64,000 nt of DNA from Candidatus Saccharimonadales bacterium (GCA_035758575.1 DASTXH010000017.1:22945-86944), one strand, 5' to 3'. Shown: positions 1-64,000, counted from the stretch's first letter. Notes: generated by a model not told the origin, from the letters alone. Numbers and translations are program-made.

Positions 1-683
1 CCGGTTTCTGCAATCGTGATGGCGCTGGCGATGGTCTCTAGATCACGCATTTCACCGATCAGTACAACGTCCGGGTCTTCACGCAGGGCCGAACGCAGCG
101 CAGCGCTGAATGAATAGGTGTCGTAGTGCACTTCCCGCTGGACAATGACTGACTTATTGGATTTGTGCGTGTATTCGATAGGATCTTCGATGGTAATAAT
201 GTGCGCCGCACGCTCCATATTGATCTTATGGACGAGCGCGGCAAGGCTCGTGGATTTACCTGAACCGGTCGGGCCGGTCACCAGTACCAAACCGCGCGGA
301 TAGTCGGCGAACTTAGCCACTACCTGGGGCAAACCGAGCTGCTCTATGCTCAATATTTCGTTGGGAATAAGACGAAGGGCCGCAGCTAGATTCCCACGTT
401 CGTGAAAGGCGTTCACGCGGAAGCGGCCCATATCGCCGAACGCGAAGCTAAAGTCGAACTCTTTATCTTTTAATAAAATCTGTTTTTGGTCTTCATCCAA
501 CACGGCAAAGATAAGCGCTTCTACAACTTCGTCACTCATGGGTTCGGCGCCGCTAACCGCAGTAAGCTTACCGTCGACGCGCAGCATAGGCGGTAGGCCG
601 ACCTGCAAATGCAAGTCCGACGCTTTGCGCTTCACTACCTCTTCCAACAGTATTTCGATTCTTGGTTGACTCTGCGCTTGCAT
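1..683 (-). CDS. pilT: Type IV pilus retraction ATPase PilT (N-terminal ~227 aa; 3' end runs off the window)
   Basis: Own reverse-strand translation from ATG at 681-683: MQAQSQPRIEILLEEVVKRKASDLHLQVGLPPMLRVDGKL...LVLVTGPTGSGKSTSLAALV...IEDPIEY...REDPDVVLIGEMRD. It has a Walker A and the PilT/GspE Asp-box. GGTGGAG Shine-Dalgarno lies upstream. Absent from the ORF track because it is open at the window edge. Confidence 0.85.
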   Translation of the reverse strand, partial: MQAQSQPRIEILLEEVVKRKASDLHLQVGLPPMLRVDGKLTAVSGAEPMSDEVVEALIFAVLDEDQKQILLKDKEFDFSFAFGDMGRFRVNAFHERGNLAAALRLIPNEILSIEQLGLPQVVAKFADYPRGLVLVTGPTGSGKSTSLAALVHKINMERAAHIITIEDPIEYTHKSNKSVIVQREVHYDTYSFSAALRSALREDPDVVLIGEMRDLETIASAITIAET

Positions 684-707
684 GTTTGTTACTCCACCCT
701 TCTTTGC

Positions 708-2501
708 CTATGCTATATCAGCGGCCGCCACGCGGTTGACTTCATTTAGTGTTGTGAGCCCGGCGAGCACTTTGAGGTATCCATCCTGGCGCATGGTAAT
801 CATGCCTTGCGCCTGCGCCACCTTCTGAATGTCGGCGCTGGTAGATCGCTTTAGGATAAGCTCCTGGATTTCGGTCGTCACGGGAAATACTTCGTATATT
901 CCCATACGGCCGCTATACCCTCCGGGTGTACGAGGACTGTCTGTGCCCTTGCTTAAAGTATAAGCATGTTGGCCACTGAGTGGCAAGTTGTCATAGCCGA
1001 GGTCGGCAATTGCAGCCTTGCGGTGCGCCTCATCTCCGGGCAGTAATCCTGCCAACGTTCTTTCGATTGATTCAGTCTCAGCCGTGGAACTCTGATACGT
1101 CTCCTTCGGCTCGCCATTGCGGCGCACGAGGCGCTGGCCAATGATGACTTTTACGGTGGAGGCGATAAGGAACGGCTCTACGCCCATATCAAGAAGACGC
1201 GGGAGGATACCCGCCGCGGAGTTGGTGTGCAAGGTGGAAAATACCAGATGCCCCGTCAATGCCGCCTGCACTGCCAGCTCAGCAGTTTCACGGTCGCGGA
1301 TTTCCCCCACCATAATTACGTCTGGGTCCTGGCGCAAAATAGAACGTAAGCCCGTGGCAAACGTTAGGCCAACATCGGCATTTACTTGTATCTGGTTGAC
1401 GCCCGGCATCTTGTATTCCACCGGATCTTCAAGAGTAACAATATTGATAGAATCGCTCTTGATCTCCTGGATCAAGGCATACAGGCTCGTGGATTTACCC
1501 GAACCCGTAGGGCCACTCGTAAGAATCATGCCGTTGGTTTGCTTGAGCCCCTCGCGGATCATGCGCAATGAGCGACCGCGATATCCTAAGTCTTCCAAGT
1601 GCATGCTGGTACTGGATTTGTCCAGCAACCGGATAACTACCTGCTCCCCCCATATAACCGGGGAAATAGCAATGCGCAGGTCGATATCTTTATCGCCAAC
1701 GCGGACAGAGAACTCACCGTCCTGTGGGATTCGATGTTCATCTATCTTCAGGCTCGACAAAATCTTGATGCGGCTAACCAGCGGCGGTTCGGAACTTTTA
1801 GGCAACTGCATAACCTCGCGTAGTATACCGTCGACACGGCAGCGGATCTTCAGAGAATCTTGCAGCGGTTCTATATGGATATCGCTCGCCTTGTTATGGG
1901 CTGCATATTCCAATATGGCCGACAGGGCCTTGCTTACGGGCGAGTCCTGTACAAGCGTTTTAATGTTGTTGTCTACTTCAACCGGGGTCCTATCGCTTGC
2001 AGCCGCACTGGGCTCTTTGCCAATTTGCGTGAACTGACCAATGGCAGCCTCCGACAAATGCGCTTGGTACTGCTTCAGCACATTCCGAATCCCCTCCTCG
2101 CTCGCAACGTATACCTTAAGCGGCCGGCCGATCTTATTGCTCAAGAAGTCCACTGCCTGCACGTTGTCCGCGTCTATCATAGCGACGACTAGGCGGTGCT
2201 GCATCTCGCCTAACGGTACTGCCATATACCGTTCGGCGATATCTTGCGGCAACAGTTCTAGTACCTTAGGGTCTATCATTGCCGAAGACAGGTTCACATA
2301 CGGGACCTTCGTTGCCTTGGCAATCGCCTTAGTCAGCTGTTCGTTCGTTACCAGCTTATCACTGACAAGCGCACCGAATACAGAACCGCCGCTTTTGGCG
2401 ACCTTATCCTTTATGTCGGCGAGCTTACGGCTGGTCAGGATGCCTTCGTGGACCAACGCATCCTCAACCTGCTGCTGTGTGGCTGCAGATAAAACACTCA
2501 C
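708..2501 (-). CDS. pilB: Type IV pilus assembly ATPase PilB (GspE family)
   Basis: 597-aa ORF with Walker A SGPTGSGKSTSLYAL, Asp box/Walker B PDVIMVGEIRD and His box LVFSTLHTN. GTG start with GGAGG about 10 nt upstream. Sits immediately upstream of pilT. Confidence 0.9.
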   Translation of the reverse strand: MSVLSAATQQQVEDALVHEGILTSRKLADIKDKVAKSGGSVFGALVSDKLVTNEQLTKAIAKATKVPYVNLSSAMIDPKVLELLPQDIAERYMAVPLGEMQHRLVVAMIDADNVQAVDFLSNKIGRPLKVYVASEEGIRNVLKQYQAHLSEAAIGQFTQIGKEPSAAASDRTPVEVDNNIKTLVQDSPVSKALSAILEYAAHNKASDIHIEPLQDSLKIRCRVDGILREVMQLPKSSEPPLVSRIKILSSLKIDEHRIPQDGEFSVRVGDKDIDLRIAISPVIWGEQVVIRLLDKSSTSMHLEDLGYRGRSLRMIREGLKQTNGMILTSGPTGSGKSTSLYALIQEIKSDSINIVTLEDPVEYKMPGVNQIQVNADVGLTFATGLRSILRQDPDVIMVGEIRDRETAELAVQAALTGHLVFSTLHTNSAAGILPRLLDMGVEPFLIASTVKVIIGQRLVRRNGEPKETYQSSTAETESIERTLAGLLPGDEAHRKAAIADLGYDNLPLSGQHAYTLSKGTDSPRTPGGYSGRMGIYEVFPVTTEIQELILKRSTSADIQKVAQAQGMITMRQDGYLKVLAGLTTLNEVNRVAAADIA

Positions 2502-2516
2502 AGGCGTACGCCTCCG

Positions 2517-2768
2517 TTACTGGCCCGTTCCATTGAATGGATTGGCATTGTTGCTGCCACCGACCACAATAAGTTCAGATGGATCGATGGACTGATTGTT
2601 AAAATACTTTGGGTCCGGCGAGGCAAAAGCCGTGTTTACGGGGCTCACCACGGCAACCTGCTGCTGACGGTTTGCTGGCGTCGCAAAGATAAAATGCGAA
2701 ATGGCATACGAAGCCACCCCGCTCAGCCCGGCTATCAACAAAATGAGCGCTATATCTTTTTGCTTCAT
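2517..2768 (-). CDS. Small membrane-anchored protein of the pilus operon (PilP-position, unknown family)
   Basis: 83-aa ORF with one N-terminal TM helix (IALILLIAGLSGVASYAISHFIF). 4-nt overlap with the upstream ORF. Lies between the pilO-like gene and pilB. Confidence 0.5.
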   Translation of the reverse strand: MKQKDIALILLIAGLSGVASYAISHFIFATPANRQQQVAVVSPVNTAFASPDPKYFNNQSIDPSELIVVGGSNNANPFNGTGQ

Positions 2769-3436
2769 CGTATTACCTCCGTCTGCGTGCCTAGGTCTCG
2801 GGCTGGCTGCCAGTATGTCTGTGCCGAGATAGTTAGTGCCAGTTTGTTCTGATCGCCCGAAAGCTCGATAGTCTGGATTTGGAATGGGCGCACCGAGCGC
2901 TCGAATGCATGTACTACATTTTGTATTGAGGCGTAATCACCCTGCACTACCACCTGAAATGGCATAGTCTGTGGAGCTGGGCTGGACGATGTCTGCTGCT
3001 TCGCCTGATTTGCCGCATCATCCGTACCCGTGATGCTCTGAATCTGCACCGACTGACCGGCGACAATGTTCTCTATGCTTGTTACAAGGGCCGGATAGTC
3101 ATACTTGCTGGGCAGTGCATCTAGAATAATCTTGGTGTTCGTTCCGTCCTGAGGGCCGGTACCGCCCGGATTACCGCCAATAATATTCGTCGGCGTGCTG
3201 GTGAAGGCACTGTAGGAGGTAGCTAGTGTCTGTGCAGCCTGGACGTTTGACTGCAGCTGGCTGAGTGCGTGTTTACTCGCAGTTATGACTCGATTCTGAT
3301 ACGCAAACTGGCTCACGAGCGATACCGAAGCAACCACACTGAATACAACAACAAAACAGGCGGCCGAAGTAACGACAACGATGGTCGTATTAGATTTTGC
3401 TATAAGTGTCCGTTTGAACGATTGTATGCCCGCCAT
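2765..3436 (-). CDS. PilO-like pilus alignment protein (assigned by position and topology)
   Basis: 223 aa with an N-terminal TM helix followed by a Q/A-rich helical segment. Directly follows pilN. No diagnostic motif, so the call rests on synteny. Confidence 0.45.
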   Translation of the reverse strand: MAGIQSFKRTLIAKSNTTIVVVTSAACFVVVFSVVASVSLVSQFAYQNRVITASKHALSQLQSNVQAAQTLATSYSAFTSTPTNIIGGNPGGTGPQDGTNTKIILDALPSKYDYPALVTSIENIVAGQSVQIQSITGTDDAANQAKQQTSSSPAPQTMPFQVVVQGDYASIQNVVHAFERSVRPFQIQTIELSGDQNKLALTISAQTYWQPARDLGTQTEVIR

Positions 3437-3441
3437 ATCAT

Positions 3442-4101
3442 CTACTCACTTTTCTTGAAAATTATCGATGGCTGCTGTGTGGATGTTTGCTGCTGTCCGC
3501 CTACCGTAAGAGTGACTGTCTTGGCGTTGTCGAAGATGGTCGGATCGAAGCCAAGCGTAATAGTATAGGTCGCTGTCTGTTGGTTGCGGCTAAAGCTGGC
3601 AAGCACGACAGTAGAAAATGCAAGGTTCATAGTATTTTGTCCCGTAACGGTATAATTTGTATACTTTAGGCCATCTATGAACGTATTCACGACATCCAGG
3701 CTGGGTGCATTACCGCTGATGCTCATAGTATGCTGGGCATAGTCTACTTTTAGGTCAGAGATAGTTGCCTGTTGCGGCGTCAGCTGCGTAAGGTACCCAA
3801 ACAGCCGTGAAGCGGCCGGCTCTTGCGCGTGCAAACCAGACAACGAGTTCAGCTGGCTTTGTACAGTAAGGATATCGCCGATATTCGCAATATTCTTAAA
3901 CGTGTTGTTTGTGCTTCCAATGTTATTGTTCAGGTCGTGGATACTCTTCCGTTGGACCAGATAGACCGATGAAAGCAGCACTAAAAGCACAAACAGTGCG
4001 GCAGCACTGGCCACGAACGACACGGTCATGACCAGGCGCTTCATGCGCTGGGTCTTGATGTACTCCTGCTTGACGTCTGGTAAAAGGTTGAACTGAATCA
4101 T
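3442..4101 (-). CDS. pilN: PilN-like pilus assembly protein
   Basis: 219 aa. The N-terminus MIQFNLLPDVKQEY matches the conserved INLLP motif of PilN and is followed by a single TM helix. 4-nt overlap with pilM. Confidence 0.7.
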   Translation of the reverse strand: MIQFNLLPDVKQEYIKTQRMKRLVMTVSFVASAAALFVLLVLLSSVYLVQRKSIHDLNNNIGSTNNTFKNIANIGDILTVQSQLNSLSGLHAQEPAASRLFGYLTQLTPQQATISDLKVDYAQHTMSISGNAPSLDVVNTFIDGLKYTNYTVTGQNTMNLAFSTVVLASFSRNQQTATYTITLGFDPTIFDNAKTVTLTVGGQQQTSTQQPSIIFKKSE

Positions 4102-5138
4102 TCGTTTCGCTCCGCCAGGCCTACGGCCACGCCAAACTGATTAGATATTGCCAGGAGTTCATTCTGCCGCTCCGCGCCGAACAGTACATTCCGCCAAGCA
4201 TTACCAATCTCAACATTCAGTACGAATTTGTTCGCCAAAAATAATGGGAACTCCGGCAACACTGATCCGCCACCCGTTACCACAATTCGATCAAAGCTAG
4301 CACTGGCATACCTCGTCTGAAAGAACTTGATGGATTTCTCAACCTCAGATGTAAGCAGTTCCACCGTATTTATGATCGCCTCGTATACTTGCCCTTCCAG
4401 CTTGTCTTTACTAAGGCCAAATTTCATCACGAATTGGCTGGCCTGTTTTTCGTCGATATTCAGGTTCTGCATAGCAGATCGCATGATGGCTTCAATACCT
4501 GTTGGAATAGATCGCGTCAAGCGAGGTAAGCCGCCATACACCGTTACGATATCGGTGCTTTTTTGGCCGACATCCAGTATCATGAACGCGCCGGCGGCAT
4601 CGCTGGGCGCAAGCGAACGAGCAAGTGCCAAGCTGTCGGGCTCAAATGCGATGACGTTCAGCCCTGCATCCTCAACGATGTCCAGACGTCGTTCTACAAA
4701 CTCATTTGGGACTGATGTGAGCAGGATCTCGTTCTTGGTTTTGTCTATAGGAGAATCGCCAAGTACCGCCCAATCGATCTTAGACTCGTTAAGGGGTGTT
4801 GGGATAAGCGCATCCGCCTGATAGCGGATAGATTTTTCTAGCTCATGCGTAGGCAGCCGGTCCACGTCTGCAACCGTCGTGAACACACGGCTGCTGGGAA
4901 TGTTTACGGCAACATTTTTGGTGCTGAACTTCGCCTGCTCGATCAGCTGTACGACTGCCTGGGTTAGTCGCTGCTGATCATTTTTGGAGTCGCTGAGAGC
5001 TATACGGCTATCGATGGGCATATATGCATACTTATACAGTGCTTTCTGTGAGCCAGCTCCGTGCAGCTCAACAGCCCGTAACGCCGAGCTGCCAATGTCT
5101 AGTCCAAAAAAGTTTGACCCACCGCTGAGTAGCCCCAC
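4098..5138 (-). CDS. pilM: PilM, actin-like ATPase of the type IV pilus inner-membrane platform
   Basis: 346 aa. Has the FGLDIGSSALRAVEL phosphate-1 motif of the actin/HSP70 fold and a C-terminal IVVTGGGS motif. GTG start. First gene of the pilMNO block. Confidence 0.85.
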   Translation of the reverse strand: MGLLSGGSNFFGLDIGSSALRAVELHGAGSQKALYKYAYMPIDSRIALSDSKNDQQRLTQAVVQLIEQAKFSTKNVAVNIPSSRVFTTVADVDRLPTHELEKSIRYQADALIPTPLNESKIDWAVLGDSPIDKTKNEILLTSVPNEFVERRLDIVEDAGLNVIAFEPDSLALARSLAPSDAAGAFMILDVGQKSTDIVTVYGGLPRLTRSIPTGIEAIMRSAMQNLNIDEKQASQFVMKFGLSKDKLEGQVYEAIINTVELLTSEVEKSIKFFQTRYASASFDRIVVTGGGSVLPEFPLFLANKFVLNVEIGNAWRNVLFGAERQNELLAISNQFGVAVGLAERNE

Positions 5139-5298
5139 TGTGTTACCGCCCCATTCCTTGTGTTTGTTCCGTCATCTGTTTGAACCCGTATGACTGCCTT
5201 TTCTCTTCATATATACCAAGGCTCTTGTCGGTTCAATTATAGCATAAGCGCTACGATTACAACCGGCGTGCCTCCAAAATTACTGTGTAAAAATGTCC

Positions 5299-7581
5299 CT
5301 ACAACACGGGGGGCAGGCCAGTAATCGCATTGTAGTTACCGGCCGCGACACTTCCTCCACGCGGCAGCCAAAGCTCCGGCGTGTAGTTGATGGCCTCGCC
5401 GGCATGGCTGGCGGCGGGCGTATCGGTTATCTGTGCCTGCCCTACTGAACCATATGTGCGCAGGAAGTGCACTTGGTCGGCCACAAAGGCACCATTTACG
5501 GTCAGTTGTTTGTTGCATTGGGCATAGTAGCCGGGCAGCATGGGGTTTGCTTGCGCACCAAAACCTGAAGCGCACGTATAAATATTGCCGTTCGTACTGA
5601 CGACGCCACCAGCGCCTACAATGGGCTCGGCTACAAATAGGCCATCAAGCTGGGTTACATTGCTGCCAATATATATATTGCCACCGACCACCACAAGCTT
5701 GAAGAATGGTATCTGCCCAACATTCGTCCAGGAGCCGCCGCTGCCGGCGTATACAATATTGCCGTTGATGTACACATCTGCGTTCTTTACATAGCGGATA
5801 TCTTGTGCGCCCACAGCGACAGTGGTCGCACCAATCGTCATATTAGCTGTCGTGGGCGCCGTAGTGAGGTCGCTGGTGAAATCGCAGTCATTGGTGGTCG
5901 CGCCGGCATAGCCGCCAAACAAACCTTGCGATGGATTCAGCTGGCTGGCGTTTGCCGGATTGTAGTAGTTGGCTATGGACAAACCAGCCGGAGTCGTATT
6001 CGTACTGTTTTGCGCCGATGCGAAGTCCTGTATTTGGGCAAGTGCCTGAACGGCGTATTGCGTGCCAGCGCCAGAGAAGTTGGTGGCGTGATTATTCCAG
6101 CTATATATACCAGCTCTCGCGTCGACGTCCATTGAGCAGGCGCCATTTGTGTAATCTGGGCTAGCGCCTACTGTTACATCGCCGCCATAGACACTCATAT
6201 ACGGCAAGTATATTACGGGGAATGTGCTTGAGCAGGTCTTACTGCCAGAACTCCATTGCAGCGTCCACGTAGCCGTGAATACTCCCGCGTTGTTTGTCGG
6301 CCCAACGCCGCTGAATGTCGCCGTGGAAACACTGCCCGAACCACCTGCATTCTGCGTGCCCGTATACGTATAGGTCGCGCCGGCGGGCGGCGTAATCTGC
6401 AACTTCATGGTTGCATTCGGTGGCGTTTGATTGACGCCGTTTGTTACGCTGGCAGCAACAGAAAATGTGTTATACGGATCAATGCGTGATGGTGTAACCG
6501 TCATGCTGCCACATGCCAGCTGCACGCATGGCACAGCCGTACTAGCCGTAGCCACTTGTTGGTATGCCCCCGTCCCTCCGGGCCCGGTGTCCTTCACAAA
6601 CAACGCCACCCCCTGAGGCGTATACGGGTTCGTTGCAGACTGCGGAATGGTAACGGTTGCTGGTCCGGGGGAATTGTAGGTACCGGACGTCCAGCCGCCC
6701 GTCTTTACATACCCCGTCGTAGAGCCGTCTGGGTCCCTAAATGATATGGTGGCCACCTGCTGCTGCAGTGCCATATTACACGACAACGAAATGGTACCGG
6801 TCGGCGGTTGGTTGATGGTGGGTAGCTTTGGCGAATTCCCAACCAGGTTCGAACATCCACGCTGGATCATAAATGAGCCCCCGGGGAAATAGAATCTGAT
6901 AACGGCAATCGGCACGTTGACCGTTTTCCATACCCATCCAGTCGTCGCATCGTCACGGTATGCGCCTCCACATCCATCAACAGTGCAGGCCCATATGTTG
7001 GCGTGCGATATGTCGTCGCTGATGTTGTTGGGGTAACCGCCGTTATTAGCGAACCAGCTGCTGTTGACAGTTGGGTTTTGCAGCGTATTCCATTGGACAC
7101 CGTAAGCAGGATTGCCCGAGCTTGCATATGATTGCACGAGTGCCACCCATGCATTGAATGAACTCTTTGCAGCATTGATACCGGCACCGCACCCGCTTGA
7201 AGATGCGCCACGACCCATCATGGCGTTAATAACGAACGCTGCACCACATGTGTTTTGGCCAGGCCCACCGCTATACAGGTAGCCTTGGTAGATGGATATA
7301 AATGCAGCACAGGCCGAGCCACCGCCACAGCCCGTAGCCGCACCGCCAACATTAACAGGAGTAGATAATACGTTATAGTCATTGCATATATTTGGGATGC
7401 ACCCTGGCTTCTGGTTGGTAAAGTAACCCTTGCAGCCGCCCCATGTCCCTACCGAACAGAAGTGGTTCCAGAAGTCGATTTGCCATGGCGTGGCCGCATG
7501 CGCGGCCGGTTGATTCATAAAAAGCCCCACACCAGCGAAAGAGACAAAAAACAATACGACAATAAGGGTCTTTTTGATCAT
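5299..7581 (-). CDS. Large secreted/cell-surface protein, unknown family (Cys-rich N-terminal part, Gly/Thr/Ser-rich body)
   Basis: 760-aa ORF with signal-peptide-like N-terminus MIKKTLIVVLFFVSFAGVGLFMNQPAAHAA. No prepilin G/FTLxE motif. 4-nt overlap with the upstream TPR gene places it in the pilus operon. Confidence 0.7.
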   Translation of the reverse strand: MIKKTLIVVLFFVSFAGVGLFMNQPAAHAATPWQIDFWNHFCSVGTWGGCKGYFTNQKPGCIPNICNDYNVLSTPVNVGGAATGCGGGSACAAFISIYQGYLYSGGPGQNTCGAAFVINAMMGRGASSSGCGAGINAAKSSFNAWVALVQSYASSGNPAYGVQWNTLQNPTVNSSWFANNGGYPNNISDDISHANIWACTVDGCGGAYRDDATTGWVWKTVNVPIAVIRFYFPGGSFMIQRGCSNLVGNSPKLPTINQPPTGTISLSCNMALQQQVATISFRDPDGSTTGYVKTGGWTSGTYNSPGPATVTIPQSATNPYTPQGVALFVKDTGPGGTGAYQQVATASTAVPCVQLACGSMTVTPSRIDPYNTFSVAASVTNGVNQTPPNATMKLQITPPAGATYTYTGTQNAGGSGSVSTATFSGVGPTNNAGVFTATWTLQWSSGSKTCSSTFPVIYLPYMSVYGGDVTVGASPDYTNGACSMDVDARAGIYSWNNHATNFSGAGTQYAVQALAQIQDFASAQNSTNTTPAGLSIANYYNPANASQLNPSQGLFGGYAGATTNDCDFTSDLTTAPTTANMTIGATTVAVGAQDIRYVKNADVYINGNIVYAGSGGSWTNVGQIPFFKLVVVGGNIYIGSNVTQLDGLFVAEPIVGAGGVVSTNGNIYTCASGFGAQANPMLPGYYAQCNKQLTVNGAFVADQVHFLRTYGSVGQAQITDTPAASHAGEAINYTPELWLPRGGSVAAGNYNAITGLPPVL

Positions 7582-8195
7582 AGCGTACCTCCCTGCTGCA
7601 GCACCTGGATATCGTGCTGATATGTCTGGATAGCGGCGGAGTTAGTATCAGTGCCCTGATAGACCCGGGCAGTATGCCCGTCATTCGACGATTGCTGCAA
7701 GAGGGATATAAGCTCTTGGTACGTGGCAATCGCCTTATCCCGTTGCCCGGCCGACACATACACATAGGCCAATGTATCAAGAACCTGCGGCTTTATAGAA
7801 CTATCAGCAGTTATGGCACTATTGTAGGCAGCGATAGACTGATCGTATTGCTGGTTATTGAAATAGGCCACGCCGAGATCCTTGTAGGCGTTCGCTTTAT
7901 CCGATGCCGTCTTAGCGGAAGCGAGCTCTTGTTGGGCGGCAGTCACCGCTGCGGTCATCTGCTCTTGGATTGTTTGCGCGCCTGTTGTCGCCGTATGGCT
8001 GGTGCTGGCGGGTGCCGCCGGAGACTTACTACTGTAGTGTCGGTATGCTAAAAAAGCCCCCGCTGCAGCTATGGCAACCACAACAAATCCCGCGACAAGG
8101 AACCAGATCCAACGCAAGCTGCCGTGCGGCCGGTAGGCAGCATCGCTCGTTACGATACCATTAGGCATAGTAGAATCTTTTTTGTGCTCACTCAT
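7578..8195 (-). CDS. Membrane-anchored TPR-repeat protein
   Basis: 205 aa with one TM helix (WIWFLVAGFVVVAIAAAGAFLAY) followed by TPR-like repeats (AYKDLGVAYFNNQQYDQSIAAYNSAI...AYVYVSAGQRDKAIATYQELI). Confidence 0.7.
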   Translation of the reverse strand: MSEHKKDSTMPNGIVTSDAAYRPHGSLRWIWFLVAGFVVVAIAAAGAFLAYRHYSSKSPAAPASTSHTATTGAQTIQEQMTAAVTAAQQELASAKTASDKANAYKDLGVAYFNNQQYDQSIAAYNSAITADSSIKPQVLDTLAYVYVSAGQRDKAIATYQELISLLQQSSNDGHTARVYQGTDTNSAAIQTYQHDIQVLQQGGTL

Positions 8196-8262
8196 GATTC
8201 ATTTCCAGTATAGCAAACCATGAGCGGAATAATACACATATAGGACAGAGTGCTGGATTCGA

Positions 8263-9324
8263 TCACCCTGAAAAGACGGCAGATTGATCTCTGTGATAAG
8301 CTATCTCCTCCCCATATCGGCGCCTGTCATATTCGCTAAGATAAGGCTCATCAATAACAGACTCATACCAGGCTTTAGCACATTTGTGCATGTTCCTGCG
8401 CGTATCCACAGATAGTTGCGCCGTAAGTATCGGCCGCAAGTTTCCATCTATACGAAACCCTGATGCGCTCGTATCCCAATAGAGCGCGCCCGGACACAGC
8501 TGCTGTAATTCCTGTACGAGCTGTTGATAAAAAAGTGCATCGTCTTCACCGATCCCAGTAAATTCCTTAATAACGCTTTGTGCTAACAGTAAGTTAAAAC
8601 GCCGAGGTATCGCGAGGGCGGTCATAATATGATGAACACGCTCACGTTCCTCCGGATTTTGCACTCGGGCCAAAAGCACCGCATCTATACTAGCGACAAG
8701 TTCACCTAGCGCATGCGCAGCCCGATCTTTCACGGGTTCACTTCTTCTGCTGGCGATAATCGTCGCGGCAGTCCGTAATCCAAGGGGGTAGCCCCCCGTC
8801 TGTTGAAAAATATCCACCAGTTCACTATTCGGTAGGTCAGGCAAGTGCCGTGCCAGTAGTGCCATGCTTGCTGTTTGATCGAGCGGACTCAGAGAAAAAT
8901 GTGTCGTCTTCCTTGTGATCGTTCTATACGTAAAGTGATCTCCGCCGGCCGACGCCAAAGCTACAAACAGCCTTGAACCGTAGCCGCCATCCAGCAAGCC
9001 AGCCAAATGACGTTCGGCGTCACTCTGGCCCTCGCTACCAAGCTGATCTAATTCCACCGTCATAACGAGCGGTTCATCGCCAAGCCGCTGTTGTATCATG
9101 CCGTCGTTTTGGCACAATGCTTCACCGGCATCAGGCATACACGCTATCGCGCGTTCACGACATAGAGCGTGTATTTCGCGCAACATTGCACTCTTGCCGC
9201 TGCCGACTGGGCCGTTGTACTCAACAATAGGCGTACGGAGCAGGCGTTCTGGATCAACAAGTAGATCAAGTGCGCCCCGCACCAACTCCATCTCCGCGGT
9301 CCGTCCAATAAGACGCTCTTCCAT
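8263..9324 (-). CDS. P-loop NTPase, AAA_16/STAND-like N-terminal domain, short form
   Basis: 353 aa. The pattern LIGRTAEMELVRGAL...EYNGPVGSGKSAMLREI (regulatory-ATPase type Walker A) is followed by a helical C-terminal region. Confidence 0.6.
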   Translation of the reverse strand: MEERLIGRTAEMELVRGALDLLVDPERLLRTPIVEYNGPVGSGKSAMLREIHALCRERAIACMPDAGEALCQNDGMIQQRLGDEPLVMTVELDQLGSEGQSDAERHLAGLLDGGYGSRLFVALASAGGDHFTYRTITRKTTHFSLSPLDQTASMALLARHLPDLPNSELVDIFQQTGGYPLGLRTAATIIASRRSEPVKDRAAHALGELVASIDAVLLARVQNPEERERVHHIMTALAIPRRFNLLLAQSVIKEFTGIGEDDALFYQQLVQELQQLCPGALYWDTSASGFRIDGNLRPILTAQLSVDTRRNMHKCAKAWYESVIDEPYLSEYDRRRYGEEIAYHRDQSAVFSG

Positions 9325-9391
9325 ACCTCCAATGTATGCCGCAATGTATTAGATATCAACTATCGAGCATGAATTTTTATCTATGTACATC

Positions 9392-9400
9392 TGTTATAAT
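9392..9400 (+). promoter_or_regulatory. Extended -10 promoter (TGTTATAAT) for ychF; predicts a leaderless mRNA
   Basis: TGnTATAAT at 9392-9400 lies 8 nt before the ychF ATG (9409). There is no Shine-Dalgarno in between. Confidence 0.45.
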
Positions 9401-9408
9401 AAAAAACT

Positions 9409-10506
9409 ATGAGCTTATCTATAGGTATCGTCGGGCTGCCAAATGTTGGCAAATCTACCCTGTTCAACGCGCTGACCGGCAATGCGGTCTTGGCAGCAAA
9501 CTACCCTTTTGCTACCATCGAGCCCAACACCGGCATCGTGCCGGTACCCGACCCTCGACTCCACGTACTAGGGGATCTCTATAAAACTGAAAAAATCGTA
9601 CCCGCCACGGTAACATTCGTAGACATTGCAGGCCTGGTTGCTGGCGCCAGCCAGGGCGAGGGCCTGGGCAACCAATTTTTAAGCCATATCCGGCAAACCA
9701 ATGCCATCGTACAGGTGGTGCGGGCTTTTGAAGACTCGAACATCGTGCATGTGGATGACCGTCATGATCCCAAGCACGACATTGATGTCATCAATACCGA
9801 GCTGGTTTTAGCCGACCTGCAAACCGTAGAACGCCGCCTGCCCCGGGTAGAAAAAGAGTCACGCGCCGATGCCAAGCTGCGCCCTTACGCTGCGGCGCTC
9901 ACCGAAATAAAAACGGTACTCGACCAGGGCAAGCTTGCGTATGAAGCACTCCACACTCAACCGGCAGAAACCCGCAGCTGGCTGGAACGTGAGTTACAGC
10001 TCCTGACCGCCAAGCCAATCGTCTATTTGTTTAATGTGGACGAGGCCACCCTTACCGATGATGCCAAAAAGCAAAAACTCAGCAGCCTGGTCGCACCGGC
10101 ACATTCCCTGTTCGTATGCGCCAAGCTGGAGAGCGAGCTGCAAGGTCTGGACGAAGCCGATGCGCTGGAGCTGCTGGAGAGCTATGGCGTACATGAATCC
10201 GGCCTGATGCAGCTTATTCATACCGCCTACGATACGTTGGGCCTGCAAAGCTATCTTACCGCCGGAGAGAAAGAGGTACGTGCCTGGACTATCGCCCGCG
10301 GTTCCACCGCCCCGCAAGCGGCCGGTGTGATCCACACCGATTTTGAACGTGGTTTTATTGCAGCGCAAATAGTTGATTATGACGACCTCATAACAGCGGG
10401 CTCTGAAACTGCAGCTAAGGCTGCCGGCAAGATGCGTACCGAAGGCAAAGAGTACATCATGCAGCCCGGCGATGTGGTTGAGTTCCGTTTCAACGTGTCA
10501 AAGTAG
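9409..10506 (+). CDS. ychF: Ribosome-binding ATPase YchF
   Basis: 365 aa. [24 protein letters not shown]1 motif, an Obg-type GTPase core and a C-terminal TGS-like domain (...[10 protein letters not shown]). Confidence 0.95.
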
Positions 10507-10516
10507 CCGCCTTACC

Positions 10517-11230
10517 TTACACTGATGCTATCCCCGGAAAACGCCGGCTCATCCACGGCACGCGGGTGTATGCGCTGATGACGGGCACCACCCGCTTCAT
10601 CGCCGCCATACTTAGTTGGCCAGGCGATAGTTGTGATAGGTGATGGCCGGCATTCAGCCTCGCCCCGGCAATACCCATAAGTGTTGTGGCTGGTGACGCA
10701 ACCGAGGGAGTCAATCCGGCCGGCTGCTGGCCGGTCATTTGCTGGTACTGATACTGCTGGATTGCCAGAAAAAGCTGTATCTGCCGATCCAGATGCGCCA
10801 AATGTGCCTGCTGCGCCTCTTGCCGTACCTGCTGCTGCTTCTTCACCTCTGTTATACGGTATTGTACAAAGCCCAGCAGGCGCCGCAGCCGCGACGCATT
10901 CCAGCTCGTGAAAAGCAGCGTCTTCATGCCGGCGCTAATCTTTACCTCCGCCCCGATAAAGCGGTGGTTGAAGTCGAACTCATTTATCATGTCGAAGCGC
11001 AGGTCTTCAATAGTCAGGAAGCTGAGGGGTTTCTTGTCGACCAGTATCAGGCGCTCGCGCGTGGCGACCAGGAGGGCGAAGCCAGCTTCGTAGAAGCCAT
11101 TGACACATTCGTCAATTTCCTCCTCGGGCATCAAGACGTTGCACAATTCACTCACTTCGCTCCTCCCCCAGCCGCTAGGATTGAAACGAATGTGCTTGAG
11201 CTGCAGTTCCAGATTATTTTTGCTAATCAT
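10517..11230 (-). CDS. Hypothetical protein with bacterial PH-domain-like N-terminus and Q-rich linker
   Basis: 237 aa. The N-terminal ~130 aa resembles YokE-type bPH domains (GFALLVATRERLILVDKKP...TIEDLRFDMI). The rest is low-complexity. Confidence 0.5.
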   Translation of the reverse strand: MISKNNLELQLKHIRFNPSGWGRSEVSELCNVLMPEEEIDECVNGFYEAGFALLVATRERLILVDKKPLSFLTIEDLRFDMINEFDFNHRFIGAEVKISAGMKTLLFTSWNASRLRRLLGFVQYRITEVKKQQQVRQEAQQAHLAHLDRQIQLFLAIQQYQYQQMTGQQPAGLTPSVASPATTLMGIAGARLNAGHHLSQLSPGQLSMAAMKRVVPVISAYTRVPWMSRRFPGIASV

Positions 11231-11382
11231 GGTGCCCTTCCTCCCTCTCTGTATAGGTGCTATAAGCTATAGTAAAACAGCCTACAGAATAAGCCGTAAG
11301 AATGGTTACACCGTCTTGGCGAGCTTTGTCACACGTTCAGGGGTGCTTGCGGAAAATGTGATATAAGCCTATACTACGTATC

Positions 11383-12039
11383 ATGCTGGCTACCTTGCGG
11401 CAAACTGCAGAACTAGTAGACTTCTTCCGAAAAAAGGGCCTCAGGGCATGCTACGAGAAGAATGATTACATAATTAAACCCGGCGAATTCCCGCCGGGTG
11501 TTTTTTATATCGTCGAGGGCCTCGTAAAAGCCTACAACGTCAGCCGGTATAACGAAGAGAATCTGCTGATTATCCGTAAAGAACACGAACTTTTTCCGCT
11601 TATATGGGCCATCACCGGCCGCGAGCGCAAAGTGATATACCAGGCGATTAGCCCGGTGACTACCCTGCGCGTCAGCCGGGAAGATTTTACCGCATTTATG
11701 CGCAGCAACCCTGACACTCTGGCGCCGCTAATGGACATGACACTAGAGATGTACCGGCTGCACAGCGAGCGGCTGATCAACCTGGAATATCGCACGGTAC
11801 GCGAACGTATCATTTCGTTCCTGCTTACCATGGCAACCCGCTTTGGGCGGCAAACCGAAGATGGCGTACTGATTACCGCGCCGCTGCGTCACCAAGACAT
11901 AGCCAGCTCGGTCAACTCATCGCGCGAAACCACCAGCCGCGAGCTGGCCATTATGGTGCGTAAAGGGTTACTGGGCCGCTCATCATCACGTATTGTGCTG
12001 CGCGATATAAAAGCGCTGCGTGCCTATATCAGCAAATAG
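11383..12039 (+). CDS. Crp/Fnr family transcriptional regulator
   Basis: 218 aa with a cNMP-binding beta-barrel N-terminus and a C-terminal HTH (HQDIASSVNSSRETTSRELAIMVRKGLL). Confidence 0.85.
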   Translation: MLATLRQTAELVDFFRKKGLRACYEKNDYIIKPGEFPPGVFYIVEGLVKAYNVSRYNEENLLIIRKEHELFPLIWAITGRERKVIYQAISPVTTLRVSREDFTAFMRSNPDTLAPLMDMTLEMYRLHSERLINLEYRTVRERIISFLLTMATRFGRQTEDGVLITAPLRHQDIASSVNSSRETTSRELAIMVRKGLLGRSSSRIVLRDIKALRAYISK

Positions 12040-12043
12040 GCTC

Positions 12044-12718
12044 TTACGTGGTTGAGGCTGGGCGCCAATCTGCCAACATCCGCTCTATGATCTCTACCAC
12101 CTTCTCGTGCGGCGGCACATCGTGCTGATCGTAATAATGATCTGTAGAGATATAATCTTCGACCACATTCAAACAAAAGATTTCATCGGCAGCCACATGT
12201 AGGCGGTCTACCGCCTTCACACTCGCCAGCGGCGTGGCCACAATCAGCCGTTTGATGGCCACTGGCTTCAGGAATGCGACTGCGACATCAAAGGCAAACC
12301 CGCTCGCCAGGCCGTCTGACACAACGATAACATTCTGTCCTTCGAGTAAACGCTTGTCGATGGTCCGGCCGTTGCCAGTTGCGTGGTTGAGATTACTGAG
12401 ACGCGTCAGCTTTTCCTGTTCGATATACTGATAATATTCACCGATAAGCTCATCGATCTCGCCGGGCGAATACGCCGTGTTGTAGGATAACGACCCGTCT
12501 TGTGAGATGCCAGCAACTGCGTCTGGTTCGCGCGGCAGGGTTATTTCCTCGGTTAGCAGCATGGACAGTACGCAGCGCAGCGCTCCGGCAATTTGCGCCC
12601 CTACCACCGCTCCGCCGTCGCTGAGCGCCACCACAGCACATGGCTGTCCGTGATACTTCGGCGCAATCTGACTGGCGAGCATACGACCAGCCTGCGTTCT
12701 GCTAGCAAAATACATCAC
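12044..12718 (-). CDS. Phosphoribosyltransferase-domain protein
   Basis: 224 aa with a PRPP-loop-like motif NVIVVSDGLASGF. Layout resembles predicted PRTases of unknown substrate. Confidence 0.65.
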   Translation of the reverse strand: MMYFASRTQAGRMLASQIAPKYHGQPCAVVALSDGGAVVGAQIAGALRCVLSMLLTEEITLPREPDAVAGISQDGSLSYNTAYSPGEIDELIGEYYQYIEQEKLTRLSNLNHATGNGRTIDKRLLEGQNVIVVSDGLASGFAFDVAVAFLKPVAIKRLIVATPLASVKAVDRLHVAADEIFCLNVVEDYISTDHYYDQHDVPPHEKVVEIIERMLADWRPASTT

Positions 12719-12747
12719 CTCTAGTGTACCACCCCCGATGGAATGCG

Positions 12748-13482
12748 CTAGTGCTTTGTCGGCTGGGACGCTAGACGTAGCAGGTAGAATCGCTCACGAT
12801 TACCTTTTGCTCCTGGCACAGCCGAATCCGCTTTGTCGATGATCACAAATCGGCCGCGTACCCACTGCTCAAAATCCTGCAGCACATCACGCCGCATTCG
12901 GTCATTCTTGATGACACCATGGTGCTTGATGTTGCTCGCGCCGGCCTCAAATTGGGGTTTCACCATGGCTACTACATCAGTTCGAGGTGTCACTAATGTG
13001 GCGATGTGCGGCAAAATAGCCCGCAAAGAAATAAACGATACATCCATCACCACTGCGTCAATACGCTCATGGGCTACAAAGTCTCGAATATCGGTCTTTT
13101 CATGAAGCTCTATGCGTGGATTTCCATGCAGACTAGAATGTAGCTGGTCGGTGCCTACGTCTACTGCGATAACCTTCTGGGCACCGTGCTGTAATACATA
13201 GTCGGTAAAACCACCAGTAGAACTGCCCACGTCCAGCACAGTTTTCCCCATAAAATCCACATGAAACAGTTGTGCTACGCTCGCCAGCTTCAACCCGGCC
13301 CGGCTCACATATTGCTGGCTGACGTGCAAGGCTACTGTGTCTTCACGCGCCACCAATAGCCCTGTTTTTGTGGCGATTTTGCCATTTACGGTCACTTTAC
13401 CCAACCGGATATAGCTTTCCGCCTGGCTGCGCGTCGGCGTCAGCCCGCGTGCCGTCATCGCCTGGTCAAGCCGCTGTTTCAT
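12748..13482 (-). CDS. tlyA: TlyA-family rRNA 2'-O-methyltransferase
   Basis: 244 aa with an S4 RNA-binding N-terminus (RLDQAMTARGLTPTRSQAESYIRLGKVTVNG) and an FtsJ-type SAM motif VLDVGSSTGGFTD. Confidence 0.85.
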   Translation of the reverse strand: MKQRLDQAMTARGLTPTRSQAESYIRLGKVTVNGKIATKTGLLVAREDTVALHVSQQYVSRAGLKLASVAQLFHVDFMGKTVLDVGSSTGGFTDYVLQHGAQKVIAVDVGTDQLHSSLHGNPRIELHEKTDIRDFVAHERIDAVVMDVSFISLRAILPHIATLVTPRTDVVAMVKPQFEAGASNIKHHGVIKNDRMRRDVLQDFEQWVRGRFVIIDKADSAVPGAKGNRERFYLLRLASQPTKH

Positions 13483-13499
13483 GGCGCTCTCTGTACGCC

Positions 13500-14066
13500 T
13501 TAGTCCTTAACGCGTTCGCGGTAGGTGAAGTTGGTGGTATCAACCGAAATAAGATCACCGGTCTTAATGAATGCTGGCACTTTGATAGTAATACCGGTTT
13601 CGAGCGTAGCGTCCTTTGTAATAGAAGTACTGGTATCACCCTTCACCACGGTTTCAGTGTAGGTTACTTTCAGCGGCACATTCTTTGGCAGTTCAACATT
13701 GATAGGACGGCCCTCGAACAATTGTATGGTTACACGGTCGCCTTCTTTCATAAGGCCGGCACTGTCGCCCACCAATTCCGCAGGCACCTCGAACTGCTCG
13801 AAGGTGTCTTCGTTCATGAAGTAGAATGTAGCGGTATCGCGGTACAGATACTGTACGCCCTGGTTCGACACATCAGCGCTGTCGAGCTGCTCGTTGCCCT
13901 TGAAGGTCTTTTCCAGTACCTTCCCGTCAATCAGGCTCTTGATGCGCACATTCACGATGGAGCCGCCACGGCCCATCACTTTTTGGGCATAGTCCACCAC
14001 CCGATACGGCACGCCGTCCATCTGGAACAGGGCGCCTTTTCGTAGATCAGTGATGCTTAATGCCAT
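13500..14066 (-). CDS. efp: Translation elongation factor P
   Basis: 188 aa, colinear with EF-P over three domains. The tip loop reads VMGRGGS (Arg at the usual Lys position). Confidence 0.95.
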   Translation of the reverse strand: MALSITDLRKGALFQMDGVPYRVVDYAQKVMGRGGSIVNVRIKSLIDGKVLEKTFKGNEQLDSADVSNQGVQYLYRDTATFYFMNEDTFEQFEVPAELVGDSAGLMKEGDRVTIQLFEGRPINVELPKNVPLKVTYTETVVKGDTSTSITKDATLETGITIKVPAFIKTGDLISVDTTNFTYRERVKD

Positions 14067-14075
14067 ATGTCCTCC

Positions 14076-14408
14076 TTAGCTCAGACATTCTATAAGATTA
14101 TCCAGTAATGTAGAAAACTCAACAACTTCTACGGCGCTGAAAACACCGGACTCGCTGGCCGCCAAGACACCCTGTCGTACCGTATCAGCATAGGCATGAG
14201 CCGTTTTAGCGTGCAGTTGCTGGTCGTGCCGGTTCTCGGCATATTCATAATCCCGCGCCTCAAGCCGCAGGTCGATGACCTGCATTTTAAGTGACGACGC
14301 AATGTCGCGCGGGCGGGGCGCCAGTTCCGCCATATCTATGCCGGACAGCGCCCGTAGCATGTAATTTTCCAGTTGCCGAGCAATGCCGTACGGTGATGAA
14401 GATTGCAT
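14076..14408 (-). CDS. Hypothetical protein
   Basis: 110-aa ORF tightly spaced downstream of rpsR. No recognisable motif. Confidence 0.45.
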   Translation of the reverse strand: MQSSSPYGIARQLENYMLRALSGIDMAELAPRPRDIASSLKMQVIDLRLEARDYEYAENRHDQQLHAKTAHAYADTVRQGVLAASESGVFSAVEVVEFSTLLDNLIECLS

Positions 14409-14450
14409 ATCCTCTATTGTACAGGCCTGCCAGCGCCTTTTGGTAGCTGC

Positions 14451-14654
14451 TTAGTTATTAGCCACGAATGCCAAGAGACCGATATGGCGAGCGCGCTTGA
14501 TAGCACGCGCCAAGTGGCGCTGCTGGCTCTCGGTCAGACCCGTCTTCTTGCGGGTCTCAATTTGACCATATACGTTTACATAGCGCTGCAAGGTCTTGAA
14601 GTCCTTGTAGTCAAAATATGCAACATCTGTCCGTGATTTGAAAATCTTTGCCAT
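14451..14654 (-). CDS. rpsR: 30S ribosomal protein S18
   Basis: 67 aa containing ...DYKDFKTLQRYVNVYGQIETRKKTGLTESQQRHLARAIKRARHIGLL, the typical S18 core. Confidence 0.95.
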   Translation of the reverse strand: MAKIFKSRTDVAYFDYKDFKTLQRYVNVYGQIETRKKTGLTESQQRHLARAIKRARHIGLLAFVANN

Positions 14655-14904
14655 AGTAGATAAACGGAGACAAACCCTTGCAGGGTTTTTCTCGTCGGAG
14701 CTGGCGAAATAAATTCGCCTCCGCCTTTCAGGCGGACCGCTCCTGCTCTTTTCCCCGTTTCTTCTCCTTCCTTCAAAAAATATTTAAGTGCCTTGCCTCC
14801 GACGCGCTCCGGGAAGAGCAGCGACCGGTTCGCCTGAAAGGCGAATTCGGATTTACTCCGAAAGGGAGCGATGAGAAACCCGCTTTAGCGGGTGTCTCAT
14901 ATGG
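14655..14904 (-). other. 250-nt helix-dense spacer between ssb and rpsR (candidate structured RNA element or foldback insertion)
   Basis: No ORF. Six local perfect hairpins are present (for example 14703-14719, 14720-14736, 14829-14845, 14871-14900). Two crossing 8-bp long-range helices occur (14693-14700:14797-14804 and 14743-14750:14814-14821). Segments 14720-14736 and 14829-14845 are near-complementary over 17 nt. Confidence 0.4.
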
Positions 14905-15363
14905 CTAAAATGGGATCTCGTCGAGATTGATCGAGCCGTCAACATCATTGATGACGGTATCGTCGTTCGACGCTTTGCCCTTTGGCTGTGATGAGGCACC
15001 ACCACCATTGCCGCCACCCTCACCACCGCGACCATCTACGAAGTTGAAATCCTCAACGATTACTTCGACCTTCGAACGCTTTTGGCCGCTTTCTTTATCT
15101 TCCCAGCTCCGCTGGTCAAGGCGTCCGCTTACCAATATGGCGCGACCCTTGCCCAGGTACTGGGCGATAATTTCACCTGGTTTACCCCATGCCACACAGT
15201 CGATATAGCTGACGCTCTCCTGCTGTGTGCCATCTTGCCCGCGCCATGTACGGTTTACTGCCAGCGAAAAGCTGGTAACGCTTTGGCCGCTTGGCGTGGT
15301 ACGCGTCTCTGGGTCCCTGGTAAGGTTGCCCATGAGAATCACCTTGTTAAATCCCTTTGCCAT
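14905..15363 (-). CDS. ssb: Single-stranded DNA-binding protein
   Basis: 152 aa with an OB-fold N-terminus (FNKVILMGNLTRDPETR), a Gly-rich linker and an acidic tip ending DEIPF. Confidence 0.95.
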   Translation of the reverse strand: MAKGFNKVILMGNLTRDPETRTTPSGQSVTSFSLAVNRTWRGQDGTQQESVSYIDCVAWGKPGEIIAQYLGKGRAILVSGRLDQRSWEDKESGQKRSKVEVIVEDFNFVDGRGGEGGGNGGGASSQPKGKASNDDTVINDVDGSINLDEIPF

Positions 15364-15396
15364 GATTCCCCTCCTGGCTGATGTTATCCGACCGTT

Positions 15397-15774
15397 TTAC
15401 GCTTCCGCGTCTTTTTCTTCCGTAGATTCACCGCGCTCGGCAGCCTTCTTAGCTTTCTCGGCCTTGGCAGCTTCTGCCTTGGCGATAGCTTTCAGGTCCG
15501 GGCGGGTGATCAAGAAACGAATTACCTCATCGGTAATATTGAGCGTGCTTTCTACCTTCTGCACGTTTTCTGACGGCAGCTCTACGGTATAAAACACGTA
15601 GACGGCGTAATCATTCTTCTTGATCGGGTACGCCAGCTTACGCTTGCCCCAGTTATCGGTATTGACGATTTTGGCGCCGTTGTCAGCGAAAATCTTCTCT
15701 ACACGCTTGCTTGCCTTTCCCAGATCAATCTCTAGGTCAGGATGATACAGCACGGCAACTTCGTATTGATGCAC
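15397..15774 (-). CDS. rpsF: 30S ribosomal protein S6
   Basis: 125 aa with an S6 core plus a K/A/E-rich tail. GTG start with AAAGGAG Shine-Dalgarno. Confidence 0.95.
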   Translation of the reverse strand: MHQYEVAVLYHPDLEIDLGKASKRVEKIFADNGAKIVNTDNWGKRKLAYPIKKNDYAVYVFYTVELPSENVQKVESTLNITDEVIRFLITRPDLKAIAKAEAAKAEKAKKAAERGESTEEKDAEA

Positions 15775-15839
15775 GAGGTTCTCCTTTGGTTATAGCCTGC
15801 ACTCACCATGTGGATGCAAACCGAGTTAATGATGGGCTC

Positions 15840-15868
15840 ATTATACTATATTCACCCCTGTTGAGCAA
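15840..15868 (-). promoter_or_regulatory. Candidate sigma-70 promoter of the rpsF-ssb-rpsR operon (TTGCTC-N17-TATAAT)
   Basis: Reverse strand: -35 TTGCTC (15863-15868), 17-nt spacer, -10 TATAAT (15840-15845), about 65 nt upstream of the rpsF start. Confidence 0.4.
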
Positions 15869-15950
15869 GAGGCGCAGATACCGGCATACCGCCTAAGGTT
15901 TTATTTACGACGAAACATTGTTGCCGTTACGTCCCGTCTGCTATGATGCG

Positions 15951-16922
15951 ATGGTGGGTACGCATCCTATCGTTATATCTGGGTCCATCGCCATCGACCG
16001 TATTATGAATTTCCAGGGCCGGTACGCCGACCACATCCGCCCCGAGAAAATTGATTCGCTTTCTATTTCAATCTTTATACAAAATCTGACTGATGCACAT
16101 GGCGGCGTCGGCGCCAACATCGCCTATTCGCTGGCGCTACTGGGTGAAACGCCCATCTTATTGGGCGCCGTCGGCAAGGACGGCTTGCTCTACATGGAAG
16201 AACTGGCCCACCAGGGCGTGGACATCACCCACGTGTTTGAAAGTAAGCTCCCTACCGCTACTTTTACCGTGCTTACCGACAGCGATCAAAACCAAGTGGG
16301 CGGCTTTTACCCCGGCGCGATGTTCGATAGCAGCACGCTTACCCTGGAACATTGGAAAGATGCCGCGCCCATAGTGGTAGTATCGCCCCACGACCCAAAA
16401 GCCATGAAACGCCAGGTTGCCGAGTGCAAAAAATGGTCGCTGCGCTTGTGCTACGACATCGGCCAACAAGTCAGCAACATCCCCGCCGAAGACTTATTAG
16501 CCGGCATGCAGACGGCAGAAATGCTTATCTTGAACGATTATGAGCTGACTACCTTCAGCCAAAAAGTGGGTGTCAGCATCGCAGATATCAAGAAAAAAGT
16601 GCCGGTCGTGATCACCACGCTCGGCAAAGATGGATCTGTTATTGAAGGTGCGCGCATACCTACATCCATCCAGGTAGGCGCTGCAACGGTCAAGCATGTT
16701 GCTGACCCTACTGGTGCGGGCGACGCATATCGCAGCGGGCTTTTGTACGGCCTAGCGCGGGACTGGCCGCTGAAGGCTTGTGCCCAGCTGGGAGCAATTT
16801 GCGGCGCATACGCCGTAGAATCGTTGGGCACTCAAGCGCACAGCTGGACGCCCGCGGAAATTACCGACCGGTACGAGCAGACGTTTTCCGAACCACTACC
16901 AAGTGTATTACACGATAAATAA
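15951..16922 (+). CDS. PfkB-family carbohydrate/nucleoside kinase (adenosine-kinase-like by context)
   Basis: PfkB signature DPTGAGDAYRSGLLYG near the C-terminus. ATG at 15951 is preferred over the TTG at 15918. Immediately upstream of ahcY. Confidence 0.8.
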   Translation: MVGTHPIVISGSIAIDRIMNFQGRYADHIRPEKIDSLSISIFIQNLTDAHGGVGANIAYSLALLGETPILLGAVGKDGLLYMEELAHQGVDITHVFESKLPTATFTVLTDSDQNQVGGFYPGAMFDSSTLTLEHWKDAAPIVVVSPHDPKAMKRQVAECKKWSLRLCYDIGQQVSNIPAEDLLAGMQTAEMLILNDYELTTFSQKVGVSIADIKKKVPVVITTLGKDGSVIEGARIPTSIQVGAATVKHVADPTGAGDAYRSGLLYGLARDWPLKACAQLGAICGAYAVESLGTQAHSWTPAEITDRYEQTFSEPLPSVLHDK

Positions 16923-16935
16923 TTAAGGAGACAGC

Positions 16936-18225
16936 ATGGCTGACTATAAGGTCAAAGACATTGCCCTGGCGGACTGGGGACGCAAAGAAATAACACTCGC
17001 TGAAAAAGAAATGCCGGGCCTCATGAGCCTTCGTGCCGAATACAAGGGCAAGAAGCCGCTACAAGGCGCGCGCATCGTAGGATGTCTGCATATGACCATT
17101 CAGACCGCCGTACTTATTGAAACACTTGTGGAGCTTGGCGCCGACGTACGCTGGTCTTCGTGCAACATTTTCAGCACCCAAGATCATGCCGCAGCCGCCA
17201 TTGCCAAAGCCGGCATACCGGTCTTTGCCTGGAAAGGCGAAACCGAAGAAGAATACTGGTGGTGTGTCGAAGAAAGCCTGAAATACCCCGACGGCAAAGG
17301 TCCAAATCTGCTGTTGGATGACGGCGGCGACCTGACGCAGCTGGTGCACACCAAGCACCCGGAATTATTGAAAGATATAAAAGGTGTCAGCGAAGAAACA
17401 ACTACCGGCGTGCATCATCTGTACCAAATGCTCACCAACAAGAACCTGAAAATCCCCGCTATCAATGTGAATGACTCCGTCACTAAGAGCAAATTCGACA
17501 ACAAATACGGCTGCCGCGAATCACTGGTAGACGGCATCAAGCGCGCTACCGACGTAATGCTGGCTGGCAAAGTTGCCGTAGTCGCTGGCTATGGCGATGT
17601 TGGCAAAGGCTGCGCGCAGTCGCTGGATACCTACGGCTGCCGCGTGCTTGTCACCGAAGTTGACCCCATCTGCGCCCTGCAGGCCATGATGGAAGGCTAC
17701 GAAGTAACCACCATGGAAGAAGCCGTAAAAGAAGGCGATATTTTTGTCACCACCACCGGCTGCAAAGACATTATTACCTTAGAACATATGGAGCGCATGA
17801 AAGATACGGCCATCGTCTGCAACATCGGCCACTTCGATGTCGAAATCCAGGTAGGACGGCTCGAAAAAGCCAAAGGCGTCAAAAAGGAAGAAGTCAAACC
17901 ACAGGTTGATCTGTATACCTTCCCCGACGGCCATCGCATCATCCTGCTGGCGTCCGGCCGGTTAGTGAACCTGGGCTGCGCTACGGGCCACCCATCGTTC
18001 GTGATGAGCAACTCGTTCACCAACCAGGTGTTGGCACAGCTGGAGCTTTGGACAAAGCAATATGATCTCGGCGTACACCGTCTACCCAAAGAACTGGACG
18101 AGAAAGTTGCACGCTTGCATGTAGAGGCACTCGGCGGCAAGCTGACCGCACTGTCGACCGACCAAGCCGAATACCTAGGTCTTGCCAAGGGCGGCCCTTA
18201 CAAGCCAGAGCACTACCGCTACTAG
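16936..18225 (+). CDS. ahcY: S-adenosyl-L-homocysteine hydrolase
   Basis: 429 aa. [19 protein letters not shown]..., NAD-binding [10 protein letters not shown] and C-terminal ...[16 protein letters not shown] Shine-Dalgarno. Confidence 0.95.
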
Positions 18226-18238
18226 AACGGATGCGATG

Positions 18239-18272
18239 AAAAAGAGTGCGCCGAAGTGGCGCACTCTTTTTT
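18239..18272. terminator. Bidirectional rho-independent terminator between ahcY and ftsK
   Basis: aaaaAGAGTGCGCC-gaagt-GGCGCACTCTttttt: a 10-bp GC-rich stem flanked by an A-run and a T-run. Confidence 0.75.
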
Positions 18273-18292
18273 ATGTAGCTTGAATACGTTAA

Positions 18293-20470
18293 TTACATCT
18301 CTGGCTCGGCCGGAGTACTGGCCATCGCCGCCGGACTTTCCGAAAATACTTCGTCCATGCTGCTGATAAGCACGTCGCGCGGGCGGGAGCCATCCGCCGG
18401 GCCCACGATGCCCTGTTCTTCCATGGTTTCGATCAAACGGGCAGCGCGGCCGTAACCAATGCGCAGGCGGCGCTGCAATAAGCTGGTACTTGCCTTACGA
18501 CCTTCAATCACGCAGCGCACGGCATCTTTGAACATATCATCATCACCGTCGCTGGCACCCATATCGGCCACCACACCGCCCTTGCCGTTCAGCACTACCG
18601 GCTGGCTGACCACTTCATCGTTGTATTGCGGCGGCTGCTGCATGCGGATAAAATCGGTTACTTTGGCAGTCTCGTCATCACTGATGAAAGCGCCCTGCAC
18701 ACGCCGGGGTTTCGGCATATCTGCAGTCAGTAGCAACATATCACCCTGCCCCAGTAGCTTCTCGGACCCGATTTGGTCGATGATGGTGCGCGAATCTACC
18801 TGGCTGGCGGTAGTAAAGGCAATGCGTGCGGGCACGTTAGCCTTGATAAGGCCGGTAATAACATCGACACTCGGGCGCTGCGTGGCCAGCACCAGATGAA
18901 TACCCACAGCGCGTGCTTTCTGGGCAATACGCACGATCAGAGCTTCAACGTCGCGGGCGGCCATCATCATAAGGTCGGCAAGCTCGTCGATGACAATCAC
19001 GATATACGGCATGCCTTCTTCTTTTTTGAGCTCGTTGTATTCGCCGATATTACGCTTACCCACCTCGGCCAGTGCCTTGTAGCGGCGTTCCATCTCGGCC
19101 ACTGCCCATTTAAGGGCGCTGATACATTTTTCCGGCTCCGTAATGACCGGCGTAAGCAAGTGCGGCATATCGTCGTACGGCTTGAGCTCTACTTGTTTAG
19201 GGTCAACCAAGATCAGCTTCAGGTCGGCCGGCGAGTTGCGGTATAGCAGGCTCGTGAGGATAGTGTTGATCATCACCGATTTACCGGAGCCGGTCTGTCC
19301 GGCAACCAACAGGTGCGGCATCTTGCCGAGGTCAGCAACTACTGGTACGCCCGATATATCCTTGCCGATTGCAAAGCCTAACTTGCCCTTGATACCCTGC
19401 CATTCGCGTGAGGTAAGGATAGAGCTGAGCCGGACAGTGGCAGACTTGAGGTTGGGGATTTCGATACCGACTGCGCGCTTGCCAGGAATGGGCGCCTCTA
19501 TGCGGATTGACTGAGCGGCCAGATCCAGCGCCAGGTTGTTCTCCAGCGCGGTAATTTTGGTAAGCTTTACACCCGTGGGTGGCTTCAGGGTAAACTGCGT
19601 AACGCGCGGGCCGATATTGGCGCCCTCCATCTCGACATCAATATTGAAGTTGGCAAAGGTGTCGTGGATGGCCTGAGCGTTGGCATTGACGTTGCCTGGG
19701 TCGGCTTTGTCCTGTTTCTGATCCAACAAATCAATACCTGGGAACTTCCAGTTGGGATCGCTGGGCGCCGTGAGCGCTTCGTGGTTTTCGGCTGGTGCGA
19801 GTTTTTGGGCAGTATTCTTGAGCGTGGACAAGCGGGCTGGAGCCGGCTCGTTACCGTGGTGCTCCACCGGCACGCCTTCGTTTAGCTTAAAGTTGCTGGG
19901 CTCGGCCTTAGCCTTTAGCGCTGCCAGCTCATTTTCATCGCGCGGTTCACGCTTGAACAAACCAAATAGCGATAAGATTACCTTCGGCGAGATGGCGAAG
20001 GCAAAGAAAACAGCCAAGACTGTGAGTACCAGGAATAAAATTGCTGCCGGCAGCTTATCGAACGCCATCAGCGCCATATTGCCGAACAGCTCGCCAACTT
20101 TGCCGCCGTTGCCGCCCTGCCAAAGCCCGGCCGCATCCTTTTCGACGAAACTTACGTGCAAAAGCCCTGCGGAAAAGATAAGGATAGCCAGCATGCCGCC
20201 GAACTTACCCACCGAAATACGATGGTCTTCGCTCATAAACTTGGTAACGCCCCAATATGCAAGCGCCAGCGGCATCAGGTATGCCGCCCAACCAAACACG
20301 GCGTAGGCTGCCTTGAATGCATCAATAGGCACTAATCCACCAGTACCAAAACCGCCCAACAAAAAGAACAGTGCACCAAGGCACAACAATGTGGCGCCGG
20401 CAAACGCCCAGAACGGTGACCGTTCGTGGACGGGTTCTACTTTCCTGCGTGATTTTTTATGTTTTGCCAT
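18293..20470 (-). CDS. ftsK: DNA translocase FtsK/SpoIIIE
   Basis: 725 aa with N-terminal TM helices, Walker A VAGQTGSGKSV, Walker B IVIVIDELADLMM and a C-terminal gamma wHTH (LLQRRLRIGYGRAARLIE). Confidence 0.9.
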   Translation of the reverse strand: MAKHKKSRRKVEPVHERSPFWAFAGATLLCLGALFFLLGGFGTGGLVPIDAFKAAYAVFGWAAYLMPLALAYWGVTKFMSEDHRISVGKFGGMLAILIFSAGLLHVSFVEKDAAGLWQGGNGGKVGELFGNMALMAFDKLPAAILFLVLTVLAVFFAFAISPKVILSLFGLFKREPRDENELAALKAKAEPSNFKLNEGVPVEHHGNEPAPARLSTLKNTAQKLAPAENHEALTAPSDPNWKFPGIDLLDQKQDKADPGNVNANAQAIHDTFANFNIDVEMEGANIGPRVTQFTLKPPTGVKLTKITALENNLALDLAAQSIRIEAPIPGKRAVGIEIPNLKSATVRLSSILTSREWQGIKGKLGFAIGKDISGVPVVADLGKMPHLLVAGQTGSGKSVMINTILTSLLYRNSPADLKLILVDPKQVELKPYDDMPHLLTPVITEPEKCISALKWAVAEMERRYKALAEVGKRNIGEYNELKKEEGMPYIVIVIDELADLMMMAARDVEALIVRIAQKARAVGIHLVLATQRPSVDVITGLIKANVPARIAFTTASQVDSRTIIDQIGSEKLLGQGDMLLLTADMPKPRRVQGAFISDDETAKVTDFIRMQQPPQYNDEVVSQPVVLNGKGGVVADMGASDGDDDMFKDAVRCVIEGRKASTSLLQRRLRIGYGRAARLIETMEEQGIVGPADGSRPRDVLISSMDEVFSESPAAMASTPAEPEM

Positions 20471-20537
20471 AATGCTTACTTAAAAAATTATACCCTCGTA
20501 ACTTCTTATGGTCTAGCGTTTGGCGCTATCAAACTAA

Positions 20538-20566
20538 ACTATAGCAATTTTTACTACATTTGTCAA
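20538..20566 (-). promoter_or_regulatory. Candidate sigma-70 promoter of ftsK (TTGACA-N17-TATAGT)
   Basis: Reverse strand: TTGACA (20561-20566), 17-nt spacer, TATAGT (20538-20543), about 70 nt upstream of the ftsK ATG. Confidence 0.5.
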
Positions 20567-20571
20567 AACTG

Positions 20572-21456
20572 CTAGTGCTTTGGGCTGAGCAACTGTAAAT
20601 TTGTTAGCATATCCACTCGGGCGCCTGCCTCACGAGCGGCCAACTGCTGATAATCAACTTGATCTATAGTACAGCGAGCGTTAAATACATCTTCGCACAG
20701 CCGCGAAAATTCGGGATTAAGTGCGTTGAGAAAATCGGGAGTGACGATGCCCAATCCGTCCACGCTCTGTTTCCATTTGGCCGGATAGCCTTCTATACTG
20801 GGATGTGCAACGTCGCGCTGCGCCAGCCTGTCCAATGCCACATAGCCCACACGTTTACCGCGCGCTTCGTAAGCTTCATCCTTTTTAATCATGCCGCCGG
20901 CTACCTCATCGAACGACCCGAAAACGCATTCGTTTATTCCGGTGCCGGGATACTTCCGTTGGTAGTCAGCCAGCGTAACGAAGCAGCGCGGGCACGATTC
21001 GACCGTATAGGCCAAAATTGCGTGCCTGCCTGTGCCCAGTGCCGGCTCTAAGCCGGCGAGCTGGTGCCTGGGCTGGGCATTATAGTCGAGCGGAACTGCC
21101 GGCAACAAATGCTCGCCCAACAGTTTACGTTCCTTGACGGAAAGTTTAGCATATGGACGACGCGACAGTTCATAGAGATCGAGTGCGACACACTCTGCAT
21201 GGGAGGTAAACCGCTGGCCGCTAAAAACCTGATTTCGGGCAGACAGCTTGTACTCTAGGCCCCCTTCGCGATGAACAAGCACCGCCCCCACGCCGTAATC
21301 GCCTGCCTCAAGCGCTAAAATTGCTTGGTCTATGGCAATCGCCATGTACGCTTCGTACGTATGGGGCGTGGCAGCACTTTTCAGTTGTTCAAGTCGGTCT
21401 CTAAACCCTGCAATCAAAGGCGCAGATTCAGGACCAGATGGCAGTTCAGATGCCAT
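20572..21456 (-). CDS. Cytidine/deoxycytidylate-deaminase-fold protein, divergent (long insert between zinc motifs, extra C-terminal domain)
   Basis: 294 aa. TadA-like N-terminus (YMAIAIDQAILALEAGDYGVGAVLV), an HAE motif (TSHAECVALD) and a CxxC (ESCPRC) about 75 aa later. Confidence 0.55.
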   Translation of the reverse strand: MASELPSGPESAPLIAGFRDRLEQLKSAATPHTYEAYMAIAIDQAILALEAGDYGVGAVLVHREGGLEYKLSARNQVFSGQRFTSHAECVALDLYELSRRPYAKLSVKERKLLGEHLLPAVPLDYNAQPRHQLAGLEPALGTGRHAILAYTVESCPRCFVTLADYQRKYPGTGINECVFGSFDEVAGGMIKKDEAYEARGKRVGYVALDRLAQRDVAHPSIEGYPAKWKQSVDGLGIVTPDFLNALNPEFSRLCEDVFNARCTIDQVDYQQLAAREAGARVDMLTNLQLLSPKH

Positions 21457-21467
21457 GGCACATATAC

Positions 21468-23615
21468 TTAATCAACGCGTGGATCCTGAGTAAGCAAGCG
21501 GGCGCGCATCTCCTGGAAGCGGCGCTGTTGCTCGGCAGCGATTTGTTCGGCCGTCTTGGTGTCGCCACCGTTTACAACCGTTGTAGCCTCGGGCCGATCT
21601 CCGCCCTTACCGAGCGAAATGATATTCACCACAGGTATGACTATTGGACTACGCTGCGTGCGGTCAAACAGATAGTGTGTAACGTGATCCTTCAGCTCGG
21701 CCTTGAACCGATCGAGATCAACGCGCTTGAAGCGTTGCTGTACGGCGCGGCGCAGTTCGGCACGCAAGCCGTTCATGATCTCTTCGTTATCACGCATATA
21801 GATGAAGCCGCGGCTGATGATGTCGGGGCTGGTAAGCAAGTTGCCCGACTTCTTGTCAATGGTCAGCACTACTGCCACCAGGCCTTCTTCGCTCAGCAGC
21901 ACGCGGTCCTTTACGACCACATTGCTGACGACAGCGCCGGTTTGGTCAACCAAAATGGTACCATGCGGCACTTCGCCCAAGATCTCCATCTTGTCGGGCG
22001 TAAATGACACTATTTCGCCATTATCCACGTTTGCAGTATTGGCGCGTGGAATACCGTGTTCTACCGCCAGTTCGATATGATACCGCTTCGCAGTAAAGTC
22101 GCCGTAAATAGGGATGAAGAACTTCGGCTTAGTCATCTCAATCATCTCAGCATATTCATCACGCGAGCTATGCCCTGATACGTGCAACGGCCCAACGCCA
22201 TCCAGCGTATGTGTTTCCTGACGGAAAACGTGCACGCCCTTCTTCAACAGCTCGTCCACCATGCTGCGGATAGAGGCATCGTTACCGGTGTACGGAATGG
22301 GCGTGCTAGAAAGCACGACGGTGTCGGATTCCTTCAGCTTGATATGCTTGTGCTCGCCGGTGCTCATGCGCTGTAAGGCGGAGCTGGGCTCGCCCTGTGA
22401 ACCAGTACACACTACGACAAGCTCGTTATCTTTCATGTTTGCTGCCGAAGCAATAGGCACAAAGGTGCCCTTCGGCACGCGCACAAAGCCGTGGCGTACT
22501 GCCATCTCAAGCGTGCTGATCATGCTGCGGCCGTCCATAGCCACCTTGCGGCCGTGGTGCACGGCTGCGTTGATAATCATCTGAACACGGTTCATGTTCG
22601 TGCTGAACAAACCGACGAAGATACGGCCGGGAGCCTGGTCGATAATATCGATAAAGCTTTGTTCGATGGTGCTTTCCGATGGTGTGCGACCCAAGCGCTC
22701 AGTAGTGGTGCTTTCGCTCAGCAGCGCTAGCACGCCTTCATTGCCCAGCTCAATCAAGCGCTCCATATCGGTACGCTCGTGGTCGAGGGGATTTGGGTCA
22801 AACCGGAAGTCACCGGTATTGATGATACGCCCTACTGGGGTATCCACGACCACACAGGTGCTGCCGGGGATTGAGTGCGTCACGCGCACCAGCTCCACAA
22901 AGAATTCGCCGATCTTCAGGCGTTCATGCGTAGCTTCATTCATGGTAATAGTCTTCAGCTCGAAGCCATCAGGCATAGGTAGGCCGAAATTGCCGAAAAT
23001 TTCTTCCACGCGGCCTATAGTGAACTTACTGCCATAAATTGGTGCGGGTACTTTTGGCACGATATGCGGCAGACCGCCGATGTGGTCGAGGTGGCCGTGG
23101 GTAATCACATACGCCCGCAGTTTGTGCCGAATCTGCTCAAGGTAGGAGGTATCGGCAATGCCGTAGTTGATGCCCGGCAAATCGACACCGAGGTCATTGC
23201 CACAGTCGATAACGATGGCATCGTTGATGTACTCGATAAGAATCATGTTCTTGGAACCACCACCGTCGCTGCCGCCGAGTGGAATGATCTTCAGCCGCGG
23301 CTGGTCATCAATCACATTCGCCCGGCGCGGCGCGCGCTCTTCAGGGCGATGCTGCGCTGCCAAATATTGGTTGGCGATACGCTGGGCGTCCATTTGTGAA
23401 CGTTTCTGCGCCCGGACCGCTTGGCTGCGTGAAGTGCTCAGGCTATTGCCGCCCATCTGCTGAGGACGCTGCTGCCTGCGCTGGCCACGTCCATTTTGAC
23501 CGCCTTGATTATTCTGGTTGTTTGCGGGCATATTCTGTCCACCGTTTGTATTGTTCGGATTCCCGCGCCGTGGTGGCCGGTTCCGTTTCTGGTTATTGGT
23601 AGTATCTGGTTGCAT
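21468..23615 (-). CDS. rnj: Ribonuclease J
   Basis: 715 aa with metallo-beta-lactamase motif ITHGHLDHIGG and beta-CASP and C-terminal domains. About 95 aa of N/Q/G/R-rich N-terminal extension. Confidence 0.9.
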   Translation of the reverse strand: MQPDTTNNQKRNRPPRRGNPNNTNGGQNMPANNQNNQGGQNGRGQRRQQRPQQMGGNSLSTSRSQAVRAQKRSQMDAQRIANQYLAAQHRPEERAPRRANVIDDQPRLKIIPLGGSDGGGSKNMILIEYINDAIVIDCGNDLGVDLPGINYGIADTSYLEQIRHKLRAYVITHGHLDHIGGLPHIVPKVPAPIYGSKFTIGRVEEIFGNFGLPMPDGFELKTITMNEATHERLKIGEFFVELVRVTHSIPGSTCVVVDTPVGRIINTGDFRFDPNPLDHERTDMERLIELGNEGVLALLSESTTTERLGRTPSESTIEQSFIDIIDQAPGRIFVGLFSTNMNRVQMIINAAVHHGRKVAMDGRSMISTLEMAVRHGFVRVPKGTFVPIASAANMKDNELVVVCTGSQGEPSSALQRMSTGEHKHIKLKESDTVVLSSTPIPYTGNDASIRSMVDELLKKGVHVFRQETHTLDGVGPLHVSGHSSRDEYAEMIEMTKPKFFIPIYGDFTAKRYHIELAVEHGIPRANTANVDNGEIVSFTPDKMEILGEVPHGTILVDQTGAVVSNVVVKDRVLLSEEGLVAVVLTIDKKSGNLLTSPDIISRGFIYMRDNEEIMNGLRAELRRAVQQRFKRVDLDRFKAELKDHVTHYLFDRTQRSPIVIPVVNIISLGKGGDRPEATTVVNGGDTKTAEQIAAEQQRRFQEMRARLLTQDPRVD

Positions 23616-23645
23616 GTAGGTTTCTCCTTTATATGCAAAATAAAT

Positions 23646-24266
23646 TTAGTTTCGTATGTCGTGCTTCGCTGCTTGCGCCAAGATGCTTGGAATAGTGGCA
23701 AAATCATCAAGAAGCGTCTGGCGAAGCGACCGGTTATATAGTGCCGCAGCCGGATGGAACAACGGCAGGATAACCAGGACAAGCGGATCGGCCGCCGCAC
23801 CTTGCGCAGACTCCAGCGTATACTGCTGAGGCTGACCATGTACGGCGCCTATTTGCAAGTCCGGCAAGAAGCAATTCAGGCCGTGGCGGCCAAGGGTAGC
23901 CACTATTTTCGGCCGAATTACTTCTAGCTGAGCCTGCAAGTATGGCAGGGACTCCTGTTTTTCCGCTGGGAGCGGATCGCGGTTCTTGGGCGGGCGGTAT
24001 TTCAGGATACTGGTAATGTAAATGTCTTCGCGTTTCATGCCAATGCTTGCCAGCAGCTCATCCAAAAACTTGCCTGACGCACCTACGAACGGCCTTCCCT
24101 GTTCATCTTCGAAGCGACCCGGTGCTTCGCCTACAAACACAACGTCGGCATCAGCGTTACCCTCGCCGAATACAATGTTGGCGGCCTGAGCGGCCAGCAC
24201 CGGCGTAACGTTATTGCCGATCATTCGCTGCTTGATGTCGTCAAGCTTTTGCTGTTTTGTGGTCAT
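23646..24266 (-). CDS. Uracil-DNA glycosylase, family 4/5 type
   Basis: 206 aa with motif A VFVGEAPGRFEDEQGRPFVGASGKFL and a motif B region HPAAAL. Confidence 0.85.
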   Translation of the reverse strand: MTTKQQKLDDIKQRMIGNNVTPVLAAQAANIVFGEGNADADVVFVGEAPGRFEDEQGRPFVGASGKFLDELLASIGMKREDIYITSILKYRPPKNRDPLPAEKQESLPYLQAQLEVIRPKIVATLGRHGLNCFLPDLQIGAVHGQPQQYTLESAQGAAADPLVLVILPLFHPAAALYNRSLRQTLLDDFATIPSILAQAAKHDIRN

Positions 24267-24459
24267 GATGGAACAAATTCCGTATAAACTTCACGATATT
24301 ACGGACGCCGCCGATAAGGAATAGTATGCCAAGCACGTATTCCCAAAGCGCCCCGCTGTTAATCGCCAGACTAGCGATGACGTAGGTAGCGGCTAGCTCC
24401 ACCACACCAAAGGTGAGGAGCCCCCACCTTGTTTGATGCCATATCGCTAGCCGTTCCAT
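24241..24459 (-). CDS. Small two-TM membrane protein (hypothetical)
   Basis: ATG at 24459 gives about 72 aa with two hydrophobic helices. Sits between pnp and the UDG gene and overlaps the UDG start by 26 nt. Confidence 0.35.
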   Translation of the reverse strand: MERLAIWHQTRWGLLTFGVVELAATYVIASLAINSGALWEYVLGILFLIGGVRNIVKFIRNLFHHDHKTAKA

Positions 24460-24466
24460 ATGTATG

Positions 24467-26608
24467 TTACTTTTTACCTTCAAGCTCTCGAGCAGCCGCC
24501 TTCATGCTGAGCTGCAACCGTCCGCGATCGTCGATAGCAAGTAACTTCACCGTCACTTTGTCACCCTCATGCACGACGTCGCTTGGTTTGTTCACGCGCT
24601 CTTCGCTCAGTTCGCTGACGTGTACCAGGCCTTCTTTACCCGGCAGAATTTCGACGAATGCACCAAATTCTAACACGCTTACGACACGGCAGTCGTAATA
24701 TATTTTACCCACTTCAGGCACAGCCGTCAGCCGACGGATATAAGCGATAGCGCCGTCGATAGACTCCTTGTTTGGGCTGGCAATCAGCACGGTGCCGTCG
24801 TCCTTGATGTCGATCTCGGCACCTGTTTCGGCGATAATCTTATTGATGGTTTCGCCGCCCTTGCCGATGACCTCGCGGATTTTGTCTGGGCTGATCTGGA
24901 TAGCCTCTACGCGTGGGGCGTACGGGCTCATCTCGCTGCGTGGGCCTGCCAGCGTCTCAAGCATATGCGCCAGAATGAAGGCACGGCCTTCCTTCCCCTG
25001 CATGATTGCCTGCTTCAATGTTTCTACTGGTAAGCCGTGTACTTTCATGTCCATCTGCAGTGCGGTAATACCCTCGCTAGTACCGGCAACCTTGAAGTCC
25101 ATATCACCGGCAAAATCTTCGGCGTCAGCTATGTCGCTCAGTACATATGCCTTGTCACCTTCCAGCATTAACCCCATAGCGATGCCGCTCACCGGACGCT
25201 TCAGCGGTACACCCGCGTCCATAAGCGCCAAACAGCTGGAACACGTTGCAGCCATGCTGGTACTGCCGTTTTGGCTCATAATTTCGGTGACTGAACGGAT
25301 AGTGTATGGAAACTCGGCTTCATCGGGAATTACTGGCAACAGTGCACGCTCCGCCAGGTAGCCATGGCCGATTTCGCGGCGGCCGGGGCTGCCCAGACGT
25401 TTCACTTCACCAACGGTGTAGCCCGGCGCATTGTAGTGGTGCATATAGCGGCGTTCGCCCGACTTCTCCATGGTGTCGACCAGCTGCACATACGACAGCG
25501 GTGCCAACGTAACAATGTTCAGACCCTGAGTAACGCCGCGGGTAAACAGGCTTGAGCCGTGCGCGCGCGGCAAAACGCCAACTTCGCTGGACAACGGACG
25601 TATTTCGGTAAGCTGGCGGCCATCAGGGCGGATATTCTCTTCTACGATACCTTTGCGCACATCTTTGTGGATAGCCATCTGAAAAGCGTCTTCGAATTCA
25701 CGCTTGACCTGTGCAAAACCATCTTCGCCAAGTTCTTCCGTAAAATGAGCGTGCATGCTGTCGCGCAAGACCTTCACCATCGCATTGCGCTCTGGGTACG
25801 GTGCGCGCAAGTCCGCGCCCAACTTACCTTCCAGCCAGGTTTCTACGCGCTGTTGGATGTCGCTATCCGGCAGCATCAGCTCATATGGCAATGGGGTCAC
25901 GCCTACCTTTTCGACCAATTCCTTCTGCAGGGCAATTGCGGGCTGCATAGCCTGAAAAGCATATTCCAGCGCGGCCACCACCTGATCTTCGCTGACTTCT
26001 TTGGCGCCAGCTTCCACCATAGTAATGGCGTGCTCGGTACCGGCGACTACAAGGTCGAGCGTACCGGCAGCCAATTCGTCTGCCGACAGGAACGCCTGTG
26101 GCTTGCCGTCTACCAGGCCAACGCGAAGGCCTGCAACCGGACCGTCGAACGGCGCACCGGTCAGCATAAATGCTGCGCTCATGGCAATCATGGCAATGAC
26201 GTCGGGGCGGAAGGCTGGGTCCATACTGAGCACCGTGGCCACACCCTGTACTTCATGCCGATAGCCCTTGGGCCACAGCGGCCGGATGGGGCGATCGATG
26301 AGGCGGCCGATAAGCACTGCTTCGTCGGATGGTTTGCCTTCACGCTTGATGAAGCGGCTGCCGCTGATCTTGCCGGCGGCATAAAAGCGTTCTTCGTAGT
26401 CGATACTCAGCGGAAAATAATCCAATCCGCTCACCTGGTTTTCGCTCATCATAGCGGTGCCTAGGACGACCGTGTCGCCGTAGGTAGCAAGGACTGAAGC
26501 CGTGGTGCGGAAGCCCACGCGGCCAACCTCTAGGGTTAGCGTGCGGCCGCACAGCTCAGTCGAAACGCGAATAATTTTTTTGCCGTATGGGTTAATGGTT
26601 TGTCCCAT
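24467..26608 (-). CDS. pnp: Polyribonucleotide nucleotidyltransferase (PNPase)
   Basis: 713 aa with two RNase PH domains plus KH and S1 domains (…GKIYYDCRVVSVLEFGAFVEILPGKEGLVHVSEL). Confidence 0.95.
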   Translation of the reverse strand: MGQTINPYGKKIIRVSTELCGRTLTLEVGRVGFRTTASVLATYGDTVVLGTAMMSENQVSGLDYFPLSIDYEERFYAAGKISGSRFIKREGKPSDEAVLIGRLIDRPIRPLWPKGYRHEVQGVATVLSMDPAFRPDVIAMIAMSAAFMLTGAPFDGPVAGLRVGLVDGKPQAFLSADELAAGTLDLVVAGTEHAITMVEAGAKEVSEDQVVAALEYAFQAMQPAIALQKELVEKVGVTPLPYELMLPDSDIQQRVETWLEGKLGADLRAPYPERNAMVKVLRDSMHAHFTEELGEDGFAQVKREFEDAFQMAIHKDVRKGIVEENIRPDGRQLTEIRPLSSEVGVLPRAHGSSLFTRGVTQGLNIVTLAPLSYVQLVDTMEKSGERRYMHHYNAPGYTVGEVKRLGSPGRREIGHGYLAERALLPVIPDEAEFPYTIRSVTEIMSQNGSTSMAATCSSCLALMDAGVPLKRPVSGIAMGLMLEGDKAYVLSDIADAEDFAGDMDFKVAGTSEGITALQMDMKVHGLPVETLKQAIMQGKEGRAFILAHMLETLAGPRSEMSPYAPRVEAIQISPDKIREVIGKGGETINKIIAETGAEIDIKDDGTVLIASPNKESIDGAIAYIRRLTAVPEVGKIYYDCRVVSVLEFGAFVEILPGKEGLVHVSELSEERVNKPSDVVHEGDKVTVKLLAIDDRGRLQLSMKAAARELEGKK

Positions 26609-26766
26609 GGGTAATGTTTGACCTTTCTACCGCGGGTGGCTTGACCGGCATGGTTCACACACAGGGAGCAAATATCCAGCTGCCTTGTGCGAAAAAGCTG
26701 GTATATCTGGTGCTCTGTAAGCGAACGCCGGTAAGCCTCTAGCGTGCTGTTAATGTGCACAAGCGT

Positions 26767-26790
26767 GCTTTCTCGATGACTCGAGAAAGC
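26767..26790 (-). terminator. Perfect 10-bp hairpin just after rpsO (rpsO attenuator / pnp leader processing-site candidate)
   Basis: GCTTTCTCGA-gtca-TCGAGAAAGC lies 13 nt after the rpsO stop. There is no U-tract, so partial termination or RNase III-type processing is more likely than a strong terminator. Confidence 0.35.
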
Positions 26791-26802
26791 TGGTCTATGC
26801 AC

Positions 26803-27069
26803 TTAGCGGCGGATGCCGAGCTTCTGGATGAGGCTCAGGTATGCGCTACTGTCGTTTTTGGCAACGAATGCCAACAGGCGGCGGCGGCGACCGACCAGCT
26901 GCAGCAAGCCGCGGCGGGCTGCAAAGTCTTTGCTGTGTACCTTCAGGTGCTCAGTAAGTTCTTTGATGCGCTCGGTGGCTACGGCGACCTGTGTGGCAGC
27001 GCTACCGGTATCGGTTTTGTGTGCCTGCACGCTAGCGATGGCGGGCTGTTTTTTCTCACTTGTAATCAT
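26803..27069 (-). CDS. rpsO: 30S ribosomal protein S15
   Basis: 88 aa containing ...TGSAATQVAVATERIKELTEHLKVHSKDFAARRGLLQLVGRRRRLL. Confidence 0.95.
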   Translation of the reverse strand: MITSEKKQPAIASVQAHKTDTGSAATQVAVATERIKELTEHLKVHSKDFAARRGLLQLVGRRRRLLAFVAKNDSSAYLSLIQKLGIRR

Positions 27070-27116
27070 ACTCGAGTATTTTACCAGATGGGCTATCAGA
27101 TTACAAGCAGCTCACT

Positions 27117-29009
27117 CTAGAAATACGATGGCGGTGTCATGGGTGGAGGCACCGGCGGCGGGCTGTTTGGCGCGATATTTTGCTGGGCGGGCGCGGCACT
27201 TTGCTGAGGCATCGCAAATGGTGGCGGCGTCGGCTGGTTGTTCACGGATGGCTGGGGTATAGCGGGCATAGACGCTAAGTGCGGCTGCTGTACCAGATTG
27301 CCATCAGCATCAACGCTAATAGGCGCCGAGGCAGCAGGTACGGATGGCGGCGCGATGGTAGCGGCGTCAGTATGAGGATGCAGGCCATCGCCAAGCGGGC
27401 TGGCGTTCAGCGACTGCAACGGCTCAAACCGGGAGCCAGCCGAAGCCAAGGCATCCATCACCTGGTCACGCGCGGCCGTAATGTCACGGGCTGGCGCCAC
27501 AGGCGTACCGACGTGTGGGCTATGTACTGATTCTTCAATCTGGCTCAGCGTCTGGCTACTGGGTGGCGTACTGGGTGCGGGCATACTAGGCATCGTTGGC
27601 ATGGCTGGTGCGGACATAGACGGCGGCATGGGTGCCATAGGGGCCGGCAACGGCACGTCTACCTGAGGCACCGATGGCTGTACAACCGGGGGTTCGGGAA
27701 TGGCAGGCTGCGCTGGCGGCATCATGGGTGCATCGCGTTGCAACAGCGGCATAGCTGGTTCGCTGGCAGGCATGGCCGTAGGTGCGGACGGTTGCGGCAC
27801 AGTCGGTGCTTCGGCTGGGTGCACCTCAGGACGGTCTACTAGGTACGAACGGCTAGCGGCTGGGGCGTCTTCGAACTCACCGGTAAACGGCGTTTCACGA
27901 AGTGACGATCCGTCGGTAGCAGCCTGCGCCGGACTTGGCGTTGGCAGCATTGGCCGATTCGTCGTAATAATCTTGGGGAGCTCTTGCTCTTGTGGTTTGA
28001 TAACCTGCGATGGTTCTGGTGCTGGCACCGCCTCTTCCTCTGCCTCGGGTTTTGGTGCCGGTTGAGCCTTTGGTTCAGGCGCCTCCAGTGGACGCTTCTC
28101 TTCCGGCGACTCTTTACCGTGATCTATTTCGAGCGTACCATCGTCGCTTACCCTGATGGGCGCGATGCCGCTGGGCTGGCTATCGTCGTTGTTACTTGCC
28201 GGAGCGTCATTGACCGGCGCCGACACTTCATTTGCGTGCTGTGCGGCGGCCTGCAGCGATGTTGCTACCAGTTGCTGGTTGGCGCCAGCAGTCATAAGCT
28301 CACCCGCCACGGCCATGGTACGCGGGGTAGTTTTGTCGTTGCTGAAACGTTCGGTTTCGGCAACAACACCGGTAAGAAGCGCAGTAGCGATCTGGCTGTC
28401 TAACGCATCCTTTTGCAAATCAGCCACCAGCTCGGCTACCATTTCAGAGATGGAGCTGGCGCCGATTTCCTGCCATGCGAGCGCGCCAAGGTTGCCGTTG
28501 GGCGTGTTGTTGACACTAATAATAGTGGCATCGTGCAGGATGCGGCCGTGAACGGTAATCGCCTGGTCAAGCTCTTGCTGCTCGTGAGCACCTAGTGCCA
28601 CCACAACATCGACGTTAAAATCACCCTGACTGAACTCTAGGTCGGCCTGACTTAGGCTGGTTTTGTACGGTGTGATAAAAATGCGCACGACCGTATCTTC
28701 TACCTTGTAGCGCAGCTTGTCGGCTTTGGATTTATCGAGCGCGATGATGAAATCGCGCAAGGAATCCGGCGTTTGTTCGATGGTATCCTCGGGTTTCAGG
28801 AACTCCATGGCACTGGGCACCTTACCACTGAAGACGGCGGCGGCGTGCTTGTCCATTTTGTCGAGCACCAAAGATAAACCTATGCAGGCGCTCAAGAGGT
28901 CAACGGTTGGGTCATTCCGTACGGTAACGAGGATATTATTCGCTTGCCTGAGCCGCTCAACGATTTGTTTCTTGATGTCATCCATAGTTTTTATTTTAAC
29001 CTTTACCAT
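27117..29009 (-). CDS. DHH-family (NrnA-like) domain protein with degenerate catalytic motifs and a long Pro/Ala-rich C-terminal region
   Basis: 630 aa. The N-terminal ~200 aa is colinear with NrnA-type DHH domains, but the motifs read TVRNDPTVD, ALGA and VNN instead of HxxPDxD, DT and DHH. The C-terminal ~400 aa is Pro-rich low complexity. Confidence 0.7.
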   Translation of the reverse strand: MVKVKIKTMDDIKKQIVERLRQANNILVTVRNDPTVDLLSACIGLSLVLDKMDKHAAAVFSGKVPSAMEFLKPEDTIEQTPDSLRDFIIALDKSKADKLRYKVEDTVVRIFITPYKTSLSQADLEFSQGDFNVDVVVALGAHEQQELDQAITVHGRILHDATIISVNNTPNGNLGALAWQEIGASSISEMVAELVADLQKDALDSQIATALLTGVVAETERFSNDKTTPRTMAVAGELMTAGANQQLVATSLQAAAQHANEVSAPVNDAPASNNDDSQPSGIAPIRVSDDGTLEIDHGKESPEEKRPLEAPEPKAQPAPKPEAEEEAVPAPEPSQVIKPQEQELPKIITTNRPMLPTPSPAQAATDGSSLRETPFTGEFEDAPAASRSYLVDRPEVHPAEAPTVPQPSAPTAMPASEPAMPLLQRDAPMMPPAQPAIPEPPVVQPSVPQVDVPLPAPMAPMPPSMSAPAMPTMPSMPAPSTPPSSQTLSQIEESVHSPHVGTPVAPARDITAARDQVMDALASAGSRFEPLQSLNASPLGDGLHPHTDAATIAPPSVPAASAPISVDADGNLVQQPHLASMPAIPQPSVNNQPTPPPFAMPQQSAAPAQQNIAPNSPPPVPPPMTPPSYF

Positions 29010-29138
29010 GAAGGTATCACAAATTGCCTATGCTTGTCTACTGGCGTACCCCCGTTAGCTGCCGGTGCATAACTTTACAAATGGGTACCATATCTGTTAT
29101 AGTCACTGGGAAATTATAAAAAATTACGAGGAAGATAC

Positions 29139-29495
29139 ATGCCCATCATCAAGTCAGCCAAAAAGCGCGTTCGTGTTGCCACCAAGGCCGCCATACGCAA
29201 CAGCAAAACCAAGCGTGCCCTGAAGAGCGCTCTGAAGATCTTTACGCGCAAGAGCGATGCCGCTACACACAGCAGCGCCCAAAGCGCCCTGGACAGGGCC
29301 GTCAAAAAGGGCGTGATGCATAAGAACAAGGCTGCCCGCATGAAGAAACAGATGGCTGCCACCGCCAAAGCCGCTGGCACCGCCAGCACAAAGGCTGCCG
29401 CCAAGCCAAAGGCCGCTACTGCTAAGGCGCCCGCCAAGAAAGCCGCACCGAAGAAAGCTGTTGCTAAGAAGCCGGCTGCTAAGAAAAAGGCCTAA
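29139..29495 (+). CDS. rpsT: 30S ribosomal protein S20 with Lys/Ala/Pro-rich C-terminal tail
   Basis: 118 aa. MPIIKSAKKRVRVATKAAIRNSKTKRALKSALK is the S20 core. GAGGAAG Shine-Dalgarno. Tail is AKPKAATAKAPAKKAAPKKAVAKKPAAKKKA. Confidence 0.95.
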   Translation: MPIIKSAKKRVRVATKAAIRNSKTKRALKSALKIFTRKSDAATHSSAQSALDRAVKKGVMHKNKAARMKKQMAATAKAAGTASTKAAAKPKAATAKAPAKKAAPKKAVAKKPAAKKKA

Positions 29496-29511
29496 ATAAC
29501 CCCCCTTCACC

Positions 29512-29538
29512 AAAACCGCCCTCCCGGGCGGTTTTTTT
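29512..29538 (+). terminator. Rho-independent terminator of rpsT (usable in both directions)
   Basis: aaaaCCGCCC-tccc-GGGCGGttttttt: a 6-bp GC stem with 7 T downstream and 4 A upstream. Confidence 0.85.
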
Positions 29539-29556
29539 ATTCCCTAAACGCTATCA

Positions 29557-30155
29557 CTGTTTCTTCTGCCTTGTTCCCTCTATCAAGAATCGAGCCGCCT
29601 TCTTTGCTACGCATACAAACACTAACAACACCTTCCGCTGTGCCTAACAGGCACAGCGTGCTACGCTAGGCCGAGCTCCCCCGTCCTCAGGCACCTGTTG
29701 TAAAGCCTGACAACCAGCCCAACGACTCGTCACTATCGTTCCTCAGGCAGAGTTGGGCTGCCCCTTCCAGGGGAAGTTGTCAGTTCCACCAACAGGTTCG
29801 CCGGGTACGCTCCTCCGCATGGCCGAGGCTGCAAGTGCAGCGGTAGTTTGGTGGTGTGCAGTAATAAACTACCAATACAGCTATGGTCAGTAGCAAGGGT
29901 TGGGCTACGCGGTGCACTGGTGGTTATACGGCATGCGGAGCCCTCACGGTGGAGCTGTTGTGGCAGCGACAATTTCCTTCGGCGGCTCGGCCTGTCTGAG
30001 GCGCTAACTCGCCGAGTCCCGAGCCGATTGTCGCTGTGACAACTGCAACCAGAGAGGTGGAGCTAGCCTTGATCTTTTGGATACTTTTGCATCAAGAGAA
30101 AAGTATCTGGTCGGTTCCTGACAGCAGGAACAAGGCAACAAACACAGAAGAACAG
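29557..30155. ncRNA. Candidate large (~600 nt) structured non-coding RNA of unknown class (alternative: foldback MITE)
   Basis: No credible ORF. The termini pair (29557-29577 with 30127-30155). At least ten nested perfect 8-10-bp helices are present (coordinates in findings). Flanked by convergent genes. The transcribed strand is not resolved. Confidence 0.5.
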
Positions 30156-30201
30156 AAACGGTTGCCGAAGGTACAGCGGAACACGGTAAAACAAAAAAGG
30201 A

Positions 30202-31125
30202 CTAAACGTCCGCTAGACGCAGAAGATAATTTTGCAGGGCTTCGTCTACATCAATCCGCTCGCGCTTGGAGCGCGCGTCAATGACAAGCAAATCAGCCAC
30301 AAGCCGTCTTAGATGATTCATATTCAAGCGATTGGCAATGGGCTGTGCTTTGCGCGCGACAAACGGACTCAGCCTGGCGGCAGCAGCAACATCCTGCGCC
30401 GAACGGCCACCTGCGGCCTTCAGCAGCGCCAACACCCGTAGCTGCCAGGTAAGCATAGCAATGATCTGGGCGGTATCTACCTTTTGCGCGCGTTGGTCGG
30501 CATATAAGCTTAGTACCCTGGCAGTATTGCCCATAAAAGCTGCTTCGAGCAACTCAAAAATACTACCTTGTGGGGTTTGGTCAGTCAGCAGCTCGATAGT
30601 CTCCCGCGTGACAGACGGGCTATACAGCAACAGTTTCTCCAGTTCAAGCGCCAACAATTGTTGCCGGGCGCCGATACGCCCCATCAGATAACGCGCATCG
30701 GCCAGCGAAATACTTCCGCCGGCTGCTTTCGCAGTCGCTACCAGCCACGGTGCCATACCGGCTTCGTCGGGTTCGGTAAAATCGCGGACCTCGGCCAGCT
30801 TCTTAAGCGACTTATAGTAACTTCCCCGTTTGTCAGGCTTTGGTTCAACGATTAAAACATCGGTAGTATCGGGCAGTTCTTTGAACAATTGTTCGGCACG
30901 CTCGGTAAATTGTTTGTTCGCGCTAGGCGTGCGTAGCACCACCAGCTTGCGGTCGGCCAAAAACGGGACGCTCTGCAGACTTTCCTGCAGGCGCTCAAAA
31001 CTGGCTGTTTCGCCGTCCAGACGCTCCAGAGCCATATCGCCATGCGCTGACACAAACGCGGCTACCAGCGAGTCCAATTCACGTTGCAATAAAAAGCTGT
31101 TTTCGCCGGTCAAAACGGTGATCAT
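30202..31125 (-). CDS. holA: DNA polymerase III delta subunit
   Basis: Start is taken at ATG 31125 (MITVLTGENSFLLQRELDSL...), which forms an ATGA overlap with the mutM stop. The ORF-track N-terminal extension lies inside mutM. Confidence 0.8.
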   Translation of the reverse strand: MITVLTGENSFLLQRELDSLVAAFVSAHGDMALERLDGETASFERLQESLQSVPFLADRKLVVLRTPSANKQFTERAEQLFKELPDTTDVLIVEPKPDKRGSYYKSLKKLAEVRDFTEPDEAGMAPWLVATAKAAGGSISLADARYLMGRIGARQQLLALELEKLLLYSPSVTRETIELLTDQTPQGSIFELLEAAFMGNTARVLSLYADQRAQKVDTAQIIAMLTWQLRVLALLKAAGGRSAQDVAAAARLSPFVARKAQPIANRLNMNHLRRLVADLLVIDARSKRERIDVDEALQNYLLRLADV

Positions 31126-32015
31126 AGTACTACGCCACCTGGATAGTCTACCTGCTGGCACTGCGGACATACATGCGTACCCCGCCCGGCCACCTTGATC
31201 TTTATAATGATGGTACCGCAGCGCGGACACGGTTGCCCTTCGCGACGAAATACATTGGCGAAGCTGAGGTAGCTGCCCCTGCGCCCTTCGGCATCTACGT
31301 ATGTCCTGCTAGTGGAGCCGCCCTTTTCTATGGACAGCTTCAGGATGTCAACGATTGCCTGGTGCAATCCTTCTGCCGCGCGTTTGGGTATGCTCTGCAC
31401 TGACGTTCGCGGGTGGATATGTGCGCCCCACAGCGATTCATCGGCGTAGATGTTGCCCACGCCGGCCAGCACGCTTTGGTCGAGCAGCGCTGCCTTGATG
31501 TTGGTTTTCTTGCGCCGCTGCAAACGATCCCATAAGGTATCGGCCGTAAAACTGGCATCAAGCGGTTCAGGCCCAACCGTTTTGAAGAAGTCTATCTGCG
31601 GCACTGCGGCGGTAGGCAACAGACGCATCCAGCCGAACTTGCGCTGGTCGTTGAAAAACAGGCGGCTGCCATCGGTAAAGGTAATGATAACTCGCGTGGA
31701 TTTGTCGGGCAGCTCCCCGACCAGGCTCCCGCTAGGATGCCCGGCGCCGAACTGGACTGCCCTACCACGGAAGACCAGCTGGCCGGTCATCTTCAGGTGC
31801 ACCACCAATGAGTACTTGGTGGAAAACTCTATCAGCAACACTTTGGCACGACGGTCTACACTCACTACTGATGCGCCAACCAAAAACGCGTCCGTGTCGG
31901 CCTGGGCATTGGGAAAACTCTTGGGGTTATCAGAAAAAACCGAAGCAACCACCAGGCCCGGCAACAGCCGGCTCAGGCCACGCTTTACGGTCTCTACCTC
32001 GGGTAACTCTGGCAT
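31122..32015 (-). CDS. mutM: Formamidopyrimidine-DNA glycosylase
   Basis: 297 aa with MPELPEVETV catalytic N-terminus, H2TH and a C-terminal zinc finger CPRCG...CPQC. Confidence 0.9.
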   Translation of the reverse strand: MPELPEVETVKRGLSRLLPGLVVASVFSDNPKSFPNAQADTDAFLVGASVVSVDRRAKVLLIEFSTKYSLVVHLKMTGQLVFRGRAVQFGAGHPSGSLVGELPDKSTRVIITFTDGSRLFFNDQRKFGWMRLLPTAAVPQIDFFKTVGPEPLDASFTADTLWDRLQRRKKTNIKAALLDQSVLAGVGNIYADESLWGAHIHPRTSVQSIPKRAAEGLHQAIVDILKLSIEKGGSTSRTYVDAEGRRGSYLSFANVFRREGQPCPRCGTIIIKIKVAGRGTHVCPQCQQVDYPGGVVL

Positions 32016-32045
32016 TACCCTTTATTATACCTGTAAAATAAGTGG

Positions 32046-32285
32046 ATGGCAGATTCACTCTTCGACATTTTAGCGCGCAAAGACTACGACGAACCGCCGG
32101 AGATTGCCGCCATCAAAAAATACGTTAGCGACCAGTTCGGTGAGGCAGTAGAAGTCGTAATCCGCGAGCGCGACATCACCATTACCGCCTCAAGTGCCGG
32201 CCTGGCGAGTACACTACGATATCATGTGCGGCATCTGCAAAAAGCGGCAGATACTAAAAAACGTTTTATCTTCCGTATTCGGTAG
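32046..32285 (+). CDS. DUF721/DciA-like small protein
   Basis: 79 aa. The pattern ...VEVVIRERDITITASSAGLASTLRYHVRHLQKA resembles the DciA (DUF721) core. Assignment is tentative. Confidence 0.45.
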   Translation: MADSLFDILARKDYDEPPEIAAIKKYVSDQFGEAVEVVIRERDITITASSAGLASTLRYHVRHLQKAADTKKRFIFRIR

Positions 32286-32289
32286 CTGA

Positions 32290-32847
32290 TTACAGGCTAA
32301 TGTTTTGGGTCTGCGTGCTGTAGTCGGGGAACTGTTTCACGAATAGGCTGCGGATAATGGAGACATTACCCTTGAAGGTGCCAGTACCGCACGAGCTGTA
32401 CCAATAGCGTTGCAGGTCGTTGCCACTGCCGTCAATTACCTCATAGATATAGCGGTCGCCTTGGGCACAGTGACCCCGCTCGTCAGCAATGCTCGAGTCG
32501 ACAGCGCCCTTAGTAAAGCCGTTATACGCCAGCGCCTTCAGAAATACGCCATATGCACTGGCGGTCATGGGATAGTTTTTCATACTGACGACTTCGCTGT
32601 CGTAGCCCTTTGTAACCATCAGGCTGGACTGATCGCTGCCGACAGTAAGGATGATGTCGTGGTGCGTATCGGGAGAGGTAACAGGGGAATCAATGGTCAG
32701 CTGCACGCGGACATCGCTATTTGCATAGCTCGGCAGGTCCAACGGCGTTGGGCCTTTGTGGGTGCCTGTCAGCGCTTTGATGATAAGAATCACCACTACC
32801 ACAATGAGGCCGACAGCTAGTAAAAATCCTATAAAATATCGAGCCAT
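32290..32847 (-). CDS. Membrane-anchored extracytoplasmic protein (hypothetical)
   Basis: ATG at 32847 gives MARYFIGFLLAVGLIVVVVILIIK..., a signal anchor, followed by a ~150-aa soluble domain. The upstream extension in the ORF track has no support. Confidence 0.55.
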   Translation of the reverse strand: MARYFIGFLLAVGLIVVVVILIIKALTGTHKGPTPLDLPSYANSDVRVQLTIDSPVTSPDTHHDIILTVGSDQSSLMVTKGYDSEVVSMKNYPMTASAYGVFLKALAYNGFTKGAVDSSIADERGHCAQGDRYIYEVIDGSGNDLQRYWYSSCGTGTFKGNVSIIRSLFVKQFPDYSTQTQNISL

Positions 32848-32941
32848 ACCATTGTCTCTCTTACAGACAATCTTATTTGTAACATAAACGGTCTGTTTTT
32901 GCAAGAAGTATGACCGTAGTAAAAAGGAGTACAATGGGTGC

Positions 32942-33385
32942 ATGCGTGTACGATACGAAACTGGCGTGGCTACCCTGGTACAGTTTGCGGCCGGTACACT
33001 TTTGGCAATCCTCAGCGGCGGCGCATCGGTAGTTGGCGGCTGTTTTCACCAGCCGGGCGTGGACTGTGCCACTAATACCTTTGTTACCCTGCTGCTTATT
33101 ATCCTTACTGCCGGGGCGTTGGCCGTACTGGCGATACTAGGCTACACGGTGCAAGCCCGCCGGAGCCCGAAGTTGGCATATATCCTAATGATGGTCGAAG
33201 CTGGTGCGGCATTGATCTATCTGTTTGATGCCAAACAGGCGCCAGGCTTTGTAGACCGGGCAGCCAACTTTCTGTCATTTGTACTTGCCGCCTGGGTACT
33301 ATGGGTAGCATGGCAATTGGCACGGGCTAAGGGCGGCCGGATCGTGAAGCCGCAGCCGCGGCATCGCCGTGCAGCAAAGCGCTGA
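32942..33385 (+). CDS. Integral membrane protein (4 predicted TM helices), hypothetical
   Basis: 147 aa with four hydrophobic stretches and a basic tail. The 3' end overlaps the convergent HAD gene by 59 nt. Confidence 0.45.
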   Translation: MRVRYETGVATLVQFAAGTLLAILSGGASVVGGCFHQPGVDCATNTFVTLLLIILTAGALAVLAILGYTVQARRSPKLAYILMMVEAGAALIYLFDAKQAPGFVDRAANFLSFVLAAWVLWVAWQLARAKGGRIVKPQPRHRRAAKR

Positions 33386-33938
33386 GCTGGGTTTTCATCT
33401 GGGTGAAGTCGGCATACTGGATAGCGCGCATGCCCACACCTTGGGCGCCCATGCAGTATTCTTCACGGTCATCAATCAATACACAGGCATTCAGACGCAC
33501 GCCTAGCCGCTGCGCAGTAATCTCATAGGCCTGGGGCTCCGGCTTGGCATAGCCGATTTCACCCGAGGTAATAATAAGGTCAAACGACTGCTCCAGTTCA
33601 CCGGGACTAAAGCGGCGTGCGAGACCGCCGGGGCTGACGTTGCTAAGAAGAGCCGTCTTGTACGCGCCACGTAATTCTTTCGCGTAGTCGAGTATCCGTT
33701 GATCTTTTACCTCGCCTGCCGTCAGGTAAGCGCGGTATTGTTCCAAAGACAAACCAAAAATAGCGGCCAGCTGTTGCTGGTATACATCGCGTTCCAACAT
33801 ACCCCGATTTCCCGCGGCTACTATGTCTAGGACTTCCTGCACACGGTCAGGATCGGTATTGCTCAACTGCTGGACGAGCATTTCCAGCGCGTCGGTTATG
33901 ACCACGCCGAAACAGTCAAAAATAACAGCCTCTATCAT
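33327..33938 (-). CDS. HAD-superfamily hydrolase
   Basis: 203 aa with motif I IFDCFGVV, and motif III/IV regions (KPEPQAY, LIDDRE). Confidence 0.8.
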   Translation of the reverse strand: MIEAVIFDCFGVVITDALEMLVQQLSNTDPDRVQEVLDIVAAGNRGMLERDVYQQQLAAIFGLSLEQYRAYLTAGEVKDQRILDYAKELRGAYKTALLSNVSPGGLARRFSPGELEQSFDLIITSGEIGYAKPEPQAYEITAQRLGVRLNACVLIDDREEYCMGAQGVGMRAIQYADFTQMKTQLSALLHGDAAAAASRSGRP

Positions 33939-33940
33939 CC

Positions 33941-36625
33941 CTATAGTTCGCCCCAGTTGCTGGCGATGGAGGTGTCCACGGTGAGTTTTATGGGCAGATC
34001 GGGATAGATGTGTTCCATGGTGTCGTCGAGTAACTTGGCGACCGCCTCGGCCTTGTCAGCCGGACACTCCACTAAAATGGAGTCGTGGATTTGTAGCAAT
34101 TGCTTGCAATCATTACCCAGTTCCTTGAGGCGCTCATCTACTTTGATCATTGCTAGTTTCATAAGATCGGCTTCGGTGCCCTGGATGGGCATGTTGATGG
34201 CGGCCCGCTCGGCAGCAGCGCGCACGGCGAAATTGCTGGAATGGATATCGGGCATGGGGCGCCGCCGGCCAAACAATGTGGCAATGTAGCCGTCCTTGCG
34301 TGCCCTGCTCTTCAGCTCGTCTAGATAGCCGATGAGTGGCTTGCGGAAGGCCATGTATTCCTTGATGAACGCCCCGGCCTGCTCGTACGTCATGCCGGTG
34401 GCGATAGACAGGCCGTGCGGACTCATGCCGTAAATGATACCGAAATTGACTGCCTTGGCACGGCGGCGCATCTCTTTTGTGACCTCTTCGGGCTTACAGT
34501 GGTATACCTGTGCTGCGGTGGCGGTGTGCACGTCTTCGTCACGGTTGAACATGGCCATCAGGTCATCGTCGTGGCTGAGCGCAGCGCTTAGGCGCAGTTC
34601 GAACTGGCTATAGTCTGCACTGACCAGCTTTTTGCCGGGCGCAGCCACGAAGGCGGTACGGATTTTACGCCCCAGTTCGGTACGTACCGGAATGTTTTGC
34701 AGGTTGGGGTCGGTGCTGCTGAGCCTCCCTGTTTGAGCAATGGTAAGGTTAAAGGTAGTATGGACGCGCGACTGTTCGTCCACAAGCAATGGCAAGGTAT
34801 CTACATAGGTGTTTTTCAGCTTGGTTACTTCGCGCCACTGGGTGATGAGGTCGATAATGGCGTGCTGGCCACGCAATTTGTCTAGCTCGCTGGCAGCTGT
34901 GCTATAGCCAGTCTTACCTTTTTTGATGCCCAACGTGGACAAACCCAGGTGCAGCTTATCGAACAGGATGTTTGCAAGCTGAGACGGGCTGCCGATATTG
35001 AATTCGGTGCCGGCCTGTTGATATATTTGTGCTTCAATGTCGGCGATAGTTTTCGTGAAGTCGCCGCTCATTTGGTGCAGGTACGTTGTATCCAGCTGGA
35101 TGCCTTCATATTCCATACGTGCCAGCACGGGGATAACCGGCCACTCGATGGTTTCTGCCAATTCAGGCAACTGCGGTAGTGCGTGCAGCGCGGTATGTTG
35201 TTGTTCATACAACGCCTTGATAATGGCAATTACTTTAGGTGCCCGCGCGAGCGCACCGGCAGTATCCAGGTTCTCGAACGGCTCACCCTGGTAGTGCAAA
35301 TCGGCGCCAGCCAGCTCACTCAGGGTTTGTTCACGCCGCAGGCTATTCAGCAGAAATGCGCCGATCAGCACGTCGTGGGCCGGCCGCGGTATGTCGGTAT
35401 AGCCCAACTCCAGCAGCACTTTAAGGGTTGATTTTACGTCGTAACCAATGAGCTGGGGGATTTTCGGCAGTGCCGTTCGCACCTGCTCTGCAGTAAGCTT
35501 GGTAAGGTCAAGCATATACACCATTTCTCCGTGCGTGCTAAAGGCCAGCATTTGCGGATCGCGGCCATGCCGGCCGTTGGCCCGTGAATGTGCAAACCAT
35601 GGCTCATCAGCAGGCAGGTGCAGTTTCTGCAAACCCGCAGGGTCGTCAATCAGCACTTGGGTGCCGATAGCCAATGCGGCGGCTTCAGGCATAGGTGTTG
35701 CTGTCAATCCGGCCATATGGTCGCTGATGGCAGATTGCATTACTTCGGGCAATTGGCGAGCCAGCGTGCGAAACTCCAGCTTTTGGAATAGTTCTAATAT
35801 CCTGGCGGGCTGGATGTCGTTCCTGGCGTCCACTGCCGGCAGGTCCAGCGGCAGGGGTGCGTCCGTCCAGATCCGCGCCAGTTCTTTACTGAGGTATGCC
35901 AGTTTCTTGCCTGCTTCAAGTTTCTTACGCATGCTCTCTTTGATAAGCGCCAGGTTTTCGTACACGCCATCCAGCGTTTCGTATTGCTGCAATAACTCTA
36001 CGGCTGTCTTTTCGCCGATGCCCGGCACACCGGGTATGTTGTCCGATGAGTCGCCTTTCAGCGATTTCAGATCAAGGTATTGATCGACGCGCAGGCCGTA
36101 CTTGGCTTCAAACGTTTTGTTGGAATACAGCTCAATGTCTGTCAGACCGCGCTTCAGCGCGTAGACATGCACATTGCCGTTCACCAGCTGCAACATATCC
36201 AGGTCAGAGGTAACCAACAGCGTGTTCAGGCCTTTTTCGCGTGCCTGCACCGCCAGGGTGCCCATGATGTCATCGGCTTCATAATCGTCCAGCTCGTACA
36301 GCGGCCAGCCGAAGGCGTGGAGGAGGTCATGCAAAATGGGAATCTGCTCGTAAAAGTCCGGCGGTGCGGGCTTGCGGCCGGCTTTGTATTCGGGATACAG
36401 CGCCAGACGCCGCCGGATGTTGGTCTTGGGCTTGTCCCACGCCACGGCCACATAGTCCGGCTTCAGCCGCTTAATTACCTCAAGAGCCATCACCGCAAAA
36501 CCGTATACACCGCCGGTGGGTATGCCGTCTTTGGTGCTGAGGTTGGGCATGGCGTAGTACCCGCGGTAGAATACGCTTTTCCCATCAATAATAACGAACT
36601 TCTTTGCTGCTTCCGGCGTTTCCAT
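33941..36625 (-). CDS. polA: DNA polymerase I
   Basis: 894 aa with a 5' nuclease domain, a central domain and a family A polymerase (motif A LVSADYSQFELRL; motif C LQIHDSILVE). Confidence 0.95.
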   Translation of the reverse strand: METPEAAKKFVIIDGKSVFYRGYYAMPNLSTKDGIPTGGVYGFAVMALEVIKRLKPDYVAVAWDKPKTNIRRRLALYPEYKAGRKPAPPDFYEQIPILHDLLHAFGWPLYELDDYEADDIMGTLAVQAREKGLNTLLVTSDLDMLQLVNGNVHVYALKRGLTDIELYSNKTFEAKYGLRVDQYLDLKSLKGDSSDNIPGVPGIGEKTAVELLQQYETLDGVYENLALIKESMRKKLEAGKKLAYLSKELARIWTDAPLPLDLPAVDARNDIQPARILELFQKLEFRTLARQLPEVMQSAISDHMAGLTATPMPEAAALAIGTQVLIDDPAGLQKLHLPADEPWFAHSRANGRHGRDPQMLAFSTHGEMVYMLDLTKLTAEQVRTALPKIPQLIGYDVKSTLKVLLELGYTDIPRPAHDVLIGAFLLNSLRREQTLSELAGADLHYQGEPFENLDTAGALARAPKVIAIIKALYEQQHTALHALPQLPELAETIEWPVIPVLARMEYEGIQLDTTYLHQMSGDFTKTIADIEAQIYQQAGTEFNIGSPSQLANILFDKLHLGLSTLGIKKGKTGYSTAASELDKLRGQHAIIDLITQWREVTKLKNTYVDTLPLLVDEQSRVHTTFNLTIAQTGRLSSTDPNLQNIPVRTELGRKIRTAFVAAPGKKLVSADYSQFELRLSAALSHDDDLMAMFNRDEDVHTATAAQVYHCKPEEVTKEMRRRAKAVNFGIIYGMSPHGLSIATGMTYEQAGAFIKEYMAFRKPLIGYLDELKSRARKDGYIATLFGRRRPMPDIHSSNFAVRAAAERAAINMPIQGTEADLMKLAMIKVDERLKELGNDCKQLLQIHDSILVECPADKAEAVAKLLDDTMEHIYPDLPIKLTVDTSIASNWGEL

Positions 36626-36695
36626 ATCTTTTAGTATACCGTAGCTCTGGATATACGGTGGGTAATTAGCGCGCCAAATAGTATAATAATGGCCA

Positions 36696-39524
36696 ATGGA
36701 ACCGGTGGGGTCAAAATTACCATACTACCGCATGGCGCCGGAAGACGCCGTGGCGCAGCTGCACGGCCACAAGATGGGGCTTACCAACCCAGAGGCGGCA
36801 CGGCGGCTGCAAACAGACGGGGCCAACGCGCTACACCGCGGCAAGCATGTTTCGATGCTGGGTACGCTGCTACGACAATTTAAAAGCCTGTTTGTACTGT
36901 TGTTAGTAGTGAGTGCGGCCTTTGCAGTGTATTTGCAGGATGACAAGACTGCCGTCATCCTGGTAGTCATTGCCCTGGTGAATACGGCTGTAGGCTTTGT
37001 GCAGGAATACAAAGCCGAGACACTAATGCACCGGCTGGAGCAGCTGCTGGAGCCGCGTGCGAAGGTACTACGCAATGGGACCTTGCATGATGTAGATTCT
37101 GCTACGTTGGTTCCGGGTGATATTGTCACCCTCACAGAAGGGGATTCCATACCAGCGGATATCCGCATACTTGAAGAAGACGAGCTGTCCACCAACGATT
37201 TTGCGCTCACCGGCGAAAGCAACCCCAGCCGCAAATTTGTCCATGCAATAGGTACGACTGTTCCGCTGGCTGCGCGCGACAACATAGCTTTCATGGGTAC
37301 TACCGTTGCTACCGGTACTGCCCGCGGCATTGTGATCGCCACCGGTATGCGCACCGAACTAGGCCGCATTGCTTCGCTAAGCCAAATTGCCCGGGCCGGT
37401 GATTCACCCTTGCAGCGCGAAATGAATAACTTGGCGGTACGCCTTACCCAGGGTACGGTTGCGCTAGGCGCACTCCTGGCGCTTATCGCACTGCAGGCGC
37501 ACTTTGGCGTCAAAGACGCCCTGTTGTTCGCCATAGGCATCAGCGCCGCTATGATACCGAATGGCCTGATAGCAGAGGTAAACATCAACCTGGCCCAAAC
37601 CGCCAGCCGCATGGCCAAAGCCCGCACACTTATCAAAAAACTATCTGCCGTGGAAACCCTGGGCGCCACCAATGTCATCCTGACCGACAAAACCGGCACA
37701 CTCACTAAAAATGAGATGACCATCACCAGTTTCCTGATTGGCCGCAGCAAATACACCGTGTCTGGCACCGGTTACGAGCCGGCGGGGCACGTACTGGATG
37801 CACGGGGCAAAGTGCTGCCAAAAAACGCCTTGCAAGAGATTGGCCTGTTCTTTATGACCGGCGCCATGGCCAGTAATGCCAAAGTATGCCAGCCGGACAG
37901 CCAGCACGCCACCTGGTACACCCTGGGCGATCCCACCGAAGGGGCCATCATCACCCTGGCGCGCAAAAGCGGTCTGAACACCGAAAAGCTGGACCTGCGC
38001 TACCCAGAAGTAAAAGAGTTTCAGTTTGACTCCGGCCGCAAACTGATGAGTTCGGTACGCAAATTTGAGGACGGCAGCATAGCCGTCTTCGTAAAAGGCG
38101 CGCCCGAAGCAGTACTGCAGCGCAGTACACACCTATGGGATCACACACTCAACCGCAAACTGTCGAGCCGCGACCGGACGTTCTTTGCAGAGCATAATGA
38201 CACAAATGCCGCAAAAGCTCTTCGCAACCTGGCATTCGCCTACCGCATTCTGCCCAAGAACACCGACCTCAAAAAACTGGACATGGCAAAAGTGGAGCAA
38301 AACCTCACCTTCTTGGGAATCGTCAGCATGGAAGACCCGCTGCGGGAAGACGTGCCGGCAGCCATGGCGGCCGCCCGCCAGGCGCACGTGCGGGTATCGG
38401 TGATTACCGGTGACTATCCGGCCACCGCCAAAGCCATTGCAGCCAAGGCCGGCCTGGCCGACCACCCCGATCACATAAAAATCGTCCTGGCGGATGATCT
38501 GGCCGGGTTATCAGACGCCCAAATCCTGCAGCTGGTTGCCGAAGGCGGCACGGTATTCTCGCGCGTATCGCCCGAGGATAAAATGCGCATCGTAGAAATT
38601 GCTAAGGCCAGCGGCCTAGTAGTGGCCGTTACTGGCGACGGTATCAATGATGCGCCAGCATTGAAACGCGCCGACATCGGCGTGGCCATGGGCAAAACCG
38701 GCACTGATGTTGCCAAGGAGGCGGCAGATATCGTCCTCTTGGACGACAGCTTCGGTACGCTGGTAGGCGCCATCGAGCAAGGCAGACTCACGTTCCAAAA
38801 CATCAAGAAAGCCGCCCGCTGTGCCCTAACCGATAATGCCGGCGAGCTGTTTGCCATACTTATCAGCGTAGCCGCACAGGCACTTTTCCATGTGCCGCTG
38901 GCCATTACGGTCGTGCAGATCTTGGCCATAGATATCGTTGCCGAAATGCTCCCTATTACGGCCCTAGGCTGGGACAAAGCCCAAGGACGACTGATGCACG
39001 ACAAGCCACGCCGGTTGGGCGACCATATACTCAACATGGGCACCGTAAAAGAATTTGTTGGCTACGGCTTGCTGGCTGCTATCTTAGCCACAGGCAACTT
39101 CTTTCTGTTTTTCCTACGCCACGGCACCAGCCCGGAGCACATCGACAGCACCAGTCTCATCTACGCCCAGGCTACTACCCTCACCTATGTCACCCTGGTC
39201 TTCTGCCAGTTCATCAATCTATTACTGGTGCGCACTGCCGAGCACGCGCAGTTCTTTACGGCGTATCTGTGGAGCAACAAACGGTTACTAATGGCCTTTG
39301 CAGCATCGTTGTTTTGCATCCTGAACCTGGCATACAACCCCATTGTTCAGCCATACTTTAGAACCGGCGCACTGCAAGTTAGTGACTGGCTGATGGCACT
39401 CACGATGGCCGGGGTATACTTGGTTCTACGTCTGCTGCAGCGTCACAGCCGCAAATACTCACGCCGCGCCGTCGTGCAGCTGCACCGAGATATCCACGGC
39501 GCTGCGTCGCCCTCGAAGCTATAG
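36696..39524 (+). CDS. Cation-transporting P-type ATPase (P2-type, Ca2+/Mg2+-like)
   Basis: 942 aa with TGES, phosphorylation motif ILTDKTGTLT, the hinge TGDGINDAPALKRADIGVAMG and about 10 TM helices. Confidence 0.9.
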   Translation: MEPVGSKLPYYRMAPEDAVAQLHGHKMGLTNPEAARRLQTDGANALHRGKHVSMLGTLLRQFKSLFVLLLVVSAAFAVYLQDDKTAVILVVIALVNTAVGFVQEYKAETLMHRLEQLLEPRAKVLRNGTLHDVDSATLVPGDIVTLTEGDSIPADIRILEEDELSTNDFALTGESNPSRKFVHAIGTTVPLAARDNIAFMGTTVATGTARGIVIATGMRTELGRIASLSQIARAGDSPLQREMNNLAVRLTQGTVALGALLALIALQAHFGVKDALLFAIGISAAMIPNGLIAEVNINLAQTASRMAKARTLIKKLSAVETLGATNVILTDKTGTLTKNEMTITSFLIGRSKYTVSGTGYEPAGHVLDARGKVLPKNALQEIGLFFMTGAMASNAKVCQPDSQHATWYTLGDPTEGAIITLARKSGLNTEKLDLRYPEVKEFQFDSGRKLMSSVRKFEDGSIAVFVKGAPEAVLQRSTHLWDHTLNRKLSSRDRTFFAEHNDTNAAKALRNLAFAYRILPKNTDLKKLDMAKVEQNLTFLGIVSMEDPLREDVPAAMAAARQAHVRVSVITGDYPATAKAIAAKAGLADHPDHIKIVLADDLAGLSDAQILQLVAEGGTVFSRVSPEDKMRIVEIAKASGLVVAVTGDGINDAPALKRADIGVAMGKTGTDVAKEAADIVLLDDSFGTLVGAIEQGRLTFQNIKKAARCALTDNAGELFAILISVAAQALFHVPLAITVVQILAIDIVAEMLPITALGWDKAQGRLMHDKPRRLGDHILNMGTVKEFVGYGLLAAILATGNFFLFFLRHGTSPEHIDSTSLIYAQATTLTYVTLVFCQFINLLLVRTAEHAQFFTAYLWSNKRLLMAFAASLFCILNLAYNPIVQPYFRTGALQVSDWLMALTMAGVYLVLRLLQRHSRKYSRRAVVQLHRDIHGAASPSKL

Positions 39525-39525
39525 G

Positions 39526-40638
39526 TCATGGGTTACCAGCATGACGGATAATATACAGATCCTGAACGGCTTTGTCTTTTTCGGGATCGCCACGGCTGAA
39601 TTCATTTTTCCGGGCAAATAGCTGCGCCTCCTCAGGCAGCGATACATGTATGTATTCTCCTGGAATGTCTAAGTCATACAGCGCCTGAGCAACGTGACTA
39701 AGCATGGCGGCGCGCAGACGCAGGCGCCAACCTGTACGCACAAACTTTTCACTGCAACCGTGCGCAGTTGTCACTGCTTGGTTGTACATGAGTCCGTCTC
39801 CGTACCATCCCGGAAAACGTCTTTCCCTATCATCCTCGCTGCTGAACATCCGCTTCACCTCGGGAGGCGCAGCAAAGAGATGCATATATACCCGCGCCGG
39901 ATCGATGCCATAGTGGCGCTGAGCCATCAGCAGCGCGTGCGACACTGGCGAATATAATTTGCCTGGCACGCCATTTGCCTGAAATACATGAGGGCGAGGA
40001 AAGCTTTGCATAGACATTGATAAGAGACCGATGATTGCACGACCGTCCTGGCCATGTAGCTCAAACCCCAACTGCATTGCGCTCATAGTACTCCGGCAAA
40101 ATATTGCACCGTAGGTGTCTGCAGGCACGAAGCATACATTAAAATTCTGCAAGACGTGCTGTCCGGCCGGGCCCTGGCTCAGCAATCCATGCCGTTCGTA
40201 AAATCCAAACCTATCAGCAAAGCCCGTATGGTACGCTTGCTGTTCTACCGGCAATTTGCCGGTATGAGGCACGATTTCTACGGTGCGCCGATTTTCTAAC
40301 CCATAGGCGGCCAGGGCGCGCCCTACGTTCTGATCCGCACAGTCGTCTGCATTACGCACCCCCTCAGGCAGCTGACATACTGTTTGGCATGCCAACAGCC
40401 CAGCAGTTTTGCAGGCCGTGGGCGACATATTACCACTCCGCTCCAGATATCTCGGCGCCTTACCAGAACGGGTAATGATTGCCAGTGTCTCTTCACCTAT
40501 GCAATCAACAATACCCGGCCCCTGCTCCAATGCCATACGCGCCAAAAGCTGCCGCTCGTAAACGCTCGCGGTTGGCGTAGCAACAAGTGGCTTTTCTTCA
40601 CGGCGCATCCATTCTGCGTCCACCGTGCGATGATGCAC
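39526..40638 (-). CDS. Hypothetical protein (370 aa)
   Basis: Long ORF that ends 2 nt from the convergent ATPase gene. No motif I can assign. Last gene of the dnaG-rpoD transcription direction. Confidence 0.55.
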   Translation of the reverse strand: MHHRTVDAEWMRREEKPLVATPTASVYERQLLARMALEQGPGIVDCIGEETLAIITRSGKAPRYLERSGNMSPTACKTAGLLACQTVCQLPEGVRNADDCADQNVGRALAAYGLENRRTVEIVPHTGKLPVEQQAYHTGFADRFGFYERHGLLSQGPAGQHVLQNFNVCFVPADTYGAIFCRSTMSAMQLGFELHGQDGRAIIGLLSMSMQSFPRPHVFQANGVPGKLYSPVSHALLMAQRHYGIDPARVYMHLFAAPPEVKRMFSSEDDRERRFPGWYGDGLMYNQAVTTAHGCSEKFVRTGWRLRLRAAMLSHVAQALYDLDIPGEYIHVSLPEEAQLFARKNEFSRGDPEKDKAVQDLYIIRHAGNP

Positions 40639-40685
40639 GATTTACATGATACCTTCAATAGAAATTTCTGCAATGTAGCTAAAAG

Positions 40686-41339
40686 CTACAAAGACAGCTC
40701 TGAAGCAGCGGCAGCTTTGAATGCGGCTATGTCGTTGCCGTCGTTTTGAATACGGATGTCGGCCATAGCAATCACGGCAGCCATGCCGAACTTGGTAGGA
40801 TCGGTAGCGCCAGCAGCCATTTCGGCGGCTTCTTTGGCTTGGAATTGTTCGAAAGTATCAGTGTCGTCGGCACGGCCGCGGCCGGTGAGGCGTGCAAAAC
40901 GCACGTGCGGGTCAGCGTCTACCACGATGAGTTTACCGCCGACTGCCCTGAGTCGAGACGCTTCGCCGGTGCCACGGATACTGCCAATCACCAGGCCTCT
41001 TGGCTGTAAATCCTCCGATAGCACGCTGCATTGCAGCCACCAGCTCAACAAACCCAACTCTACCATACCTCCAGGGTATGCCGTACGGAACGCATTACCT
41101 ACGCGACCCATAGGTGTTTCATTGCCACCGCGGGCAGTCGATTGGAATACTGCATTGGATATTTGGCGCAAAGCGGCGCTGGTGTTAAAGCAATAGAAGC
41201 CTTTCTCTACCAGCAGCTCCATCAGCGAGTCTTTGCCGCTGCCGTTGGTTCCGGCCACACCGTAGACGGTGACGCCCTTAAAGGCATCCAGATAGCGTTG
41301 GTCTTGTACAATTGCTTGCTGCAGTGCGTCGTCTGCCAT
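40686..41339 (-). CDS. P-loop nucleoside/nucleotide-kinase-like protein
   Basis: Start taken at MADDALQQ (41339). Walker A VYGVAGTNGSGKDSL, with a small-kinase size and layout. Confidence 0.6.
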   Translation of the reverse strand: MADDALQQAIVQDQRYLDAFKGVTVYGVAGTNGSGKDSLMELLVEKGFYCFNTSAALRQISNAVFQSTARGGNETPMGRVGNAFRTAYPGGMVELGLLSWWLQCSVLSEDLQPRGLVIGSIRGTGEASRLRAVGGKLIVVDADPHVRFARLTGRGRADDTDTFEQFQAKEAAEMAAGATDPTKFGMAAVIAMADIRIQNDGNDIAAFKAAAASELSL

Positions 41340-41410
41340 GGCTGTTCCTCTGGTTACTGACCGGTATTCTACTGGAGTTCGGTATCTTTCGCAACGGGTA
41401 GCGGCAATCA

Positions 41411-42313
41411 TTAAGCCCCGCTGCGAAAAATCAGCCGACCGACCTGCAACGCTAATTGAGGCGCCAAACGCTCAGCCACGTCATCTTCCAACCGGCATTT
41501 TCCTTGAAACGTCGTGTCGTACACAAGCGACTCAACGATTGCCACACCCTCGGATGTCACCAATGCAGTGTCATCTTCGTACACGACGCTTTCGGGCACG
41601 CCACTACGGCTACGGTACTCTTTCAATGATGGCACAACGGTTAGGCCGAGGTACGGGATAGAATCCCCATCATCTTGGGGCCTCGCCCAAAAATCTATGC
41701 CATAGTGGGCGTCATCCAATGTAGCCTGCTCGAACGTATAAGAACGAACCCTGCGCGCAATCTGCCCATACGCAGTCCTGTGACGAATACCATTCACCAG
41801 CCTGTCCATATCACGCTCGAGATAATATGGGCTGGCCGCGACCTTTGATCCTTTGGCTTCTACGATTGCCGCAACTAGATGGTTGGCCACCTTTGCCATA
41901 GCAATATCCGGCATACTTGCAAGCGTCATGCTCAAAAATTGCCGATAGCGTACCGTGAAGTCATGTAGCTCCCCCGCCGGCACGTCGCCCTGTCTTCGAT
42001 ACTGCGCCAGCTGCTGCTGTGCCTCGTAATAATACGGGGCGGCGGCGGTTATCCACCCGGCGGCAGCCTGACCGGGATTGCTATGTTCGCGGATGGCTGC
42101 TTGTGTTTTGAGCCCGCTAAACTCGGCTACCGAGCGCCAATATTCGTCGTACGGTATAGTGCCCCCGGCATCACGACCAGTCTGTTGAACAAGATAATCT
42201 CTAAAACCCAAAGAGGTTACATAGCTCTTTATCACTTCAGACGGATCAGGTAAGTACGGCATACCTGTAGGCGGCGTCTCGTACGGACGACCAGAGGCGG
42301 TATTGTAGTTCAT
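41411..42313 (-). CDS. Hypothetical protein (300 aa)
   Basis: ORF begins 35 nt downstream of the rpoD stop. No recognisable motif. Confidence 0.55.
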   Translation of the reverse strand: MNYNTASGRPYETPPTGMPYLPDPSEVIKSYVTSLGFRDYLVQQTGRDAGGTIPYDEYWRSVAEFSGLKTQAAIREHSNPGQAAAGWITAAAPYYYEAQQQLAQYRRQGDVPAGELHDFTVRYRQFLSMTLASMPDIAMAKVANHLVAAIVEAKGSKVAASPYYLERDMDRLVNGIRHRTAYGQIARRVRSYTFEQATLDDAHYGIDFWARPQDDGDSIPYLGLTVVPSLKEYRSRSGVPESVVYEDDTALVTSEGVAIVESLVYDTTFQGKCRLEDDVAERLAPQLALQVGRLIFRSGA

Positions 42314-42347
42314 TTGAGTACTCGAAAGTTGGGCGTAAAGAGGGGCG

Positions 42348-43481
42348 TCAACCTTTTATGTAGTCGTGGAGCTTCTTGGCGTCGCGGTGTTTGCGAAGCT
42401 TGGCCAGCGCCTTGGCCTCGATTTGGCGAATGCGCTCACGGGTTACTTGGAACTCACTGCCCACTTCCTCCAGCGTATGGCTCTTGCCGTCTTCCAAACC
42501 GAAACGCAGACGGATAATTTTCTGTTCACGCTCAGTCAGCACGTTCAACATATCCTTCACCTGCTCTTTCAGCAGCTGGCTGGTAGCGGATTCTTCAGGC
42601 GTTACGGTGTCTTCATCTTCGATAAAGTCGGCAAGGACGGAATCGTCTTCGTTGTCGCGGATAGAGGCATCGAGACTGGAGATGTCTTGCTTGATCTTCA
42701 TGATGTGCTCTACCTTGTCCACCTCGATGTCCATGGCGCCGGCAATTTCTTCGTTAGTCGGCTCGCGGTTCAATTCTTGCGTCAGGCGGCGCTGGGTGCG
42801 CAGCAGCTTGTTGATAGTCTCAACCATGTGCACCGGAATACGGATAGTGCGTGCCTGGTCGGCAATGGCGCGCGTAATAGCCTGGCGGATCCACCAGGTA
42901 GCGTAGGTACTGAACTTGAACCCCTTGTCTGGGTCAAACTTTTCTACGGCACGAAGCAGGCCGGTGTTGCCCTCTTGGATGAGGTCGAGCAGGTCGAGAC
43001 CGCGGCCCACGTAACGCTTGGCGATGGACACCACCAGACGCATATTTGCCTCCGCCATCTTATCTTTGGCTTCTTTGTCGCCGGCGGATACGCGCTTGGC
43101 CAATTCCAACTCTTCGTCGCCCGACAGCAGCGGAATCTTACCGATCTCGCGCAGGTACAGGCGCACTGAGTCGTCGTGCACATCGTCGTCGTATGCCGAA
43201 GTATCTACCAGCGGCTCATCCTCTTCTTCGTCGGGTAACCATTCGTCGGTAAAATGCTCGGGATCCGGCTCGGCAGTTGCCACCGCTACGCCGGCGTCAG
43301 CCAGCTCGGTATACAGCTGGTCGAGCAATTCGGCATTCTCGGGCTTGTCTGCAATTGCCGCAAATACATCTTTTTGGCTGATCTGCCCCGCCTTCTTGGC
43401 CTTTTCAACCACCCAGGCCTTACGTGCCTGCAGGTCTTCCGGCATCGTTTCTACGGGTGCTGCTTTCTTTGGTTTTGCCAT
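42348..43481 (-). CDS. rpoD: RNA polymerase primary sigma factor (sigma-70 family)
   Basis: 377 aa with regions 1.2-4.2 ([27 protein letters not shown]; [15 protein letters not shown]...TLEEVG). Confidence 0.95.
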
Positions 43482-43484
43482 ACG

Positions 43485-45242
43485 CTATATTCCTCCCTTA
43501 GTTTGCCGTAATAGTGCATCAAGCTGCGCGGCACGTGTCAAAAGCGCCTGTGTCGTTGCCTCATCTGCCGTCTCAAGCTGTGCCGCCAATGCTACTTTTT
43601 GTTGTTTTACGTATTTCTCGATATGCCGTGCTGCTAGCCGTGCCACTTCATACTGAAGTTCGGTCGAGTCGAGGTCTTGGTATAGCTCCTCGTACTGCAA
43701 TCCCAAGATTTTAACATAATCCGCGAGCGGCCGCAACAGATCAATCGCATCCGAAGGCCGGCCGGCAAAATCCGGATGCTCACGCAAGAATAACAACAAT
43801 TGGCGGCTCTCGTCCCTACCCAGCATTTCTAGTTCGATAGGCGCAGCATACGGACGTAGCAACGGCTGCATGAGCAACAGTGTCATAAAGTGTTCTTCGG
43901 CCTTGGCATCCTCCGCCGATTGCTTGTCTATCGGTGGCAGCTCGCGCCGCTGGCGCACGATTTTCGGTGCATCGGCGGGCGTTTTTTCTAGCTTGGCAGT
44001 CAGCGCCTGGCGCGACGTGTCGGTAGCTGCGGCAATTGCTGCCATATAGTGGTCTTGTTCCACCGGATCGCTCAGGCGGCGCACGATAGGCAGCAAAATA
44101 TCGCTATACTCGCGTTTGCCTTGCGCGCTTGTCAGGTCAAGCTGGCGCGCATAACGATCCATCAGCCAGTCAAGTGCGTAGCGATGTTTCGTGATGGTCT
44201 CGTGCCAAACGGCCGGATCGTGGCGGATGAGCTCATCAGGGTCTTTGCCACTAGGGATATCGATGACACTCAAGGACACGCCGATTTTCCCGGCCAGCGG
44301 AATAGCGCGCTCGGTGGCAGCCACTCCTGCGCGGTCGGCATCGAAACACAGCCGGATATCGCCGGTAAAGCGGCTCAGTGCTTTGAGATGCTGCTCGGTT
44401 AATGCAGTGCCTGCTACTGCGATTGTTTGCTTCACCCCAGCCTGGTGGCTGGCAATAACGTCTAGGTTGCCTTCCGTAACTACCACAAACTTGGATTTTC
44501 GGATGCCCTCTTTGGCGTGATGCAGGCCAAACACATGCCGCGATTTGTCGTACAGCACAGTTTGCGGCGTATTGATGTATTTCGGCGCATTTTTGTCATC
44601 GGTCAACAAACGCGCAGTGAAGCCGATAACCCGTCCCTGCGGGTCACACAGCGGCACCATCAGCCGTCCACGAAACATATCCCACAGGCCCGTACGACGC
44701 TGTGATGTTACGCCAGCCTGACGCATTTCATCTGCTGTAAAACCGCGCGTTTTTAGAAAGTCCACTAGCGCCGTACCATTATTTGGCGAGTATCCCAGCC
44801 GCCAAGCCAGCGCCGTCTCTTTGGTAAATTGCCGCTTCTTAAACACATACGCCAGTGCCACCCGGTTATTCGAAAACTGCACCTGGTAAAACTTCGTCGC
44901 TAGCTCCAACAGTTCGTGCAGGCGCTCTTTGTTGGGGCCGCCGCCGCGCGAGTGGGTACGGTATCGATCCAGGTCAACGCCCGCTTTGCGCGCCAGGTGT
45001 TCCAACGCTCCCTTGAAATCCAGTCCCTCCATCTCCATCACAAAACTAAACATATTGCCGCCCTTGCCGCTGCTGAAATCATGCCAGATCTGTTTTTCGG
45101 GGCTTACTACGAAGCTGGGCGTACGTTCGCTGGTAAACGGGCTCAGTCCCTTGAAGTTCCGGCCGGCACGCTTCAACTGGACGTATTCGCTGATAACGTC
45201 TTCGATGCTCAAACGAGCCTTGACTTCCTCAATTCCATCCAT
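43485..45242 (-). CDS. dnaG: DNA primase
   Basis: 585 aa with a zinc-binding-domain homolog lacking the ligands (SPFTSERTPSF...WHDFSSG), a TOPRIM domain (VVVTEGNLDVIA...FDADRAG) and a C-terminal helical domain. Confidence 0.95.
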   Translation of the reverse strand: MDGIEEVKARLSIEDVISEYVQLKRAGRNFKGLSPFTSERTPSFVVSPEKQIWHDFSSGKGGNMFSFVMEMEGLDFKGALEHLARKAGVDLDRYRTHSRGGGPNKERLHELLELATKFYQVQFSNNRVALAYVFKKRQFTKETALAWRLGYSPNNGTALVDFLKTRGFTADEMRQAGVTSQRRTGLWDMFRGRLMVPLCDPQGRVIGFTARLLTDDKNAPKYINTPQTVLYDKSRHVFGLHHAKEGIRKSKFVVVTEGNLDVIASHQAGVKQTIAVAGTALTEQHLKALSRFTGDIRLCFDADRAGVAATERAIPLAGKIGVSLSVIDIPSGKDPDELIRHDPAVWHETITKHRYALDWLMDRYARQLDLTSAQGKREYSDILLPIVRRLSDPVEQDHYMAAIAAATDTSRQALTAKLEKTPADAPKIVRQRRELPPIDKQSAEDAKAEEHFMTLLLMQPLLRPYAAPIELEMLGRDESRQLLLFLREHPDFAGRPSDAIDLLRPLADYVKILGLQYEELYQDLDSTELQYEVARLAARHIEKYVKQQKVALAAQLETADEATTQALLTRAAQLDALLRQTKGGI

Positions 45243-45343
45243 CTACCAGATATTGTACGCTATTCCTCCCCTATTCCCGATGCCTTACATTGCCAAGGCA
45301 GCACTGGCATGGCTAAGGCTCTTGTGGTTAAATACGTACATAT

Positions 45344-46006
45344 ATGCCCCCGACTCAGCAAACACCGAACTATGGGCCAACGATGCCCATCCCGACCGGT
45401 CCGCAAGATACCAGCCAGTTTGATTTCATTATGGGCGGTTCAGGCCAAAAACATGCGCCGACCGCTGGGTTTGGTGGTAGCTCATCGGCCGCGAAACGCG
45501 TTGGGCTGGTAGCAGGCGGCTTTGCTGTCCTTGGCATACTCGTATGGGTGTTCGTCTCGGTACTCATGAAACCAGCGGGCATCGATGCCACCGCCCTGCT
45601 TGCCATTGCGCAAAAGCAAACAGAGCTGGCACGCATATCCCAAACCCCAGCGCTCAATGCCGTGCAACAGCCCACGCAGAACTTCGCCGAGACAACCTAT
45701 CTGACTATGCTGACAAACCAAGCAACATTTGTTGCGTACATTGCGAACCACGGCACGCCCAAGCCAACCAGCAAAACGCTCAGCGCAACAAAAAATACGC
45801 AGACGGACACAAGCCTCCAAAATGCTCAGGCGGCTGGCACCTATGACACTACCTATATAACTACTGCGAAAAACCAACTGACAGCGTACTCACAAGCGCT
45901 CGCGCAAGCCTATGCATCCAGCAAACGCACCAGCGAACGCCAGTTGTTGCAGGACGCATACAACCAGGCACAGCTGCTCGTCACGATGAGCGCGCAGCAA
46001 GAGTAG
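45344..46006 (+). CDS. Membrane-anchored hypothetical protein
   Basis: 220 aa with a Pro/Gly-rich N-terminus, one TM helix (VGLVAGGFAVLGILVWVFVSVLM) and an Ala/Thr/Gln-rich ectodomain. Confidence 0.5.
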   Translation: MPPTQQTPNYGPTMPIPTGPQDTSQFDFIMGGSGQKHAPTAGFGGSSSAAKRVGLVAGGFAVLGILVWVFVSVLMKPAGIDATALLAIAQKQTELARISQTPALNAVQQPTQNFAETTYLTMLTNQATFVAYIANHGTPKPTSKTLSATKNTQTDTSLQNAQAAGTYDTTYITTAKNQLTAYSQALAQAYASSKRTSERQLLQDAYNQAQLLVTMSAQQE

Positions 46007-46016
46007 GCGCCGGCTA

Positions 46017-46373
46017 CTATATCTGTGGTACCGTCGACTCGCCCGTAACCAGCAAGTATGAATGCCTGATAAGATCTTGCACCTCTTCCCAGCCCAATTG
46101 TCCGCTGAGCACAATGGTGTTCCAGTGCTTTTTGTTCAGATGGTAGCCCGGCATCACACTCTCGTAACGTTCCCGCAGCACTTTGGATAGCTGCGGGTCG
46201 CATTTGAGGCTCAGGTTTACCGGCGTCTTCTCTTCGCTCATCAACGCGAACATTTTGTCGCCAACTTTATACACCGCTACGCCCTCTCCAAACGGATATT
46301 CCCGTACTGCATTGGGCATACTCAAAATATACATTTCTACGGTCAGTCTATCGATTACAGCAGCCTCGCTCAT
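46017..46373 (-). CDS. MmcQ/YjbR family DNA-binding protein
   Basis: 118 aa. The pattern ...YPFGEGVAVYKVGDKMFALM...LKCDP...PGYHLNKKHWNTI is typical of the YjbR fold. Confidence 0.75.
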   Translation of the reverse strand: MSEAAVIDRLTVEMYILSMPNAVREYPFGEGVAVYKVGDKMFALMSEEKTPVNLSLKCDPQLSKVLRERYESVMPGYHLNKKHWNTIVLSGQLGWEEVQDLIRHSYLLVTGESTVPQI

Positions 46374-46921
46374 CTGTCATGCTCCTTTAGCCATTGCATG
46401 TAGTATTCCCATTCGGCAATGCTTGCCTGTATATCGTCTGCCGCGCGGTGGGTATCGGCCTTTTTAAACTCTACCCCATATCTACCCTGCATATATATCT
46501 TCAGGGTGCTGACATCGAACATCCGGTAGTGCAGTAATGCCTCTACCTCCGGCCACCACTGTTTGATAAATTTGCGGTCGGAATGGATGGAGTTACCTGC
46601 CAAAACCGCCGGCTCATCACCGAAATGCTGGCGTATAAGCGCCGCCATACCTGCGATTACTTCGCGCTCGGATTTGCCGTGGGTGCGCACCCGCTGCGTC
46701 AGGCCGCTGGCGGCATGCTGGGCTTTTGGCCATTCGTCGGCAGCCTCTAAAATCTCCTCGGTTTGATGAATAACGGCTTCGTAACGCGCAAATTCTTTGA
46801 ACGAAAAATCTGTGACAATTGCCGCCACCTCTACGATGACGTGTTTAGAAGGGTCAAGGCCGGTCATTTCTAGGTCAACCCAAAGCAGTTTGGTTGGCAA
46901 ACGCTGTTTGTCTATATGCAT
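46370..46921 (-). CDS. orn: Oligoribonuclease
   Basis: Start at ATG 46921 (MHIDKQRLPTKLLWVDLEMTGLDP...). DEDDh exonuclease motifs are present. 4-nt overlap with the downstream gene. Confidence 0.9.
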   Translation of the reverse strand: MHIDKQRLPTKLLWVDLEMTGLDPSKHVIVEVAAIVTDFSFKEFARYEAVIHQTEEILEAADEWPKAQHAASGLTQRVRTHGKSEREVIAGMAALIRQHFGDEPAVLAGNSIHSDRKFIKQWWPEVEALLHYRMFDVSTLKIYMQGRYGVEFKKADTHRAADDIQASIAEWEYYMQWLKEHDR

Positions 46922-46985
46922 GGCTTTAGTATACGCTACCGCCGCCCCTGGCGGACAGGGCGGCGGTAGCAGTGCAGTAGGATTG

Positions 46986-47567
46986 CTATTTACGAGCCGC
47001 GGCAAGGGCGTCGCTATACCATTTGGTCTCGTCCAGCATTCGCTTCAGCGCGGCATGTGGGCCGTAGGGATTTTGCTTCATTTCTGCCTGCATCTCCCCC
47101 GTCTCATCTATTGCCTCCGCGGCGCGGCCCAGGAAGAACGTCGCCTGCGGCACGCTTACCGCCAGAACGCCAGGCAGAATACCCCGCAGTTGCGCTACGG
47201 CTTGCGCGCCGCCGGTGCTGCCATGCGCAACGATGGCTACTGGTTTACGGGAAAACTGGAAATCTATATAATCGAGCGCGTTTTTGAGAACCGCCGACGT
47301 CGACCGGTTGTATTCGGGGGTCACCAGCACGTAGGCGTCAGCCTCGGCCAGCTTATCCAACCACTTCTTTACTTCGGGCTTAGGTGTACGGGCCGGATTA
47401 TACTGTGGCGAGATGGCTTCGTCGAAAAACGGCATCGGATACTCTTTCAGGTCAACCACCTCTACGATAGTATCAGCTAAGTTACGTGCCACTGTAGCTA
47501 CCCACGCCGCAATACGGTCGGTTACGCGGTCGTCCCGCGTGCTGCCTACGATTACCTGTAGTTTCAT
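46986..47567 (-). CDS. NAD(P)H-dependent FMN reductase family protein
   Basis: 193 aa with MKLQVIVGSTRDDRV... and a flavodoxin-like fold (YVLVTPEYNRS). Confidence 0.8.
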   Translation of the reverse strand: MKLQVIVGSTRDDRVTDRIAAWVATVARNLADTIVEVVDLKEYPMPFFDEAISPQYNPARTPKPEVKKWLDKLAEADAYVLVTPEYNRSTSAVLKNALDYIDFQFSRKPVAIVAHGSTGGAQAVAQLRGILPGVLAVSVPQATFFLGRAAEAIDETGEMQAEMKQNPYGPHAALKRMLDETKWYSDALAAARK

Positions 47568-47618
47568 ATCTGTTCCTCCTATGGTATACTTTATATATTA
47601 TTAGCCTACATGCATAGC

Positions 47619-47635
47619 TATACTTTGTAAAGTAT
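47619..47635. promoter_or_regulatory. Palindromic operator candidate in the FMN-reductase / hxlR-like divergent spacer
   Basis: ATACTTT-gt-AAAGTAT (47620-47635) overlaps the regulator ATG. A further TATACTTT half-site lies at 47585-47592. Confidence 0.3.
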
Positions 47636-47981
47636 GAACGATACATCCACTTCTCTTGACCTTGAACCCCGCGTGGGTTGTATTGCTGCCGCCATGGAAA
47701 TTATTGGCAGCAAATGGACCGCACTCATCCTGCGTGACCTGGCAAGCGGCCCAAAGCGCTTCTGCTTGCTCGAAAAATCCGTGGGCAACATAAACCCGCG
47801 CACCCTGTCCAAACGTCTGGACGATCTAGAAAACCAAGGAATTATCACCAAAAAAAGCTTTGCCGAGGTGCCACCGCGCATCGAATATACCCTGACCCCC
47901 AAGGGCCAAGACCTTATCCCCATCCTGCAGCAGATGGCTGCCTGGGGCGATAAATACCCCACTGCCGAATCCGACTGCTAG
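47634..47981 (+). CDS. HxlR-family winged-helix transcriptional regulator
   Basis: 115 aa containing CIAAAMEIIGSKWTALILRDL...RFCLLEKSVGNINPRTLSKRLDDLENQGII. Confidence 0.85.
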   Translation: MNDTSTSLDLEPRVGCIAAAMEIIGSKWTALILRDLASGPKRFCLLEKSVGNINPRTLSKRLDDLENQGIITKKSFAEVPPRIEYTLTPKGQDLIPILQQMAAWGDKYPTAESDC

Positions 47982-47986
47982 CGCAT

Positions 47987-48379
47987 CTATTTCTTCTCGA
48001 AACACAGCGCACCGGAATTGATGCAATAGCGGTTGCCGGTAGGCTGGTCGGCTGCATCGTGGAACAAATGGCCTAGATGACCGCCGCAGTTGGTACAAGT
48101 CACCTCGGTGCGTACTTCGGGCAAGCTATGATCTTCTTCCAGTTTTACCGCACCTGCCTGGGCCAGATCATAAAAGCTGGGCCAGCCACTGCCGGAATCA
48201 AATTTGTGTTCACTTTTGAATAATATCGCACCGCAGGCCGCGCATGTATACACGCCATGCTCAGCATTGTGCAGCAATGCGCCAGTAAACGGCGCTTCGG
48301 TATGCTTGTTGCGCAAGATAGCATACTGTTCTGGCGTCAGACGCGCCTTCCACTCCTCATCGCTATGCTGCTTTGCCAT
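47987..48379 (-). CDS. msrB: Peptide-methionine (R)-S-oxide reductase
   Basis: 130 aa with two CxxC zinc motifs and the catalytic region RYCINSGAL. Confidence 0.95.
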
Positions 48380-48415
48380 ACCCCCACCTTTCTGCCGGCT
48401 CCCTAGGGCAACCGG

Positions 48416-48880
48416 CTACTTTTGCTTATCGAGCTTATCCAGCTGGAATATACGGATAACAAGATAGATCGCACCGGCAACAACCAGAAAATCCAACAAC
48501 GCGTATGCTAATGCGCCCCAGCCAAAATCGGCATGCCGCCCGTCGAAACTGAGCGTAAAGGTACGTTGGCTCAAAGATTTATTGCCTGGAAATGCCAGCA
48601 AAAATAACGGATCAATAAAGCCGGATATAAACGCCTTTACCACCGTTTGCACTTGCGTACCAAGTACAAAGCCTACTGCCAGGCCCACTATGGCGTGCTC
48701 ACGCAAAAAGTTTACAAAGCCGGTAACCGGCTTGCCCATCACATCATTTACTAGGGTAGCAGCAGATACCGGATCCATCCGTTTTAGCCGGGCGCGGGCT
48801 TCGCGTTTCAGCTCGGCGTCGCTTTTCTTGGACAGCGGTTTGCTGTCGCCATTGTTGGTTTGGGTTGGTTGGTTACTCAT
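48416..48880 (-). CDS. mscL: Large-conductance mechanosensitive channel with ~45-aa N-terminal extension
   Basis: MscL core GFVNFLREHAIVGLAVGFVLGTQVQTVVKAFISGFIDPL plus a second TM helix. A polar basic N-terminal extension precedes it. Confidence 0.85.
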   Translation of the reverse strand: MSNQPTQTNNGDSKPLSKKSDAELKREARARLKRMDPVSAATLVNDVMGKPVTGFVNFLREHAIVGLAVGFVLGTQVQTVVKAFISGFIDPLFLLAFPGNKSLSQRTFTLSFDGRHADFGWGALAYALLDFLVVAGAIYLVIRIFQLDKLDKQK

Positions 48881-48933
48881 ATACTACTCACATTCCATTT
48901 TAGCACCGGCCTACTAGCCGTGTTTTCTAAAAA

Positions 48934-50619
48934 TCACATTGCGTCGGGGGCGGTAATACCCAAGAGGCCCAACCCTTTTTTCAGCGTATCCGCATACAGC
49001 TCAACCAATCGCAGGCGCTGCAGCTGCCGCTCGCTGCCAATCACTCGGTTGTGCTCGTAAAAATGATTGAACACCTGCGCCAATTCGTACAAATAAGTGC
49101 AGATGTAGTGCGGCATATATTCTTCGGTTGCCCGCTCCACCGTTTCAGCAAACTCCGCTACCTTGCGCAACAACAATCGTTCTGCGGGCTGGAACGCCTG
49201 GTCGGGCGTAATAGCCATGTCCATACCCTCAGCTTTTGCAAGGATGCTCCTGGCCCTGGCATGTGCATACTGTAAGTATGGCCCGCTGTTGCCTTCCAAG
49301 GCAATGGATTCTTTAGGATCGTACACAATATCTCCGCCCATGCGGTTCTTTGCCAAAGCATACTTCACTGCCGCCAATACGGTTTCTTCGGATGGATTCG
49401 TGCCGGTTTCGGCACCGGCAACACGCGCTGCCGCCAGGATATCCAGTGCGGATACAATGTTGCCCTTGCGTGAACTCATTTTTACCCCGCCCTGCAGCTT
49501 CACCACACCATGCGTCAGATGTACCGTGTGTTCGGCCGGCTCAGGCGCAAACTGCCTGATACTGGCAATAACTACCTGCATGTACTGTGCCTGCTCGTTG
49601 GCGGTAATGATGATAGACTTGTCGAAGTTGGGATATTCTTTCCACTTAGTCAGACTCAGGCCGACATCTTTGGTTTCATACGTCGGCAGGCCTTCGCTGT
49701 TTATGAACACCCGTGTGTGCAGCCCGAACGGCTCGCCCTCGAACACCACGGCATCACCAGACTTTTTATACACGCCCTTGGCTAGCTGCTCCCGTACCGT
49801 CGCCACACCCAGCAGTGTTACATCACTTTCGGGAATGAAGCGGTCAAACGGCGTCACCTGCAGCTGCGTATACAATGTAGCGAAATAATCATAGCTCCAC
49901 TGACGGCATGTCCAGTATATGTGCGCAAAGGGTGAGGTGTGATCATTATCGGCATGCAGCTGGTACACCCGCTTGTTCACGGCAATAATTTCCTGCTTTG
50001 CCGACTCATTATCTTCGTATGCGTTATTGCCTTCTACGTACCGCGCGCCCAACCACGACGGGCGGTCGGCTTCGGCTATTTGGGTGAGCGCCTCAGGATG
50101 TTCACCGCCCAAATGTTTGACGATTGCCCACATGCTTTTGCCCACATGCAGCCCAACGTCGCCGCCATAATTCAGCCGAACTGTCTTAGCACCAGCGCGT
50201 TCAACCAGGCGGGCAATCATATCCCCCACTAGTGTCGTATACAGGTGGCCTGCATGCAAGGGCTTGAACGGATTGGGATCGGAGTACTCCACCAGTACGG
50301 TTTTGCCCGCAAACGACGCCGCCGGCTCTTCGCTGGCCGCACGCGCCAGCGCCGCGTCCGAAAGCCGGATATTCAAAAAACCCGGGCCGGCCACCGACAC
50401 TTCGCTGGCCGTGTCGCATAACACCGCACGCAACTTGTCGGCAAGCGCATTGGCCACCTCGCGCGGATTTTTGTGCAATGCGCCCGCCAGCCGCATTGCC
50501 ACGTTGGTGGCGTAGTCGCCAAATTGTTCGTCTGGGCGCGTCAGCACAACCGTCTGATCATCAACACCAAATACATCAGCGCACGCGGCTTGCACCGCCA
50601 AGGCGATATCCTGTTTCAT
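48934..50619 (-). CDS. argS: Arginine--tRNA ligase
   Basis: 561 aa with a class I HIGH-type motif (PLHAGHL) and the C-terminal anticodon-binding DALR domain. Confidence 0.95.
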   Translation of the reverse strand: MKQDIALAVQAACADVFGVDDQTVVLTRPDEQFGDYATNVAMRLAGALHKNPREVANALADKLRAVLCDTASEVSVAGPGFLNIRLSDAALARAASEEPAASFAGKTVLVEYSDPNPFKPLHAGHLYTTLVGDMIARLVERAGAKTVRLNYGGDVGLHVGKSMWAIVKHLGGEHPEALTQIAEADRPSWLGARYVEGNNAYEDNESAKQEIIAVNKRVYQLHADNDHTSPFAHIYWTCRQWSYDYFATLYTQLQVTPFDRFIPESDVTLLGVATVREQLAKGVYKKSGDAVVFEGEPFGLHTRVFINSEGLPTYETKDVGLSLTKWKEYPNFDKSIIITANEQAQYMQVVIASIRQFAPEPAEHTVHLTHGVVKLQGGVKMSSRKGNIVSALDILAAARVAGAETGTNPSEETVLAAVKYALAKNRMGGDIVYDPKESIALEGNSGPYLQYAHARARSILAKAEGMDMAITPDQAFQPAERLLLRKVAEFAETVERATEEYMPHYICTYLYELAQVFNHFYEHNRVIGSERQLQRLRLVELYADTLKKGLGLLGITAPDAM

Positions 50620-50663
50620 GCCTTACATTATACAGATATAGCAACAGAGGTGCGACAAAAACC

Positions 50664-51338
50664 CTACTTTCTAGCTCGCAACAATTTGCTTCCCTGCCAC
50701 GCTACTGCATACAGCATACAAAGCAGCACGAAAAACGGCGCCACCACCGCTAATATCGCACCATAGTTCGATGGGTTCATCAGCCGCATCGACACATCAA
50801 ACAGCATACCAGCAGGATCAACCAATAGATCCCACGTATTCCACCGCAGGTCGCGGCCAATATAAATCGCGATACTACAGATAAGGATGATGCCGGCCAC
50901 CGAAAGCGCTGCAAACCGGGATGACAGCCGCTTCTTCAGCTCATGGTGCACGAGATACAGACTGCTCATGCCCAACACCACGCCGGTAGCGATAAACGCC
51001 ATAAACATCACCGCACTAAACAGCAGCTGTGATGAATCGGCAATTTCATTCAAATGGATAAAATCGCTGACCATGTAGAAACTATTTGGCAGGAATGCCA
51101 GCCAAACCACCGTCAGCAGCGTCGGCAGCCACTCCGACCAAGCATGATGGCGCACATAGCGCACCAGTCCCAGCGCCAACACAAACGGTACCCAGGCAAG
51201 AAACAGGTTCCACGCCATATACCAGGGAATATTTACGTGGTATAGCGCCGCATCGGCGCCCAAAAGCGCACAACTCACCACAGTTGCCGCCAGCAACGAT
51301 GCTATGTACTGCGTTCCCGGTGCCACCTGTATGCGCAT
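50664..51338 (-). CDS. Polytopic membrane protein (DUF1361-like)
   Basis: Start taken at ATG 51338 (MRIQVAPG...). About 6 TM helices. Motif WNLFLAWVPF. The ORF-track extension overlaps the upstream gene. Confidence 0.55.
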   Translation of the reverse strand: MRIQVAPGTQYIASLLAATVVSCALLGADAALYHVNIPWYMAWNLFLAWVPFVLALGLVRYVRHHAWSEWLPTLLTVVWLAFLPNSFYMVSDFIHLNEIADSSQLLFSAVMFMAFIATGVVLGMSSLYLVHHELKKRLSSRFAALSVAGIILICSIAIYIGRDLRWNTWDLLVDPAGMLFDVSMRLMNPSNYGAILAVVAPFFVLLCMLYAVAWQGSKLLRARK

Positions 51339-51373
51339 CTTGGATTCTATTATAGCAACAAGCCGCGTCTCAA

Positions 51374-51826
51374 CTACGCCGACAGTGGCTCGCCACGTTC
51401 TATAGCGCGCTGCTCGGGCGTTTCGTGCGGCCGCGCGTAATCGTCTTCCAGTCGCCAAGTAGTGCCTTTTTCGGGCGTCGATACCTCAATGATGTCGCAG
51501 CCGCCCTTCAGCCCCTTCAGCCGGTGTTTCTGCCCTACTTTTGTGCTGTAGCCGACACCCGGTTGCAGTTCGGTTTCTACCAGCTGGCCCAGGCTACCTT
51601 CCCAGATAACCGATCCCTTACCGCCGATGATAAACCAGCTCTCTTGCTTTTCGTCGTGTACCTGCAGGCTCAGCCGACAGCCTTCGTTGATATGTAGAAG
51701 TTTACCTATATACGGCGCATCGGCGGGCACCCAATGCAGCTCATAACCCCACGGCTTTTCCACCCGCTTAACATAGGAATCCGTACTAAAAGAACTAACG
51801 TCAAAGGCCGGCACTTGGTCGGACAT
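51374..51826 (-). CDS. Cupin-domain protein (type II phosphomannose-isomerase-like)
   Basis: 150 aa. WGYELHW...GKLLHINEGCRLSLQVHDEKQESWFII is a cupin metal-site pattern. Confidence 0.7.
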   Translation of the reverse strand: MSDQVPAFDVSSFSTDSYVKRVEKPWGYELHWVPADAPYIGKLLHINEGCRLSLQVHDEKQESWFIIGGKGSVIWEGSLGQLVETELQPGVGYSTKVGQKHRLKGLKGGCDIIEVSTPEKGTTWRLEDDYARPHETPEQRAIERGEPLSA

Positions 51827-51840
51827 GGTCTTCTCCTTGT

Positions 51841-52875
51841 TTATGCGTCCAGGGCTTTTTTGAACTTCTCTACCAGCTCCACCGGCGCCGGGTTCAAGCC
51901 GTTCAAAAGCGCCAGGTAGATAGTCACAAAATCACCGAACAGCACACACCATAGCAGGTGTTCAAGCACCGTAGTGCCCTCGGCAGTAACCACAATAGGA
52001 CTCGGGCGCATGCCGGATAGTAGCCGCTCGGTTACCACGAACCGTTTTTGTACTCGCTCATGCTCAAAACTGCTGCGTAGTTCTACCACCGCATACGGCT
52101 TGTCTACGGGTTGCTTGCTCCAGCCGATGAACTCGTTGTGGTTGAGCTCAGGATACTGGTTTGCCCAGGCGATGTGCTTGGCGTTTTCGTTGCAGCTGAT
52201 CTTCCACTTGTACGCCGCCGGGTACATATTTGGCCCGCCGTACACCACCACCGACTTCCCTACCAGCTCCTGCGCGATCTGTTTGGCGGGGTTGCTGGCG
52301 GTTGGCACATCAGGTCGCCAGGCGTGCACTGCAGTGTTCAAAAACTGCGCAGTCGAGGCCATAATCGGTCGGTAATCTTCATGCAATACGCCAGCAGCCT
52401 CCAATACTTGTAGTAAGGCGCGGAAGTTGTACAGCACCGCGTAGCGCGGTTGTTCGGCCTTGGGCAGCTGTGCAAACAAATAGCCTCTCTCCTCGGCAAT
52501 TTGCTGCAGCTTGCCCCCGCCGGCAATCACGGCAATTTGCGCACCCTTGGCCTCAGCCTCGGCAATAGCACCGATTGTCTCTTCGGTGTTACCCGAATAG
52601 CTGGCAGCGATGAATAGCGTTCGTTCACTTACGTATGCAGGAATAGAATAATTGCGCACCACCTCAAATGGCAGCATCAGGTGCGGCCAAGTATGCAGCA
52701 GCAGTGCGGCCAAGGCGGATCCACCCATGGCGCCATATACAACGTTTTGAATGTCGCGGAATTCACTTGAGCCAGTCAGCGCAAATTCGTGCACTAGCTG
52801 CTCGCCCTCTTTTTCGGCAATGCCCAAAGCGTCTTGTTGGTCTAATTCGTGGATCTTCTTCAAATCGTCAAGCAT
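51841..52875 (-). CDS. Bifunctional phosphoglucose/phosphomannose isomerase (SIS domain)
   Basis: Start at ATG 52875 with GGAGG Shine-Dalgarno. SIS motif (FIAASYSGNTEET). Confidence 0.8.
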   Translation of the reverse strand: MLDDLKKIHELDQQDALGIAEKEGEQLVHEFALTGSSEFRDIQNVVYGAMGGSALAALLLHTWPHLMLPFEVVRNYSIPAYVSERTLFIAASYSGNTEETIGAIAEAEAKGAQIAVIAGGGKLQQIAEERGYLFAQLPKAEQPRYAVLYNFRALLQVLEAAGVLHEDYRPIMASTAQFLNTAVHAWRPDVPTASNPAKQIAQELVGKSVVVYGGPNMYPAAYKWKISCNENAKHIAWANQYPELNHNEFIGWSKQPVDKPYAVVELRSSFEHERVQKRFVVTERLLSGMRPSPIVVTAEGTTVLEHLLWCVLFGDFVTIYLALLNGLNPAPVELVEKFKKALDA

Positions 52876-52933
52876 AGTTCCTCCGTACGCACATTGTACG
52901 CCATTTCGCTTGAGCAGCATAAGCAACATCTAA

Positions 52934-53164
52934 TTATTGCGCATGCCCTTGCAATTCTTCATATCTCGTACAATCAGATGGAATATCTGCAAGTATACTG
53001 TTCACCTCTTGTTTTAGGCTGTCGTCAGCAGGATATCTGACCAGCAGTGCTTCCTTCAAAAGGATACGGGACAGCGCCGTGCAGTACGCCGCGTTATAGC
53101 AGCTCCCGCCAGCATACGAACACGCAACATCATTACCAGAATTAAACTCGTTGTGTCTTTTCAT
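52934..53164 (-). CDS. Small Cys-containing hypothetical protein
   Basis: 76-aa ORF 5 nt upstream of the isomerase ORF-track end. No motif. Weak call. Confidence 0.3.
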   Translation of the reverse strand: MKRHNEFNSGNDVACSYAGGSCYNAAYCTALSRILLKEALLVRYPADDSLKQEVNSILADIPSDCTRYEELQGHAQ

Positions 53165-53298
53165 CTTTTATATTTACCAGCTGTACTTGTCTACGTCATT
53201 GACACTGCGCACACAGCTGACATCCAGAAGGAGTACTTGCATTTAGCGGGGTTTTCTCTATAGTAGTACGCAAAGACATAAGTGTTTTAGGGGGTAAC

Positions 53299-53814
53299 AT
53301 GATGTTTGGGCACCACGACGACAATTCACAAGATCAAGGTATGACGCCGCCGCAGCCTATGGGCGATACTATGTCGCAGAACTTGCCCATGCCCGAAAAC
53401 GAAGATGCCATGATGCCCATGGAGCTCAGTGGCGCGGTCAACGACAACGGCATGGCTATGCCTCAGACTTTCCGCCAGCAAACCAGCGATGATACCACGC
53501 TGTCAATGTCATCAGACACGTCCAGCACCGCCACCTCATCGGCGCCAGCACCCACAGCGGCAAATACGCCAGATGACCTCATCAACATCAAGCAGGAAGC
53601 CCTGCAGAGCCTGAAGCCGCTGGTCGGCCACCTGGAACAAACACCTGAAGAAAAGTTCCGTACTACCATGATGATGATCCAGGCATCAGACGACCAAAGC
53701 CTTATCCCTGAAGCATTCGAAGCCGCCAAAGGTATCAGCGATGAGAAAGTACGCGCCCAAGCCCTGCTGGATGTAGTGAACGAAATAAACTACTTTACCC
53801 AACACAACGCATAA
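53299..53814 (+). CDS. Acidic hypothetical protein
   Basis: 171 aa. GGGGGT Shine-Dalgarno-like sequence. TTGCAT-N16-TATAGT promoter-like sequence about 45 nt upstream. Met/Asp/Ser/Thr-rich N-terminal half and a helical C-terminal half. Confidence 0.5.
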   Translation: MMFGHHDDNSQDQGMTPPQPMGDTMSQNLPMPENEDAMMPMELSGAVNDNGMAMPQTFRQQTSDDTTLSMSSDTSSTATSSAPAPTAANTPDDLINIKQEALQSLKPLVGHLEQTPEEKFRTTMMMIQASDDQSLIPEAFEAAKGISDEKVRAQALLDVVNEINYFTQHNA

Positions 53815-53871
53815 CCAACAACTAGTTGCATAGAACAGGTGGCCATACGGCCGCTTGTTTTTTGTTACGGC

Positions 53872-54402
53872 TTACTTTACCGCGCGGCGTTGGCGAACAT
53901 GAAAGCCAATCATAGCAATAGCGCCCATCGCCACCGCTACAACGGCTATGGTTTCCCCAGGGCCAGTATTCGGAATGTTGACGCTCGAAGCTGGAGGTGT
54001 AGTGGTGTCCGTTGTTTGCGAAGGCGTGCTAGCCGACGGAGAAGGTAAAACCGTAGACGGGCCAGGTGGTGGCGTTTGCTGGGTCGTGCTGCTGGAGGAA
54101 TTATTATTTGTTGCCGGGGGTGTAGGATTTGTACTCGTCGAGCCGTTGCCGGTTTGATTTTGTGCGACCTGCGAACTATTCACTGTATTTGAAGAATCAT
54201 TTTTCTTTGGTTTCATGTGGTTCAGCCACAGCCACAATCCGCCCGCGCCAATGATCACGATGATCATAAATATAAGCATAAAACGCAGTGCCGTACGGCG
54301 GGCGTGAGCCGCCACCGCCTGCTCACGGTAATACGGCCGCAGTTCAGGTGGAACGTCGGCCATTTCAGGCTGTGTATTTGATCTTTTGCCAAATAAACGC
54401 AT
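53872..54402 (-). CDS. Ser/Thr/Pro/Asn-rich surface protein with LPXTG-like sorting signal (IPNTG)
   Basis: 176 aa with an N-terminal TM anchor. The C-terminus reads NIPNTGPGE, then a hydrophobic helix (IAVVAVAMGAIAMIGF), then RQRRAVK, which is a sortase-substrate architecture. Confidence 0.65.
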   Translation of the reverse strand: MRLFGKRSNTQPEMADVPPELRPYYREQAVAAHARRTALRFMLIFMIIVIIGAGGLWLWLNHMKPKKNDSSNTVNSSQVAQNQTGNGSTSTNPTPPATNNNSSSSTTQQTPPPGPSTVLPSPSASTPSQTTDTTTPPASSVNIPNTGPGETIAVVAVAMGAIAMIGFHVRQRRAVK

Positions 54403-54475
54403 ATCTATAGTGTACCTCTAGCATGCTCTGATGCAAAGCATAGCCACTTTGCTTTCTACGCTAAATAATATCCAA

Positions 54476-54504
54476 CATCGTCCTGAATTCACTCCAGGAC
54501 GATG
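54476..54504 (-). terminator. groEL-distal hairpin terminator candidate
   Basis: CATCGTCCTG-9 nt-CAGGACGATG is followed by UUGGAUAUUAUUU on the reverse strand. It is the third of three hairpins after groEL. Confidence 0.4.
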
Positions 54505-54594
54505 CTGACTTTTTCGGGGAGAGCAGCCCGAGCAAATGTATTCCATTTGCCCGGCGCGATGAGAGGGGGGCATGCCCCCCCCCTCTCATGCGGC

Positions 54595-56241
54595 CTACAT
54601 CATTCCCATTCCGCCCATGTCCGGCGCCCCACCGCCGCCCTTCTCTTCTTTTGGCACTTCCACTACCAATGCACCCATGGTCATGCTGGTGCCGGCAATG
54701 CTCACGGCATTCTGCACGGCTTCCTTGGTTACGCGGGTTGGGTCAACCACGCCGCTAGCCTTTAGGTCTACCAGCTTGGTTGCGTCATTGACGTTGACAC
54801 CGTGGCCCGGCTTAGCAGCGCGTACTTGCGGCAGCCACTCGTCAGCATTCAGGCCAGCGTTAGTGAGCAGAATGCGGAATGGCTGTTCCAGCGCCTTGAT
54901 GAGCAACTGGCGGCCAGCGGCAACAGAGGTATCGTCGTCGGTTGCGGCAATGGCAGTGGTCAGATTGATGAGCGTTACGCCACCGCCAGGCACGATACCG
55001 TCGGCCAAGGCGGCCTTTACAGCAGCTACGGCGTCATCGACACGGTACTTCTTCTCTTCAATTTCGGTTTCAGTAGCGCCACCAACCTTGATGACAGCTA
55101 CCTTGCCGCTGAGTGCAGCGCGGCGCTTCTCGAGGTTTTCTTTATCATACTCGCTCTTGGCAGCATCAATCTGTTGGTTGATCTGCTTGATTCGGGCATT
55201 TACCTCGGCCGGCGAACCACCACCTTCGATGATGGTTGTCTCGTCTTTGGTAACGATCACCTTGCGGGCAGAACCAACCACGCCTAGGTCGACGTTCTCG
55301 AACGTCATACCGCGGTCTTCGGTGATTACCTCAGCGCCCGTCAGGATAGCGATGTCGTTCAGCATGTCCTTGCGGCGGTCACCGAAGGCAGGCGCCTTGA
55401 CGGCAACCGTATTGAACACACCCTTTAGACGATTAAGGATCAGTGTACCGAGCGCCTCGCCGTCAACATCTTCGGCAATCAGCACCAGATCTTTCTTACC
55501 GCTTTGGGCGATTTTCTCAAGCAGCGGCAGGAATTCCTGGATACTGGATACCTTCTTGTCGGTCACCACGATGGCCGGCTTGTCGTAGACAGCTTCCATG
55601 CGACCGGTGTCGGTAACCATGTAGGCACTAACGAAACCACGGTCGAAGGTAAAACCCTCTACCACTTCGCTTTCCAGCGCCAAACCCTGGCCTTCTTCTA
55701 CCGTGACCACACCGTCTTTGCCGATGGCTTCCATGACATCAGCAATCAGATTGCCGATTTCAGCATCACCCGCGGAGATAGTAGCGACCTCGGCCACGCG
55801 GCTCTTCTTGCCGGCGATGTCTTCGGTCATGGTGCTAAGCTTGGCGATTACTTCCTGCGCGGCAGCCTCAAGGCCCTTGCGCAGCAGCATCGGGTTATGG
55901 CCGGCGGCAATCAGCTTGTTAGCTTCGTTCAGGATGTGGTAGGTCAGCACCGTTACGGTAGTGGTACCGTCGCCAGCTACATCGTTCATCTTACTGGCAG
56001 CTTGCTTTATCAGCTCGGCGCCAACTTTGTAGCCCAACGTTTCGTCGTCTACGTCGCCCAGCTCTACGCCTTTGGCAACGGTAACACCATCATGCGTAAC
56101 GGTCGGTGCGCCATAGCTTTTGCTAATGACCACATTACGACCCTTCGGACCCATAGTGGTCTTTACCGCATCGTACAGAATCTTGGCGCCGGCCAGTACG
56201 CGGCGGCGGGCGTCGTCATCATAAAAGACTTTTTTTGCCAT
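54595..56241 (-). CDS. groL: Chaperonin GroEL
   Basis: 548 aa with AKKVFYDDDARRRVLAGAKILYDAVKTTMGPKGRNVV... and a GGM-type tail (GGMGMM). Confidence 0.97.
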   Translation of the reverse strand: MAKKVFYDDDARRRVLAGAKILYDAVKTTMGPKGRNVVISKSYGAPTVTHDGVTVAKGVELGDVDDETLGYKVGAELIKQAASKMNDVAGDGTTTVTVLTYHILNEANKLIAAGHNPMLLRKGLEAAAQEVIAKLSTMTEDIAGKKSRVAEVATISAGDAEIGNLIADVMEAIGKDGVVTVEEGQGLALESEVVEGFTFDRGFVSAYMVTDTGRMEAVYDKPAIVVTDKKVSSIQEFLPLLEKIAQSGKKDLVLIAEDVDGEALGTLILNRLKGVFNTVAVKAPAFGDRRKDMLNDIAILTGAEVITEDRGMTFENVDLGVVGSARKVIVTKDETTIIEGGGSPAEVNARIKQINQQIDAAKSEYDKENLEKRRAALSGKVAVIKVGGATETEIEEKKYRVDDAVAAVKAALADGIVPGGGVTLINLTTAIAATDDDTSVAAGRQLLIKALEQPFRILLTNAGLNADEWLPQVRAAKPGHGVNVNDATKLVDLKASGVVDPTRVTKEAVQNAVSIAGTSMTMGALVVEVPKEEKGGGGAPDMGGMGMM

Positions 56242-56255
56242 GTCCTCTTATCTCC

Positions 56256-56522
56256 TTATTTTACGGTCGCAAGTACATCTTCCTCTTTGACGAGGATATA
56301 CTCTTCCGTACCCATTTTTACATCGGTAGTGCTGTAGCTCTTGTAGATAATGCGGTCGCCGACCTTAATTTGCTTGGCGTCTTTACCTACGGCTACTACT
56401 TTAGCAACTTTCGGCTTCTCAGCGGCTTTTTCCGGCAGATATAAACCACTGGCCGTTTTGGTCTCGGGTTCTTCGCTTTGTGCGACCACGTAGTCACCGA
56501 GCGGTTGAATATGAACACTCAT
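56256..56522 (-). CDS. groS: Co-chaperonin GroES
   Basis: 88 aa with IQPLGDYVVAQ...GLYLPEKA... and the mobile loop. Confidence 0.95.
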   Translation of the reverse strand: MSVHIQPLGDYVVAQSEEPETKTASGLYLPEKAAEKPKVAKVVAVGKDAKQIKVGDRIIYKSYSTTDVKMGTEEYILVKEEDVLATVK

Positions 56523-56555
56523 TGCGGGTGATTCCTCCGTTATGGTTATATTCGG

Positions 56556-56582
56556 CTAGCACTCATGAAGTGGTAGTGCCAG
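56556..56582 (-). promoter_or_regulatory. CIRCE-like inverted repeat 1 (degenerate) in the groES 5' UTR
   Basis: Reverse strand CTGGCACTA-N9-GAGTGCTAG against consensus TTAGCACTC-N9-GAGTGCTAA (6/9 and 8/9). Confidence 0.45.
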
Positions 56583-56585
56583 CCA

Positions 56586-56612
56586 TCAGCACTCAATATA
56601 GCCAAGTGCTAA
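56586..56612 (-). promoter_or_regulatory. CIRCE operator (HrcA site) overlapping the groES promoter
   Basis: Reverse strand TTAGCACTT-N9-GAGTGCTGA against consensus TTAGCACTC-N9-GAGTGCTAA (8/9 and 8/9). Confidence 0.7.
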
Positions 56613-56623
56613 CCGCGGGTCAA
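56595..56623 (-). promoter_or_regulatory. Candidate groES promoter (TTGACC-N17-TATATT)
   Basis: The -35 TTGACC (56618-56623) overlaps the stop of the upstream gene. The -10 TATATT (56595-56600) lies in the CIRCE spacer. Confidence 0.5.
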
Positions 56624-57345
56624 GAGGGAAGCATGCGGTTAAGCGTATCCATAAGCTGTAGCGCCTCTTGGTCCCGTTCTCTAGTACTAACGAAATTATG
56701 TCGTGTCTTGTTGTAGACCTTCGACTGGTGACGCGTGAGGACGATAAGTTCAAATGGCACTTGTCGGTTGCCTACTGTCGTGTGTAGTTTCGCCTGTAAT
56801 ATACCTTGTCGAACGAACCGTGGGTCACTAGCGCCGTTCGCAAGCGGGCTGATCTCACCTCCTTCGAACTCGCAGCATGCATGCTCTAACACACGCCGCG
56901 GAAGTACATCATTGGGCGTTCGGACCAAAAAAGCATATAAATCACTGATTCTATCTGTCGAGGCAGCGTTTTCCCGACGCTTGACCTTACCAAGGATGCT
57001 GCTGATCTCTTTCGTGCGCCCAGCCAGTTCCAGAACGTTCGCCTCGAACGGCGAATTGCACAGCATTTTAAGCACGTGTTCACCGATGGCATACCCCACT
57101 TCTTTCATCTCGCTCTGGATTCTCTCGTGCTCGTACACCAGTCCTGGAATGAAGCAAGAGGCTTCAGCGCCGCAGCCAAGCGCACCTATAGTTCGAGCAA
57201 TCTCCTGCCGCCACCGGATAATATCCATGACTTCAGGCTGCTCGAGATATGTTTCTGGCGGCTTCAGCTCAGCTTCATAAGAAGACCACGGGTAGTACTC
57301 ACCTGTGGGGGGCGTCATTATGAGTGATTCGTATGGGTTAATCAT
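56620..57345 (-). CDS. Hypothetical protein (unit 3 of the leader-controlled orphan cluster)
   Basis: 241 aa from ATG 57345 (247 aa from TTG 57363). No recognisable motif. Preceded by leader copy 1. Confidence 0.55.
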   Translation of the reverse strand: MINPYESLIMTPPTGEYYPWSSYEAELKPPETYLEQPEVMDIIRWRQEIARTIGALGCGAEASCFIPGLVYEHERIQSEMKEVGYAIGEHVLKMLCNSPFEANVLELAGRTKEISSILGKVKRRENAASTDRISDLYAFLVRTPNDVLPRRVLEHACCEFEGGEISPLANGASDPRFVRQGILQAKLHTTVGNRQVPFELIVLTRHQSKVYNKTRHNFVSTRERDQEALQLMDTLNRMLPS

Positions 57346-57361
57346 AAATACTTTCTGTAAC

Positions 57362-57392
57362 AAAAATCTCCCTCGGGATTCGAGGGAGATTT
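57362..57392 (-). terminator. Intrinsic terminator of leader copy 1
   Basis: Reverse strand AUCUCCCUCG-aaucc-CGAGGGAGAU followed by UUUUUG. It ends about 20 nt before ATG 57345. Confidence 0.7.
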
Positions 57393-57435
57393 GTAGTGTT
57401 GTTCCTTATTTCGTGATGCGTTTTTTTACGCTACG

Positions 57436-57492
57436 CTACAATCTCCCTCTTGCTTGAGGAAAATGACCATGTGGTCGAGAATGTATTGGCAT
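57436..57492 (-). CDS. Candidate 18-aa leader peptide MPIHSRPHGHFPQARGRL (copy 1)
   Basis: ATG at 57492 and TAG at 57436-57438 inside antiterminator arm A. The only two substitutions against copy 2 are synonymous. No Shine-Dalgarno seen. An alternative overlapping 24-aa frame exists. Confidence 0.3.
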   Translation of the reverse strand: MPIHSRPHGHFPQARGRL

Positions 57493-57528
57493 AAAGACAT
57501 CGTTATATGCGCTCCCTGGTTTAAGTAA

Positions 57529-58503
57529 TTACCGTTTGTTAGCGTCACCATACCGCGCTCCTCTGCCACTATCTATCTCGCGCAATGCGGCCTCTGGGTC
57601 TTCGAGAAATAAATGTGCGTTGAGATGGTTTGCGTGGAAAAAGTCTGCCATATCATTAGCGCGCAACATACGGATTATGCGCGCCGCACTCCCTAGGTCC
57701 AGCGCCGGCATACCCTCTGATTGCCTTAGGTTTCGCTCGCGCAAAATATGAGCCAAGCCCACGAGCGCCATCTTACCCTCAAATGTGGTTCTTATAGAAA
57801 AAGCTTCAAGGGTTGCCGTCGCAGGTCCGTCTATTGCTTGGTCGCGCCACGTCCATTTACCTTCGCGCCAACGGTTATCGTGTGCCGTACCCAACACCGT
57901 AACTCGTGGATGTCCAATAAGCTCTTCCACGAGCGGCTGGAATGTCCGGGCATATTCCTCAGCCGCACTGCGGGAGCGCGCCTTGCCACTACTGCCCTTA
58001 TAGCCAAGGTAGTCAACATTATCTAGAATCACCACACCGCCCGCATACTGGGCATGCTCCATGAAACGCACAAGAGGCTCGCGAATGTTTTCGACACCAG
58101 TACGCTTGCCAGCATTCACATGTGTCGATAATGCGAACGTCGGAACGTTATGGACGACTGCCGCTACCTGCAGATCACGCACAAGGTGACTTTTGCCACT
58201 GACAGGCGCCCCCTCCACGAGTACAGATCCGCTAGTCTTTAATCCTTGGGCTATTCCACCTACTTCTGTAAAGCTGCTTTCATCGGGTAAGGATTCTAAT
58301 AAATCACCTAGATCCCCGGGCGTTTCAGGTGTAAACAGCCAGTATCCTCGTCCATTCGCTGAATTTTGTTCGATCTCATTTGGCCGAGCAGCTAGAGGGT
58401 AATTATTTACTGACGTCATAGATGCATATTTAAACACACCAATACCAGACCATCCCATATTTGGGCCATTTGCCGTAGATGTATCGTGTAATTCCAGACT
58501 CAT
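57529..58503 (-). CDS. P-loop ATPase (AAA-like), N-terminal unknown domain (unit 2 of the cluster)
   Basis: 324 aa with Walker A VEGAPVSGKSHL, a Walker B-like GGVVILDNVD and a sensor-like VTVLGTAHD. Confidence 0.7.
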   Translation of the reverse strand: MSLELHDTSTANGPNMGWSGIGVFKYASMTSVNNYPLAARPNEIEQNSANGRGYWLFTPETPGDLGDLLESLPDESSFTEVGGIAQGLKTSGSVLVEGAPVSGKSHLVRDLQVAAVVHNVPTFALSTHVNAGKRTGVENIREPLVRFMEHAQYAGGVVILDNVDYLGYKGSSGKARSRSAAEEYARTFQPLVEELIGHPRVTVLGTAHDNRWREGKWTWRDQAIDGPATATLEAFSIRTTFEGKMALVGLAHILRERNLRQSEGMPALDLGSAARIIRMLRANDMADFFHANHLNAHLFLEDPEAALREIDSGRGARYGDANKR

Positions 58504-58516
58504 ATAATTTCTTTAT

Positions 58517-58548
58517 AAAAAATCTCCCCCGGTATTCGAGGGAGATAT
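58517..58548 (-). terminator. Intrinsic terminator of leader copy 2
   Basis: Reverse strand AUCUCCCUCG-aauac-CGGGGGAGAU followed by UUUUUU. One U-A pair of copy 1 is U-G here. It ends 14 nt before ATG 58503. Confidence 0.7.
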
Positions 58549-58663
58549 GTAGGTGTTACTTTAACTTCGTGATGCGTTTTTTACGCTACGCTACAATCTC
58601 CCTCTTGCTTGAGGAAAATGACCGTGTGGCCGAGAATGTATTGGCATGAAAACGTAGACATCG
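58518..58663 (-). promoter_or_regulatory. Conserved leader/attenuator element, copy 2
   Basis: Same architecture as copy 1: arm A 58591-58605, arm B 58537-58552, arm C 58522-58532. Confidence 0.6.
58591..58647 (-). CDS. Candidate 18-aa leader peptide MPIHSRPHGHFPQARGRL (copy 2)
   Basis: Peptide identical to copy 1 despite two nucleotide changes (CGA/CGG and CAT/CAC). Confidence 0.3.
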   Translation of the reverse strand: MPIHSRPHGHFPQARGRL

Positions 58664-58669
58664 TGGGCG

Positions 58670-58697
58670 ATTATATATACTTTTATAGGAAAGTCAA
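58670..58697 (-). promoter_or_regulatory. Candidate sigma-70 promoter of leader copy 2 (TTGACT-N16-TATAAT)
   Basis: The -35 (58692-58697) starts right after the stop of the kinase-like gene. The -10 (58670-58675) lies 8 nt upstream of an ATG (58659-58661) that opens the alternative 26-aa leader frame. Confidence 0.5.
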
Positions 58698-58698
58698 A

Positions 58699-59502
58699 CT
58701 AGGCAGGCTTCTCTACCGTGAGAAGCCACTCAGGCTTAAAACGAGCATCATTGGTCCACCGCTCGACAATCTTCGGCTGGTCCTTATAAGACACAGGCAG
58801 GTGAGGCTGATAGCCCAGCGCATCGAAATACGGTTCGAGCAGCACAGTGCTTAACTCATTAGCGCGTACCCGATTATCCTTTATGTCTCCCAGGTAACCG
58901 CTCCACAACGCAGAGACGCCCATGCTATACAAGTCGTGACATATACGAACACCAAATTCGCTCTCGGTGACATTCTCGTTGAATACTGTTTTTTCGGCAT
59001 CAAAGTATATGAACGAACCATCGGCTGCGAATGCCATATTCCAGATTTTGAGGTCGCCGTGGGAAATGCCGCGGTCATGAAGCGCTGCTGCGACCGTCGC
59101 CATGCGTCCAAAGGTCTTCGTCAGTCGATCCTGACGTACTCTGTCTTCAGAGCTTGGAGTCCAATCCAGATGAGATAAAGGCCGGATGTCTTCACGATAC
59201 GTCAATAGAATATGCCTATCATAGCTGCTCACTACACCTATAGGCTCTACCACTTTCAAGCCCGGCATATTCTCCTCAGCAACGCTTTCAAGGTTGTCGA
59301 GCTCCGCATGGGCATACCTACGCGCGGCATGGGGCTTTGCGACGACTGGGCCATATTGTGTCAAAACACCCGGAACTACGCCGTGTGCCGACTGGCGCAT
59401 GCCCGCTGCGAGGTGCGTAGCATCAGGAATAAACGTCAAACCCATCACAGAATGGATATCTTCTGCGACTTGCTTAGCATGCATTTCGTACGCTTGGCTC
59501 AT
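58699..59502 (-). CDS. Protein-kinase-like fold protein (APH/ChoK/Kdo/RIO-type catalytic loop)
   Basis: 267 aa with catalytic loop ISHGDLKIWNMAF (HxDxxxxN) and downstream metal-binding Asp in IYFDAEK. No clear Gly-rich loop. Confidence 0.65.
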   Translation of the reverse strand: MSQAYEMHAKQVAEDIHSVMGLTFIPDATHLAAGMRQSAHGVVPGVLTQYGPVVAKPHAARRYAHAELDNLESVAEENMPGLKVVEPIGVVSSYDRHILLTYREDIRPLSHLDWTPSSEDRVRQDRLTKTFGRMATVAAALHDRGISHGDLKIWNMAFAADGSFIYFDAEKTVFNENVTESEFGVRICHDLYSMGVSALWSGYLGDIKDNRVRANELSTVLLEPYFDALGYQPHLPVSYKDQPKIVERWTNDARFKPEWLLTVEKPA

Positions 59503-60071
59503 TGTTTCATTCCTTGGGTAATTTCAGACTGCAAACTTGTAACTACCGATCTTTCAAATAGAGACTTGAACGTATGGGCGATAGATTTCTTCATCCACAG
59601 TTCGTAGGCAGCGGTAGTCACCTCTGCTTGAGTAAAAATGACAGGCGGGACGTAGTACAGCTCGTTCGTCCTCATGTCTATAGCCACATCATCCACTCGA
59701 ACTACCGGAGGACGGATTGGCTGCTGCGCAGCCTCATACAGCAGTTGTCCAATGGCGCGATATATCGGCTTCAAATCCTCAATTCCGGCCGCCCCAAATT
59801 CACGCGTCACTGCCGCCACTGACGCAAGATAGGGCGGCACCTCGTATGTCGAGAAGTCCCCGCCTTCCACGACGCGCTGCAGCGTATGCGGCGTATCGTC
59901 TGACGCTTCGCCATACCCATTCGTATCTCGTACGGCTATATATTCCCGGCCGCCACGCACGTATTGCACCACATCATCAGCTAATGGACGTAGCTCGTGC
60001 GTTGGGTCTACGGGCGTCGGGTTTTCCGCCATGAGGTTTGACCAGGTTTCTGTTGAAATCATCTGGCACAT
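59499..60071 (-). CDS. Hypothetical protein (unit 1, translationally coupled to the kinase-like gene)
   Basis: 190-aa ORF with a 4-nt ATGA overlap with the downstream kinase-like gene. Start uncertain (alternative Met codons at residues 4 and 14). Confidence 0.5.
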   Translation of the reverse strand: MCQMISTETWSNLMAENPTPVDPTHELRPLADDVVQYVRGGREYIAVRDTNGYGEASDDTPHTLQRVVEGGDFSTYEVPPYLASVAAVTREFGAAGIEDLKPIYRAIGQLLYEAAQQPIRPPVVRVDDVAIDMRTNELYYVPPVIFTQAEVTTAAYELWMKKSIAHTFKSLFERSVVTSLQSEITQGMKQ

Positions 60072-60133
60072 ACGATATACGAAATATATCTTTCCTGCAA
60101 TTAAGGTTTTGCTTTAATAGCTTTACTAGTACA

Positions 60134-60164
60134 AATAAAATCTCCCTCGTGTTGAGAGAGATTC
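60134..60164 (-). terminator. Intrinsic terminator of the degenerate third leader copy
   Basis: Reverse strand AUCUCUCUC-aaca-CGAGGGAGAU-UUUAUUUGU. The stem mismatch is a U-G wobble only on the reverse strand. Confidence 0.6.
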
Positions 60165-60255
60165 TGTCATCTAGCGTAATGCTCTTGTCTACAACATCAT
60201 TCTCTCGGGCGACAATTGAGAAAAATCTCTATAAGCGTGTAGAACATGGCTATTA

Positions 60256-61563
60256 TTATAACACTTTACTATATTTAGTCAACAGTTGCCTCGTCAAAAC
60301 AATTTCGTCCCAAGGATGCTCGCCGTCGGCACGCTCTATGGTTTTTTCATGGCCTTTGCCCAGCAGCAATACCGTATCGCCTTTTTGTGCACGTTTTAAG
60401 GTAAAGGCTATAGCCTGCTTACGGTCGTGCACCAAGAACAAATTTTTATCACGAGTTTTGCCCGCCGCCTCGGCGCCACTGGCGATCTGGTTCAGAATTT
60501 GCATGCCATCGATATCTCGGTCGTCTTCTTCGGTCAGGATCACTTCGTCGGCATACTCGCCGGCCAGCCTGCCCTGTACTGCCCGTTTTGCTTCGTCGCG
60601 CCGGCCGGCGCTGCCGAACATCACGATCATTCTGCCCTTTACGACCGGCCGTAAATCTTTGAATAATTTTTCGAAGCTGTCCGGAGTATGCGCATAGTCC
60701 ACGATCACGTCGAAATCCTGACCCTCGTCTATCGTCGTCATACGTCCTGCAACGCCCTGTAAAGCGGCAATCCCCTGCTCTATCTGCTTTTTGTTCAAGC
60801 CCAGCGCCCGGCCTACACAGACTGCCGCCAAGCTGTTCTGCACATAAAACTCACCAGGAATGTGGCATACGATGTCGTAGCTGTCGCTCCCGGCTACGGC
60901 CGTATACCGGCTGCCACTTGGCGTACATTTAACGTCCTTTGCACGCACATCGCCGCCGTGCACACCATACAGTATCGGATGCGGGGTGGTATGCGCAAAG
61001 CGCTCGCCCTGCGTATCATCTGCATTGGCAATGCCTGTTTGCAAACCTTTCTTGTTTGCCGCCACCAGTCTGAACAAACGTCGCTTCGCCTCACTGTAGC
61101 GCTCAAATGTCTTGTGATAATCAAGGTGCTCGTGAGTGATATTGGTGAGTACGCCTACAGAAAAAGGTACGCCCCACACCCTGTACTGCGCCAAAGCCTG
61201 GCTCGTCACTTCCAACACCAGCCAATCTATTTTCTGCTCACGCATCCATTGCAGCCGGCGCATCAGCTCCGGCACTGGCACATTGGTGTAGTGATGAACC
61301 TGCTGGCGAATATCGTCGTCCACACCATACGACACGGTGGTCATAATGCCAGTCTTATAGCCGGCGCTGACCAGCATACGGTGAATAAAAAAGGCAGTCG
61401 ATGTTTTACCGTTTGTGCCCGTTACGCCAATCACCTTCATATCCCGCCCCGGGAAACCATGCATAGTATTCAACAATACAGCCTCGCCGAGATGGCCGTA
61501 GGGCTCAATTGCATGGAATGCGCTAGCAGGGATGACTTTTTTAACAACTCTACGGATATTCAT
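60256..61563 (-). CDS. murE: Mur ligase family protein (MurE-like UDP-MurNAc-tripeptide synthetase, short N-terminus)
   Basis: 435 aa with VIGVTGTNGKTSTAFF P-loop, the central domain motif NITHEHLDYH and a C-terminal domain. The P-loop is at residue ~50 instead of ~110. Confidence 0.8.
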   Translation of the reverse strand: MNIRRVVKKVIPASAFHAIEPYGHLGEAVLLNTMHGFPGRDMKVIGVTGTNGKTSTAFFIHRMLVSAGYKTGIMTTVSYGVDDDIRQQVHHYTNVPVPELMRRLQWMREQKIDWLVLEVTSQALAQYRVWGVPFSVGVLTNITHEHLDYHKTFERYSEAKRRLFRLVAANKKGLQTGIANADDTQGERFAHTTPHPILYGVHGGDVRAKDVKCTPSGSRYTAVAGSDSYDIVCHIPGEFYVQNSLAAVCVGRALGLNKKQIEQGIAALQGVAGRMTTIDEGQDFDVIVDYAHTPDSFEKLFKDLRPVVKGRMIVMFGSAGRRDEAKRAVQGRLAGEYADEVILTEEDDRDIDGMQILNQIASGAEAAGKTRDKNLFLVHDRKQAIAFTLKRAQKGDTVLLLGKGHEKTIERADGEHPWDEIVLTRQLLTKYSKVL

Positions 61564-61609
61564 ATCCTTAGTATACGTCTAAGAATATCCGAACTCTAGA
61601 TGGAAACTG

Positions 61610-62638
61610 TTAGGCGGTCTTGGCCGTCTTGATAATTGTGGCCGTCATGTCATCTGCCCGCTTGCCGCCCATTCCTTGGGCGCCGCGCACACGCATGTCA
61701 TCTGTTTGAGATGTGCGAGCATATGCGGCATGCACGATCACTTTCGCACCCAGCGCCGGGTTGCCAAGATCTGCGAACAGCTCGGCCACAGCTGCAGTGA
61801 ACTGGCCGTCACCGTCAAGGGATTGATCATGTTTCAACAGTTCGCGTATCCTGCTATCTTTAGGCAACCGACCCGTCTCTGCCATCGTCATAAGGTCTAA
61901 TAGTTCCGGGTCAGTTAGGAGATCGTGGATGCCGTCAGTACAGAGCAATAGCCTATCCCCAGGCAACATCCTAAAAGAATGCAGCTCCAAAGCCGGTTCC
62001 TTCTCGTAGCTATGATACCCAACAGCTCGGTTGCGAATCGCAAACTGGCCAAGGAATTGGCCTAAGTCGGCCGTCTTTGTGGCATCGGCCATTACTACCT
62101 GCGCCTCTTTGGTATGTGTTTTGCCACCGTTGTCGAGGGTAAGCACCTGGAACGTATCGCCTCTCATAGGGCTGTCTAGGTAGGCCCGCGTGTCACCAAC
62201 GTTAAAAACCGTAACGTGTGTCTGCTCTGGCTGGTGCCGCCCATTGGGTAGAGCATGTGCAGGCACGTCATAAAACCTTGCACCCACCACAACAGATCCT
62301 ATGCCTCGCTTATTTGGATCAGCTTTTACTATATCCGCATACGTCTGTGCACCTGCAGCCTTTATCGCGTTGGTAACGTCCTGATCGGTTGTTTGCCAGC
62401 GCGGAACGTCAAGGTAATTACTCATGCTTTTTATCACCTGCGCAGAAGCAACTTCACCGCTAGCTTCACCACCCATACCATCGGCTACAATAAAAGTATA
62501 CGTTCCTTCGAAATGAGCATCCTCATTGCGATGCGGATGATCTTCACTGGCAAGGCTATACGACCCCGCAACGGGGTGTAGTGCTAATCGCTCGTAGTGC
62601 TGTTTTGGCGCATTAAGCTGTTCTTCGTGCATAACCAC
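61610..62638 (-). CDS. PP2C-family Ser/Thr protein phosphatase with C-terminal extension
   Basis: 342 aa with FIVADGMGGEASGEVAS (motif II) and LLLCTDGIHD. Confidence 0.85.
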   Translation of the reverse strand: MVMHEEQLNAPKQHYERLALHPVAGSYSLASEDHPHRNEDAHFEGTYTFIVADGMGGEASGEVASAQVIKSMSNYLDVPRWQTTDQDVTNAIKAAGAQTYADIVKADPNKRGIGSVVVGARFYDVPAHALPNGRHQPEQTHVTVFNVGDTRAYLDSPMRGDTFQVLTLDNGGKTHTKEAQVVMADATKTADLGQFLGQFAIRNRAVGYHSYEKEPALELHSFRMLPGDRLLLCTDGIHDLLTDPELLDLMTMAETGRLPKDSRIRELLKHDQSLDGDGQFTAAVAELFADLGNPALGAKVIVHAAYARTSQTDDMRVRGAQGMGGKRADDMTATIIKTAKTA

Positions 62639-62681
62639 ACATTAGCATATTATGCATTTTTATGCAATAATATACATACAT

Positions 62682-62999
62682 TCAACGCTGGGCCGGTGTA
62701 CGTCGGTTAGACACTATTTCTTCTGCAGCATCCAACATGGTTGCTTCAAAAAGCTCACGATATTTTACAGGAAGCGCGGCTTCGGCCCATTGCATGATCT
62801 CTTCCGGTGTTTTGCCTGCACTTTGCATATCAACGATGTGTTCTGCCTGATCATCGGTCAGCAAGCTTGGAACTACGGAAGCCAACCGACTCTGCGTAAG
62901 CCGCACCATCTGCTGCACTGTCGCCACTTTCACTTCCTTGCTCTCCTTGTCGAGCCCAAGAATAGTCAGTGCCTGTTCGTACAACTGCGTATCGGTCAT
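62682..62999 (-). CDS. Small helical hypothetical protein
   Basis: 105-aa ORF between the PP2C gene and the upstream ORF. No motif. Confidence 0.45.
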   Translation of the reverse strand: MTDTQLYEQALTILGLDKESKEVKVATVQQMVRLTQSRLASVVPSLLTDDQAEHIVDMQSAGKTPEEIMQWAEAALPVKYRELFEATMLDAAEEIVSNRRTPAQR

Positions 63000-63026
63000 A
63001 CCTGAATCCTTTTTTTATTTTCTACG

Positions 63027-64000
63027 TTATTTACCAAATGTAAGTTCGGCCGCATCAAACAGCTTCTGCAGTGCAGGGCTCAGCTGATGACCGTCCATAG
63101 TGACTTGCTGGTAGCCATTGATCTCAGCTATGGCGAAATGGTGACCCGCTAAGTCCGGGAAAAGTCGCTGAACATTACCGCCGTCTAAATTAAGGATGTC
63201 GACGGTACGTTGCACGGGCACCATAGGCTGCTGTGGGTTTAGCTGTGCGCCGATATTTGCTGGGTAGCCACCGTCGTTCTTAGGGCCACTCGTTACGCCG
63301 GAACCTACTTCAGATCCCTTTGTTGGCTGAGGGGTTTGCGGCTTCTGCTGCTGGACATTGATGTTCGTGCTGCCGTTATTAGCGTGTGTTGTTTGGGCCG
63401 AGGGTGTTTGGTGCCCAAGATCATAGGCCACTGTATGGCCGATTTCACCGGCAGCTACCGCACCGCCGAAGACTGCGGCGCCAGTCCTTGCGGACGCATT
63501 ACGACGGTTTTTGTTCGTTTCAATTGCCTGACGTCGAACCTCTGCGATATTGGATGTGATGTTTGGCACGTCACCATCTTGTTCATGCTGTAGGTTGTTG
63601 TTGAACTGCTCCACCTGCTCGATCTGTCTCTCTGATCTGTCTAAAATACGGCGGCGGTTCGTTCTAACTTCCAGTCGGTTGGCGTCCTCTGCCATACGAG
63701 CGCCGGCTTGGTAGCCAACGACACTGGCAACGGCGGGCATGATAACGTTACTGCCCGCGCCGCCGCTTACGACATTTTCAAGCCAGCCTGCACCGAATCC
63801 GACTGCCGCAGTTACGGCGACCATACCGAGCCGCACTGCGCGGCCGCGGTTTGTCTCGTCATTCATTTGCTGCGCCAGGATATTACGACCTTGTGCAGCT
63901 CGCAAACTTGTAGGATCAACTAGCTCAGCCTGCCGCGAGATAATGGCATTCTCGATGTCGATAAGCTCGTTGTACCTGAACGTTACTTCCGAATGCCAGC
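63027..64000 (-). CDS. Hypothetical membrane-associated protein, 5' end outside the window
   Basis: The frame stays open to the window end (…WHSEVTFRYNELIDIENAIISRQAELVDPTSLRAAQGRN…), so the TTG at 63905 in the ORF track is probably not the start. It has Gly/Ala-rich hydrophobic segments and a Q/N/T-rich linker. Confidence 0.5.
   Translation of the reverse strand, partial: WHSEVTFRYNELIDIENAIISRQAELVDPTSLRAAQGRNILAQQMNDETNRGRAVRLGMVAVTAAVGFGAGWLENVVSGGAGSNVIMPAVASVVGYQAGARMAEDANRLEVRTNRRRILDRSERQIEQVEQFNNNLQHEQDGDVPNITSNIAEVRRQAIETNKNRRNASARTGAAVFGGAVAAGEIGHTVAYDLGHQTPSAQTTHANNGSTNINVQQQKPQTPQPTKGSEVGSGVTSGPKNDGGYPANIGAQLNPQQPMVPVQRTVDILNLDGGNVQRLFPDLAGHHFAIAEINGYQQVTMDGHQLSPALQKLFDAAELTFGK

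Follow-up and report, generated by a model that had tools for sequence, protein, structure and literature searches.

A probable leader-peptide transcription attenuator with four trp-like segments, in two copies within a gene island of a Candidatus Saccharimonadales genome

What might two closely similar leaders of about 140 nt be doing in a Candidatus Saccharimonadales genome, one in front of a gene for an AAA+ ATPase-like protein and the other in front of a RelA/SpoT-like gene? The genome was assembled from a metagenome and its host group is the Saccharibacteria (CPR); the whole stretch of DNA analysed, 64 kb in length, is referred to here as the window. On the minus strand, the order of the features is Mur ligase gene, leader copy 3, the gene for a 190-aa protein, a kinase gene, leader copy 2, AAA+ gene, leader copy 1, RelA/SpoT-like gene, and groES/groEL, with two CIRCE-like repeats between the RelA/SpoT-like gene and groES, groEL (Table 1). 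Copies 1 and 2 are approximately 88-90% identical over 133-153 nt and, being duplicates, count as one observation. Pattern searches with mismatches, a repeat finder, and blastn retrieved only these two copies and the diverged copy 3 in the 64-kb window. An earlier note had read the leaders as ribosome-mediated attenuators, in which an arm B pairs either with an upstream arm A or with a downstream arm C. That reading appears to be right in kind, with an anti-antiterminator to be added, and the element is probably an attenuator of transcription that works through a ribosome on a leader peptide, built from four segments as in trp and occurring in two copies.

Table 1. Positions of the leader elements and neighbouring genes, counted from the first letter of the window.
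Feature	Position	Strand	Remarks
Mur ligase gene	61563-60256	-	
Copy 3, diverged leader relative	60137..60282	-	upstream of 190-aa and kinase-like genes
Copy 3 promoter	60282-60255	-	
Copy 3 ORF	60247-60197	-	leaderless, 16 codons
Copy 3 terminator	60165-60137	-	
190-aa protein gene	60071-59499	-	downstream of leader copy 3
Kdo/Bud32-like kinase gene	59502-58699	-	267 aa
Copy 2 promoter, TTGACT-16-TATAAT	58670..58697	-	matches the consensus at 11/12 positions
Copy 2 leader ORF, MSTFSCQYILGHTVIFLKQEGDCSVA*	58581..58661	-	leaderless or nearly so; kept in L017 and L018
Copy 2 segment 1	58611..58640	-	5' strands of the anti-antiterminator, UACAUUCUC and CCUC; from MFE fold and shuffle z
Copy 2 arm A (segment 2)	58605-58591	-	sequence and duplex calculation
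Copy 2 arm B (segment 3), CUACAUAUCUCCCUCG	58552-58537	-	sequence and duplex calculation
Copy 2 arm C (segment 4), CCGGGGGAGAU	58532-58522	-	with U6 tract, 58516..58532; B:C is an intrinsic terminator by sequence
AAA+ ATPase-like gene	57529..58503	-	324 aa; downstream of copy 2; its translation has Walker A and B motifs
Copy 1 GGGAG motif	57512..57516	-	Shine-Dalgarno-like, before the leader ATG
Copy 1 leader ORF, MSLCQYILDHMVIFLKQEGDCSVA*	57426..57500	-	in-frame 6-nt indel relative to copy 2
Copy 1 segment 1	57456..57485	-	UACAUUCUC ... CCUC, with hairpin GACC-ACAU-GGUC inside
Copy 1 arm A (segment 2), AGAGGGAGAUUGUAG	57450-57436	-	sequence and duplex calculation
Copy 1 arm B (segment 3), CUACAAAUCUCCCUCG	57396-57381	-	sequence and duplex calculation
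Copy 1 arm C (segment 4), CGAGGGAGAU	57375-57366	-	with U-tract, 57361..57375
RelA/SpoT-like gene	56620..57345	-	241 aa; downstream of copy 1

Both leaders can fold either as a terminator or as a competing helix. The coordinates that the earlier note had given for the three arms, read on the minus strand, were correct in both copies, as was its A:B helix of 14 bp with one bulge in copy 2; in copy 1, the duplex structure likewise comprises 14 bp with one bulged base instead of the 15 bp counted before. When arm B was compared with all of the upstream sequence, the best duplex reached -21.6 kcal/mol in both copies, against -7 +/- 2 kcal/mol for shuffled upstream sequence, and the observed A:B was equalled by 0/2000 dinucleotide shuffles. 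The A:B energies lie between -21.6 and -22.6 kcal/mol overall, again with none of 2000 shuffles as strong. The alternative helix, B:C, is a canonical intrinsic terminator by sequence, and folds and duplexes agree with the earlier claim that it is mutually exclusive with A:B through the shared arm B. In copy 2, it consists of 10 bp (one G-U, six G-C) and amounts to -15.9 kcal/mol. The copy 1 terminator had been put at 10 bp followed by five U residues; the hairpin and the U-tract are both there, but the stem reaches 12 bp (AAAUCUCCCUCG/CGAGGGAGAUUU, -18.6 kcal/mol) and the tract reads UUUU-G-UU after arm C as delimited, or U5-G-UU counting the last U of that arm. Both terminators have a 5-nt loop and end 15-20 nt before the ATG of the gene, and from such features the hairpins would be expected to terminate transcription. 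Among 18 terminator-like hairpins in the 64-kb window, those of copies 1 and 2 come second and third in upstream complementarity, with the clear intergenic or gene-end terminators attaining -10 to -13 kcal/mol.

A fourth element, missed hitherto, was revealed by the MFE folds of copies 1 and 2, in which arm A pairs with a segment inside the leader ORF to form a three-way junction. Its 5' strands, UACA-U-UCUC and CCUC, make the pairs UACA/UGUA, UCUC/GAGA, and CCUC/GAGG, and a 4-bp hairpin, G(A/G)CC-ACA(U/C)-GGUC, stands between them (GGCC-ACAC-GGUC in copy 2). On its own, the junction has a folding energy of -17.3 kcal/mol in copy 1 and -16.7 kcal/mol in copy 2 (z = -4.5 and -3.8 against shuffles), and it takes a share of about 69% of the ensemble. 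An anti-antiterminator overlapping the leader ORF is hence present over codons 6-22, and the layout is that of the four-segment trp type, with the pairings 1:2, 2:3 (A:B), and 3:4 (B:C). Counting against the model, the junction is weak (z = -0.95) in the 5' half of the leader at a related locus, L014.

For the growing naked transcript, the 1:2 junction is the MFE structure up to a length of 117 nt in copy 1 and 121 nt in copy 2, and A:B is so only at lengths of 118-130 and 122-137 nt, respectively, a stretch of 13-16 nt just after arm B emerges. For the full leader, the junction plus terminator amounts to -46.6 kcal/mol versus -40.1 for A:B in copy 1, and to -40.7 versus -38.8 in copy 2; the MFE folds of both copies and of the related leaders L017 and L018 all combine the three-way junction with the terminator. 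Termination without translation, as in trp superattenuation, is what these folds predict, contrary to the earlier expectation that an absent ribosome would favour read-through, which had left the junction out of account. This untranslated termination hinges on folding kinetics, because on a transcript ending at arm B the antiterminator is 4-6 kcal/mol more stable than the junction, a result that counts against the model. Masking of nt 1 to 42-54, representing an early-stalled ribosome, gave A:B in 4/4 leaders when the transcript ended at arm B; with the full-length leader, A:B won in copy 2 and L018, whereas copy 1 and L017 folded the terminator. The terminator was obtained when the 3' part of arm A was masked, as by a ribosome at the stop codon, in line with the proposal that completion of the leader favours termination. 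Read-through would seem to require a ribosome on segment 1, at approximately codons 4-13, and this again would depend on folding kinetics.

The leader ORF looks translated, on support that is indirect but consistent. Its ATG lies 8 nt from the end of the TATAAT box in copy 2, L017, and L018 although the spacer sequences differ, 7 nt from the -10 box in copy 3 and at locus L002, and 9 nt from it at locus L003; the same leaderless geometry recurs in at least seven long ordinary genes of the window and in the AAA+ genes of the loci L004, L008, and L012. A promoter scan found no convincing promoter of its own for copy 1, and the promoter-less copies (copy 1 and the 3' copy at L014) instead carry GGAG ahead of an in-frame ATG, at distances of 11 and 9 nt, respectively, the former being equal to that of groES in the window. 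Of five indels within the ORF, four are multiples of three (6, 9, 3, and 9 nt), and those outside it measure 1, 2, or 4 nt. The lone +1 insertion, in L017, replaces the C-terminus by a frameshift and brings UAG only one codon later, because UAGCGUAGCGUAA gives stops in all three frames. The stop codon is found 8-10 nt beyond arm A in copies 1 and 2, and 0-13 nt past it in all leaders having arm A, where a terminating ribosome could cover segment 2. Both ORFs put forward in the earlier note do cross arm A in copy 1; only the first (57500-57426) is conserved, the ATG of the second being lost in L017 and L014.

Substitutions in the ORF of leaders with the arms of copy 1 (hereafter c1-type) are almost all non-synonymous, about eight against one synonymous (D/G, M/T, I/F, F/L/I, L/F, C/R), and are compatible with the RNA pairing, which suggests that RNA structure, and not peptide sequence, is the constraint. 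The peptide of this type, ...CQYIL(D/G)H(M/T)V(I/F)(F/L/I)L..., contains no repeated codon. Ile-Ile occurs only at the loci L001, L002, and L003, which have (F/Q)IIV(S/C) in common with synonymous differences (TTC/TTT, ATC/ATT), a further sign that the ORF is coding.

Leaders nearly identical to copies 1 and 2 were encountered in four related Saccharimonadales assemblies, the c1-type set being drawn from contigs of homologues and from a scan of metagenome contigs for the A/B/C pattern; the DNA pattern of the arms located three loci in the metagenome contigs, and a protein-guided scan of such contigs located none. Full-length leaders are present at L017 and L019 (identical to each other) and at L018; L014 has the 3' half of the leader upstream of an 82%-identical AAA+ gene and the 5' half downstream of it, and L020 has a 3' half. 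In L017, L018, and L020, the leader precedes RelA/SpoT-like genes 31-76% identical to that of the window. The six leaders (copy 1, copy 2, L017/L019, L018, L014, and L020) have invariant arms A, B, and C and differ in the linker joining A to B, in the loop of the terminator, and in the bulged nucleotide (A, U, U, C, C, G), and the changes in segment 1 and its small hairpin keep pairing via G-U. No two-sided covariation was seen within this group since its arms are invariant; the evidence that it offers is one of selective conservation.

A protein-guided scan of genome contigs produced only two distant loci, L001 and L002, from Saccharibacteria genomes whose AAA+ homologues are 33-35% identical. 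Upstream of each AAA+ gene, there is a -10 box, a 29-codon ORF, an arm A near the 3' end of that ORF (GUGGUUGAAGCC or CUGGUUGAAGCC, i.e., (G/C)UGGUUGAAGCC), and a terminator. Arm B (GGCUUCAACCAC or GGCUUCAACCAG, i.e., GGCUUCAACCA(C/G)) forms a perfect A:B of 12 bp (-22 kcal/mol, 0/2000 shuffles) with arm sequences unrelated to the c1-type, and is at the same time the 5' strand of a hairpin that leads into a U5-7 tract, so that an antiterminator using the 5' arm of the terminator recurs here as a 12-bp equivalent of the 14-bp helix. Between the two loci, the arms differ by one compensatory G-C to C-G swap. The upstream fold of both is quite different from that of the c1-type, and the MFE fold of L002 once more pairs arm A with the opening codons of the ORF. 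These loci appear to supply the strongest independent support for the A:B/B:C logic, with the between-group support coming from two sequences.

The remaining relatives count against the model. UGUAG and the AUCUC(C/U)C...GGGAGAUUUU terminator of the c1-type recur in copy 3 and L003, which both keep a leaderless ORF, copy 3 having UGUAG and the AUCUC.CUC / GAGGGAGAUUUU arms in common with copies 1 and 2. ORF and terminator are present in both, and the antiterminator is not better than shuffles, the best A:B of copy 3 (-11.4 kcal/mol) being equalled by 256/2000 shuffles. They were considered as extra examples of A:B and set aside, as the best upstream partner of arm B does no better than shuffled sequence. 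Most other AAA+ orthologues possess no leader, just TATAAT followed by ATG 7-9 nt on.

A working scheme can be proposed as follows. Transcription from the copy 2 promoter would begin at the AUG that opens an ORF of 26 codons, or no more than about two bases away from it. Segment 1 occupies codons 6-15 of this ORF and segment 2, arm A, codons 18-22; folding as they are made, the two would hide arm A. With no ribosome, arm A would stay hidden, B would pair with C, and RNA polymerase would terminate at the U-tract after about 140 nt. A ribosome keeping pace would have arrived at the stop codon when B emerges and would cover arm A, so that B:C forms as well. A ribosome lagging or stalled with its P site at about codons 4-13 would melt segment 1 and free arm A, which could pair with the emerging arm B over 14 bp; C would be left unpaired and the polymerase would read into the AAA+ gene. 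Termination would then be the default, and read-through would occur only with a ribosome at about codons 4-13 as arm B emerges. Copy 1 would be the same device placed between the AAA+ and RelA/SpoT-like genes, with the GGAG ribosome-binding site in place of a promoter.

The putative targets, an AAA+ ATPase gene and an alarmone-synthetase-like gene, are unusual. The AAA+ protein is a stand-alone AAA+ module with only 18 homologues in 5.8 billion proteins, and a profile of these (n = 18) matched AAA modules of Cdc48/AFG2, RFC, FtsH, and ClpX weakly (E = 6e-6 to 1e-2). Its gene is conserved next to groES in relatives, in most of them between the Mur ligase gene and groES. For the RelA/SpoT-like protein, which has three homologues in the protein search, Pfam RelA_SpoT was matched at E = 0.004, below the curated cut-off, and a sequence search of the PDB gave no match. 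Of the best 45 Foldseek matches of its structure model in the PDB, 43 were RelP, RelQ/SAS1, Rel N-terminal domains, or FaRel2 (best E = 2e-4; TM 0.36-0.44). The assignment of this 241-aa protein as small-alarmone-synthetase-like is tentative because the model is of low confidence (pLDDT 50.6). Pfam, NCBIfam, and PADLOC yielded no match to an rRNA methylase, ABC-F protein, or efflux pump among the four downstream proteins, and the downstream genes, AAA+ ATPase-like and RelA/SpoT-like, are not of the kind that make, charge, or import an amino acid. Assignment of the island to a defence system was rejected, PADLOC returning only a weak match to a kinase domain (MkoA, E = 5e-5).

As to the inducing signal, our best guess is that translation as a whole falls behind transcription, owing to amino-acid supply or translation inhibitors, and not that one amino acid runs short. 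The leader ORF contains neither a run of identical codons nor a rare-codon cluster, which counts against the attenuator model and, within it, favours a sensor of general translation delay. An explanation by rare or regulatory codons was tried and discarded, there being no cluster and, within the body of the ORF, no minor codons besides CUC (Leu) and GGA (Gly). At codons 2-3, TCT and TTA are equally minor. Nor was the richness in Ile, Leu, and Val adopted as a sign of branched-chain amino-acid sensing; it is confounded, because pairing with the purine-rich arm A calls for pyrimidines in segment 1, and this by itself gives such codons. Amino-acid-specific sensing (of Ile/Val in the L001 type) or drug-dependent arrest may be alternative signals.

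Other explanations deserve fair weighing. The attenuator might work independently of the ribosome, the junction being an aptamer or a site for a metabolite, protein, or RNA whose binding stabilises 1:2 and causes termination and whose loss permits read-through, with the ORF incidental. The junction is indeed well defined, taking about 69% of the ensemble at z = -4.5, its substitutions keep the pairing and alter amino acids, and a P1 helix with an expression platform is the usual layout of a riboswitch of the OFF kind. Nevertheless, its helices measure just 4 bp, and a junction strand varies (AUUUU, AUUCU, UUUAU), although riboswitch junctions are normally the most conserved part. Rfam gave no credible match at E = 10, the best being a rimP leader at E = 1.7 that falls mainly on the terminator stem and U-tract. 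L001 and L002, moreover, retain the ORF and the A:B/B:C logic with their quite different upstream fold, and the ATG at the transcription start, the in-frame indels, and the GGAG of the promoter-less copies would all be left unexplained; such a riboswitch-like device is considered unlikely. It is likewise improbable, slightly more so, that promoter, 16-29-codon ORF, and terminator make up a tiny independent gene for a trans-acting peptide, in which A:B merely tunes leakage. The preservation of ORF and terminator in copy 3 and L003 where the antiterminator is not significant would suit such a gene, as would the (F/Q)IIV(S/C) of L001, L002, and L003 with its synonymous changes, and trans-acting leader peptides are known, e.g., peTrpL (PMC7298713). 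Yet the c1-type peptide displays no visible purifying selection (about eight non-synonymous changes to one synonymous) and has its C-terminus frameshifted in L017, the peptides lack the length and the hydrophobicity of a clear membrane peptide, and the 14-bp A:B is invariant in six leaders and re-created with another sequence in L001 and L002.

The leaders could also be a repeat or recombination element devoid of any regulatory role, that is, direct repeats that remained after a cassette was duplicated in a variable island, with hairpins serving as gene-end terminators. Copies 1 and 2 are in fact direct repeats, 1155 nt apart, flanking the AAA+ gene; the contigs of one sample break within the repeat, and the arrangement at L018 is as expected from recombination between two copies. 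Against this, the element is invariably found just ahead of a gene, in sense orientation, and has its own promoter, its arms are selectively conserved as the linker drifts, an equivalent of unrelated sequence is found in L001 and L002, and neither the 64-kb window nor some 140 kb of related loci contains a further copy. A mere repeat is highly improbable on these grounds.

The ribosome-mediated attenuator that we favour can be set beside the known systems. Yanofsky-model attenuators are exemplified by E. coli trp, his, leu, thr, and ilv (summarised in PMC4007540 and PMC1183508). Like them, the present element has a promoter-proximal short ORF, a 1:2 anti-antiterminator, a 2:3 antiterminator, and a 3:4 terminator with U-tract, a ribosome terminating at its stop codon would lie over segment 2, and the predicted outcome is termination whether translation is fast or absent. 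Unlike them, it lacks tandem regulatory codons, its targets are not biosynthetic, its 1:2 structure is a three-way junction and not a single hairpin, its copy 2 ORF is leaderless, and its host belongs to the Saccharibacteria (CPR). Leaderless sensory peptides have precedents in Deinococcus deserti, with 14 predicted attenuator peptides (PMC4007540), and in mycobacteria, where leaderless polycysteine short ORFs have been shown (bioRxiv 10.1101/834739). In these cases, as is proposed here, a short ORF sits at the 5' end of the transcript after a -10 box and a stalled ribosome remodels the RNA; those peptides, however, are enriched in an amino acid related to the downstream gene (e.g., Cys), whereas none is singled out here, and the mycobacterial system acts on translation, through sequestration of the ribosome-binding site, in contrast to the intrinsic terminator that would form the output here.

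Leaders responsive to translation inhibitors, such as those of B. subtilis bmrCD (PMC4191407) and mef/mel(msrD) (PMC4335068), are similar in that stalling within a leader ORF free of codon runs switches a terminator to an antiterminator, and they indicate that a device of this type can report general translation stress. They control efflux or ribosome-protection resistance genes, in contrast to the AAA+ ATPase and small-alarmone-synthetase-like genes here; no sequence similarity to them, nor any known arrest motif, was identified in our leaders. The three-hairpin attenuator of Corynebacterium glutamicum ilvBNC (PMC11857589) is another case in which a leader peptide goes together with alternative hairpins, there in an organism of Gram-positive type, and the leaders of L001 and L002 resemble ilv leaders in their richness in Ile, Leu, and Val, with target genes that differ from ilvBNC. 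The element, in sum of its sequence-testable features, appears to fit the generic leader-peptide attenuator class in every one, and fails both defining features of the amino-acid-specific and antibiotic-resistance subclasses. The likeness to amino-acid operons and resistance genes drawn in the earlier note thus extends to the mechanism, and stops short of the codon run, which is absent, and of the downstream genes.

A broader interpretation would see in the element a device by which a host-dependent CPR bacterium senses, in general, the uncoupling of translation from transcription, turning stalling into an alarmone or proteostasis response and travelling as a portable cassette; this is rather unlikely in its entirety. 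If it were true, ribosome lag caused by scarce host amino acids or by inhibitors would switch on an alarmone-synthetase-like enzyme and an AAA+ ATPase near groESL, ribosome stalling being converted at the level of transcription rather than via RelA on the ribosome, and the promoter-leader-attenuator cassette would have been duplicated and recombined with genes of the variable island that separates the Mur ligase gene from groES. To our knowledge, the CPR/Saccharibacteria group is without amino-acid biosynthesis. Should the signal be translation stress, ribosome status would be linked to an alarmone-synthetase-like gene, a new input for that enzyme family; should the element be an ordinary attenuator, it would imply that reduced genomes use intrinsic terminators, leaderless translation, and trp-style attenuation. 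In either case, it would offer a concrete, mutable device of 140 nt with clear predictions.

We know of hardly any charting of cis-regulatory RNA in Saccharibacteria or other CPR bacteria, and full-text literature searches retrieved no report of leader-peptide attenuators in Saccharibacteria or Patescibacteria. At E <= 10, Rfam gave only chance-level matches within 57200-58800, and at gathering score Rfam 15 had no match in the window or in six related loci except for an L10 leader in L001. The conserved RNA that follows the AAA+ gene in L001 and L002 was looked into as a candidate and proved to be this known L10 leader, unrelated to the attenuator.

Leader copies 1 and 2, the proposed attenuators, are direct repeats lying 1155 nt apart and bracketing the AAA+ gene, and in sample SRR33230361 the contig breaks fall exactly within the leader repeat. 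At the related locus L018, a kinase-like gene, the leader and a Rel-like gene follow one another with the AAA+ gene absent, the arrangement being as expected after recombination between two leader copies. Among relatives, the interval from the Mur ligase gene to groES forms a variable island.

Features discussed in this section, with coordinates in the window unless a locus is named
Feature	Position	Strand	Remarks
Regions with direct-repeat leader copies	57346-57528; 58504-58698
Related repeat-associated sites	L014 ends; L020 start; L018 760-960
UAGCGUAGCGUAA	57426-57438 (copy 1); 58581-58593 (copy 2)	minus	overlaps arm A end, extends downstream
Copy 3, third leader	60137-60282	minus	upstream of 190-aa and kinase-like genes
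Kdo/Bud32-like kinase	58699-59502	minus	weak matches
PP2C-type phosphatase	61610-62638	minus
Two tandem CIRCE-like inverted repeats	56554-56623	minus	upstream of groES
Gene starts with TATAAT-like hexamer, no Shine-Dalgarno	9409(+), 11383(+), 36625(-), 36696(+), 45242(-), 50619(-), 61563(-)
Conserved structured RNA, start GUUACCAAAGACAG	L001 4840-4993; matching L002 stretch about 4850-5040		3' of AAA+ gene

The segment UAGCGUAGCGUAA, which overlaps the last three bases of arm A (UAG), supplies stop codons in all three reading frames and is retained in all of the near-identical (c1-type) leaders; the +1 insertion in the L017 leader merely shifts termination to the first UAG. The terminator of the diverged copy 3 has 12 bp, its promoter is strong, and its 16-codon ORF (MFYTLIEIFLNCRPRE) is leaderless. 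No significant antiterminator was found within copy 3; this relative may have decayed, or it may be under different control. The kinase and phosphatase genes flank the Mur ligase gene less than 3 kb apart, and their products could constitute a phospho-signalling pair.

Leaderless mRNAs seem to be common in this Candidatus Saccharimonadales genome, because many ordinary window genes carry a TATAAT-like hexamer 6-9 nt 5' of the ATG without a Shine-Dalgarno motif. Genes with high expression, groES and groEL among them, use GGAGG.

The structured RNA following the AAA+ gene in the distant Saccharibacteria locus L001 was identified as the Rfam L10 leader (RF00557, 50.4 bits), located upstream of rplJ-rplL; its L002 counterpart scored below the Rfam gathering score. 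Upstream of groES in the window, the CIRCE-like repeats TTAGCACTT-N9-GAGTGCTGA and CTGGCACTA-N9-GAGTGCTAG overlap the promoter TTGACC-17-TATATT, which is the arrangement usual for an HrcA heat-shock operator. The related loci L003, L004, L007, L008 and L013 carry similar repeats, TTAGCACTC...GAGTGC, ahead of groES.
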